Assembly: GCA_951406725.2 (NCBI GenBank)
Contig: OX597824.1
Span: 57,536,001 to 57,600,000 of the forward strand
Length of the DNA: 64,000 nt
Source of the DNA: Octopus vulgaris
Taxonomy: Eukaryota
Reading direction: 5' to 3'
Shown here piece after piece: positions 1 to 64,000 of the stretch. Numbering within the stretch: the first letter of the stretch is position 1; the number at the start of each line of letters is the position of its first letter. Made by a program: the position numbers and the translations under genes. The notes under the pieces are model-generated. The model was not told the origin of the DNA and made no database searches. It saw only the letters and a list, made by a program, of their open reading frames with translations.

Positions 1-99
1 AGTAGAGGTTCATAATTCTCTTATATTTTTATTCCGTCTAAAGACTACTATAGGCAGCTGAGGAAATATTTGTCTGAAACGAGCATATTTCCCCGCAAC

Positions 100-727
100 A
101 TACTGGTAACTGTCATGTGGCACTTGAAATGCCAGCGAAATTTCGGTGCCAGTTAATCACTAAAGGAATTCTGTCAGATATTTTACTTTGCTAAAGTTAT
201 GCGTGAAAGTTTGACTTTCGTTACTAAACTTAACTATTTCATTTGCTATTTCTTTTAATCGTGATTCACTGTCATCGCGTTTGACATAATGGGGTACAAA
301 AGCATTTGCATGTTTCTAGTAATCCTCTATGTCAGTAAAAATCCGTTTGAGCCTAAAACATTGAGATGTGGATGATCGGAGCGGCGATGGAGGCAAATGT
401 GATGGGCTTGCAAAATAATTCTGTCATTATTCTACCTCCAGAAAACTTAACTTTTGTGTCCAAAAACTAGACGTAAATTTTATGTTGGACTTACAGACAT
501 TGATTTAGCATAACAATCACAGAAATGCAAGAAGTCAATTAAACTATCTTGTGAACCTTCCCAGACAAAAAGACGTCATCAATGAACCATAACCATGTAG
601 GGATTTGAATGCCTTCAGTAACTGTGTCTCGAAATTCGCCAGGAAGACATCAGCGAAATTAACTGCCATGGCGATACCCATGGCGCAAACCCTCGTCTGG
701 TGGTAAAGTTTTTGTCCAAACTTCATG
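100..727 (-). pseudogene. Penelope-like reverse transcriptase remnant (C-terminal RT motifs)
   Basis: ORF 544..726 KFGQKLYHQ..AMGIAMAVNFADVFLANFETQLL; after a frameshift WLWFIDDVF and NIKFT..SFLEV, typical PLE RT motifs. Left boundary approximate. Confidence 0.75.
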
Positions 728-870
728 GTAAACCCACTCGACGCACCACGAAATCTCTGCGGGGATGGTAAGAACCCCGACAGAATAAACCTAATACGAC
801 ATACTGCAGAAAGTTCTCCGGCTCCAACCTTGCTTCATCGGCCGCAAACCCGGGTGCCGTCGCCTGTAAT
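727..870 (+). repeat. ~143-bp copy of sequence at 1886-2029
   Basis: ggtaaaacccactcgacgcaccacg...cgcctgtaat occurs twice with few mismatches. Confidence 0.9.
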
Positions 871-1150
871 AGTCTTCAGAGAAAATTTGTGGCTGGGTGT
901 CTTTCTACTCCCTGTCGCAAAACGATCAAGTTCTTATATTCAGGATGCTTTTGTCTTTGTGTCTAAAATGAACAACTTTTTAAAGCACCGAAGTCGTGTT
1001 GAAAACTGATTTTTGGTAACCCTTATATCCAAATAGTGACCATGATGAAGGAGTAGAAGCTTGCATGAATGCCTTCGGAAAACGGTGAAACAAAAGTATT
1101 CCATCTAATTTTTTCTGTAGGCTATTGAGGTTTGTGTTATAAAGTAACAT
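871..1150 (+). pseudogene. Penelope-like RT remnant (upstream RT motifs, opposite orientation to 100-727)
   Basis: Frameshifted EKICGWV..FLLPVAKRSSSYIQD..FLVTL..HDEGVEAC..LLRFVL*SN. Confidence 0.65.
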
Positions 1151-1151
1151 G

Positions 1152-1670
1152 GTTTTTTCTATATGCTCATGGTTTTTTCTACATTCGTGGTATTGTGCAT
1201 AGACCGTCGAGAGTCGAGAGTTCTACTGTGACGATTTGAAGCGTTCGAGGGAGGGCATTCGGCGACAGCGACCGGATTTGTGGAGCGCGAAGAATTGGAT
1301 TCTTTACAACGACAATGCATCCTGTCACCGAGCTCAGCTCACTCGCGAGTATCTCGCTAAAAAAAACATGGTATCGCTTCCGCACCCACCCTATTCGCTA
1401 GATTTAGCACCTGCGGGTTTCCTTCTCTTCCCCAAGATAAAAAAAGGTAGCACAAAGGCCGCCATTTTAACATCGTTGTCGAAATCCAGAGTGAATTGCG
1501 GAAGGTCCTCCACTCACTTACGGAAAACGAATCCCAGGCCGGATTCCAAAAGTGGCAGGAAAGCTGGGACCGGTGTATTGCTATTTCGAATGAGATGACG
1601 TTAAAACTTAGATAAATAAGTTATTCTTACTTAAACATAGCTAGTCCGGGAACCTTGTGATACTACCTCG
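1152..1670 (+). mobile_element. mariner 3' half (DD34D transposase pseudogene with right TIR)
   Basis: ORF 1236..1598 WILYNDNASCH..HPPYSLDLAPAGFLLFPKIK; ends ...tactacctcg|TA. Confidence 0.9.
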
Positions 1671-1755
1671 TATATGAACATATGTAATTTTATGCACACA
1701 CACACGCGCGCCCGCGTGCGCCCATATGATTTTGACATAAGAAAGTGTGAGGAAT

Positions 1756-2501
1756 TGTAACAGTTAGAGGACTTTCCGCCCTTTTTTCACCTATTGTGTG
1801 TGACACAAATAGGACATTGCTCAGACTCCTAGGTTGAAGAAGGGAAGAAAGTGCTCTAACTAAAAATTTCTTCCACCTGTCTTGTGGTAAACCCACTCGA
1901 CGCACCACGGAATCTCTGCGGGGATGGTAAGCACCCCGACAGAATAACCCTAATACGACGTACTGCAGAAAGTTCTCCGGCTCCAACCTTGCTTCATCGG
2001 CCGCAAACCCGGGTTCCGTCGCCTGTAATGTAGAGGAGAAGATAAACAAATAGAGGAGCCTGACCGGCTGCTATCAGTTCGTGCCGGTCATCGTTAAGAC
2101 ATCAGGTGTTCTCGGACCCCGTACTGCTGATATCCTCTGCAAAATCAGGATAATTGTAGCCCGTCTGAGAAATGAGACCCGCAAGGTGCAGTGGATGTTG
2201 CAGCTGGTGTCGCTGGCCATTCTCCATGGTAACACCTTTTACTTCGTGAAACTGTAAAGGTCGCTTAGGGTAATTTTGAATGTCCAATTGTGTCTTGCGT
2301 TTTACTTTTCGTTCTCTCCATGATTGTTTAATGGTTTTTATTTAACGGTTTTCATTATCAGTGTTAAGCATATTATTTGATTTACATGTTTATTTATATA
2401 TTTATTTTATTTTTCGTTTTTTGTAAGTCACTTTATTACTTATACGAGAAGTGTTCTTCACTATAACCCAAGTTTCCCGTGTAGTCGAATAGCGAACTAC
2501 A
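1756..2501. mobile_element. unclassified interspersed repeat, possibly solo LTR
   Basis: Starts TGTAACA, GC-richer than flanks, ends ..CTACA, part duplicated at 727-870; no TSD found. Confidence 0.3.
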
Positions 2502-3751
2502 ACTACCAAAATGTATTCTAATCGAAATCAGCGAAACGGAGATTAAGAAACGTGGTGCTTTGATGCTCCACAACTGTTTGTACGCGAGGCACCGTTGCAC
2601 AATAGGTTAAAAAGATCGTAGTGAATAATAAAGAATCTCATGAACTTCATTTTCTTTCTTTCATATCTTATAAACTCTACACGAAGAGATTCCTGAAATA
2701 AATCCAGTGGCATTTACATTTATACTGTTGATAACATCGGGTAGCCGAATGCAGTGAATGGGCTTTAAATATATTACAAGGCGTATATTCAAATTTGAAA
2801 TTACTACTTATATATGTGTTTGTGTATGTGTGTGTGCACGCACGCGCACGCATGCGTGTGTGTGTCTGTATTGTGTTTCTCACCAGCGCTTTACAACCGG
2901 TATTGGTGCGTTTACGTCCCTGTGCTAGGCTTAAAAGAAAAGTACTGGGATCATTTCGTTCGACTGAAAATTCTTCAAGGCGGTGTCCCAGTATGGCTGC
3001 TGTCTAATGACTGAAACGAGTCAAAGATATATACGTAAGTCTCATGTTACATTCGCCTGCTAAAATGCTCGGCATTGATAGCCGTTCTTAGGTTACAATT
3101 TAAAGTCGTAATCTATCCAGACATTGGGAGGTGAGCGTCCGATTAACGCTGTAACATATCCGTCTGAGAAGGTGCAGTGGTCACACAACAATGGACAATG
3201 TACAGAGCTTTATTAAATGCATGTTACGTGCAATGGCGTAATAATATTGGTTCAGAGAGCAGGTATGAGGGAATGAGATAGATTAATAATTAACTGTGTT
3301 CTAAGCAATTCTGTAAGACGAGAAATTAGTGGTGGTGGTCGTATTGGTAGTGATAGTATTAATGGTGGTGGGGATGATAGTACTGATGATGATGATGGTG
3401 ATTGTGGTGGTGGTGGCGGTAGCCTTATGTTGGTACTAGAGGTGTAATTGCGATGGTGTGGTGGTGATGGTCAAACCCACATATTTAGCTTATTAGTGTT
3501 GATGTTAAAGTTGGGTGCGTTTGTAGTGTAGGAAGTTGCTGTGCTGTAGTAGAAGCTGAATAACGCATGGTAAGTAGTGACTAAGCGCAGCCATGTGCAA
3601 AGGCGCAACAGCCCTGAATATCCAGTCTTATTCCCGAACAGCATATGTAAGACAATACTAGCCAATAAACTTCTTTCTACTTTAAGACTGATGAGTGTAA
3701 TTTCATTATTAGTGTTGGTGTGTCTGTGTAGGGGTAATAAGATTGAGAGGA

Positions 3752-3965
3752 AGGTGGCTAGCTGGCAGAAACGTTAGCGCGTCGGGCGAAGTGCTTAGCG
3801 GTATTTCGTCTGTCTTTACGTTCTGAGTTCAAATTCCGCCGAAGTCGACTTTGTCTTTCATCCTTTCGGGGTCGATAAATTAGGTACCAGTTGCGTACTG
3901 GGGTCGATCTAATCGACTGGCTCCTCCCCCAAAATTTCGGGCCTTGTGCCTAGAGTAGAAAAGAT
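3752..3965 (+). mobile_element. tRNA-derived SINE family B
   Basis: ggtggctagctggcagaaacgttagc (A box)..gagttcaaattcc (B box)..ggggtcgata..ggccttgtgcctagagtagaa; recurs many times in window. Confidence 0.85.
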
Positions 3966-4017
3966 TGAGAAGAAGGATTAGGATTTTGGTAGTTACTGAT
4001 ATTAGTGATGATGTTTG

Positions 4018-4200
4018 GTTTCAAATTTTGACACAAGACCAGTAATTTCGAGAAGAGTATAAGTCGATTACATCGACCCCAGTGAAAGGGTGAAAAGCAA
4101 AGTCGACCTCGGTGGAAACTGAACTCAAAACATAAGGACAGACGAAACGCCGCTAAGCATTTTGCTCAACGCAGTAACGATTCTACCAGCTTGCCGCCTT
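4018..4200 (-). mobile_element. SINE family B
   Basis: Reverse-complement match to 3752-3965 with internal deletion. Confidence 0.75.
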
Positions 4201-4614
4201 TATTAGGATGACTATATTAAGAGTCATCAATTGGTGGGATATAACAGAGACAGCATAGATGGCTGTCTGAAAGAGAGAGGAAAGAGGGGACAGCTTCTGA
4301 GAAAGGCGACAATTTTGTAGAGAAGGATTTAGGAAACAATCACGCATAAATTGCCCTTCGCCCTTTAACAATTATAAGGTTCTCAGAGAAGCAACGAGGG
4401 AGCAGTGATTCCATATGAGGAATAACAGCCAAATCACCCTCACTTACCTTCCGTCTTTCTTTCTCTTTCTCTCAAATTGTTTATGCCTTTTCTTTCTCTC
4501 AAATAAAAGTACGTGCTGCTGGTGGTAGTCTTAGACACACAATGCCTGAAAAAGATAAACGGGATGATTGTGTTTTTGATCACAAGTTTGCTCAGTCAAT
4601 AACAGAAGCAAAAT

Positions 4615-4822
4615 TTGTTTCAAATTTTGACACAAGGCTAGCAACTTCAGGGAAGTGGGTAAGTCGATTACATTGACTCCAATGCTCAAATAGTACCTAT
4701 TTCATCGACCCCAATATGATGGAGGTAAAGTCAACCTCGGTGGAATTTAAACTCAGAGCGATAGACCGGCAAAATACCACTGAGCATTTTTCCCGGCGTG
4801 CTTACGCTTCTACCAGTTCGTC
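4615..4822 (-). mobile_element. SINE family B (diverged)
   Basis: Reverse-complement match to family B. Confidence 0.7.
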
Positions 4823-6152
4823 GTTTTACCACAGCAACAATAAAAAAAAAAAGGCATCGGAGGGGCGATGTATAGCTTGCGCGCAGATAATTTTTTTCGC
4901 AAATTGTTGTGGCTTTCAATGCGTTGGTTACCCAAGCTTTTTAATAGAATTGAATTACGCTTTGTAAGTGTTTGACTAAAAGAGAATAAGAAACTTAAGT
5001 AGATGACAGCTAAAAGTAGACTTGATCGATGTCTAAGCCAAACGCATATGAGGGAAATTGCATATGACTAAATAAATGATTATTCAAATAATAATTATTA
5101 TGAAAAAGAAAGTGAGCAAAATGAAATACTTATAAAGAATATTGCATAGAATTTGAGAAGTGTTTTCAACGTCTTTCAGTGATGGTAGGCGAATTAAACT
5201 ACTGTAATTCGTTGTAGGATATAAATTATATGTTCGATTTTAAAATAAGTTCGATTAAAAAAAAACTATTTAGAGTCGCATATCTATGTATGTGTTCATG
5301 TTTGTATATATGTATGTATGTATCCACACGTCTCTTCGTGCATGATCTATACACACATAAGCGAGGTTCGAATAAAATGATATATATATATAGTACTTCA
5401 TCTGGCGAGAGATAAATGATAGTTAATAGACATGATACATCTTTTTATGTGCTAGTAATAGAATTTTGTGCTGAGAATATGCTAAAACGATGCATACCCT
5501 GCGTGCACATAAATTCTTTGTCAAAAAAAGTCAATACGTTTTGATTCACCAGTCCGCCAGTTTTCAAGATAATCAAACTAAATTTTCGAGCCACTCACCG
5601 TATGAGTAGTTTTGCCAAATTTGGTGAAAATCCGTAAAGCCGTTTTCCAATAATTTTGCAAACACAGACAAACAGACGAAGATGAGTGATTGGAGCATGA
5701 CACCCCTGTTCAGACAATGGATTTCTGTTGAAGCCACCTTTCCAGTAGCTATCCCCTACCCTCCGAGCCAAATGCCATTTGATGCAACTGTGGTAGTTGT
5801 TTAACCTCGGATTAGTCTTGTTCAAGCATACATACAGCCAAAGATTACTTGAAAGAGAACAAATTTGGTTGGATGGTCCCACAGGTAATGAGTTGTGTGA
5901 AACTGATAAAAGAAAAAGAAAGGCAGGTGAGAAAGAGAGAGTGAAAGAGGGAAGGAAGAAGATGTATGAGAGAAAGACGTAAGAGAGCGAGAAAGACAGG
6001 GTTTTTCACACATACCTACCCACGCGCGCGCACATACGCATGTATGAATTGAATGTCTATGTGCGCGCGCGCGTTTGTGTAGAGAGGGGAGTAAATGATT
6101 CTCATCAATATTTATCTATATACATACATACAAATAGACATATATATATAAG

Positions 6153-6224
<72 letters not shown>

Positions 6225-6417
6225 TACATACATAAGTACCCATACAACTATCATATAGTGAAGGAAATTGTTGTATACAGTGCTCAGGTCCACTACAAGT
6301 AAAAAAAAAGGCAGAGATACAAAAAAAACAAATAGACTACAAGAACCAAGAGATAGAATAATGTGCATGTGTGCATGTGTGTGTACGCGCGAGCGTATGT
6401 GTGTATGTTTGTTTGTT

Positions 6418-6478
<61 letters not shown>

Positions 6479-7252
6479 AGGAATGGTAAGTGTGGTTTAA
6501 AGCTGTAAATCCAATCTGATTAGTTGGGGCACGGTCTTCCAGTATTTCTTTCCTTTCTCTCAGTTTTGACACAATGTTCAGTTGAAGTTGATACTTAGAT
6601 GATGAAGACAGCTTTAGCCCCCTTGGTTGGTGTCGACAGCAGGTCAGTAGATCGTCACTTTCGTTCCGATACAACGACGACGACGACAACAAAAATAACA
6701 ATGGGAGGTGGGCGCAGTGGATGTATCATGAATGAAGTAGAAATAGAAATAAAGAGAGAAAGAAGCAGGAGGAGGGAACGTTTAAAAAATGGGAATAGTT
6801 GTAGGATTTATAGATATTGGGCGTGATTGAATATCGGAATTGATATTAATGTGTATCGACCAGAACTCTGATACGTCTTTCTTTACCTGAACCGCACAGC
6901 TCCACACACAAAATATTCTCATCTTCCACACATCAGGTGATAAAGTGGCATGATTAGAGTGGTGGTGGTGGTGATAACAGTATGACCATGTTCTTACATG
7001 TGTGAGCATGTAAGAACAGCAAAACATTGTAGCACACACACACACACACACGCGAGCGCGCGCACGCATACACGCATGATGATATCTAATGTTAAAAAAA
7101 ATATCTTTAACTGTTAAACAGAGTTTCAGGTAACCGATCATCAGCTAGATATTTGTGAAGTTTTTTTTAATTTTTCAGCTTCAATACAACTATTTGACTG
7201 CTATATGACTGCTATTTTCTCCTACCTGTTTTGCACATGTATGTGTGTGTGT

Positions 7253-7291
<39 letters not shown>

Positions 7292-8309
7292 GAGAGAGAA
7301 AGAATATTTTGGGTAGAGGTAGTACATCTTAATGTTTTACATGTAGCTCTAAATGTCGTACCCACTTAAACCGCTTCAACTGGGGCAAAAAAATAAATAA
7401 AAGAAAACACACATAAATGAACACAGCCCCACTAGACAGATGACTTTCATGACAAAGTTATCAGTCTAGAATGGAAATATTTCCCAGATCGAATTCTAAC
7501 GTCCTGGTGTTCAGCTCCAATGAAGGTCAAGTAAGATGTAATGAATCGGTGGCTGTGGTTAAATATGGAGTGGGGTGGGTTTCGTCTAGTTTACACGCCC
7601 AAAACAAGCCGTATGTAAGTAGCTTGGTGGTTTGGTGAGTTTTGTAGGGTACTGACTAGAGTCTTAGCCCTGGATACAACGCTCATCTAATTAGCAGAAC
7701 TTCACTTCTCTTAATATTATAGAAGAAATGTATGATGAATACAGTCCAGTTATATCAGGTGATGGGTGTGATGTCAAATATTTTAACTGTAGTGAAATAT
7801 ATTTAGAGATATAATCACAGGGGAGGTGTAACCGTATTAAGATATTAGATATAACTACGGTATTCTTTATCATGATATATACTATTACACACGCACATAC
7901 TCGGATATACACGCGCGCGCATATAAAGTCATATATATGTATGTGCGTATGTATGTATGTATGTATGTATGTATGTATGTATTATGTATATATATATATA
8001 TCCACACACACACACACAGAAACGCAATATACGCATGCATATCAAAAATAGTTGTCGCCATTATGTATACATTCACTGAAACGCATACATATATATGTTA
8101 TCTTATATAATATCTGGTAGATATATCGGTGCGATATTTAATATATTAAGATATAATGTTAGTGTCAGCTGAAATTACATAATTTATCAAGATTGAAAAT
8201 ATGATATAGTGTAACGAAAGTAATATCAGGGAGATTTAGATGTAAATTCATGATATAGGGGAAAACACCGCGCGCGAACGCACACACACAGACACACAGA
8301 CACACACAT

Positions 8310-8362
<53 letters not shown>

Positions 8363-9007
8363 TGATGTTGTATAAGCAAGAATGTACGAAGAAAAAGTTT
8401 GTTTTCGAGCCACGTAGGTTTTGTTCAATATCATGTACAGAGTGGTGTTGGTAAGTCAACTACGATTATATTGGGTTGACCAATGCCTTATGAGTGAAAC
8501 TGGTGAACCGAAAGTGTGTAGGAAAACGTTTTATCCTCCCCCCTTCGCACACATATACACATACGCATGAAAGTGTGTTCGAGGGGCCTTTCTGTGTTCA
8601 CGCGTCTACCTAGACATCTTTCTTTCAGCTCTCAACTCTTGTAAAACTGTTCTCGTGTTCATCTTTCTTATTATACCGGTTCGACTAAGCAATCGATAAA
8701 AATATGTAATTGACTTAAAAAATAAATAACGAAGTCGATGTGGTTGTCGAAAACTCTCGAAACGGTGCCCTTAGTCAAATAAATGAAACAAATAAAAGAT
8801 TATATGAGGTGTGTGAGATCGTGTCTTACAACCAGCCATCACTCGCGAGTGAATGTGGCCTGAACCATTGACTATGCTTTTTCTAATTGTTTTAGGTACC
8901 TATGCAGTTGTGAATAAATATGGGCCCCATCTCGGCCGTCCCACCAGTGACGCTGTGGAACATTCAGAAGGTGACAACTGGAGTGAGATAGGGATACACT
9001 AGTACAA

Positions 9008-10290
9008 GGCTGTTCCCCTGCTCCCGCCCACGCTGCGGCACTTGCCCTTACCTCTCCAACACCACCCTCCTCACCGGCATCCATCATCGACCCTATCACA
9101 TCACCGACTCTTTCACCTTCACCTCTACCAATATCATCTATTGCATCTCTTGCTCTCTCTGCCGTTCTCTGTACATCGGACAAACGGGACGCCACTTGGT
9201 TGACCGGTTCGCGGAACACCTCCGAGACATCCGTCTCGGCAATGACACCCCGGTCTCACGCCATTTCCGCTCTACCGGTCATTCTTTGCAACACTTGTCC
9301 TTGCTCAGAGGACACCCAGGCTCACGTTTGCGCCGTGAACAGGGATTAATCTTCTCTCTTCACTTCTTTGTGCTACATGGGCTCAACTCTCCTCCCCTCT
9401 TCATCTAACCTCCTCCCCTTGTCTCTCTCCCATCACTCCTACTTCCTCCCACCCATCTCTCCTCTCTTGCTCCGACTCCTACTTCTCTTCACCCTACTCT
9501 GTTTCTTTCTTCTCTCTTACTCTCTTTCTCTCATACCACCTTCCCCTTCCCCTTCATCGTCAACCCTCCCCCATAAGCCCACCCCACCCCTACACATTCC
9601 TACGCCACCTTCCCTATCCTTCCCATCCAACCCCATCCTATCCCTTACACCTTCTCCCACATACTCCATCTCTACCCCCACCCTCTGCCTACCCACAAAC
9701 CCTACCTCTACCCCTACCCTCTGCCTACCCACATATCCCAACTTTAACCCATCCCTTAGTCTAACCCACACCCCACCCGTGCTTTCCCCACTCTCGCCTC
9801 CCCAACTCCCAACAACATCACACCACATCACACTACACCATACCACACAACACATCACAACACACCATCACGCACACACCAGCACTGACCAATTCCCATC
9901 CCTACATTTTCACACCTACACATACACACCCGCACACGTCAAGATCACCAGCCCTCTTTCACACGCACATACGTACTCTCTTACACACACGCGCACCTTC
10001 GTTTTGGGATCACTACTACTTTGTTATCTCCCCTACTTCTTCGCTCACCTGAGTGACCCTTCTGTCCGGCATTCGCCATGATAGATCGGTAGCCACTACA
10101 CATATTTTTTTCTCTCATTGTTTCTCTCCTTGTATCTTTCTGTGTTCCTATCTGTGGAAGAGCGTAGGCTCGAAACGTTAAAGACTTTCAATTCCTGAAA
10201 ATTATACAAGTTATACAAGTACATCTGTTTGTTTTCTACACCACCTGTCTTCGTCTTTTGTTCTTTTCGTGAATTCTCCTCCTATATATA
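9008..10290 (+). mobile_element. 5'-truncated Penelope-like element (Neptune-type): GIY-YIG remnant, C-rich 3' UTR, pLTR
   Basis: C..PRCGTCPY..FTFTSTNIIYCISCSLCRSLYIGQTGRHLVDRFAEH..PVSRHF..GLN; terminal segment shared with 34460-34640 and 61915-62085. Confidence 0.85.
10147..10184 (+). ncRNA. variant minimal hammerhead motif (A6U core) in pLTR
   Basis: CTGTGGA a GAGC gtag GCTC GAA ACGT T aaaga; stem I degenerate in this copy. Confidence 0.5.
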
Positions 10291-10389
10291 GGATGAGAAT
10301 TCCTATATAAAGGAATAGATATGTAGAGTGCTAGGTAGATAGGTAAATAGGTAGGTAGATAGATATACATATATATATACATGCATACA

Positions 10390-10589
10390 TGTTTGTAAGC
10401 CATTTAAGAAACACACAAAAGCCGTTCGATTCACTTCAACATTTAAGTTTAATTTGTCAAAATATTTTCGTCGCTATAAGACCGCGACATGTTCACTGAC
10501 AAAAATCCGTGCTGCATTTTGACAAATTAAACTTAAATGTTGAAGTGAATCGAACGGCTTTTGTGTGTTTCTTAAATGGCTTACAAACA
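10390..10589. repeat. fold-back element, ~74-bp inverted arms (PLE pLTR-type)
   Basis: 10390-10463 is the reverse complement of 10516-10589. Confidence 0.9.
10453..10503 (-). ncRNA. type I hammerhead motif with G3-C8 core
   Basis: TTTGTCA GTGAACA t GTCGC ggtcttata GCGAC GAA AATATT T TGACAAA: 7-bp stem I, 5-bp stem II, palindromic stem III. Confidence 0.7.
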
Positions 10590-10690
10590 CCTTCCACGCT
10601 GCAATTGTTTTCGTTCCAGCACACGATCTCAGATCAAATCACTTGCTATGCAAGTACATCTCCGTATATATATATATATATATATATATA

Positions 10691-11010
10691 CTAGCAGTAT
10701 CACCCGGCGTTGCTCGGGTTTGTTTCGACCCTTCAGAATTATAATTTTTGAAAAGTAAAAATGTTGCATTATGTAGCTTGTTATTCTCTTTAAGGGAACA
10801 TTTTTCTGGTTGAAATACACAGAAAAATGGCGATACAGCAGTCAGAAAATCGTAAAGAATAGGGATTTTCATAGAAAAAAAGCACCTTCTACGGAATGAA
10901 AAGCAAGCCTTCTATCATACTCTCAATTTTGGTCAACTTGCGCCGCAGGGTCTCGGACGAGATAGTGTTAGTTGAAGGCTACCAAACCTGCCACACACAG
11001 ACAACTTCAG

Positions 11011-11053
<43 letters not shown>
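10691..11053 (-). mobile_element. non-autonomous Helitron (short form)
   Basis: 5' TCTATATA..AAAGCTGAAG; 3' hairpin cccgagcaacgccggg followed by CTAG; shorter relative of 49355-50436. Confidence 0.85.
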
Positions 11054-11082
<29 letters not shown>

Positions 11083-11126
11083 CCGTTGGAAAACCGATTA
11101 TGGCAGTGACTCGATCAATTCCTACC

Positions 11127-11170
11127 GATATCTGAAGAAGGAATTTTTATATTCCGAAATATATCAGACT
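11127..11170 (+). ncRNA. minimal hammerhead motif
   Basis: CTGAAGA a GGAAT ttttat ATTCC GAA ATATAT C; canonical core, palindromic stem III, weak stem I. Confidence 0.55.
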
Positions 11171-11281
11171 ATAGATAATTAAATTATAACAGTTCTTATA
11201 GTCCACTCTGCATTGTTGTGCCATTCAAGACGTTACATTTCACAAACGATACGCAATGCTTCAAGCGAACTACAATACTCT

Positions 11282-11342
<61 letters not shown>

Positions 11343-11350
<8 letters not shown>

Positions 11351-11465
11351 ATCACGTGATCACGTGACCGACCAGTCCATCAGATGTAGTTACACATCGC
11401 TGGTCACAATGCGTTCGCATTGTTTTAGCCTTCGAATGACGCCACCCCGCTGGCTAAGCGAGCAG

Positions 11466-11468
<3 letters not shown>
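11343..11468 (+). repeat. short interspersed repeat starting with (ATCACGTG)x3
   Basis: Homologous in reverse to 61760-61862. Confidence 0.65.
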
Positions 11469-11502
<34 letters not shown>

Positions 11503-11507
11503 CTCAA

Positions 11508-11610
11508 CGTGCCACTGCGTGACATTTTGGGCAAGTGTCTTCTAATATAGCCTCGGGCCGACCAAAACCTTGTGAGTGGATTTGGTAGACAGAAACTGAA
11601 AGAAGCCTGT

Positions 11611-11683
<73 letters not shown>

Positions 11684-11898
11684 ATGTGTGTATATGTTTG
11701 TGTGTCTGTGTTTGTCCCCCTAGCATTACTTGACAACCGATGCTGGTGTGTTTACGTCCCCGTAACTTAGCGGTTCGGCAAAAGAGCCTGATAGAATAAG
11801 TAATAGACTTACAAAGAATAAGTCCTGGGGTCGATTTGGTCGACTAAAGGTGGCGCTCCAGCATGGCCACAGTCAAATGACTGAAACAAATAAAAGAG

Positions 11899-11900
<2 letters not shown>
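11508..11900 (+). mobile_element. tRNA-derived SINE family A (5' truncated; internal (TA)n(TG)n)
   Basis: ccactgcgtg..ttgggcaagtgtcttct..gaaactgaaagaagcc..cagcatggccacagtcaaatgactgaaac. Confidence 0.9.
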
Positions 11901-11931
<31 letters not shown>

Positions 11932-11933
<2 letters not shown>

Positions 11934-13838
11934 CGCAAGAGTGGCTGTGTTGTAAGTAGCTTGCTTACCCGCGCATGCGTGTTGATGTCTTGCTTCAACA
12001 CTTGAACAAAGAGAACATGAGCTAGTGCGCTCCGTCCTAAAACTGAAAATTAAGAATCCGTAGAGGTAGGTGACTTTGTTTGTTTTGAGCTGGGCGTGAT
12101 TTATTGTTTTGGAATTTTTTTCAGTAAATTTCGTCCAGCTCTGGGACAATTTCGCCTGCTCTCGGCGGCTATTCCGATTTATGCTTGTTGAAAAAATGTT
12201 GGGGGCGTATCCCCGCCCCAAAATTGTAGTTTGTTCCAGTCATTGAAAATTTTTGTGGCCCATTGTGGCGAAGATTCGTCTTCTGTGGGTTTAAGATTCC
12301 TGCTCGGAGTACCAGCCAAAGAAGAGAGCCAGGAGTACCTGTGGCCGGAATTGTGTGGTTGCCATTTGGAACCATATTTTTATTTCTTCCGTATTTTTCC
12401 TTCTATTTTTTGAACCGTCCTTTTTGTTTTCTTTGTCTTATTTTTTGCCGTCTATCTTTTCGTTCGGACTTTTTTTTCTCTAGTGTACTTCTATTTTTGT
12501 GGACATTTGAACTTTCTTCCTCATGGCGATAAAGAATTGTACCGCTGCTTTGGAGTGGGAGATTGTCCCACCCAACAATGGTTAAAAGATATGGAGGAGA
12601 GGACAGTGGTGGTTAGAACGTATTCTAAAGTTCTTGATACCATCACCGTCTTCCCAAAACCAGTTATAGAAAATGGACTGAAAGACTATTTGTCCTCTGT
12701 GAAATACATACCCGCGGTGTCAAGCATGCAACCGTTTGGTTGCTGTTTGACACCCTGGAGAAGGCTCGCAATTTTGCGAGTCAGCCCTGGGAGGGCAACG
12801 AAATTCTGTTCCTCTCGTCGTACTGCGGGAGGAAATTAACAAGAGCCTGGGTATGTGGGTTACCCCCGGGCACCAAGGCAGGTTGGATTGAAGATACCAT
12901 CCGACGGGGACTGAGGGATAGCGGGCCCAGGCTCTTAAATGTAAGGGTACTGTCGGCGGTCGATTGGGAAGGGTTAAAAGCAATTTTGACCCTGTGGACC
13001 CCATCGGCCGCAACAGATATGGTTTTTCCAGATTTTTTTTAAATGGCTGGCTGCAGGTATCCTACTGTCTCTTTATTTTTGGGAATGACTTACATGTCCT
13101 ACATGAGTTGGGCATGGGAAATGGCGGGATACAGGAACTCAAGCGGCATTGAAGATAATGATGGATATATTGATGGATATATCGATGAGTAGGAGGTGAA
13201 AAAGCCTCGTTAGAAGGTTTGAAACCTCATCTTATTGTGTTATTTGTAGTGGTTTATAACCTCAATTGTTTGTTTAAAAAAATAAAAACATGTTAAGTAA
13301 GAGGTTTTAGTGCCTCCTTCTTGTAAGATGTTTGAAACCTCATATTGATTTTTAAAAAAAGAAAATATGTTTTCGAGAAAAATCCAATCGGTGGGTGTTG
13401 GGTTTCGTCTCTCATTTATTCATTTTATTTCATTTTCATTCATTAATGTGTTTGTCCAGCCTGCAAAGCTACCCAATCTTTGCTCTATCTTCAGGAAAAA
13501 TTTAATGAAATAAAGTAGCTTGTTTATCAACAACATATTGTTCCGGGTTCAGTTCCACTGCATAGCACTTTTGGAAAGTGACTTCTACTATAGTCACGGG
13601 CTGACCAAAGCCCTTGTATATATGTATATGTCTATGTTTGTGTCTCTGTGTTTGTCCTCCCAACATTACTTGAAAACCGATTTTAGTGTGTTTACGTCCC
13701 CGTAACATAGCGGTTCGGCAAAGAGACCGATAGAATACGTAATAGGCTTACAAAGAATAAGTCCTGGGGTCGATTTGTTCGACTAAGGGCGGTGTTCTAG
13801 CATGGCCACAGTCAAATGACTGAAGCAAATAAAAGAAT
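11932..13838 (+). mobile_element. SINE family A interrupted by a 1.5-kb insertion
   Basis: Head 11932-11969 resumes at 13513 and runs to the normal tail. Confidence 0.8.
11970..13512 (+). mobile_element. internally deleted non-LTR retrotransposon, probably Tx1/L1-like (5' UTR, ORF1 remnant, 3' UTR)
   Basis: Frameshifted ORF 12523-13042 (MAIKNC..EERTVVVRTY..VWLLFDTLEKARNFASQP..SYCGRKLTRAWVCGLPP); A-rich end gaaataaa; ~16-bp flanking direct repeat. Clade assignment is inference. Confidence 0.55.
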
Positions 13839-13941
13839 ACATGCATGTATAAAAATATATATATACATACATTAATAAAATTTCTCGTATCTCCCATCTT
13901 CTGTCTCTCATTTACCAAATACCCCCACACACACATACAGT

Positions 13942-13982
<41 letters not shown>

Positions 13983-14528
13983 GAGAGTTTATATATAAAT
14001 ATATATATATATATATGTGTGTGTGTATACATATAAACGTCTACATATACATACTCACGCATACAAATTTGTGTGCATGTATATATATATGACAGTATGG
14101 CTAAATATATCTACGCATTGTGAAAGCACTCTTCAGTGTTCTAATACTGTACATATGCCAAGATTTCAACAAACCAATTAAAATGATGATAAACACCGTA
14201 AATGGGAGATAACAATAAACAATAAACAACAACAACAACTAGCAACTCTATATTTGTCCGTCTGTTTGTCTGTCTGTGAGTCTAAACTGAATAGTTTGTC
14301 CCTCATCTTTACGTCTCTCCATTCCATCCCATCCACTGATACGTGATGTCCCAATGCCTTAAAATGTTGGTTTCGTGTCTTTAGATTCTTACAAATATCA
14401 CCAACGATGCTAGATTTAGTTTCAGCAGATTCTTATAAATATACCTACATACATAGCAAGATACACGCATTTATATGAATATATATAGACACATACATAT
14501 ACATATACATAAACAAATATATATATAC

Positions 14529-14576
<48 letters not shown>

Positions 14577-14585
14577 TCATTTTGT

Positions 14586-14629
<44 letters not shown>

Positions 14630-14731
14630 TAGTGAATCCAACAAAAAAAGACAAACAAGAAAAAACAATAACGTGTGGACGTGGTACATATACTGTTTTA
14701 GCAGCAGCTCAGGAAACAGAGAGGGAGAGAG

Positions 14732-14807
<76 letters not shown>

Positions 14808-14809
<2 letters not shown>

Positions 14810-15118
14810 TGAGGTAGCTGAGTGGAAAGAAGCTTTCCCAACCACATGGTTCCGGGTTGAGTTCTACTGATTGTATGGCACCTTGGGCAAGTGTCCTCTA
14901 TAGCCTCGGGCCGACCAAGGCCTTGTGAGTGATGTATTTCTGTATTTCTATATTTGTATTTGAGCCAGTTTTTCATTTACCACTGCTTGACAACCGGTGT
15001 TTACATCCCCGTAGAGTAACAGGCTTAACAGAAAAAAAAAAAGATAAATAAATGCTGGAGTCGATTCATTTGACTCAAAATTCTTCAAGGCGGTGCCCCA
15101 TCATGGCTACAGTCTAAT
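14808..15118 (+). mobile_element. SINE family A (diverged)
   Basis: aaccacatggttccgggtt..ccttgggcaagtgtc..ggcggtgccccatcatggc. Confidence 0.75.
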
Positions 15119-15121
15119 ACG

Positions 15122-15155
<34 letters not shown>

Positions 15156-15199
15156 CATACATATATATATATGAAAGATATATATATATATATAATTTT

Positions 15200-15382
15200 A
15201 TTCTTTAACTTGTTTCAGTCACTTGAAAGCATCCATGCTGGAGCATGGCCTTTAGTCGAGCAAATCGACCTCAGGACTTATTCTTTGCAAGCCTAGTACT
15301 TATTCTATCGGTCGCTTTGCCGAGCTGCTAAGTTACGGGGACGTAAACACGCCAGCATCGGTTGTCAAGCGATGTTGCGGGG

Positions 15383-15467
<85 letters not shown>

Positions 15468-15490
15468 CTAAGGGCTTCTTTCAGTTTCCG
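15200..15490 (-). mobile_element. SINE family A, 3' half
   Basis: Reverse complement of family A body and tail with (CA)n. Confidence 0.8.
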
Positions 15491-15949
15491 ACGATTGCAC
15501 CACTACAAACAATATCACCTCAAATACCACCCACCACAACTATTACACTATAACCACCCCTATCAACGCCACCACCAGCACAAACTGCACCATGCCCAGT
15601 CCTAGCACCACCATCTTAATCTTAGGCTGTATTACAGTCCCAATAAATGATATGTCGCAAAAGCAATTTGGACTTAAAGGCAAAGCTAAAGCATACAAAG
15701 CAGAGCGAAACAATCCGCACGCCTCTCTCTTTTTCACTCTTGTCCCCCGCTACCTCTCTTTCACACACACACACACACACACACATAACTTATCTGTCTC
15801 TCTCTCTCTACCCTTCTCCCACTCTACCTTTGTTTCCATATCTTACTGGTAATTATACACAAGAGTGGGAGGGAAGGGATATACCTAGAGAAGCACAGTC
15901 ACTTAACATATACCCGTACATACAAACAGCTTACACACACACACACACA

Positions 15950-15998
<49 letters not shown>

Positions 15999-16254
15999 AC
16001 ACATGTATGTGTATGTGAGAGTGAAGAGAAAAGGAGAGGGAGATTGAGCGAGTGAGAGAGGCAAAGTAATGTGAAAGAGAAAGAGAGGGTGTGGTTGTGA
16101 GAAAAAGGACAAGGAACTCGCCTATTGTCATGGATCCATACCCGGTTACAGGTCAGTGGAAACATATATACATACATACTAACACACATACATACGTACA
16201 TACGTACATACATACATAAAAAAATACCTACCCACATGCGGGTGCGCGCGCGTG

Positions 16255-16295
<41 letters not shown>

Positions 16296-16733
16296 GTATT
16301 CAAATTATATATATATATAGACATATATATATATAAGCGTATAAAATATATTTATAAATTTATACATACAGTGATATATTTAGAGAAAATAAGTTACTAA
16401 AAAAAAAGTTTTATATATATATATATTTATATATGTATGTATGTATCTATATCTATGATATGTATGTATATATGTATACATATATTTATAATTGGAGTCA
16501 ACAAGGAGTACGACTGGACGTTTATTTATTTAATCACAAGAATTGTTTCCATGCAACGTAGTCTTCATTGATCTATTCACACTCGTCAGATGCCCAAACG
16601 CAAACCTGGAAGTACGTATAATAATACTACTGGATTGCGCAGGGAAAATCTGAAGGTAGACGAATTTATACTGTACGCTACCGCGTTCTTAGCAACTCAA
16701 TAATATACCATAATACATATTTATGTGTGTATG

Positions 16734-16777
<44 letters not shown>

Positions 16778-16904
16778 GTACACCTATTTATATCTACATA
16801 TATGTATATATAAATACATGCATGCACATGTACATACATACATATATATATATACATATATGTATGTGCGTGTGTAGGTACATATGTAAATATCCATACG
16901 TATC

Positions 16905-17250
16905 TTTTATCTTGCATATGTTTCAGTCACTGGACAACGAGCTTGCTAAAGTAAAGGCTCAAAGAGTATAGTCAAAAGAGATCGATTCCAGTACTTCTTT
17001 ATGTTTGGTAGTTATTCTATCGATTTCTATTATCGAACCACTACATCGAGGGGATATGAATAGCTAAAAATGGTGGTGCTGGTGGGAAGGGGTGTCAAAC
17101 ACATAGGTACAAACATGCACAACTACATATGCAGAAGTACATACACAAATACACACACACACACACACGCACGACAGTTTTCCATGACGCTTGTATCCAT
17201 GAAGAATTGCTCACAAGGTACTGGTCAGCCCAGGGCTATAGTCGAAACGC
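16905..17250 (-). mobile_element. SINE family A (old)
   Basis: Degenerate reverse match. Confidence 0.55.
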
Positions 17251-17331
17251 TTAACTAACGTACCGAAAATACATTGTTACATAACGAGATTCTAATCCAC
17301 AAAAGCGTGTGTGTATGTGTGCGTTTGCATG

Positions 17332-17390
<59 letters not shown>

Positions 17391-17476
17391 ACACATATAT
17401 GCATACATATATATGTATACATATTATATATGTATACATAATACATATGTATATATATATATATACATATATATAT

Positions 17477-17528
<52 letters not shown>

Positions 17529-17547
17529 GTATATATATACATATATA

Positions 17548-17730
17548 GGTGCAGGAGTGACTGTGCGGTAAGTAGCTTTCTTACCAAGCAACCTCATGGT
17601 TCCGGGTTCAGTCCCACTGCGTGGCACATTGGGCAAGCGTCTTCTGCTAAACCCCCGGGCCGACCAACGCCTTGTGAGGGGATTTGGTAGACGGAAATTG
17701 AAAGAAGCCTGTCGTGTATATATATATATG

Positions 17731-17789
<59 letters not shown>

Positions 17790-17860
17790 ATGTTTGTGCG
17801 TCTGTATTTGTTTCCCCACGACCAAGATCGCTCGACAACCCATGCTGGTGTATTTACACA
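17548..17860 (+). mobile_element. SINE family A (intact head, 3' truncated)
   Basis: ggtgcaggagtgactgtgcggtaag..ccgggttcagtcccactgcgtgg. Confidence 0.85.
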
Positions 17861-17995
17861 AGCATACATACATTTATACGTAAGTTTAGATACGAATTGA
17901 TGTGCATGAACGTGTATATGCATTTAAGTATACATGCATGGATGTGTGTATGTGTGTGTCAGGGGTGTGTGGGTAAATATTCACTCATGTATATG

Positions 17996-18071
<76 letters not shown>

Positions 18072-18344
18072 TACGCGCGCGCACACACGCGCGCGCACAC
18101 ACGCACACAGACACACAGACACACATACATACGTACATATATGGATATATATACAAATGTATCTTCTCATTTCTGTTTTCTTTCAGTTAATGGACACTGT
18201 ATTCGAACAAAACGGGCCCACTACATATATTTTAAGCCTGATACCGTACGAACGTGAAAAGAAACCGAAACCGGTTGTCATGCTGTAAGGGAGTGGGACC
18301 AAAACAAACACAAATACACACTCACACACACACATATAGACGTG

Positions 18345-18690
18345 TGTTCCAAGCCACATGGTCCCGGGTTCAGTCCCACTACGTGGCACTCTGGGTAAAT
18401 CCTTGTAAGTGGATTTGATAGGCGGAAACCGAAAGAAGACTGTCATATATATATGTGTGTGTGTGTGTTTATTTACGTATGTTTGTTTCTGTTAGTTCCC
18501 TCTTCACCGTCTGACAACCGGTGTTGGTGTGTCTACGTCCCTGTACTTTAGCGGTTCGGCAACAGTCGGCGATAGAATAAGTACTAGGCCTAAAATATAA
18601 GTCGCGGCGTCGATTTGTTCGACTATAACTTTTCAAGGCAGTGCTCCAGCATGGCCGCTGTCAAATGACTGAAACAAAAAAAAATAGAAA
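18345..18690 (+). mobile_element. SINE family A
   Basis: B box through tail gactgaaacaaaa. Confidence 0.85.
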
Positions 18691-19216
18691 AAAGTGTAAA
18701 AGAAAGATATTTTTGATATGGATTTTAAATTAGTTTTAAGGGTAAATGAATTTATAACCGGAATCTGATTTATATGTGTCATATTTGGGGATTCATTCTA
18801 TTAATATATAAAATTATAAAAATAAGTTTTTATTTTTATATATTTTATACCAGCTAGATATGAAGGATAAAAATATACAAATGTAAATATATATTTATAT
18901 GAATATATATATATATATATATATACATATATCATATATTTATGTATCTATGTATATATATATATAGACGTACAAAAGTACACACACAGGCACACAAACA
19001 CACCCTCACACACTCACAAACACTCACAATCACATATACATATATATGTGTATATATATATTATATATATTTCGTTTTTGAAACGCAGCTCAGAGTCAAC
19101 GTGTATTGAAAATTCTGCAAGACGTAACGAAAATTTTAGAAAATTAAATGAGTGGAAACTGAACCTGTGAGTGTGTTAAATAATAAGGCACTAAAAGAGA
19201 ATGACTCTCCCCAGAC

Positions 19217-19319
<103 letters not shown>

Positions 19320-19691
19320 ATAATATAATCGTATAGATATATGTACATATATATTTATTTTCCATACTCAGGTACATGTTTATGCATGTCTAAAAGTGAC
19401 ATTCTGAATTTACGCACTCGCGACGTCCGAAACAATATATATATACACACACGTACACGAATCAAGTAAACTTGTAAACATATTAATCAAGGAAGCGTAC
19501 AGGAGTCCTGTCTCGGCCTATAGTATATTAAACGTAGCATTTTCTTTGATGATGCAACATGTACACAAGATTTAGATAATGCAAATATATAAGATTCTAC
19601 ATATATAATGTCTGCATGAGGGTACCCGACGGGGGTTTACGACTGTACTTCAGTGTGTACTTATATGTATTATTAGATATACACGAATTTA

Positions 19692-19739
<48 letters not shown>

Positions 19740-20085
19740 TGCACCTACATATGCATACACACACACATATATAGGTGTGTGTATACATATTATTTATATA
19801 TATATATATATACATGTATATTATATATATATATATATATATATTTATTTATATATATGGTATATATGCATAAGCATAGATAAATATTTGTACATTTGTA
19901 TATATGTGTATATATATATATATACATACATACATATACATACATATTCATATATAGAAATGCAAATATATATACATATATATGTATATATCTATGGGTG
20001 TGTATTTTGCGCCTGTGTTTGTCTCCCACCACAATTTGACAACTGGTTTTGGATGAAAGATAAAGGATGTATGTCAATCATATAG

Positions 20086-20174
<89 letters not shown>

Positions 20175-20295
20175 TATATACATATATATATACATATATA
20201 TATATATGTGTGTGTGTGTATGTCTTTTGATGTCTATTTTTCAGTGTGTGGTGAGGCACATAGACAAGTCCTTGTAATTATGTATATAAATAAAA

Positions 20296-20470
<175 letters not shown>

Positions 20471-20477
20471 AGACGCA

Positions 20478-20735
20478 TGTATTACTGAGTGGTTGAGACT
20501 GAAGCTTACTGTTCCAGCGGTATCTGGAGCTCAGTCCCTCCTCAGGCAATTGTCTTCCACTATAGCCTCGCCTCGACCAAAGGTTTGTGAGTGGATTTAT
20601 TAGACGGAAACTACAAGAGACGGATGGAATGAGTTCGTGGCTTAACAGGGAGTCCTAGGCGGATTTCTGCGCCTAAAACCTTTAAGATTGTGCCCCAGCA
20701 CTGTCATAAGTCCAATGTTTGATACAAGTAAAAGA
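20478..20735 (+). mobile_element. SINE family A (old, internally deleted)
   Basis: Degenerate head and tail. Confidence 0.55.
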
Positions 20736-20762
20736 CTTAAGCTAAAAGGTATACATAAAATA

Positions 20763-21362
20763 TCTACTACATATGTGGGAAATTCTGCCTGTTGTTATGT
20801 TTGTGGAGTTGTTAGCTAACTCCTCCCTACATCGTTTTATCGATTTTGTTGAAACTTGACACGTGAGTAGAACTCATGTCTGGAAACCTCATGGCATACT
20901 CAGATTGTTGAAAAAAAAAAATCGATAATAGGGCCCCTGGAAGGGATCCTTATATATATCTAATATGTTTTATGTTAAAAACCAAGGGAAATAACCATTC
21001 GCCCCTGGAAGGGATCCTTATAAATAGCCAAGGGAAATAACCCACTCATTTTCCTTAATTATTTGGTAAAAATGAAATTGAATATGTTTCTTTCTAAGTA
21101 TTTGAACTGTTAGAGTTATTTTCGCAATTTATCCAGTAAATACTATTTTCCTAAAGAATAGATCCACTTATTTCGGTTAGTGACTTATTCACGAATATAC
21201 CAACACTAGTGCTCCTGAGGGTAATATTCTTAGGAACGCAAATCTGATTAGCTTGTTATTTCGTATCATACTTTGTATTGTTGTTATTGGATTAATGAAA
21301 CAATTGTGAGAACGGAACCAAGGGATGAGCCCCGCTTTTCCGGGAAGTAACGGATACATCAG

Positions 21363-21365
<3 letters not shown>
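20763..21365 (+). mobile_element. possible non-autonomous Helitron
   Basis: Begins TCTACTA, ends GC-rich ccggg..cgg followed by CTA(T); internal ~65-bp duplication at 20933-21042. Confidence 0.4.
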
Positions 21366-21397
<32 letters not shown>

Positions 21398-21719
21398 AGA
21401 TATAGGGTAAAAAATTATTAATTTATAATTAATAAATTTAACCAAGTAGTTTCGTTATGGAAAGGAACCATATTCGGTAAAAACTTATACAAGAAGTTTT
21501 ATATGTAATTATAACAATAATTAAGGGTTGAGTTACAGAGATGGTTGTCTGTGGAGTCATATTTTGTAGCGAAAAGAAATAATGGTCTTTTGGCTGCTAT
21601 TTCTAAATTTTTCGGTGTGTGGTTAAGCTACTCGTTGCTAAACCCTTAATTGTTGTTATATATATATATATATATAACAAAGTGGAGTTGTAGGGTACCG
21701 CACGAGTGGAATTATATAC

Positions 21720-22509
21720 GAAATAAGGTTTGAAAATGCAATTTTAAAAGATGTTTATTTACTTTACCGGTTTCACTCTTTGGAAAAAGTAACATGTAGA
21801 AGTTTGGTTGCGTTAATTATTGGTTGTTACAAATTGCTACATTACATATATACAGTCATTGGTAACAAAGACATGTTAAGGACATAAAAAAGTTTAACAA
21901 GTTCCTTAAAATATTGGGCACAAAAGATTACTACATAAATAATCATTGTCAAGAACATGCTTAAGATAGTTTCCAGAAGGAATTATTAAAAAGTTCTGTG
22001 GGACATTGTATCTGTATATCTAAACACGCACAGAATATTGATTGACACATAGTACTACAATACATATATATATATATACATTCTTTTGTGACAAGAGCAT
22101 GTTGAGAACATAAAAAATTTTAACAAGTTCATTGAATATTGGGCACAAAAGATTACAACAAATATATTATACATTCTCAAGATAATTTCCGGAAGGGATT
22201 ATTAAAAATTTCGGTAGAATATTGGTATACACGCACAGAATATTATGAGTTCAAAAAGGTTTACATTATAATAGTAGAGAAGCTAAAACTGACCTGTCCA
22301 CCATGTTAACGTAAAATAATAGTATCTATTTCAAGGGACACAGTAGGTGTGTTTGGGTGGGGGAAAGGAGGAGTAATGTGGAACTGAAAAGAATTTATCT
22401 TTTTTGTCTCTCCTTCAAGCATCAATGATTTTTGACAATCTTTTTCCAAAGAGTGAAACCGGTAAAGTAAATAAACATCTTTTAAAATTGCATTTTCAAA
22501 CCTTCTTTC

Positions 22510-22512
<3 letters not shown>
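21720..22512. mobile_element. PLE-type fold-back element (arms 21720-21789 / 22440-22512) with ~230-bp internal tandem duplication
   Basis: Inverted arms, (TA)n nearby on both sides, HHR motif in the right arm. Confidence 0.7.
22428..22468 (+). ncRNA. hammerhead motif with U3-A8 core
   Basis: ATTT TTGACAA tCTTTTtccAAAGAGt GAA ACCGGT A AAGT. Confidence 0.55.
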
Positions 22513-22555
<43 letters not shown>

Positions 22556-22694
22556 GTTAATGTCGGATTACTCATATATATGTATATATATTACATATGT
22601 ATACTTATTATATATATCATAAATTCATAAATGTATCATAAATGTATATAAACATTATATACATATATATATACAGGCATATATACACATTGGG

Positions 22695-22815
22695 TCCCTT
22701 TTGCAAGATCATGTACTTTTTATCTCCATATGAGATCACCATGTTACGCTTATATGGTTGCGATGTGTACCTTTATCAGAAAGTAGTCTGGGAATAACAA
22801 CGAATCTGAGTGTAA

Positions 22816-22818
<3 letters not shown>
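22695..22818 (+). mobile_element. 3' end of a (TAA)n-associated repeat, same family as 27675-28040
   Basis: tgcaagatcatg..atatgagatcac..atatggttg..gtagtc matches 27740-27822 reversed; followed by (AAT)n. Confidence 0.6.
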
Positions 22819-22887
<69 letters not shown>

Positions 22888-22915
22888 GTAATAATAATAA
22901 TAATAATAATGATAA

Positions 22916-23007
<92 letters not shown>

Positions 23008-23010
<3 letters not shown>

Positions 23011-23830
23011 CCCTTTCTACTATAGGCATATGGCCACAAATTCGTGGGGGAGAGAACTAGTCGATAACATTCTTTCCCAGTGTTCCTCGGTTTCTTAATT
23101 TATCGAGCCTGAAAGGATCAAAGGCAAAGTCGACCTCGGTGGAATTTGAACTGAGCGTAGCGACGGGTGAAATACTGCCAAGCATTTTGTCCAGCGTGCC
23201 AACTATTTTTTCTACTGTAGGCACAAGGCCTGAAATTTTAGGGGAGGGGGCCAATCGATTAGATCGATCCCCAGTACGCAACTGGTACTTAATTTACCGA
23301 CCCCGTAAAGATGACAGGCAAAGACGACTTCGGCGTTTCTGCCACCTCGCCGTTTCTGCCACCTCGCCGTTTCTGCCACCTCGCCGTTTCTGCCACCTCG
23401 CCGTTTCTGCCACCTCGCCGCCTTAAATAATTATTTCTACTCTATGCACAAGGCCATGAAAATTTTGGGGGAAGGGGGTTTGTCGATTATATCGGCCCCA
23501 GTGCGTAAGTGGTACTTATTTCATCGACCCCGAAATGATGAAAGGCAAAGTCGACCTCGGTGGAATTTGAACTCAGAACGTAAAGGTAGATAAAATACCA
23601 ATTTCTTTACTACCCACAAGGGGCTAAACACAGAGAGGACAAACATGGACAGACAAACGGATTAAGTCGATTATATCGAGCCCAGCACGTAACTGGTACT
23701 TATTTAATCGACCCCGAAACGATGAAAGGCAAAGTCGACCTCGGCGGAATTTGAACTCAGAACGTAGCGACAGACGAAATACCGCTTAGCATTTCGCCCT
23801 GCGTACTAACGTTTCTGCCAGCTCGCCGCC
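23008..23830 (-). mobile_element. head-to-tail stack of four family B SINEs between (TAA)n tracts
   Basis: Four repeats of aaggcaaagtcgacctcgg..ggaatttgaactcag (one deleted); two different 3' tails. Confidence 0.85.
23334..23418. repeat. 5 x 17-bp tandem CGTTTCTGCCACCTCGC
   Basis: Exact units, derived from the SINE B A-box region. Confidence 0.9.
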
Positions 23831-23836
23831 CGGATA

Positions 23837-23927
<91 letters not shown>

Positions 23928-23929
<2 letters not shown>

Positions 23930-24191
23930 GTTAATTATTGTTGGGTCCTTGAGAACAGTATCAGAAGGCATCAAAGGGAACATAAAGGAAATTCGAATAA
24001 AGTGCCCAGTAGAGCAGTTACAATAGACTTGCCTCCTTGGCACGGCCGGAGTAATCAGGAAAATATTAGATAGCTGGAAAGAACGGATAGCATGGTATCA
24101 TAGGCTGCAGGTAGTAAACCAGCTACGCATGCAAGACTCCGGGAGCTCCAACAAGACCTGTGATAAAGACAAATAATAAAGATAAAAATAA
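23928..24191 (+). mobile_element. Dong/R4 LINE 3' fragment
   Basis: IIVGSLRTVS..IKEIRIKCPVEQLQ*TCLLGTAGVIRKILD directly after (TAA)n. Confidence 0.7.
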
Positions 24192-26468
24192 GTTCTGTAA
24201 CGGATTACCAGGGCTCCAAGGTTATAGCCAAGACGGTAGTTATGGAGCCATTGTAGATTTCTGATATAGCGGATATATAATTATTAAAGAGGACACCAAA
24301 AACATGTCTGGTGCAATCCTATGTAAATCCATGTAGGTTAAAGTCCTAATAGTGTAAATCTCAAGAAATAGGCGCGAAAGCATTAACATTCAATAACAGA
24401 TGGGATGTTATTGAACATTCATAGGTTAGCGTCTATTTCTCGATATTTACACTATTAGGACGTTAACCTATATGGTTTTACACAGGATTGCACCTAAGGA
24501 CTTACGGAGTTATTTATACATGATCGGAACTTTGAACTGTGAACTTTTCTACTTTTTTTATTCTCTTTCTTCATCTCATTATTCCTTTACTCCTGTCCTC
24601 TATGTCGTCATTTCCTTATTCTATACCCTTCTCATTTTCCCTATTTGTCTCCAATGACGGAATATCCCATACTGTGGGATATCCCAGAAACAGCTGTAAG
24701 ACTTTGAATTTTTCCAATAATAATAATGTATATGACTCGAGATGTTTGCCTTGCCTTAATGTTTGTTGTCCTCTTTCATAATTATATATATGCACACAGT
24801 CGTATATTTCTGTGTCAGCAATAATTTCGGTTAGAACTTCGACTGTTGATATTGCTTTTTACAGTTATGGTGTCGTCAGCAGTGCAAGACGACTTCCTTT
24901 GGCCTCCTCTTGAATCAAAAAGCCATAAGATTAGCTGGGGTTATATACCTTGCTCTCGAGCAGTCTGTCCTTCACTACAACGATCAGTTGGGTTTATATA
25001 ACCACTCTGTCAAGTAAGGGATCTTATCTATATGTTTCAGTTGTGTCAGGATCAGACGTTTAGGCCTATCTTCGTTGTGTTTCGTGGCGGAATCTCTTCA
25101 GATGCTGCTGACTAAAACCTTCCAGCACAACACGACACCAACCATCAAATGTTATGCTTTGCGACGTGTCTACGATCTTCACTTTGTTTCTCACGAGAAA
25201 ATATAGGTTGGAGTAAGGGTGGTCAATTTCTCACAACTGGGCAGGGGAAGTTTTAGGTCGAGGAATCTCATCGCCATTCGATTTCACCTGATGCAAATGA
25301 CGAAGTTTCTCTCGCACTAGATATTCTATAGGAACTTTTTAAATAGCCCTTGTGAGTTTTTCCACACACTGGTTTTTACACAGCAACACATTAATACATT
25401 TTACGGAAGAAAAAAAGAAAGAAGAGAAAAGAAAGGAGGGAAAGAATATAAAAAGTAGAAATGAGGAGGAATAAGAAGGAAAACAATAACTTGGCCTTTG
25501 CAGCGAACGTGTAGATTATAGACTAACAATATGATATTGGCATTATTGTAGAAATTTGTTGACTGGGAAAAATAATGGCACTAAACGTAAAATATTTACA
25601 TTAAAATTGTGCAGTTAGATCACATTTGTGGCCTTTGTGGGATGATACATGCTCGGTTAAGAGATCAAATATAACAGTTATATATTTAACCAATGGCAAT
25701 CATTTTGGCCGACACAAACGTGTATAAAGAAAATCTGTGTCTAGGCAAAAATCACACACTCGCACACGCGCATACACACACACACAAACACACACCCGGA
25801 CAAAGGAAAATATATGTAGGAAGATAAACGTTAATTTCAATGTGCTTGTTCTTTAGATATCTAAATTATATATTCCATTAAATTTCGTGGTTGAAAATGT
25901 CAGACAAAATCTACAGTTTCAAACACACACACACACACACATGTATATGTATATATGTACATATATATAAATATGAGTCTGTGTATGTATGTATAGACAC
26001 ACATACATACAAACACGCACACAGACACACGTATGTCTTGTATTTGGTTACATGTCATTACATTTTGAGTTTATTTCCCTTCCAGGCTAATATTTGTTTT
26101 CATCCATCGATGGTCGATAAAAATAAGTACCAGTAAAATACTGCGGCTGTTACAGTCGAGTCTCTTTGTGTCCCAAATATCTTAATTCGGTTCTTATATT
26201 CGCTTTAGATATGAACTATCTCTTCCGCTAAATTTCATATTTAAATGTCAAAAGGCAACGTATTATACCTTATGTTTTCTCACGTCCTATTACGCTTTTA
26301 TTTCAAACTGCACCCAAGGCGATTTGCGTTTTGTCTTTTGACGTTCGCTAAAATAGATGCCAGTCAATTATTGGGACCTGTTACAATCTATTATTTTATT
26401 GTAGGGTGTGCCCCATCATGGCCACACTACAACCGATGAATACAGTCAACCAATGTGCGTTGTAGTCA

Positions 26469-26506
<38 letters not shown>

Positions 26507-27506
26507 TACACACACGCACACACATTTGGGAAGGGGTACAAATGACAAGAACATGTATCAGAGACAGAACAAATGGAAGTTTAACCTTCATCACCTTTGT
26601 TGCTAAGGCCTGTTACCGTTTCGATGCTGAGACAGAACTGTTACCTTAGTGATGGATGTGTGCATTTGAGAACTGAAAAAGGGAAGAACAATAATAGAAT
26701 TTAAAAAATGTTTTAAACTTAAAATATATCCAATACCATTACGAAAGAAAAATGAAAAGAATTCTAAGGACGTAAACTTTATTTAGCCATCTCATTTATG
26801 AAATTGAGAGGGATGGGGTGATAATTTTCGCGAATATATGTTTGGACGTGATTCTTAATTGCCATGTTGAGAACAGCTCATTTATAGCACTGTATTTCCT
26901 GTCATTGTTATACAATCTATAACGTAATACTTGGTGCATACTCACTGTCCTTCTGCTATATAATCTGTGTATTTATGTCGGGTAATCTATAACACGATAC
27001 TCCCTGCCGAATTATATAATATACAATCGTATACACTTTGTATACTCTTTGTCACTATCTTATTGTCTCAAATATTTCTTCCGATTAAGGCGCCGAGGGA
27101 AGGGGCGGAGAGGGAGAGGGAAACGTAGTGGTGAGTGAAATGTCTAATTGTTTTTTTATTAAACTAAGTTTCCCTCCGTTACTCAGCCCCTCTGTAACAC
27201 TTTCATGTTGAAGGGAAAAGCAAAGACCGAAGGAAAAAAAGAGAAAAAAGAGAATAAGGCAAAGAGAGAGAGCGAACGAGGGTGAGTGGTGCGTATCAAG
27301 TCTATAAAGTTGTGCATAAAGCGTATAAAGTGTATATTCCAATTTACTTCAATTTTTAATGATTAGCAGATGAGCGATTACCTTTTGATACAAAGACAAT
27401 ACAAGCTACGCTTTAAGGGTTTTTTTTTTATAAAGTTTTCAGAAATAACCCAATAAGTGTACCATTAATTCCGTGAATTATTCAAAGGTCCCGCTATTTT
27501 TTTATC

Positions 27507-27616
<110 letters not shown>

Positions 27617-27629
27617 TATTATTATTATT

Positions 27630-27667
<38 letters not shown>

Positions 27668-27674
27668 TATTATT

Positions 27675-28040
27675 GAGTGAGAAAGCAGTACATGCCATCA
27701 AAGTGAAACTGGGGTTAAATATACGAAGCCGTCTAATAAGACTACACCAGGCACATGCATCACAACCATATGTGCGCAATATAGTGATCTCATATCATCA
27801 TAAACAGCGCATGACCTTGCAGTTAGAATTTTCTTCAGGACGAGTAGTCTATCCCGCTCAAAAGGTCCCTGAATAAGGGTTGTTTAAAAATGTTGAACAA
27901 AACACCCATGTTTCCAAAGGTGAATTATCCAAACTCCAAAGAATACTTCTCAACACATGGCTATGATACTCCCCCACTACTTCTGCTCGTGATCAGAGAT
28001 GCACATATCGTCAGCCACTAAAGGACACGCTCAACTGGTG
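27675..28040 (-). mobile_element. (TAA)n-associated non-coding repeat, likely LINE 3' UTR
   Basis: Homologous to 22695-22818; abuts TTA/TCA tract. Confidence 0.5.
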
Positions 28041-28126
28041 CCCCTCCTCCTCTTCTTCTTCTTCTTCTTCTTCTTCTTCTTCTTCTTCTTCTTCTTCTTC
28101 TTCTTCTTCTTCTTCTTCTTCTTCTT

Positions 28127-28251
<125 letters not shown>

Positions 28252-28253
28252 CT

Positions 28254-28467
28254 AAGGCTGCAAGCTGGCCGAATCGTTAGCACATCGGGCAAAATATTAA
28301 GCGGTATTTCGTCTGTCTTAATGTTCCGCATTCAAATTCCGCCGAGGTTAAGCTTACCTACCATCGTTTCGGGGTCGATAAAAGAATTATCAGCTGAACA
28401 CTGGGATCGAGTTAATCGACTCTTACCCTCCCCCAGAATTCGTGCCTTTGTGGGAAAATTTGAAACC
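28254..28467 (+). mobile_element. SINE family B
   Basis: Head, body and tail embedded in (TTA)n. Confidence 0.75.
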
Positions 28468-28482
28468 ATTATTATTATTATA

Positions 28483-28578
<96 letters not shown>

Positions 28579-28579
<1 letters not shown>

Positions 28580-30592
28580 TATGTTTGACTTTTGCTTTAT
28601 ATTTGTACAAGTTGGCTCCAAGTCTCACTCAGAGAACTCAAGAGACAACAGGTTGGAAGTTCGTGTTGTTGTTATGCCTAGTGTGCCATATATTTGGATT
28701 TGGATTTAATGTTGTACTAGTGGATGCTTTTAAAAAAACCATGCGAAAATTATGTTTGTTTTAAAACTTGAGATTACATAGAAATTATTTTGCGTAGGAT
28801 ATGAGCTGTTCCCATGAGCACTATCTTTTGAATTTCTGCCATTTTGGGATTTCCTGGTATCTGTGTTAGGTAGCAAACAGCCCCTTCTGCTATCATTCCC
28901 TGGGCCCTTATGACAACAGGTATTGTTTTAGTCTTCAGGTTCCACATTTTGCTGATTTCTATTTCAAGATCTTTATATTTGCTCAGTTTTTGGTAGGTCT
29001 TGACAGATACGGTTATATCGATTGGGACAGTCATATCAATGAGGAGGCATGTTCTTTGTTTGAAGTCTTTCAATATGATGTCTGGCCTATTTGCATCTAT
29101 CTTTCTGTCAGTTTGAATGGGGAAGTTCCAGAGGAGTGAGATGTGGTCATTTTCAAGCACTGGAGGTGGTTTGTGTTCCCACCAGTTTTTTCATGGGACA
29201 AATCCAGGTTTTTGCAGATTACCCAGTGAATATATTTTGCAGCTCTATCATGCCTGTTGAGATACTCTGAAGGCGCTAGAAGACTGCACTTGGAGACAAC
29301 ATGATCAATGGTTTCATTTTGTTGTTGACATACACGACATGTTGGGCTACTGACGTTCTTTAATATGTTGGCCTGGTAATTCCTTGTTGGTAGGCATTGA
29401 ATTTGAGCTGCTATGATAAACCCTTCTGTTTCAGATTTTAAGCCAGAGGCCATTAGCCATTGATGGGTCAGGGCTTTGTCAACATCTGCATTAGAGAGGT
29501 TTTTCTTGCCATTTATCATTCAGAATATCTAAGGCAGCAGTTTTAGCATGGGTTTTCATGCGTTTAGCTTTTTCTGTGCTTGTTTCTTGTATGTCTAATT
29601 CCGAAATTTATTGTATTCGGAATTTACTTAGATATTCCTTTGCCTGTTTTGTTACTGAGTATGATGCTTTCTTGTTTTCATGTTTTGAGACAAGTTTTAA
29701 CATCCAGTCCTCAGAGTTTTTCAGGTAGGTGTCTAGGCCAATTGTAGCAATCTTCATTGTTATTGCCAGTTGTAAAAGTCCACGAGCTCCCTCTTTTCTT
29801 GTCAGATAAAGTCGTTCTATATCTGCCTTAGGGTGGTGCATTGTATGCATTGTCAACAGTTTTCTTATTTTTCTGTCAAGATTACATATTTCAGTAATTG
29901 ACCAGTTAACGATATTGAAACTGTAATTCACGACTGGTGTGGCTAAAGCATTGATCACTTCGATCCTGTTTCTCGCATTCAGTTCTGTCTTGAGTATTGC
30001 TCTTACTCTGCGATAACATTCTCTCCTGATCCTTTCCTTCATCACTGAATGCCTTATTCCGTCCCCTTCAATTACCCCTAGGTACTTGTAGCTCTCCGCT
30101 TGGTCTAATTCTTTTATGACATTCTGCTGGTCAAGGTTAACGTTAGATGTTTCTGTCATTTTTCCTTTGATAAAGGTAGCTTTTGCACATTTATCGAGGC
30201 CAAATTGCTTTCTGATGTCATCACTGAATTGTTTAACAATCGCTAGTAAGCCCTTGAGTTGTTGGTCAATTTTTGCAAAGAGCTTTAAATAATCCATGTA
30301 AATGAGATGATTTATATTTTTATCAAACATTTTATATCCGTACTGCGCGTTATTGAGCAATTTTGAGAGAGGTATTAAGGCTAAACAAAGGAGAAGTGGT
30401 GATAGTGAGTCACCCTGGAAAATTCCACATGAAATTTTTACATCACCAGCATTTAGAGATTCATTATCACTGTTCAAAGTTAGTGTGGTTCTCCATGGTC
30501 TCATACTTACAGACAAAAAGTTTCGCAGAGTAGGTGCTATTTTATACATTTCCAGGCATTTCTTAATCCAGCTATGTGGTAGGCTATCAAAA
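28579..30592 (-). mobile_element. 5'-truncated Dong/R4-clade LINE (RT, CCHC finger, restriction-like endonuclease), disrupted
   Basis: FDSLPHSWI, GIFQGDSLSP, HLIYMDY (YMDD mutated), YKYLG; CRVCQQQNETIDHVVSKC; RPDIILKD..LIDMTVP..KLSKYKDL; flanked both sides by (TTA)n. Confidence 0.93.
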
Positions 30593-30672
<80 letters not shown>

Positions 30673-30673
<1 letters not shown>

Positions 30674-30972
30674 GAGGGTGCATGGCTTAGTTGTTTAGGA
30701 TGATGCACTCACATTGTAGCGATCGTGATCTCAATTCCTGGACTGGGTGGTGCGTTATATTCTCGAGTGAAAAACTTCATCTCTTGTTTGCTCTGCGATC
30801 TCTTCGACACCTGACGCGTGGTACTCAGTGCACCCATTCAGACAACGTCGTTTTGATGGACAGAGTGCGGTAATGTGCGTAACGAAGATTTGATCTCTAT
30901 AAACAATTCATTTGTGCAGGTCGTTCAGCAAATGCTGAACGCTCATAAGTCGTCTTTGACGGGAGGGTCCAT
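30673..30972 (+). mobile_element. third tRNA-derived SINE
   Basis: gagggtgcatggcttagttg (A box)..tctcaattcctgg (B-box-like), ~300 bp, TTA tail. Confidence 0.55.
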
Positions 30973-32197
30973 CATTATTATTTTCATTATTATTATTATT
31001 GATGTCAAGAATTTTATTTTATTGAGTCTTTGAACAAGAGAGTTAATGATATTACTAAGAATCTAAAAATACTTCCGACTCAATTCAAAGGCCGAGAGGA
31101 ATGCATTGAAAATGAGGTTCCGTTCATGTCGCTGTAGATAGGTACCACCGGGTAACAAGTGCGTCACCGTTACTAGTAGTGGTGCGAGTGTAATCACTGT
31201 AATTATGGTGTATATTTGTCAATGTTCACTGTATTCTGTGGGGGTAAAAATCTAAGAGACCTGAGGTGTCTTATCCTGGAGATAGTGATTTAGCCATTTA
31301 TCACTTAATTGCCTTCACCCTACAAAAAATAGAACCAAATAGCATCACCGTGTTTAATATTTTTTGAATCATTTACAATTTTTAAGATTCAGTTTCAAAC
31401 GAGAGGCAAAACTTACATAAGGATGCAGCAAGTATATCTAAAATCCAGCAAAAAATAAAAGGAAGTATAACCCTTTCTTAATTAATACTTTCATTTTGCA
31501 TTGTAACTGACTTTTCCTTCAATGGAATGAAGAAATCCTGATAAAATATAAAGAGTTCTTCTTGGTTGATTTATTTAAAGCTCCTGTCTCGGTTATATGT
31601 TAAGAACCTTCTTCTTCTTCTTCTTCTTCTTCTTCTTCTTCTTCTTCTTCTTCTTCTTCTTCTTCTTCTTCTTCTTCTTCTTCTTCTTCTTCTTCTTCTT
31701 CTTCTTCTTTAATTAGTATCATTCCTATTCTAATAGCGTATTCACTGACACTTCGATATTCTCCTGCGTCACATTGCAAATTTCCGGTCTTCTAGGGAGA
31801 GAATCCTATAATAAGATGTGGGGCTATATTACAGTTTCGCTTACCCTCTCTTTGTACACAAAAATACAACACTCTCATATATATGTTTGTATCTCTTTGT
31901 GTATTAGTGTACGTATATGTGTATTAGTTAATGTATGTATGTAAACAGATACATACACATACGTATATGAAAGCATGGAAGCACTTTAGTATATGTGTGT
32001 GTATGTATGTTTGTGTGTTCTTAAAATCATAAAATTCTTGTGAATATAATTGCATTAACCATTAGCGTATTAGCAGAAATATAGATTCATGACTACATAC
32101 ACACATACTGAGTTACACACATATACACACACAACTGAGACATATAATATATATACATATACACTGATAGCGACACTCTCTAATGCACGTAGCAATA

Positions 32198-32239
<42 letters not shown>

Positions 32240-32306
32240 GTGTGTATATATAAATATATATGTGTGTATGTGTGTGTATACACATACACGCACACATACA
32301 TACACA

Positions 32307-32362
<56 letters not shown>

Positions 32363-33635
32363 CGAGGGACGTTCAATAAGTAATGTCCCTGACCCACTTG
32401 CATTTGTTTGACCTGGCTGAAATTTTGCATGTGCAATTATTTATATCTTTATAGAATAAGTAGCAAATTACAGCTCTGAACTAATTGTGGTTTCTGATTT
32501 ACAGGTGTTTGAACTGAGTCAGGTGTGAAATGGAGCCTGTTGAGTGTCGAGTAGTGATCCGGTTTTTGTATTTGAAACGACGCACACCACGGAAGACTTT
32601 TGATGAAATGAAAGTAACTTATGGTGATGATGTCCCATCATATGACCTTGTAAAACGCTGGCATCGTGAATTCAAACATGGTCGGAACTCTGTGGAAACA
32701 GCTCCCAGATCTGATCGCCCTCCTTCTACCATTGATGAGGCATCTGTCCGTCAAGTTGAGGCTGCCATTTTGGAAGATCGACGCATAACTATTCGCCAAA
32801 TAGCCCATAAGGTCAGTGGAAACTATCATTCATGACCATTTGCATATGCAAAAGGTGTCTGCCAGATGGATTCCCAGGTTGCTCACACCTTTCCAGAAGC
32901 AAGAACGCGTCGAGTGCTCGAGGATGAATTTGGAGATGTGCCAAGATGAGTCAAAATTTTTCGAAAGACTGATTAGACAGGATGAAACCTGGGTCCATCA
33001 CTATGATCCAGAGACCAAAGCCCAGTCAATGCAGTGGAAGTACCGTGACTCACCTCCTCCAAAGAAGGCAAGGGTGCAGCCCTCCGCTGGCAAGGTCATG
33101 CTCACAGTCTTCTGGGACCAGGACGGAGTAGTGATGACAGATTTCCTGGCAAAGGGTACCACAATTACAGGAGCCTATTATGCTTCACTTTTGAGGAAAT
33201 TAAGAGAAGCTATCAAAATCAAGAGACGGGGCAAGATCAGCAAAGGCATCCCCCTCTTGCAGGACAACGCTCCGGTCCACAACTCGCGTGTCGCCAGATC
33301 AGAAGCACAGGCGTGCGGCTATGAACTCCTCCCTCATTCCCCCTACTCTCCTGACCTTGCACCCTCTGATTTTCACCTCTTCCCAGCCATGAATTTGTTT
33401 TTGAAAGGAAAGCGTTTCCCAGATGATGCAGCCTTGATTTCTGAAGTCACGTCGTGGTTGGAGGTCCAAACTGGGGTCTTCTACACAAACGGTCTCCAGA
33501 GCTGCATCAAATGATGGGAGAAATGCGTAACTCTGGGTGGTTCCTATATAGAAAAAGACTAATAACTGTGCCAAGTTTCGTTGCTCTACTGCTATGGGAG
33601 ATGGGTCAGGGGCATTACTTATTGAACGCCCCTCG
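32363..33635 (+). mobile_element. full-length mariner, transposase pseudogene
   Basis: ~34-bp TIRs cgagggacgttcaataagtaatg, TA flanks; ORFs 32530..32835 and 32816..33514 with WIPRLL, DETW, QDNA, YSPDLAPSD; one frameshift and a late stop. Confidence 0.95.
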
Positions 33636-33931
33636 TATATATGAGCAAATATTCGAAATAAGATATTACCATTGTTAATATCTCTGGTAAATATTTTTAA
33701 ATGATAATAGTAACAACAGCAACATAGGTTGCACTCACATTGCTAATATGAACTATTAAAGATATTCGCCACAAATAATATTAATAATAGTAATATTTTA
33801 TTTCGAATGTTAGCATTCGAATATCTGCTCCTAAATATATTTGCACCTAGTAAACTGGTTTTGGCGCAATAAAAGACCCCAGAGGCTAATGGACTAATAA
33901 CGTGACGAATTTAGAATGTTTTCTTCAGTAA

Positions 33932-33989
33932 CTCATACTGAAGTAGGTTGAGGCCCATTGGGTTAGCACCGAAAACCAGGGTATATGAG
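33932..33989 (+). ncRNA. type I hammerhead motif (A9 mutated)
   Basis: CTCATA CTGAAGT a GGT..ACC GAAA accaggGTA TATGAG; perfect 6-bp stem I. Confidence 0.6.
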
Positions 33990-34116
33990 CATCTGAACGG
34001 CAAAATCTTCAATGGTATGCTTGATTCGGTATCCTTTTCCTCGCTTACTGTTTTTTTCTGTTATTTTGGGGCTTTTCGGCGGTTGAATTGGGACTGCGTT
34101 TTTAATTTGAGAAAAC

Positions 34117-34429
<313 letters not shown>

Positions 34430-34459
34430 TATAATGTTGATTCGTTAGTTACTGCACGC

Positions 34460-34640
34460 ATTTTTTTCTCTCCTTCTTTCTGTGTTTTTTTCTCTCTGTG
34501 TATCTTTCTGTTGAAGAGCGTAGGCTCGAAACGTTAAAGACTTGTTTTATTTATATTTCCTGAGCGCCATACTAATACAATTGTTTGTTTGTTTTCCACC
34601 TGCCTTCATCTTTTGTCTATTTTCATAAAGCTTCCCGTTA
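34460..34640 (+). mobile_element. solo PLE pLTR with A6U hammerhead motif (34503-34540)
   Basis: TCTTT CTGTTGA a GAGC gtag GCTC GAA ACGT T AAAGA; same family as 10100-10290. Confidence 0.75.
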
Positions 34641-35528
34641 TATATATATATATATATACACACACACATATACGTATGTAGGCAATGAATTCAGGAGATT
34701 GAGGGGAAGAAGTCCCTCCCGGAAGAAGTGGAATAAAATTTTATGCATATATGTATAATGAATAGGTACTCCTATGAAAAGAAGTAAAAAAGACAAGTGA
34801 AAATGTCCTGGGAATAAAGATAGATCGAAAGTGACAAGATCTAAGACAATGGGAGAAAAAGAGAAACAGAAAAGCGTTTATGAGGCTCAAAAATTTTTCT
34901 ACTTGAGGATCTTAGCCAGATTGACCATTTACAATTATCAGGCTTAAAAAGGACGGATGGGGGAGGCGGAGAGATAGTCTGAGGAGACGTACTGCATATA
35001 ATAGCGCCGTGTGTCTGTGACTGTGTGTGTTGATAGATATATATTTTGTTGGCAGATATATATTTACATACATATAGATACATGCAGACGAACACGCGCG
35101 CACACGCACACACATACACATACATATATGTATATACACACACGTAAATATATATACACACAGAAAAGGCAGATACGCAGGTTTACAAACTTACACATAA
35201 GCAGGGATATACACACGCTAGTATACTGATATACATTCACGTATATATCCATATATATAAATATATACATATATACACACAGATGCAGGTACTATAAAAA
35301 AAACCTATATATATACACAGTTACAAGCACAAAGAAACAAACATGATAATGTATTGAAATACACGTATATAGACAAATGCATAGGGATAGATATTTGTTA
35401 ATATACACATACTTACTGATATATTTGTACATATATACCCGGATATATTCATTTTCAGACATATATACAATATCCATATAGGTACACATACAAATATAGA
35501 TATAAATAAATTTATATATATATATATA

Positions 35529-36339
35529 ATAATTAATAAATATAAGGGTAGCAAAAAATTCTAGAAAAAATTCTCCACTACCAGCGGTCCAGTGAGAAAG
35601 AAAAGACTATATAATATACATTCAAAAATATAAGGAATGGACATAATAGGACATTCGACTCACTAGAAAGAGCAACCAAACTCAAACCGCTAATAGTTGT
35701 AATTCTGAAATTGAAAGAGAAATAAAAACGTTTACCCTTTCATCTCTGGACTATGCATAGTTTACAACTGGCGTGCCTCGTCAGCAGAGAAGCCAAGGAC
35801 GAACATATATCCACGAGGCGATGGTAAGGAAGCCTCAAGTCTATATGCTATAAATTTTCAAAATCTACCGCAATCGCGCGGTCTTCTCAGTAGCAAATAT
35901 AAACTGCTGAATTAATTTCAAAATTAGCCAAAAAATCATTAATTGATAAATATAAGGGTAGCAAAAAATTCTTATATTTATTAATTAATGATTTCTTGGC
36001 TAATTTTGAAATTAATTCAGCAGTTTATATTTGCTGCTGAGAAGACCGCGCGATTGCGGTAGATTTTGAAAATTTATAGCATATAGACTTGAGGCTTCCT
36101 TACCATCGCCTCGTGGATATATGTTCGTCCTTGGCTTCTCTGCTGACGAGGCACGCCAGTTGTAAATAAATTTAATTTAATTTAATTAATTTGTTTACTA
36201 AAGTTTGCCGAAACTATGCATAGTCCAGAGATGAAAGGGTAAACGTTCTTATTTCTCTTTCAATTTCAGAACTACAACTATTAGCGGTTTGAGTTTGGCT
36301 GCTCTTTCTAGTGAGTCGAATGTCCTATTATGGCCATTC
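35529..36339. mobile_element. retrozyme-like / non-autonomous PLE fold-back element
   Basis: Inverted arms 35635-35956 / 35971-36339; 33-bp direct repeat at 35529 and 35940; HHR; (TA)n flanks. Confidence 0.85.
36137..36231 (+). ncRNA. canonical type I hammerhead ribozyme
   Basis: TCTCTG CTGACGA GGCA..TGCC GAA ACTATGCATAGT C CAGAGA; GUC site, predicted cut after 36225. Confidence 0.92.
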
Positions 36340-36340
36340 A

Positions 36341-36404
<64 letters not shown>

Positions 36405-36407
<3 letters not shown>

Positions 36408-36992
36408 TAAGAAAGTTTGTTTGGTAAAGCACGTGGGTGAATATATAAGAAAATAGTAAAGTGTGAAAAAACGACAGAAGGCTTAAATGTTAAAAAATAT
36501 ATATATTTGTGTCAAAATGTCTGGAGAATATTGGAAAAATTTTTTTCCTTTCCTTAAAATGACATAATTTTAATATTTTTAAAGAAATTACCGGTTTCGC
36601 GTGTAGCTTTTCAAATTTCTTGTGACGTTATGTTTATATTGCATGGAGTTATCGTTGTATTTATTTTCAGGAGATTTCTAAATAAGGGGAGGTAGTGAGT
36701 GATTTCTTCCGGTGTAAGGGAGATAATCGCATAAAATTTTTTTTCCTTTTCCCTTGTTCATTTCTCTGTGTCAGTATGTTCGGATGGTTTTTCACTTTCC
36801 CTTGTTAATTTCTCTGTGTCAGTATGTTCGGATGGTTGAGTCTGGGTTTGTACTTTTCAATGAAGAATGTTTCCTTGTTCAGTCTCATTTGTGTTGATGA
36901 TCCGAAAGCACATTGGTAAAATGGGAAGATTAAAAATTGTGGCAGTAGTTGCTTTGCGCATTTCTCAATGTGCTCACTAAAAGGTATCATTC
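36405..36992 (-). mobile_element. Penelope-like 3' fragment (GIY-YIG C-terminus and pLTR)
   Basis: IPFSEHIEKCA..FLIFPFYQ..RLNKETFFIEKYKPRLN, homologous to the C-terminus of ORF 38410..39381. Confidence 0.85.
36582..36621 (-). ncRNA. minimal hammerhead with U3-A8 core
   Basis: AAGAAAT TTGAAAA GC tacac GC GAA ACCGGT A ATTTCTT; perfect 7-bp stem I. Confidence 0.75.
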
Positions 36993-37009
36993 TATATTCT
37001 GGGAATGCA

Positions 37010-37040
<31 letters not shown>

Positions 37041-37270
37041 TGTATGTATGTATGTATGTATGTATATATGTATATATATAACTTGAATGTTCTTCTTTTC
37101 GGATTATGGCTGCTGTTGCTTAGTGAGTGGGATTGACTCAGTGCACAGCCTTTCCTCACTTTAAAAAAATATTTTGCACAGGCATTGCACGATAGCAACA
37201 TTAATTAAGCTTCGTGCAATGCCCATACTCGATAACGAGAGGGCAGCCACCATGTATATATATATACATA

Positions 37271-37502
37271 CAGGGCTGGCCAAAAGGCACGTGACAGTTG
37301 ATCAAATTTCCATAAATACTATCTGTAATTCCGTATTGACTCGAATAGAAAGATTTGAATAGAAAGAAGGACTCAGTTTGAACAATTTTCATGATGTTTC
37401 ATATTTAGATGCTTTTATTAAATTCACTCAGTTGTTAAATATGAATAGATCTTGGAATTAAATGGTTTTGATTTACTGTCAGGTGACTTTTGGCCAACTC
37501 TT
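37271..37502. mobile_element. Tc1/mariner-type MITE
   Basis: TA|cagggctggccaaaaggcacgtgacagt ... actgtcaggtgacttttggccaactctt|TA. Confidence 0.75.
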
Positions 37503-37534
37503 TATATATATTGTTAGGTCCAGGGAGAGTCATT

Positions 37535-38128
37535 ATGCCTATGGAATTAACACCCACACTAGTTCAATTCCACTCATTTATTAAATATCTGATTGTTTTG
37601 TTTTTGTTTGTAAAATCTTTTTCATTGCTTTTTGCAACCTTCTCAGTGACTATCCTAAAGATGATGCAACAGTTCAAACTGATGATGCAATACTTACAAT
37701 GTAACAGTTTCAAGCAGATAGGGAGAAGATAACAAGAAAGGTGCTTCTTTTGCCCTTCTTGACCATTTCATCAACCAAGAGGAGGTAGAAGCTTCATTGA
37801 ACGAGTTCTTCGCCTCGATAAACCAGAACTCGTATCAGCATGGGAACAAACAACTGACAGAAAGGTGACTTTAGATGATGCAACATGATGGCCCCTTCTT
37901 TGAATGTTAGGCTGCAAAAAGAAAAAGTTAGTCACTGTGAAGGTTGCAAAAACCAACGAAAGTGTTTTGACACAAAACAAAACAATGGGATGTTTAGTAA
38001 ATAAGCGGAATTGAACCAGTGTGTGTGTGTGTTAATTATATTGGCAGAATGACTCTCACAAGACACTACAGGATTTGTTTTAACACACGAATTCACATAA
38101 AGAATCTTGCAAATCATATTAAAAAACG

Positions 38129-38132
<4 letters not shown>
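37535..38132. mobile_element. old PLE-type fold-back element with decayed HHR motifs
   Basis: Diverged inverted arms ~37577-37651 / 37929-38001; GTCA CTGTGAAG GTTG..CAAC GAAAGTGTTT TGAC; tail resembles 19150-19222. Confidence 0.5.
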
Positions 38133-38182
<50 letters not shown>

Positions 38183-38259
38183 AAGGGTGAAAAGGAACAC
38201 ACGAGTTGATATATATGAAAAAACAAGTCAAAAATAGAAAATGCTAAAATAATTTTATA

Positions 38260-39381
38260 GAAAGATATGGCAGCCCTTTCTCCATCTACATAGAAAACAA
38301 CTGGAAGAGATATCTAGATGACTGTTTCATTCTTTGGCATAAAAATATAGAAAAACTCATAGAATTCCAGGAAATTTTAAACGGACTGGACGTAAACATC
38401 CAATTCACGATGGAATATAGCCAGCAACAACTCCCCTTCCTCGATATCCTCATTAAGAAAGCTAATAATATAATAGAAACAGACATATATTATAAGCCTA
38501 CAGACTCTAAGCAATATCTTCCATTCAATTCATGCCACCCCAGACACACCAGGATGAATATCCCCTTCAATCTAGCAAAAAGGATATGCACTATAGTCTC
38601 TAACGCAAACACCAGAGACACACGACTACAAGAACTAAAAGATACCCTTATCACCAGGAACTATCCACCTTCACTTATTGACAAGTGCATTCAACGTGCC
38701 CTTCAACTTAACATCAAGGAACTGAGACACCCCAAATCAAAGAAAAACTTACAACCAAAAGCCTTACCATACATCTCCACACACAACCCTCTCAATAACG
38801 AAGCCTTCGGCACCATCCTCCACAACATACCCCTCCTAAAAAAAGACCACAGAATGAACACAATCCTCCAAACACACACGATCATAAAAAGCAAGAGACA
38901 GCCTAAATCCATGAAAAGTCTCCTAACACAAGCCCGAATTCACTCTTCAACACAGAAGCCGACAGTAAAAAAATGTGGAAGACCCAATTGCGGGATATGC
39001 GACTATCTAATTGAGGGATCAGAGCTCTCCTTCAAACAGGGACAACGGTTTACAGTGAAAAGCAACTTCACATGTGCTTCGGAGAACCTAATATACTCAC
39101 TAACCTGCTCCGGGTGTCAAGAGCAGTACATAGGCCAAACAAAAAATAGTTTGCGTAAACGAATGGCCCTGCACAGATCCCAGATAAAAATTCCCCAAAA
39201 CAGAAAAATAGCTTTTAGCCAACACATAGATACTTGCGCCAACAAAAAAACACCAAGCTTCAGGATTTTCCCCCTCTACCAATTTAGGGACGATACAACC
39301 TCGAGACAACGAATAAGTAAAGAAACTCTCTTTATTACAAAATACAGGCCACTTCTTAACGGGTCTACGACAAACAATTAA
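38260..39381 (+). CDS. PLE RT C-terminus, Zn linker and GIY-YIG endonuclease (5' truncated, uninterrupted)
   Basis: WKRYLDDCF, LPFLDI, YYKPT, SCHP, CGRPNCGIC, LIYSLTCSGCQEQYIGQT, PLLN. Confidence 0.9.
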   Translation, partial: ERYGSPFSIYIENNWKRYLDDCFILWHKNIEKLIEFQEILNGLDVNIQFTMEYSQQQLPFLDILIKKANNIIETDIYYKPTDSKQYLPFNSCHPRHTRMNIPFNLAKRICTIVSNANTRDTRLQELKDTLITRNYPPSLIDKCIQRALQLNIKELRHPKSKKNLQPKALPYISTHNPLNNEAFGTILHNIPLLKKDHRMNTILQTHTIIKSKRQPKSMKSLLTQARIHSSTQKPTVKKCGRPNCGICDYLIEGSELSFKQGQRFTVKSNFTCASENLIYSLTCSGCQEQYIGQTKNSLRKRMALHRSQIKIPQNRKIAFSQHIDTCANKKTPSFRIFPLYQFRDDTTSRQRISKETLFITKYRPLLNGSTTNN

Positions 39382-40100
39382 TATACCTCAACTTTAGAAT
39401 AAAAGAAATATACACACACAAATATTACATTCCAAAGAATCCATTACTAATCAGCCCCCAATCACAGCTATACTCCATAACATGCCAACTTCAAGTCATA
39501 CAACACCTCACTACTTTCACCCATTCATATTCTCCCTTCTCTGTTTTTTCTTCTTCTTCCTCTTCTTCTTCATCATCATCATTATCATCATCATCGTCGT
39601 CATCATCATCACCACCATTATCATCATCATCATCTTCTCCTTCTCCTTCTTCTTCTTCTTCTTCTTCTTCTTCTTCTTCTTCTTCTTCTTCTTCATCATC
39701 ATCATCAACATCGTCATCTTCTTCTTCTTCTTCTTCTTCTACTTCTCCACCTTCTACCCCTTAACTTTGTCACTAATGTTTTTTAGTATAACACCTACGC
39801 AAATTCCATAAACAAGCCTTTCAATAGAAATATTCTCCTGAATTGAACTGCGACTGCTAGCCGCCACTGACCATTCAAAATACGACCATCAGGGCACTCC
39901 CAGATTTTCCCACCCCCTTTCCTCATCAGCCTTCTTCTTCTTCTACCCTACCAAGAACTCACAACGACCTCCAACACACAAGTGCAAACAAGGGAGTCAG
40001 AGAAAGGCAGAATGCCACTTATATCTGAACACTACTATAGAAATATTCCTTTAAAAAAACTTTTCTTCTAATTTTTCTAAATTTAATTATTTAATCGTTA

Positions 40101-40138
40101 CAGTTGAAAAGGTCTCAAAATGACCGAAACCGGTACTG
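40101..40138 (+). ncRNA. minimal hammerhead with U3-A8 core in pLTR
   Basis: CAG TTGAAAA GGTC tcaaaat GACC GAA ACCGGT A CTG. Confidence 0.75.
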
Positions 40139-40275
40139 AAATGTTCACTATAAAATTATTTTAGCATTTTCTATTTTTGACTTGTTTTTTCATATATATA
40201 TATATATATATATATAGATAGATAGATATATGTATATATACACACACGTATACATGTATTGGTCCAGGCCATGTG

Positions 40276-40339
<64 letters not shown>

Positions 40340-40355
40340 AATATATGTATATATA

Positions 40356-41965
40356 CAGTTGCGGCCAAAATGTTCAGAACGGCATTGTTTTCGTCAGAAA
40401 AGTAGTTATAAGTTTTTATTAAAGTTGTTTTATATTCTATAATTTTCACGGACAATAAATACGATATTAATTGGTATTGTCTGAGATTTTGGTGTAATTT
40501 GAGTGGATGATACAAAAGTTATGGATGATATAGTGATTTACTGCAAAAGCCATGGTGGCCAGAATGATCAGAACGGTTGAAAAAATAAAAAAATAATCAA
40601 AAAGTGACAGAGAATGCAGGAATTATTTCATATTTAGTGTGAAGCCCTTTAGCTTCAATCAAAGTTTGACATTTTTGACTGCATGGGGAAATTAAATTTT
40701 CAATTCCTTGCTGGGTGATCTTATTCCATTCTTCCTGAAGGGCATTCCATAAATGCTCGGTTGTTTTAGGATTTCTGGCTTTCAAACGTTCTCCTAGAAT
40801 ATTCCACACATTTTCAATAGGATTGAGGTCTGGGCTTTGAGCAGGCCAATCCATAACAATAACCTTTTCAGCCTTGAGGAAGTTCATGACCACCTTAGCC
40901 TTGTGACATGGGGCATTGTCCTGCATGAATATGAGTGGTCGCTTAGTTGAATTTCTCAGCACAGGCAAGACATGATCTTTTACAAGTTGTTTATAAGCTC
41001 CTGCATTTACCTTTCCATGTAATCGCAGCAAAGGGCCCACAACATCTCCAGGTATCATCCCCCAAACCATGACACTTCATCCACCGAATTTAACACTAGT
41101 CTTAAGGCATTTAGGTGACAATTTTTCACCTGCTTTTCCCATCTGAGCCAAATAACATAGACTTAGATTCATCACTGAAATGCACCGTTTGCCATTTTTC
41201 TTGAGACCACAACACATATTCGGTTGCAAAGGTAAGACGACACTTTTTATTCTTGGAGCTTCACTGCAGATGCTCTTGCTTGTAGGTCATGTTCAACTAA
41301 AGGACGAGACACAGTTTTTCGAGATAAAATTTTCTTCAGTACAATGCTCATTTCCCGAAAAACAGCAGCAGCAGTTTTAAATCTGTCCATCTGTCCTTTT
41401 TAACCAACTTTACCATAGCACGATCTTCTCTCTTGGTCGTTTTCCTTGGCCTACCTGTAGACTTTCTTGCTTCACACGAACCACAATCATCGTAGACCTT
41501 AAGAATACCGTGAACAACACTTTTTGACTTGTTAACAATCTTTGCAATAGACCTAATACTTAAATTATGCTTCTTTCGAAGCTTAATAATCTGCTGACGA
41601 ATTGGTAACGGAGTAAGTGGCATTATATTAACAAAGTATACTGCAAATATTCTTACTAATGTTTAGTAAACGAACTGTCACGTAAACAAATTCAAAACAT
41701 TAGAGTTCGACGGTTAAATATACTAAAACATGGAGTAAAAGCAACCGTTCTGATCATTTTGGTCGCCATCGGTTTTGCAGTAAATCACTAAATCATCCAT
41801 GACTTTTTCATTATCCTCTCAAATTACACCAAAATCTCAGACAATAACAAATAATATCGTTTTTATTGTCTGTGAAAATTATAGAATATAAAACAACTTT
41901 GATAAAAACTTATACCTACTTTTCTGACGAAAACAATGCCGTTCTGAACATTTTGGCCGCAACTG
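40356..41965 (-). mobile_element. full-length Tc1 element with long IR/DR-type TIRs, transposase pseudogene
   Basis: ~225-bp TIRs cagttgcggccaaaatgttcagaacgg with inner direct repeat, TA flanks; GRPRKTT, FSDESK, MQDNAPCH, SPDLNPIENVW; frameshifts. Confidence 0.95.
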
Positions 41966-42017
41966 TATATGTATATATATATGTATATAAATATATATAT
42001 ATATGTATATATATATA

Positions 42018-42078
<61 letters not shown>

Positions 42079-42411
42079 ATATATATATATACATTTATAC
42101 ATACATACCACACCACATATATCAATCTGGCTATATACAGATTTTTTCACACATGCACACATGTGCATACATATATAATAATGTATACACATACACGCAC
42201 ACACACACACATATATATGTATATATGTAAAATGAATATATTAATAAATAAATATTGGCATCCTTTCTGTCTCGGGAGAGATATAGATGAAGAGGCATGC
42301 ATGTATATATATTTATCGACATACATATGCATACACATGCATATGGAGTCAAATGTATCTATATATATATCATATATGAATGTGGTCTCATATATATATA
42401 TATATATATAT

Positions 42412-42642
42412 TTCTTTACTGCCCACAAGGGGCTAAACATAGAAGGGACGAACAAGGACAGACAAAGGGATTAAGTCGATTACATCGACCCCAGTGCGTA
42501 ACTGGTACTTAATTTATCGACCCCGAAAGGATGAAAGGCAAAGTCGACCTCGGCGGATTTTGAACCCAGAACACTTAACGGCAGACGAAATACGGCTAAG
42601 CATTTCGCCCGGCGTGCTAACGTTTCTGCCAGCTCGTCGCCC
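42412..42642 (-). mobile_element. SINE family B (second tail type)
   Basis: Near-consensus copy. Confidence 0.9.
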
Positions 42643-43239
42643 TGATATATATATATATGTATGTATGTATGTATATATATATATGTGATCGTATAGAAGT
42701 TCACATAAATATATATATATAGATATAAACTCCCACAAACACACACACACAGACATATATACACATTCATATATACACATACATACGTATAAGTACAAAA
42801 ACATAGATACATACGCACATATATGCATAAAATAGAGCACATATACATATAAGAAATATAGACTTGCGCATGCATATCTAAATACACACACAAACACACA
42901 TAGACTCATACACAGACACACACGCATATCTACATACTTACACAGATTCACAGGGGTACATAAATATGCAAAATAAATAGTTATATGTCTAAGTAGATAC
43001 ATACATAGATAGGTACATATACAGGAATACATAGATATATGCACAAGGAATATGGCCATCCGAACAAAGAGGAGAGCAGTAAAAGCTCCAATATGAGAAA
43101 GACAAAATTATCTGGTAGTTCAAGTGAGAATAAGTTTATGATAGGAGTCCAATGATGCGTGCAGATTTAGAGAATCTTGTTTCAATGATTTGGGTTGTTA
43201 GCTTCGATATTCATTTAGAAGAGAGTCTGAAAATTCTAA

Positions 43240-43453
43240 GAATCTTGTGGTTGCATCTGATAATCAGCTATTTCGTTTGTTAAGAAGTGAGACAGTAAGA
43301 TTTCATCAGTTGTTTTCTGGCTGCCATATCGTCACGGCTTTTGTTCTTCCATGTATGGGGCAGCAAATTTCACAATGCTCCATTGTAATCTGTATTGAGT
43401 GTTTTGATTTTTGAACTGCCATACGTACTCAGCCAGTGAAGCAGAATGGGCCA
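43240..43453 (-). pseudogene. PLE GIY-YIG C-terminal remnant
   Basis: HSASLAEYVWQFKNQNTQYRLQWSIVKFAAPY..LLNKRNS..RCNH. Confidence 0.6.
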
Positions 43454-43971
43454 TTTTCTCTTCTCTTTCTTTTCTTTTTCTCTTTTTCTCATTGTCTTGG
43501 ATTCTGTCTTCTTTAAACTATCTCTATTCCTAGGACATATTTTCACTTTCTTTCACTTGCTTTCAAAGGAATTCTGCATACACCTATACTTATACACACA
43601 CATACATATATAGATAAAATTTTATCTTATGCCACTTTTTGGAGGCATATTGCCCCAGCAATATCGTTAAATTAATAATCATGTGGGTTAACGGCTACAC
43701 ATACACACATATATTAATATATTTAACACAAATTCTCATGTCTCAATTTTTGTTGGCTAGTTTTCCTTTTAGCGTCACGTTGAAATCAATGGCTGCAATG
43801 CAAAAGGTGAAAAGACAGAGATAAAGTATTATAAGGAAGTTGGATTAAATAGATAAAAAAGATTGGTTGGAGAAGGACCGAATGGGAAAGGGTGAAGATA
43901 GTGGTAGAAAGATAGATACAGAGATAATGTGAGAGAGAAAGAAAGGAAAACAGCGAGAGAATCCATATATA

Positions 43972-44007
<36 letters not shown>

Positions 44008-44062
44008 TGTATGTATGTATGTATGTATGTATGTATGTATGTATGTATGTATGTATATGTAT

Positions 44063-44093
<31 letters not shown>

Positions 44094-44649
44094 CATACAT
44101 ACAGAAAGAAGGGGAGAGAGAAAGAGAGAGAAGGAGGGATAGAGAAAGAGAGAGAGAGAGAGAGAGCAAAATATTCAAAAGTATATTGTGCGTGACAGAC
44201 AATCATGCGAACAGACAGAGAAATATAGAAAAGAGTGAAAAAGGAATGGTGAGAAAGGAAGAGATAGCAGGAGTAAGAGGGGAGTGGTGAAAAAAGTAAG
44301 CTATGCAATAGAATAGGAGAAAATTAGAGTGGTAATATGATAACAGAATTATTGAGAATGGGTAAATGAGATAGAGAATGATGGCGGTACAAAATGGAAA
44401 ACACTATTGATATTGTGTTAGGGGTAGGTGTAACATCTTTTGGAATGAAGTGGGGAGAGTAGCGGCAGAATTTGACTGAAAGAATAAATGAAAATAGTAG
44501 CGAGTTAGAGAGAGGACCAATTGAGATCTAGTTGATATCAACTACACTCTAGGAAACTGCATATTGAATCCTCATATTAACTATAGCCTTCCCAAATTTA
44601 TACTGTGTATATTCCATATATATGAATAAAAGAAATATATGTCTATTTT

Positions 44650-44905
44650 TTATCTTTTACATGGTTCGGTCATTAGAAACATTAAAGTCTAACGAATCGA
44701 CATCAGTACAAGTTCTTTTTAAGCTTGATATTTATTCTATCGGGCTTTTTGTTGAAGCGCTAGAACACTAGGCTATAAACGCACCAACACATATGTTCGA
44801 TAGAATTCTTTCAGTTTCCTTTTGCCTAATTCACTCACAAGGCTTCGGTCAACTTGCGATGCGACTGAGCCCAGAACCATGTGGTTGGGAAGCAAACTTC
44901 TTACG
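44650..44905 (-). mobile_element. SINE family A (old)
   Basis: cagaaccatgtggttgggaagcaaacttctta and tttcagtttcc. Confidence 0.6.
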
Positions 44906-45670
44906 ACAATATATTAGTGAGAGTGAGAGAGAAAGAGAAAGAGAGAGAGGGAGAGGGAGAGAGAGGGGGAGGGAGAGATAGAAAACTATATGAGTGATGA
45001 GAATAATGATGGAATGTGAATAGAAGCATAAAGTGTACAGTTGTATTGCAGATTCAGTTTCGCCACGCAGCCTCTGATTAGATTTAACTGCGCGAAATCT
45101 TGGGCAAGGGCCTTTTAACATCACCTCAAGTTAAACAAAAGCTTATAAATGAGGCTGATTAACAGAAACTGTATAAGTGACTCAGGTAGTACAGTGTTGT
45201 ACATATTGTGTCACACTAACTCTATCTCGGAATTGCGTAAAGGGTACACGTGTCTTGGGGATACTTGGACGCTAATTCAATGACTGTGCATTCCGGTAGA
45301 TCAAACAACTGGATCATCACCGTATAAATCGATGGAAATCAATTTCTCCTTTGCTATATGTCAACTCCCATCATCCCAGAACAACTACTGTGAACGGAAT
45401 GTGAACCCTGAATGTTGAGGTAAGTAGTAGACCGTGTAGGGAAGCAACCCAGCTGCCTCCTGTGTGTTTGCCTGAATGGTGGAGTATGCAGAAGTTAGAT
45501 TTAAGAAAACAAATCTACAATAATTTACAGTAACTATCCTAAATCCACAACATTCCATGTTGGTTGTAAAAAAATATATCATTACCAAGGCATGTCTTGT
45601 TGTTGTTGACGATGTTGTGGATGAAGAAGGAGGAGAAACAAGAGAAGAAAAAGAAGAAGGAGGAGGAGGG

Positions 45671-45702
<32 letters not shown>

Positions 45703-45986
45703 AAGAAGAAGAAGAAGAAGAAGAAGAAGAAGAAGAAGAAGAAGAAGAAGAAGAAGAAGAAGAAGAAGAAAAAGAAGAAAAAGAAGAAAAAGAAGAAAAC
45801 AACAGTGTTTATACAAACCCGACCTAAGTCAAGCAGAAGGACTGACTGATTCGAAGTGATGAGATGATGATGATGATGGTGATGAAGATGATGGCTGTTG
45901 TAAAAGTACACATATCTGGGGTCGCCTCAGCCTCGCAGATTACATCTGGCCTCATGTGTGTGTATGTGTGTGTGTGAGAGAGAGAG

Positions 45987-46048
<62 letters not shown>

Positions 46049-46142
46049 TTTAAATATCAGTGCATCTCTGTGCCCATATATCGTGTAACAATGTTTGTGA
46101 GACAGTGTGTATATAAGTGTGTTGGGTGTGGTTATATATGTA

Positions 46143-46201
<59 letters not shown>

Positions 46202-47576
46202 CAATGCATATGCATATATATGTGTATATACGTGTTTATATATTTATATATGCGTGTGTGTATATCTATATACACATAAATGAATATGCAATGTGTATAT
46301 ATATATACATACATACAAACGTACATGCACACACACATACACAAGCACCCACATACACACTCACACATATACAGATACACACGCGCGCGTGCACACACAC
46401 ACACATTCTACTTTCATTAAAACATTCCAATTCGGTTGAAATCTTCTGGCTGAATAACAAGAATCAGAAATAGCAGTCGCATTTTGGAGAGATTGTATCA
46501 TTTACTCTTTGCGCACACACGTACACACTCACTCTCTCTCTCTCTTTCTTTCTTTCTCTCCCCCACATACACACATACACACACATGCGCATATATACAT
46601 AGACACACATAAAATACCAGGTGTATTTTAAATATTGCTGGTGCTGTTCATTATCCTACACACGACAGAATTACATTGACAAATCTTCAAAGTCCCATTC
46701 AAAGAACTATTGAATTCAAAGGAACTGTTTCTTCTGTCTGATGCCGTTGTTATTGTTGCTGTTGTTGTTGTTTAATTGTAGATCAGTTTACGGAGATTTG
46801 CGTTCCAGCCGTTACCATCATGTCTTACCCGAATTTGCTCAGAGACTTCTCCATCTTCTGAACTCAAATTTAGCCCCTGATAGACTGTTGATGTGGCCTG
46901 TAGGAGCACGTTTGCTTCCATTTGTCTTTAGTTTCACCCCGTCCTTGTTTAGGCCATTCAACAACTCTATTTTTTTCCTTACTGTTGCTTCAGACAATCG
47001 TGAAAGGCGGATTAAGTCGGATTTCCATCTTGCTTGCATATAATTTGAGTTTATTCTCTTATGCGACTCCTCCTTTGTTTACCCCCGAAATATTTCCATT
47101 GTTTATATTTCCTGTCCATCACCACAAGACGAATGGATGGAACTGCTTCATAGAATCTCTGGGCAGTGCCTCGGTCTTACAAGAAGAGGCCTTAGTCTTT
47201 TCGATGCACTACGACGTCACCAATAATATTAGTAGTATTGAAAAAAGTGCTTCTTCTTTTCTTTACATCCTCTCACTCTGTCCTACAAGAGATGTTGTGA
47301 AACCAGCGGGTAGCAGCAACAACAACAGTAGCATGATCTTTATTCCTACAGACCTCTTATTGCCGCTTTCTCTATTACTATCTACACACACTTCTGTTTC
47401 TCTTTTCTTCATATTAATTGAGTAACTCCTAATGAATATATTTTCAAAAGACTGCGTCTGAGCTGGATTCGAAACACCTTCACTCATACAGTTCTATATT
47501 TAAGAGATGAGTTATTATGTACATTATTTACCTTATTTACATTTGACGGATATTTGTCCTCATCATGTTTGTTGTT

Positions 47577-47622
47577 AACACAATGTTTCGGCTGATATAC
47601 CGTCCAGCCTTCATCAGGCGTC
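47577..47622 (-). ncRNA. minimal type I hammerhead
   Basis: GACGC CTGATGA a GGCTG..CAGCC GAA ACAT T GTGTT. Confidence 0.75.
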
Positions 47623-47672
47623 TTGGAGAAATTTCGAACCTGGGTTCTCATCCCTAAGGTATTTTTCGATGT

Positions 47673-47703
<31 letters not shown>

Positions 47704-47705
<2 letters not shown>

Positions 47706-47776
47706 TCACTTCCTGGAATCGAACTCGGAATCTTGGGGTTAGTAGTCTGCGCTCTTAACCACTACGCCATATGCCC
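47704..47776 (-). pseudogene. tRNA-derived head (A box TGGCGTAGTGG, B box GTTCGATTCC, loop CT-ACT-AA)
   Basis: GGGCATATGGCGTAGTGGTTAAGAGCGCAGACTACTAACCCCAAGATTCCGAGTTCGATTCCAGGAAGTGACC; stems imperfect, not a functional tRNA. Confidence 0.8.
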
Positions 47777-47785
47777 AGGCAGTGA

Positions 47786-47889
<104 letters not shown>

Positions 47890-47941
47890 TCGATAAATTT
47901 CTTAGTTATGAGAACCGAACCCAGTTTCGAAATTTCCCCAA

Positions 47942-47987
47942 GTCACCTGATGAAGGCTGGAGGGTATATCAGCCGAAACATTGTGTT
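47942..47987 (+). ncRNA. minimal type I hammerhead (inverted copy)
   Basis: GTCAC CTGATGA a GGCTG..CAGCC GAA ACAT T GTGTT. Confidence 0.75.
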
Positions 47988-48116
47988 AACAACAAACAAG
48001 ATGAGGACAAATATCCGTCAAATATAAATAATGTAAATAAAGTACCTTCACTGATATTTGTTTATATGTGAGAACGAATTCTGTTGATGCTATTGTAATT
48101 ATTATTTGATAAGTTT

Positions 48117-48570
48117 AAGGCAGCGAGCTCGCAGAATCATTTCCACGCTGGGCAAAATGCTTAGCGACATTTCCTCTGTCCTTAACTTCTGAGTTCAAAT
48201 TCCGCCAATGTCGACTTTGCCTTTAATCTTTCGGCTGCGGATTATTAAGTACCAGTTGATTACTGGGATCGATGTAATCGGTTATTCATCTCCCCCAAAT
48301 TTCAGGCCTTGTGTCTATAATAGAAAATATTATTATTTACAGAGTTTAAGGCGGCGAGCTGGCAGAACCGTTAGCACACCGGGCAAAATGCTTAGCGGCA
48401 TTTCGTCTGTCCTTAAGTTGTGAGTTCAAATTCTGCCAAGGTCAACTTTACCTTTCATCCTTTTGGGGTCGTTAAATTAAATACTAGTGAAACACTGGGG
48501 TCGGTAAGATCGACTAGTCCCCTCCCACAAAATTTCAGGCCTTGTGCCTTTAGTAGAAAGGATTATTATT
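48117..48570 (+). mobile_element. two tandem family B SINEs
   Basis: aaggcagcgagc.. and aaggcggcgagctggcagaa.., each ending tagaaa..attattatt. Confidence 0.85.
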
Positions 48571-49299
48571 TACCGAGTCATTCATACCAGTATAATCTCT
48601 GTTAAATCTACAGCAATTTTTTTCATTGTTGTTTCAAAAAGTATTTTGTTTAATTTTAAAAGAATTTCTTTAGTAAATATTAATTTACTGGTTTATCACG
48701 CTTATTTTAATTGTTCTCACAAGGAGGCCTGCCACTTGTGGTCAACAGTGTCGCTGCACCGCATTGACATGAGGAACCAAGCATATCTATACATGACACC
48801 ACCTTAAACAATACCTTGCGGAGAAGTTGTTTAGTGTCGAGCTTCAGTGGAGCCCTGATAAATTTATATCAGTGTAAGACTTTGTGCAGAGTGGAATATC
48901 GCTTCCAAGCACCCTAAGACCAGCAGGATTCGCTTAGTTTATAGCCTCGAAATCTTTTCATATCTGTCGCAACAGTTTCGAATCACAGGATTGGCTTATC
49001 AAAGAAGTTGATTTACATCTTGAGAGGTGATATTACAGCCAAACCTCCATAAAAATCATATCCTACGATTTTATAGATGAAAGTATGTATTGGATTATGT
49101 GGTTCTTATGGATGGTTCTTATAGATAATTCGTTAAATTTATAGTTTTACAGCAGACTCCATTATAATTTTTTCCCGCAGTTTTTCTAGGTGCATCGTCT
49201 TAGTTGACCTCGTAAGCTGTCGTAAATGCATTTTTTCTGCGGAAAACGGTGGGGTGGGGTGGAACCTCGGAAATTCCCCTTTCCGACCCCATCTCATGC

Positions 49300-49354
<55 letters not shown>

Positions 49355-49355
<1 letters not shown>

Positions 49356-50436
49356 TAGCAGTATAGCCCGGCGTTGCTCGGGTTTGTTTTTTTGTTGCGC
49401 TTAAAACGGCAGACTTTGATGTCGCGATAACAAAGTTTTGACATAGTAATCTATGAAAAAAAGTATAGTGTGTCGATAATCGAGTTTGCTCTGAATATGC
49501 TGCAAATGTATAATGCCGACTTCAATTGTTGGTATTGTTGGTTAATATTCCTCCTATTAACATTATGGAAAAAAAAAATTACCCGTAGATTTAAAGCAAA
49601 ATGAAGCTCAAGTTTCGAACTGCACTGAAAATCTATCAAAAAGTTAACACTGTAAAAGTATTCATTAAGAAAAAGTACAGGAAAATCCAAAATGTTAGTA
49701 AGAACAGTTTGTGGTTACAAAAAAAACAAAACAAAAAATGTTATTTTGAAGCCAAACGGGTGGGCAACATAAATCGTGGTTGTACCTGTAAAATGAATAA
49801 AATCGACATCACGTATAACTTAAAAAATCGATAAAATCAAAACATACTCATTGAAGGCTTGATTTGAACATCGTAGATTGTAACAGCATGCAGATCGCAC
49901 ATGTTCTGTCTTACGCTCATGCAATTAGTTTTTCTCACAAAAAATCGATTGAAATTGCTGAATTGTACTCAACGCTGCAGCTGTTGACGACCTTGAAAAT
50001 TAGTGCATTGACGTAGCGAACATTACTCCTCTGCATTGGATCAGCTCAAAACTAATGACATCACAAAAATATTCTTTTTGACTCTTTAGAATTGGAATTT
50101 TTGAAAAGTAGCTTGTTATTCTCTTTAAGTGAACATTTTCCTGGTTGAAATATACCGAAAAATGGCGACACAGCAGTCAAAAAATCGTAAAAAATAGGGA
50201 TTTTCATAGAAAAAAAGCACTTTTTTTTTAATGTAAATAATTTTTGGTCTTAACATGGTCTGATTTGGATTTTTTCTTCTACGGATTGAAGAGCAAACCT
50301 TCTTCTATCATACTCTCAATTTTGGTCAACTTGCGTCGGAGGGTCTCGAAGGAGATAGTGTTAGTTGAAGGCTACCAAACCTGCCACACACACACACACA
50401 CACACACACAGACAACTTCAGCTTTATATATATAGA
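49355..50436 (-). mobile_element. non-autonomous Helitron (long form)
   Basis: A|TCTATATATATAAAGCTGAAG ... cccgagcaacgccggg ctatactg CTAG|T; AT target, no TSD. Confidence 0.9.
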
Positions 50437-50454
50437 TGTGTATATAATTTTGCT

Positions 50455-50800
50455 GCCTCAATAAAAATAATTGTTTTCTGTAGCAGAGATAAATAAATAC
50501 CTGGCCAGGTACTGCTTGAACGAATACTCGGCCTTTTCACACATTCTTTTAAATCTCGCCAAAAAACGTTCGATGTTTTGTGTGTGTATGTGTGCATGTG
50601 TGGTGTCAAAAATTTTTTCTTTGTGGTTTATCATGTAATGCTGATAACCCAATGTTTGTATATCTTTGTAAGCCGCCATAAGTGAGCCAGGTTTGATGTA
50701 TTTTTGAATTAGTGGAAGCAATGTCGTTTTGTCATGCTTCAGACGATCAGTCAGAGGAACAACAAAGCGACGTTTGCTAATCCGCTCAATCCCAGCGCAA
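50455..50800 (-). pseudogene. Merlin (IS1016/ISXO2-like) DDE transposase remnant
   Basis: GIERISKRRFVVPL..TLLPLIQKYIKPGS..AAY..GYQHYMINH..HTQNIERF..QYLARYLF. Confidence 0.8.
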
Positions 50801-51629
50801 AATCAAACATAAACATTTTAATTAGAATATACAATCTGTGAATAGAATTAATTGATTTTATGTATGAGGTCAATTAAGACGATAAAACGCAGGAGACTTG
50901 ATCTCAGTGAGATGGGAACTGAACATGTAAAAGGGCATGATTTAAATACTGCAAGGCACCTTACCGGCCGATCCACCTATTCGGTACCCATCATACGCAT
51001 CTTCTTCAATATTAAGTGCGGTTTGGAAGATGTCAAATTTGTGCCAAAGAACAGCTCCGGTAAAGAACATTTAACTATATTAGAAATACATAAAACGACA
51101 GTGTCTTCAAGTGGATAGTAACAAAACAAAACCAAAACAAAAAGCAACAAAAAATGACAGTTTCTTCAATTGGACAATAACAAACAGAAAAAAAGTGGTT
51201 TATTTGTGTGTGTCGGGAACTGTAGGTGTCTGGTATTAAAGAATTCTATTATACTAGAAAGAATACAATTAGATTCTTTTCAGAGTTTGGCCTTCAAGTC
51301 TTTCTTGACATTTTTTGTTTCTCAGAAGAGACTTGTGTATTTCTACTTGTTGATTCCTTCATTCAAATTAAATGTTCCGTCAAAGAATTGTTCTCATCAT
51401 GCTGTTTGAATCAGGCAACCAAGTGACAGCTGATATATAATTAGTAACGAATTACAAGCAAGAAAATATATGAAACAGCTCTTTTCGACTTCCTCTCCTT
51501 TACTCCACTTCCTCCTCTCTTCTGTTCTTGTTTGTTTCATTCAACACAGTTGCATAGAATTAGTGATAGCGATAATGATAGTAATAGTAGTAGTAGTAGT
51601 ATTAGCAGCAGCAGCAGCAGCAGCAGCAC

Positions 51630-51699
<70 letters not shown>

Positions 51700-53199
51700 C
51701 ATAGTGTAGCATGGTAGAGATTAGAAGAATGAAGTTCAATAAAGATGATGCGACATGTGATAATGCTCAAGAGCCTCCATTTTATACTCTCCTCTCTTCT
51801 TCCTCATACTCTCTAACGTCTTCATCTTTTTCCTTTCATGACTCTTTGTCTCTCTCTTTATCCGTTCTGTCTTCCTTTTTCCTTGCTCCATATTTTCCTC
51901 TCATATTTTCCTATTTTATATGTGTTTTTCAGCAGAAGTATTTCTCGCCCCCACTCCTTTTGCATGGTTTTAATAAATATTCTTAACATTTAGCGGTGTT
52001 TTTACAATCAGTTCTATCTTAAACTTCTTATCTTCAGACAAAAAAGGAACCAAATCAAACTTTAACATTTTAAAAACGAAGGACACGTTAGAAAATATTG
52101 TTCTAGATGCACAAATACATATATTCAAGCCAACAAGCACATACATAAAAACCGACACTACAAGCATAAATACAAACGTAGATATATATATCTACAGTAT
52201 ATATGTACGCACAATATGCCGAGGAAGAGAGACAGATAGCGAGAGAGAGAGAGAGAGGCAGGAAGGAAGAAGGAAGAGAGAGGGAGAGTGGATTATGTGA
52301 ATAAGAGAGAGAGAAACAGAGAGAGAATGAAGGAGAGAGTAGATTGTGTGTAAGAGAGAAAAAGAAAGGGAGAGAGTGTGGATTGTGAGAGGGAGAGTGG
52401 ATTGTGTGTAAGAGAAAGAGAGACAGACAGACAGAAAGAAAGAAAGAAAGAGAGAATTGGAGAGAGTGGATTGTGTGTAAGCTAGTGAGAGAAAAAAGGA
52501 GAGAGAGAGAGCGATATCAACTTTCGACTTATCTACTTCTATACCACTGCTATGATAGTGAGACGTACGACCGGGAAATGCGACGTCTTCAAATTTCAGA
52601 TCTCCATAAGATAACCACAATCAAGTGCCATTGATGAAATGGAGACAGTCTCCTCTGAGAAGATCCATATTCTGGCTGATTGTAGAAATACGTTTGATAT
52701 TTCACAGTGATATAATCGTGATAGGTTAGCAATGAAACACTAGTGTGAGAATATGAGGTGTTAGATTTAAATTAAGATGATATTTCGCTCGGGACTTCCA
52801 TATTTCTTCATCTACAATACAGTAATTATGATATAGCACTTTGAGTTTCGCCCTCTCTGTCTCCTTCGTTCTGTCCAGCTCTCTTTTAAATATGATATAT
52901 GTATGTGTGTGTGCGCGTGTGTGCGCGTGTTTGTGTGTGTGTTTGTTTGTGTGTGTTTGTGTGTGTGTCTGTACGTGTGTGTACATATAAAGACGTGCAT
53001 ATAGATATATAAGTATAGACATATAATCGGCATACATGTATTATACAACTCTTTCTTTGCTAGCGTGTATGTATACGTGTGTGTATGTGTGTAAAAAGCA
53101 GTAGATATACAAACTAAAAGAAGTAAATAAAGTGTGCGTGAACACACTCATTTATGTAGGTTTGTGTGTGCGCGTGTGTGCGTGCGTGTGTATGTGTGC

Positions 53200-53248
<49 letters not shown>

Positions 53249-53334
53249 TGTATGTATGTATGTATTAGTGTGTGTGAGTATATATATATATGTATGTATT
53301 AGTGTGTGTGTGAGTATATATATATATATATTAG

Positions 53335-53710
53335 TGTGTGTGGTAAGAAGCTTGCTTTCCAGCCACATAGTTCCTGGTTCAGTCCCACTGCGTGGCATCT
53401 TGGGAAAGTGTCTTCTACTATAGCCTCAGGCTGACCTAAGACTTGTGAGTAGATTTGGCAGAAGGAAACTCAAAGAAGCCCGTCATATATATGTATATAT
53501 ACCGGTATGTGTGTATGTTTTAGTGTTTGTGCTGTCTCACCAACCGGTGCTGGCGTGTTTACGTCCCCATAACCTAGCGGTTCGGCAAAAGACACCGATA
53601 AAACAAGTACCAGGTTTTAAGAAATATATGCTAGAGTCGATAGATTCAAACAAAACTTCTTTAAGGCAGTACCACAGTATAGTCACAGTCTAATCACTGT
53701 AAAACATAAG
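53335..53710 (+). mobile_element. SINE family A
   Basis: tgtggtaagaagcttgc..ggttcagtcccactgcgtggc..tail. Confidence 0.85.
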
Positions 53711-53720
53711 AGATATACTA

Positions 53721-54990
53721 TCAGGTCATCCCATGAGTCCTGTCCGATTTTACCTTTTTGTAAAATTGAATGAAATTTAATAGTATTTTAGAATGTCTAA
53801 TGGAATTAAAAATTCTTTTTATGCATTTGTGTACATTTAAACTAATTAAGTATTATTTTACAGAATAATAGAATTAAAATTTCTTTGATTAAAGCCCTTT
53901 CTAACATGGAAGTATCCCAAAAGCATTTAAATCACATAATGCTTTATGAGTACAAAAAAGGAAACTCTGCAGCCGAAGCGACTCGAAACATACACTCAGT
54001 TTATGGGAAAGAATGCTTGAATGAAAGAACTTGCAGAAGATGGTTTCCAAAATTCAGAAGTGGAGATTTCAGCCTTGAAGATGAAGATCGAACAGTAAGT
54101 CCAGTTGAGTTTGATTATAAGCTCCTTTAGACATTACTTGAAGAAAATCCTGCATTACCAGTTGAATAATTGGCAATAAAGCATAGTTCAAACCATACAA
54201 CTGTTCATCGTCATCTTCAACAACTTGGAAAGGTTCCTAAACTTGGAAAATAGGTGCCTCGTGAATTGACCGAAAGCAACCTCAAATTCCTAGATGACAT
54301 CTGCTCTTCTCTCCATTCGCGCGAACTCATTTTACCCTTTCAAGATAGACTTGTGACTGGTGACGAAAAATGGATCTTCTATCGAAATGCTAAACGTCGT
54401 AAACAGTGGCCTGGTAAAAGGGAAAAAGCTCAACCACAACTGAGAAGGAAACTTCATGGAAAAAATGTTCTCTCTATCTGGTGGGATTGCAAAGGAGTAA
54501 TTCACTTTGGGTTACCAATGCAACAATCAAGTCTACAGTCAGCAATTAGAGCGTTTGAACCAAGCTTTGAAGGAAAAGAAACCCGCTTTAGTGAATCGAA
54601 AAGGAGTGATGTTTCATCAGGACAATGCGAGACCCCACACTGCAAAGATCACATCACAGAAGATCGAAGAGCTTGGTTGGGAAAAATTCCTCATCCACCT
54701 TATTCTCCCGACCTTGTTCCTTCAGACTACCATATGTTTCGTAGTTTACAGAATCATTTGGGGGATATAACTTTCGCAAGCCAGGAGGAGGTCGAAACTA
54801 AAATTTCAGAGTTCTTCGCTTTGAAGCCAAAAGAGTTTTAGATTGATGGGATTAAAAAGCTAGTAAATAGATGGAAGAAGCAATAGATAATCAGGGAAAG
54901 TACAATGATGATTAAATTGCAATTAAATATAATATTTGATCACTTGTATATTTTATTCCAAATTTGGACAGAACTTATGGGATGACCTGA
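53721..54990 (+). mobile_element. full-length mariner (second family), transposase pseudogene
   Basis: TIRs tcaggtcatcccatgagtcctgtcc / ggacagaacttatgggatgacctga, TA flanks; VTGDEKW, HQDNARPH, YSPDLVPSDYHMF; several stops and frameshifts. Confidence 0.95.
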
Positions 54991-55117
54991 TATATCGCGA
55001 GTTCAGTCCCACGTTCGACAAGCGTCTTCTACTATAGCCCCGTGCCAACCAGTGCTTTGTCGGTGGATATGGAAAACGGAAACAGAAAAAATCCACACAT
55101 ACATGTATTAAAAAATC

Positions 55118-55620
55118 TTACGGTAGCAAAAATATTTATAGAAACATTCTTTGTTACCACTGGTCTAGCGAGAAGGAAAAATTTAGTCAATAGACTATAC
55201 ATTATTCATAGAAGAATACAGTGTACATTCAGACACATAAGTTATGATAAAAGGTTTTTGGCTAATTTTGAAAGAAAATCGGCAATATATTTACTGCCGG
55301 ATAGTTCCGCATTTGCGCGGAGGATTCGAAAAATTATAATATATAGACACGTGGCATGTTACTTTAAGGCCTCTATATGTTGATCCCTGGCATCCTACTG
55401 ACGAAGCAGCGCCAGATATAAATTAAAATTATTTTATTTTAATTTACATAAGATTGCAGAAACTATGCATAATCTATGAAAAATAGGGTAAATGTTTTTA
55501 TTTTTCATTCCCTTTCAGAGTTGCAACTATTAGTGGTTTGGAGTTTTAACTGCTCTTTCTAGTGAGTCAGATATCCTATTATTGGTTATCTCTTATGTGT
55601 TTGAATGTACACTGTATTCA
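55118..55620 (+). mobile_element. diverged relative of the 35529-36339 element, HHR at 55393-55479
   Basis: TCCTA CTGACGA AGCA..TGCA GAA ACTATGCATAAT C TATGA; colinear with 35995-36335; inverted segment 55217-55241 / 55592-55617. Confidence 0.75.
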
Positions 55621-55647
55621 TACATACATGTATGTATATATATATGC

Positions 55648-55712
<65 letters not shown>

Positions 55713-56284
55713 TAAACATATATACAGATACATATATATATGTTTTGTTTGTATCGTCTATCTGGATGTTTTGTTGTCCCTTTTTTGTATCACCCAACTG
55801 TCTGGATGTTTCGCGTCCTTGTCCCATTTTGTATTTTATATATATACATAATATATATATATATATACATACATACATACATGCATGTATATTGTGTTAC
55901 ATCACATACGCATACTCATATTCACATATACACACACACACATATACACAGATGATCATATCAAACGAAAACAACCCTGCAAAATTCGTACATACGTACA
56001 TATGACAAAGTTCACATGAATTAGGCGTATGGGTTTGCATGCATATATGCACTCCTTGAGTCTTTCTTATTTACCTATGTATTTACTTAAGAACGATATA
56101 ACGAGCAAACTTTTGAATATTTTGAATTATTGACGTGACATTATTATAGTTCGTTCTAGAACATTCCATAGGAAAATATATTTGTTTATCAGCAGCTATA
56201 TAAACACGCACACCTTCAACTTGTAACTAGTTTGATAAGTGCCAACACAAGAAAGTCTCTAATTTTGAGTCACTCTGTTGCTTC

Positions 56285-56405
<121 letters not shown>

Positions 56406-59400
56406 CAAGTATGGTTGTGCTTGTGATTAGAATATTCGTTTCATAGCCACGTGGTTTCTGGTTAAGTTTCATCCAATGGGACTGAATAGAAAGGATATCA
56501 TGTGTTAAAGGTATCGAAGAAAAGTATTACAAATCCAACAGCTGTTTCTTAGAGGTTGGTGGTCCAAAATAATGCTTGTAGAGTGATTCCACCGTTGGAT
56601 GAGACGAGCCTCCATCTTCAGGGAAGGGATCTTATATTTGAAGTGTTGACAAAAAGAAGTTCATAGATGGAAATACGTATGTGTATATATATATTAATAA
56701 TGATAAAGAGATTGAAGTTGATCCGTAGAGTAATTGATAATATTATCATTATCAATATTATCATTATTAATATTATTAATTACTCTGCAGAATATATGCA
56801 GTCCGGTACAGGACACACGGAATTACCCAGCGAGAGAAGTTATCTGGCCCTATCAGCTTGTTTTAAGCTGGAGTAATAAATACAGACTGTTGTGGTTAGA
56901 CGGCATTTGAAAACGACTTGAGAGGAAGTACAGTAACTCATACTAATTTTTGCAATATATATATATATATATATAATTATGTGTGTGTGTACACACATAC
57001 AGTTGTTGTTGCTTCCTCAGGTTGTATCCTGAATGCGTTGATCTACGACCATCCCAATTCATTTTGAAATAATGCATTCATACAACACTCGTATCTTACC
57101 ATTAGCTGGAAGGGTATAGTTTGAGGTGAATTTAACTGCTTTTATAGCTTAAAGATAGAAGCTCTGTATATTTAATGGTATATAGAAAGTGCCCTATGGT
57201 TTCTTTATTTTCATCATCCAGAAAAGTATCCTTTATATCGGACGAGGGTGACGAATTTGATGAATGCGCTGGTACACAAATAGTGTACGTAACTATAATT
57301 ACACATCTAAATGAAAAGACTGGATTTAAATATCCTGAAAAGGAAAATATTGGATTCCTGAAAAGAATCTGAAATTAAGTAAAAGAATATAAGATAAATT
57401 TTAAATTTTAAATATTTTCTTTTGAAAAATTTAATTTGGTATATAAATTCTTTACAGTAAACTTGCGTTATATATTTTAAAACAGAACCCGTAAATTATG
57501 TGAAGTTTTTGTTAATAAGAAGAGAAAATATGATCGTAAAGCAAATGTATACAATGTAAATAATGTGTAAGAATTGAGAGAAGAAAACACACAGGAAGAT
57601 CCAACGATAACATATAAAGAAAATAAAAATAAAAAAAACCCAGAGAAAGTAACAGATAAACAAATATAAATTCAATACTAAAGAAAAACAGAAATATCTA
57701 AGCTAATATGCTTTTTACGGTGGTGGTGGGGTGGCAAAGATAGATGAAATAACTTCCAGTAAAAGCAAGATTTATAATTTTCACTTCAAAGGGACCTATT
57801 ATAACTTTTAGCCAGAAAATATAAGACGTCTACCAAAAGTTGCTCCTGTAAAAACAATATGGAAGAATTTCGAGATAAAGTGATTACTTTACATATGTTA
57901 ACATGTACGTGACTAGTAATAATATTTATACAATTATAGAAACATTTGGTAATTTGGAAACGTCCTTCGATGAATTTAGTTTAAATAGAAATGGCTTTAT
58001 TTCTATGTTGTTTGTTGCTGTTATTGAGTTCCGGGCCAACCTTAATGGAGAAACAGTATCCAATCCGTGGCCATCTTGTCTAATATATAACGGCAGGATA
58101 CATTATCCAATGAGCTGCCCCGCTTCTATGACTGTGGATGACGCCCTGATTCTTTAGTAATGATTTGATTTGAAGGAGATTATGCTGCTATTTCTAGCAG
58201 TGAGCACATACATTAAGTAACATAGAGCCCATTAATTAGATGTTAATTAAATTCCCATCAATAAAAGTAATTAAAATCATAATAGACGTCACATATTAAC
58301 TACATTAGAAAAGTGCGGTTTCTGGGTAAAACTGAATGAGTCTTGTCTGCACCCACGTAATTCAAATAAATCTCTTCAGACATAATATATATAGATGTAT
58401 TGAGAGAATACAAAAATTATAAATACAAATATATGTATAAAAGCATAAATATTTAAACACAATATGTATTAATAAATAGACAACATAATATGTATAAATG
58501 TATAGACATAGTATGCGATATTGATGCTAATATTACTGAGCTACATCTAACACAAAATTTGAATTTTGTTTTACTTATGCGGCGCTATTACACTTCAGCA
58601 AACGCATTTTAAACTACTAGGGTATAATTTTCGCTGGCTATTTCTGATTCGTTTCGAAAGGAGGGCAAGTACACGACATTGATGAGCAGCAACAACTGCG
58701 AATAATCGATATTGTTCTCGTTTACTTCCATACAAAATATTGTAGCTACTAAGGTTTAACAAACATTAAGTATGTGATCTTCTTAATATATAAAATCTAT
58801 TCTGTTTGTCTGTTTGTGCGCTTATGACTCGAGTATTGTTCCTCTGATCGCTCTGAAATTTTAAACATGGATATATGAGAGAGCGGGGCGTTCCGTAATC
58901 TAAAAATATTTTCAAAATTGTTAGTTTCAAAATGAAAATCGCTATTTTTGTAATCTTTATGTCCTGTTTGTCCCGCCATTAAAACAACCAGTTGCTCAGA
59001 CAGCCGGCACATGCCATTTCGCTAGCAACAAGGGAAGTACAGGATGACAATCACCCGAAACCGTCGCTATACTGTCTCTCTTCTTTCCTCTCTCTGTGGG
59101 TTGATAATCAGTTTCTCATTCAAACTACATAACAGGCAGAATTGTCGGATTAATACAGTAGGCTGTTTTGAAGGAGATTTGGCTGCTATTTCTACCAGGT
59201 CTAGCTACCATGTAGAGATCTGCCTCATTGATATTATATATTACTTATGCTTTCCAAAACCGAGTTACAGATTTTAACGTATGGGGTAACAAAAAATTCA
59301 GTACTATTTTGGATATAAATTAAACTTAGTTTTCATTCACATATTTGCATATCAAAAATTTAACAATCTTTTCCATAAATCAGCTATCGTAAAAATTTTA

Positions 59401-59719
59401 TACGATGACGTCACATTTTTTATATATGTGTGTATACCTTAAAAGACGTCAATCATCACGACACACATCTTCCCTCACTCTGTCTTTCTTTCTCATCCTC
59501 TTTCTCTCTCACATGCACACGCGCAAGCCCGCACGCACACATGTCCATTTCATATAGACGTACATACATCCTTCACTTTCTCTGTTCTTTTCGCTTTATC
59601 TTTCAATTTCTGCTCTCTTCAAATAATTTTTTTACGCATACAGCTGCCTACAAAAATAGGGATTAATGTATAATTTCTTTCTATGTTTATAATTTTTTGT
59701 TTACAATATTGGGGAAAAT

Positions 59720-60651
59720 ATGCCACCTAAGAAAAGACGTAATCTCTCCAGAGACTAGTATAAAGCAAGGAGGATTTTAGAAAACCGAAGAGAAAAGCTA
59801 GATGAGATTTTCTCAACATCAGCAAATGCATATTGCAGCACTTAATGCTGGATCATTAATCAATGTTTTAATAATTAGGCAGAGGTCCAATAGAATAGCT
59901 CTCAGAAACAGACTACGTACAAATTCGTTCTTCACAACTCCTGAAGCTGTTTTCAGATATGATCCATCCCATTCTTATAAAAATAAAAATTCTGTCCAAA
60001 TTGGTGTACTAAACAAATTGTCTTTTCTGTAGAGCTTTAAAGTGTTTAAATGAAACAAATGGTATTACTGTTCAGGCGGTCAGGCAACATTGCCAGCACA
60101 ACAAGCCCCTTCTCAGCCTCTTATAAATCTTGTAGAAGGCATTTCCATCCAGTCAAAGGATTTTCTGAACAATATCAGACAATACAACTCTGCAAATGAC
60201 ATCGTTTGGTGCATCTAAGTAGATAGATAAACATGAATTTACTTCAAGGGTAAGTCTATCACCTCATTGGTTCCCTGTTACCCACAAATGAATAACCGCA
60301 TTTCCTCCAAATTTACTTTATGAGTGATGTAGGACAACAAACCCGAAGGAGGTGTTAACATTTTAGATGATGGGTCGTGTTAGATACAGCGCCGACTGCT
60401 GCAAAAGAGAGTATATCCACTGACAGCTTCTCGGTGCGTTCAAAAATCGCATAACCCCCACAGGTTAGGGCCTGAAATACTCCAAACAGACGCATAACAT
60501 ATTGCTTAGTCGAATTAGCCCATCATTTACTCCACAAGTGCTTTGTTGTCAATGCTGCACTTTCCCATATCACTTGTTTCAACATAATTGTAATATATTA
60601 TATACAAACTATACCATTTTAATCCCGAGCAACGCCGCGTGCCTCTGCTAG
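59720..60651 (+). mobile_element. internally deleted Helitron with RepHel N-terminal remnant
   Basis: MPPKKRRN..FRYDP..VQIG..FCRALK..FLNNIRQYNSA..MTSFGA..GxVYHLIGSLLP..FLQIYF; 3' cccgagcaacgccgcg..CTAG|T; true 5' end lies further left. Confidence 0.85.
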
Positions 60652-61914
60652 TATAAATATAATTATAATACATGTACACAACACACACACACAACCTTAT
60701 AGAAAATATATTTATTAACTTTATTGAAGTCATCTGTTCGCCAAAAAACTTAATTTTTGCAATTTATGTTTAGGATAGAAAGAAAATTAAAATCTGGCGA
60801 GTGCAACTTACCTTGAGAAACAGAATAGCTATTCATCGCTAAAAAATTTTAGCTCCTAAAACGAGTCAGATTCCAATAACTGAAAATTTAGACTCATATA
60901 CAACAAATCCTCTAGATACCAAGTCTCTTTGTTTTGACTAAACTACAGATCAGATACAGATAGAGATAATATGATAATTAAAAAATATAGACCATGTTTA
61001 AAAATATAAACCTCGACAAAATACGCTATAGTGAGTTGGTACTCCATATGAAAAGGATACACACAATAACCCCTAAATTCCCAAGACATTATACTGCTGC
61101 TGTTCACATTCTCGCGGACAAACGCATATACAAGCATGCACACACATTCTAGCAAATACATATGCCACTCGAATACAAGTGAGTAATCTATTATATTTTC
61201 TTTTTAAGATATTTTTATGAACTACTTGTTCGTACCATCACAGGACACATTCACTGGATTAATCCAAACCCTGACTTTTGGTACAATTATTGGCCATAAT
61301 GTCACGTGGGCTAATATAAAGAGAAATTACTGGTGATATTGTCACATGACATATCTACTGGACTAAGATGGCCTCAACTTTTGGTGCAGCTATCGTTCAT
61401 ACAATGACACTAATACACGGATGTCACAGAGAATTCACCAAATGCTACACATGATCATGTGACCATCTTTAAACCAATCAAAATACATTTTAAATGAAGA
61501 CAATACAAGCCGTAAACTCTCCTTGAAACGAAGCGAATTTTCAAGCACCGATGAAATCCAAAATCCAATCCTGGCATCACTGTCTGCCCCTCACCCATAA
61601 ACTGGTTTCAAAAATCAAGAAATTGTGGAATTGGTTAAGTTCATGTAATCGTTAATGCCTTTGTGTACACACACATATGGGCGCGTAGGCGTGTATATGT
61701 ACATACATAGATGTCTATATGTATATAACATGTATGCATACATGCAAACATATATATATCTCACCTAAGCAGCAGGGTGACATCAGGTTGACCAGCAGGC
61801 TAAAACAAGCCGAAGTGCGTTGTGACAAGCGATGAATAACAACATCCGATAGTTTGGTCAATATCGTAATGTGTGTGGGTGTGTGTGTGCGTGTATGTAT
61901 GTATATATATATAT

Positions 61915-62083
61915 ATTTTTTTTTTCTCTCTCCTTGTTTCTTTTCTGTGAATCTTGTTGAAGAGCGTAGGCTCGAAACGTAAAATACTTGTTTTATTTAT
62001 ATTCCTGAGCGCCACACTAATACAATTGTTCGTTTATATTCCACCTGCCTTCGTCTTTTGTTTATTTTCATAAAGCTTCCCGT

Positions 62084-62085
<2 letters not shown>
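61915..62085 (+). mobile_element. solo PLE pLTR (A6U HHR family)
   Basis: ttgttgaagagcgtaggctcgaaacgt..ccacctgccttcgtcttttg..cttcccgttata. Confidence 0.75.
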
Positions 62086-62135
<50 letters not shown>

Positions 62136-62161
62136 GATAGACAGACAGACAGATGATAGAT

Positions 62162-62251
<90 letters not shown>

Positions 62252-62689
62252 AAAATAAAATGAGCGACGTTCTTTATTTAAAGACACTACAATTGTTTCG
62301 GCATTGGTGAGATGTTGCTTGATTATTATCATCCATCAGTGGTTTAAAATGCACCTTATCAGGTAATTGTTTAAATAAGCCCTTCGTAAGATCTTGAATG
62401 TACAAGTATAAGTATAGTTGAATATAGACGAATGTACAAGTTCAATTCATTTATTGACGTATGTATATCTATGTTTGTGTGCGTGTGCATGTTTGTATCT
62501 GTACTGTATATATGTATTTCAATGCATTTATATATGTACGCCTCTGTGTGTCTTTAAGATCTCTTCCTCCGCATTTACGTATTGACTTGCATATGTAAAT
62601 GTGCATGTGAGAGTTGCAATAAACTGAATGCGTCAATGTGTGGGTGTCCGTGCGTGTCCGTACGTCCGTGCGTGTGTGTATTTATTTTA

Positions 62690-63075
62690 TTTATTTTATT
62701 TTTTTATTTCATCTAGTTTCAGCTCATGAGCTGAGGCCATGCTGGGGAACCGCCATTTGGCGTTGCTACATAATTTTACTTCACGAATGCTTTTTAGCAA
62801 TTGACATTTGGTGCATGAGAGAGTTTGATGCAGCTGCACCTCCTGCCGTGAAGTTGGTTCATCTGGAAAACCTGACAGGAAGAGGTCCAGCTTTATTTTG
62901 AAGACACCTACATTCACCCCATGCAGGTCTCTCAGGTCCTTCAGGAAGATATTGAAGAGCTGTGGACCTCTGAACCTCAGGCTATTGCAGTGTCTTGTCC
63001 TACATATTGATGGCAAATTTGGAGTCCTTGGCACTATGCAGTGGGGCCCAGTTATATAGTTTGCATTCACTCCAC
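62690..63075 (-). mobile_element. CR1/L2-group LINE 3' end
   Basis: CNSLRFRGPQLFNIF.KDLRDL..FKIKLDLFLSGFPDEP; tail stem-loop and A-rich repeats. Confidence 0.8.
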
Positions 63076-63300
63076 ATCACAAAATGTTACTTTACCTCGT
63101 GTCACCGACACAAATGTGAATTAACTACGTACACAAACACACGCACATATATAATTCTTATGTACACAATACATACATGTATATACGTGCGTTTGTAGTG
63201 TGTGTATGCATACCTATGTTTATATATACATATATGTGTATGTGTGTATATATATATATATATATAGCTGTCTGTCTGTCTGTCTGTCTCTGTCTCTCTG

Positions 63301-63367
<67 letters not shown>

Positions 63368-64000
63368 ATTTCTCACGTTATTTGTCTAGCGATTTGTTTA
63401 ATGATGAAAATAAAAGCAATTCAGAAGAAAAAAGGGCCAGAAATTACAAAAGTAGTAACAATAGAAAGAACAGTTGCAACAGCAGCAATAACAACATCAA
63501 CGTTATCTGAAATATTTGATAGCAGCGATAAATCCTTAAAAATGTTTTAGCCCGAAGGCCGCGGCCATGCTGGGGCACCATTTCAAAGTGAAATTTATTG
63601 AACCAAACAAAAAACAAATATTAACAACAACAACAATAAAGATCTTTTGATCTCATTCTATTTATTTCTCTTCATGAAAGTTTTGTAAACGGATGAGAAA
63701 GGTATATGTTGTGGTGTTTGCTCTTGGGTCTTAAATAAATTTCGTAATTACGAAACCAAATTGTGAGGCTCAGTTTTTTGCATTAGTATAAAAAAATAAG
63801 CTCTCTATGAATGCATGAATCTGTGTATATGTGAGCGTGTGTGTGTTTGTGTATATGTGTATGTGTCTGTTTATGATTTAAATTAAAACGTATACGAATC
63901 ATTAAATGAAAGAAAACAAACCTATGTCACTAAACGGTTGTTTTTTCTATTGTTGGTGTGGGATTTGTATTGTCGTTCAACATTGTGCCATTCATAACTA

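Follow-up and report, generated by a model that had tools for sequence, protein, structure and literature searches.

A head-to-head insertion of a protein-free 467-nt family with a predicted hammerhead in Octopus vulgaris, most likely pasted by a Penelope-like enzyme

The window analysed here, a 64-kb stretch of Octopus vulgaris contig OX597824.1 to which all positions refer unless a locus is named, carries between two (TA)n tracts a short insertion made of two inverted arms. The central parts of the arms (35761-35956 and 35971-36166) are 98% identical with 14 nt between them, as a previous sequence-only reading of this DNA had described, and a second inverted block (35614-35763/36211-36360) has 93% identity. 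On the minus strand the left arm runs from 35972 to 35530, and the right arm occupies 35971 to 36340 of the plus strand, the 3' ends of both pointing outward into (TA)n; the left arm ends at a site called E2 and the right arm ~14 nt before a second site, E1, both sites being defined below from the family as a whole. The element is composed of the following features.

35513..35528, no strand: (TA)n target tract, left end, read from the sequence
35530..35972, minus strand: left arm, 443 bp, a full 467-nt unit plus ~33 nt, minus 47 and 10 nt, with its 3' end at the 'tail' site E2
35530..35562, minus strand: terminal repeat copy 1, at the arm's 3' (E2) end
35563..35613, minus strand: remainder of the E1-to-E2 'tail' (~97 nt when intact), with a 10-nt deletion near 35607
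35730..35790, minus strand: broken hammerhead, core and stem III retained, 47 nt lost at AAA 35761-35763
35940..35972, minus strand: terminal repeat copy 2, at the arm's 5' end, within the family 5'-end zone
35971..35972, no strand: head-to-head (5'-to-5') arm junction, 2-nt overlap
35971..36340, plus strand: right arm, 370 bp, unit positions 1-370, ~14 nt short of E1
36137..36231, plus strand: predicted type I hammerhead (stem I 6 bp, CUGACGA, stem II 4 bp, palindromic stem III)
36343..36406, no strand: (TA)n target tract, right end, read from the sequence

The two copies of the 33-nt direct repeat (35530-35562 and 35940-35972) share 97% identity and had been recognised before, with a spacing of 411 nt taken to mark a unit of ~410 bp. 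The true spacing of 410 nt falls short of the unit length by two stretches of 47 and 10 nt that have been lost from the left arm; with these added to the 410 nt between the repeats, the unit amounts to 467 nt. The 47-nt deletion between AAA microhomologies, correctly noted in the earlier reading, took away G12 together with the loop hairpin and the 3' side of stem II, and its junction occurs at this locus only among the family loci compared, while the 10-nt loss near 35607 had been overlooked. The arms differ by 7 substitutions per 322 aligned columns (~2% divergence), and both this divergence and the deletions are probably later than the insertion. A two-ribozyme tandem is absent from the locus, each strand having at most one intact ribozyme, and no cut-to-cut monomer can be released from it because the ribozyme is intact on the plus strand and broken on the minus strand. 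The locus is one aged, dead copy of a dispersed family.

This family was followed through the whole genome, which comprises 2.8 Gb in 227 contigs and is rich in microsatellites. With the right arm as query, 2022 first-look candidates were obtained and 40 of these were scored, many of them reaching 95-98%; the exact 16-nt ribozyme core was counted 744 times genome-wide against 1 for a control, and its exact 20-mer version 365 times against 0. Circularly permuted and tandem copies, which the earlier reading had proposed to look for, are present. For a closer description, and to avoid score bias, the 20-mer matches were taken in order of position: the first 100 listed, on contigs C1 to part of C5, fall in 91 loci, all of which were used. 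Across 48 multi-round arms of the family the unit period is 420-494 nt, mostly 449-472, in place of the ~410 bp formerly proposed. A diverged subfamily, to which a copy at 55107-55609 belongs, has a unit of 478-490 nt and the same layout as the main family, and remoter relatives, at ~74%, occur at positions 4817-5775 of locus L278, which suggests yet older subfamilies.

The fold-back is no peculiarity of the locus; it is a common insertion scar, head-to-head inversions being found at 36 of the 91 sampled loci. Outward 3' ends (n=127) fall at two fixed sites in 111 cases, 63 of them at E1 (unit position ~384) and 48 at E2 (~97 nt further), and 16 lie elsewhere. A TA run adjoins 47 of the 63 E1 ends and 29 of the 48 E2 ends (76/111 combined), compared with 2/16 of the others. 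The 36 inversions pair E1 with E2 in 24 cases and E2 with E2 in one, never E1 with E1, and involve another end in the remaining 11. Near unit position 323-326, where arms of loci L024, L030, L037 and L148 stop, there is a possible minor third 3' end.

Long inverted repeats in AT-rich DNA may result from misassembly or fold-back repair, and at one sampled locus the arms are identical over 151 columns; an assembly artefact, or a palindrome formed later at the DNA level from one copy, would account for such structures. For the present locus this explanation is scarcely credible, given that its arms carry 7 substitutions and two deletions, terminate at different family-defined sites and belong to a layout that recurs in 36/91 loci with strong E1+E2 pairing. 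Private deletions and 2% divergence are unlike what a fresh assembly palindrome would present, and the case against an artefact, as far as sequence can make it, rests on this divergence and on recurrence across loci.

The unit-to-unit junction in the copies is seamless, and the longest arm reaches 1204 nt, or 2.5 rounds. This bears on another explanation, already named in the sequence-only reading, which equates the unit with the terminal repeat (pLTR), now orphaned, of a coding Penelope-like element (PLE) and takes the copies for 5'-truncated insertions of that element. The scar is indeed identical to that of coding PLEs, a search for the GIY-YIG family revealed several PLE families and many intact 781-aa PLE ORFs in the genome, and Xenopus retrozymes are said to match pLTRs in the available portion of 10.64898/2026.07.22.740005. 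It is nonetheless improbable: of 131 sampled segments, 31 extend through the tail end, with at least 25 nt on each side, and what follows the tail in them is the unit start and not an ORF; no common non-unit sequence abuts the 55 outward 5' ends, other repeats aside; among 176 non-redundant loci none showed a PLE ORF continuing from the unit, and 8 of them have a separate ORF piece in the flank; and no unit homology was detected in 48 coding-PLE loci (of 6136 GIY-YIG candidates) apart from one separate 74-nt insertion, so that a coding PLE with this terminus is absent from the loci examined. In a natural two-round copy no stop-free frame is longer than 54 codons, in agreement with the lack of coding capacity noted before. 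An orphaned pLTR may still be the evolutionary origin of the family. Two loci in which an ORF follows the unit, L165 and L017, turned out to be separate PLE insertions, as far as their sequence was read.

Other candidate landmarks in the unit were considered. A promoter start near position 135, with a TATA-like motif upstream, was not accompanied by an excess of 5' ends (12/131 in positions 120-150). GT donor-like and pyrimidine-tract/CAG acceptor-like motifs stand right after the ribozyme (36237-36270) and are kept in the diverged subfamily; a splice acceptor followed by a short open frame was dismissed, the frame being closed in a diverged copy. Few 5' ends lie near the ribozyme cut (3/131 in positions 250-262) and 107/131 segments cross the cut site, a rarity which is not evidence because the sample was selected by a motif spanning the cut.

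The hammerhead of the right arm is predicted to fold as a type I ribozyme, as the earlier reading had recognised. Stem I pairs 36137-36142 with 36226-36231, the core CTGACGA occupies 36143-36149, and stem II (36150-36153/36206-36209) is capped by a 52-nt loop and followed by GAAA at 36210-36213; the 12-nt palindrome of stem III extends over 36213-36224 and C17 is at 36225, after which the cut is predicted. The ribozyme fold lies ~2 kcal/mol above the MFE structure (-27.8 vs -29.9), and Rfam gave no hammerhead match in the window or the element, only hairpin-type matches below the gathering score. The upstream core is present in 154 of 203 distinct motif regions, the 49 regions that lack it taking in truncated copies and chance motif matches, and 81/203 passed a strict intactness filter. 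Variation within the 154 cores is mainly at the free position N7 (96 C, 30 A, 24 T, 1 G). Pairing was assessed in 56 aligned copies, picked from 77 for diversity, stem III being part of the selection motif: 92% of cells were paired against 25-39% in slid controls, three stem I pairs covary, and two-sided changes amounted to 53 cells against 18.4 when shuffled (0/500), in a shuffle that ignores relatedness. The number of pairs with a two-sided change (6) was not above that of the shuffles (238/500), and the closing pair of stem II is broken in 15/56 copies, mostly of the older subfamily. The whole unit also folds strongly (z=-5.3). Taken together these models indicate that the family carries a type I hammerhead with conserved core and stems, for which cleavage is predicted, and the retrozyme-like character suspected earlier is upheld by a non-coding unit, a hammerhead with compensatory stem changes and dispersed copies.

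A read-through RNA from the locus would fold into a hairpin of ~330 bp (-571 kcal/mol over 746 nt), and it could be speculated that the host uses it as a functional long-hairpin RNA or ADAR substrate. Such a hairpin is expected of any inverted insertion, the arms have drifted by 2% with no sign of repair, and the 35 template-borne variants include 6 A>G against 3 T>C (p=0.17), with no significant excess of the kind that editing by ADAR would leave; a host function is therefore very improbable.

The nature of the insertion scar points to PLEs. In the accessible parts of PMC8557442, PLE insertions are described as having 5' truncation, partial tandems, an inverted 5' copy and (TA)n targets, with a tail of 30-40 bp that is often at one end, and the corresponding parts of PMC11167929 report that the PLE protein cuts and extends both strands from two internal RNA sites bounding the tail. 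According to the same portion of PMC11167929, insertion by PAc in vitro is independent of its ribozyme and uncleaved RNA is the main PAc substrate. The unit family has the features of PLE-mobilised copies, namely two fixed 3' ends, a one-end tail, an inverted 5'-truncated copy and partial tandems, and it is without the RT plus GIY-YIG ORF between terminal repeats that belongs to an autonomous PLE. The insertion pattern is the published PLE footprint; therefore the family is a non-autonomous, PLE-mobilised, retrozyme-type element, the match to the published scar making a PLE enzyme the most likely insertion agent. Two PLE remnants and a further copy of the unit lie elsewhere in the window.

36408..37014, minus strand: separate 5'-truncated PLE 3' end with an endonuclease C-terminus and a minimal hammerhead-like motif (tblastn E 4e-11)
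38180..40196, plus strand: 5'-truncated coding PLE with the C-terminal part of the RT and GIY-YIG, 377 aa, and an inverted 5' piece with a ~35-nt tail
55107..55609, plus strand: diverged copy (~77%) of the 467-nt unit, also with an inverted tail piece

The coding PLE at 38180-40196, only 2 kb from the element, bears the PLE scar too. Its family is very young, a stretch of 217 nt being 100% identical in at least 33 copies, and has two ends ~35 nt apart, the tail being at one end in all 3 two-ended inverted loci (3/3). The youngest unit subfamily has at its E2 end a 9-nt motif that likewise closes the tail of this PLE, which constitutes a weak lead toward a helper. The PLE 3' end at 36408-37014 shares the TA tract of the element, three PLE-type insertions being present within 5 kb, and further endonuclease remnants are located at 9019-9288 and 60735-60914. 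In an abundant PLE family represented by loci L091-L097 the 781-aa ORF is intact and comes after a long open frame, the 3' region contains short tandem repeats, and many of the copies look intact.

Minimal hammerhead-like motifs were also observed in coding PLEs, at 40108-40150, at 36590-36635 (minus strand) and at about 4800-4850 of L093. Their core is TTGAnAA, not CTGAnGA; presuming that positions 3 and 8 pair, this resembles a compensatory exchange of C3-G8 for U3-A8. The available text of PMC11167929 describes a C3/G8 rescue. Another PLE family (L099, L100) has the core CCGAAGA. Other remnants in the window include a LINE-type RT with zf-RVT and mariner/Tc1-type transposases (29100-30594 on the minus strand, 32804-33511, 54254-54838 and 40600-41076).

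We are fairly confident of the reading as a whole, in which the locus is a head-to-head insertion of a protein-free 467-nt family with a predicted hammerhead, was most likely pasted by a PLE enzyme, and belongs to a family that probably propagates by a monomer/circle cycle. In such a cycle a rare two-ribozyme locus would be transcribed and its hammerheads would cut out the monomer, probably then ligated into a circle. A PLE enzyme borrowed from a coding element would cut both strands of a (TA)n tract, and each DNA end would prime reverse transcription at a fixed RNA site, E1 or E2, in a form of twin priming; the two cDNAs would end at variable points, often near E2, and then be joined head to head. 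At the present locus the left cDNA would have started from E2 and continued for one round plus ~33 nt, and the right one would have started near E1 and halted near E2.

The form of the RNA template has several lines of evidence bearing on it. Two exact cores in direct tandem, at a spacing of 444-505 nt, occur 22 times genome-wide; beside these 22 tandems no third core was found at unit spacing, even with 2 mismatches, although more decayed cores could escape. Repeated passes of the unit within an arm are each other's nearest relatives in 17/48 arms and in the top tenth in 34/48, across all subfamilies, and inverted arms rank first in 16/44; the arms of the present locus rank 2 of 135 in relatedness and have a private variant in common at unit position 46. 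A same-template origin rests on these ranks and not on identity, because in most loci the passes, and likewise the arms, differ from each other by 1-7%; the two kinds of divergence are similar in most loci that allow both comparisons, with exceptions in both directions. Under steady 5' truncation and without long arrays, copies would have to recover their length, for which a circle is a simple means, and the few tandems, the absence of triples and the kinship of passes favour regeneration from a monomer, probably circular. Contigs assembled from four putative RNA runs cover the unit partly and one of them joins the unit end to its start; genomic copies share that junction, and the contigs carry no strand or level information.

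The 5' ends add a further element. In a zone of 46 nt around E2, a window set post hoc, stop 21 of the 39 arms at risk, against 17% expected (p=2e-7), and both 5' ends of the present locus are inside it. The sequence-only reading had seen in the terminal redundancy a sign of circular or tandem templates; the 33-nt repeat alone is no proof of a circle, because it sits where the 5' ends of the family pile up. The pile-up is compatible with a circle on which the E2 start acts as a roadblock and also with template jumps on a linear RNA that has its 5' end in this zone. A linear template with short terminal redundancy that begins near E2, its copies of more than one unit being produced by template jumps, would need no circle and accommodates several observations: 5' ends cluster at unit positions ~442-20 for E1- and E2-started arms alike, the left arm of the locus is exactly such a redundant full-length copy, jumps on the same template would homogenise passes too, and uncleaved RNA is the main PAc substrate in the parts of PMC11167929 referred to above. 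It leaves unexplained, however, why stem I pairing is kept through subfamilies 25-30% apart, and 18 of the 39 arms continue past the zone for up to 2.5 rounds, and we consider it a real but lesser possibility. Between the two template forms we lean slightly toward the circular one. A stronger proposal, to which we would grant a little under an even chance, is that one circular ribozyme RNA serves PLE enzymes as the template for synthesis from both break ends at the two fixed sites, with the E2 pile-up produced by one polymerase meeting the start of the other; on this proposal the circle would be obligatory for resetting length, given that arrays beyond ~2.5 units are absent and yet copies of more than one unit occur in every subfamily (25-30% divergence).

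For metazoan non-LTR retrozymes, mobilisation by PLEs has been proposed from co-occurrence and pLTR homology in the available text of PMC7229834 and 10.64898/2026.07.22.740005, and in the latter 8 of 9 predicted retrozyme dimers from Xenopus were uncleaved in vitro. As far as these texts extend, the octopus family shares with retrozymes a non-coding unit of a few hundred nt and low GC, a type I hammerhead with 6-bp stem I, 4-bp stem II and palindromic stem III, strong self-pairing, dispersed monomers and dimers, and the presence of PLEs in the same genome. The 467-nt unit exceeds the 170-400 nt of expressed retrozyme circles and is within the 51-972 range given in that part of 10.64898/2026.07.22.740005. 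By the head-to-tail two-ribozyme criterion for active elements in the same text, the family qualifies through 22 loci and the present locus does not. Unlike the retrozymes described there, the family has a 52-nt stem II loop, no arrays beyond ~2.5 units and head-to-head inversions that outnumber tandems, and its circle is one that we infer. At the level of sequence features the family is a non-LTR retrozyme, and no description of such an element in octopus was found in the open-access literature searched.

With endonuclease-bearing PLEs, as presented in the accessible portions of PMC8557442, PMC11167929 and PMC4209133, the family has in common 5' truncation, partial tandems, the inverted 5' copy, the one-end tail, the two fixed 3' ends, the (TA)n targets and a hammerhead in the terminal repeat. 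It differs from the PLEs of those sources in having no ORF, in a tail that leads back into the unit and not into an ORF, in the length of this tail (97 nt vs 30-40, three times that published) and in a full hammerhead where that of PLEs is minimal. A mechanistic parallel may also be drawn with LINE-1 twin priming, in which two primers act at one target and an inverted 5' piece is joined by microhomology. The octopus inversions resemble those of LINE-1 in the two primers and the inverted 5' piece, and are unlike them in having no poly(A) tail, no clear target-site duplication and arms that derive from fixed internal RNA sites.

The mobilisation of animal retrozymes by PLE machinery from a circular template has so far been more proposed than shown. 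The addition made by the present family is moderate: it is older and poor in arrays, its tail measures 97 nt, and Rfam misses its hammerhead, whose stem II loop is long. Its genomic scars can be counted and link a retrozyme to insertion of the PLE type, and the two priming sites and the stop zone proposed here are open to testing in the in vitro PLE assay that already exists.
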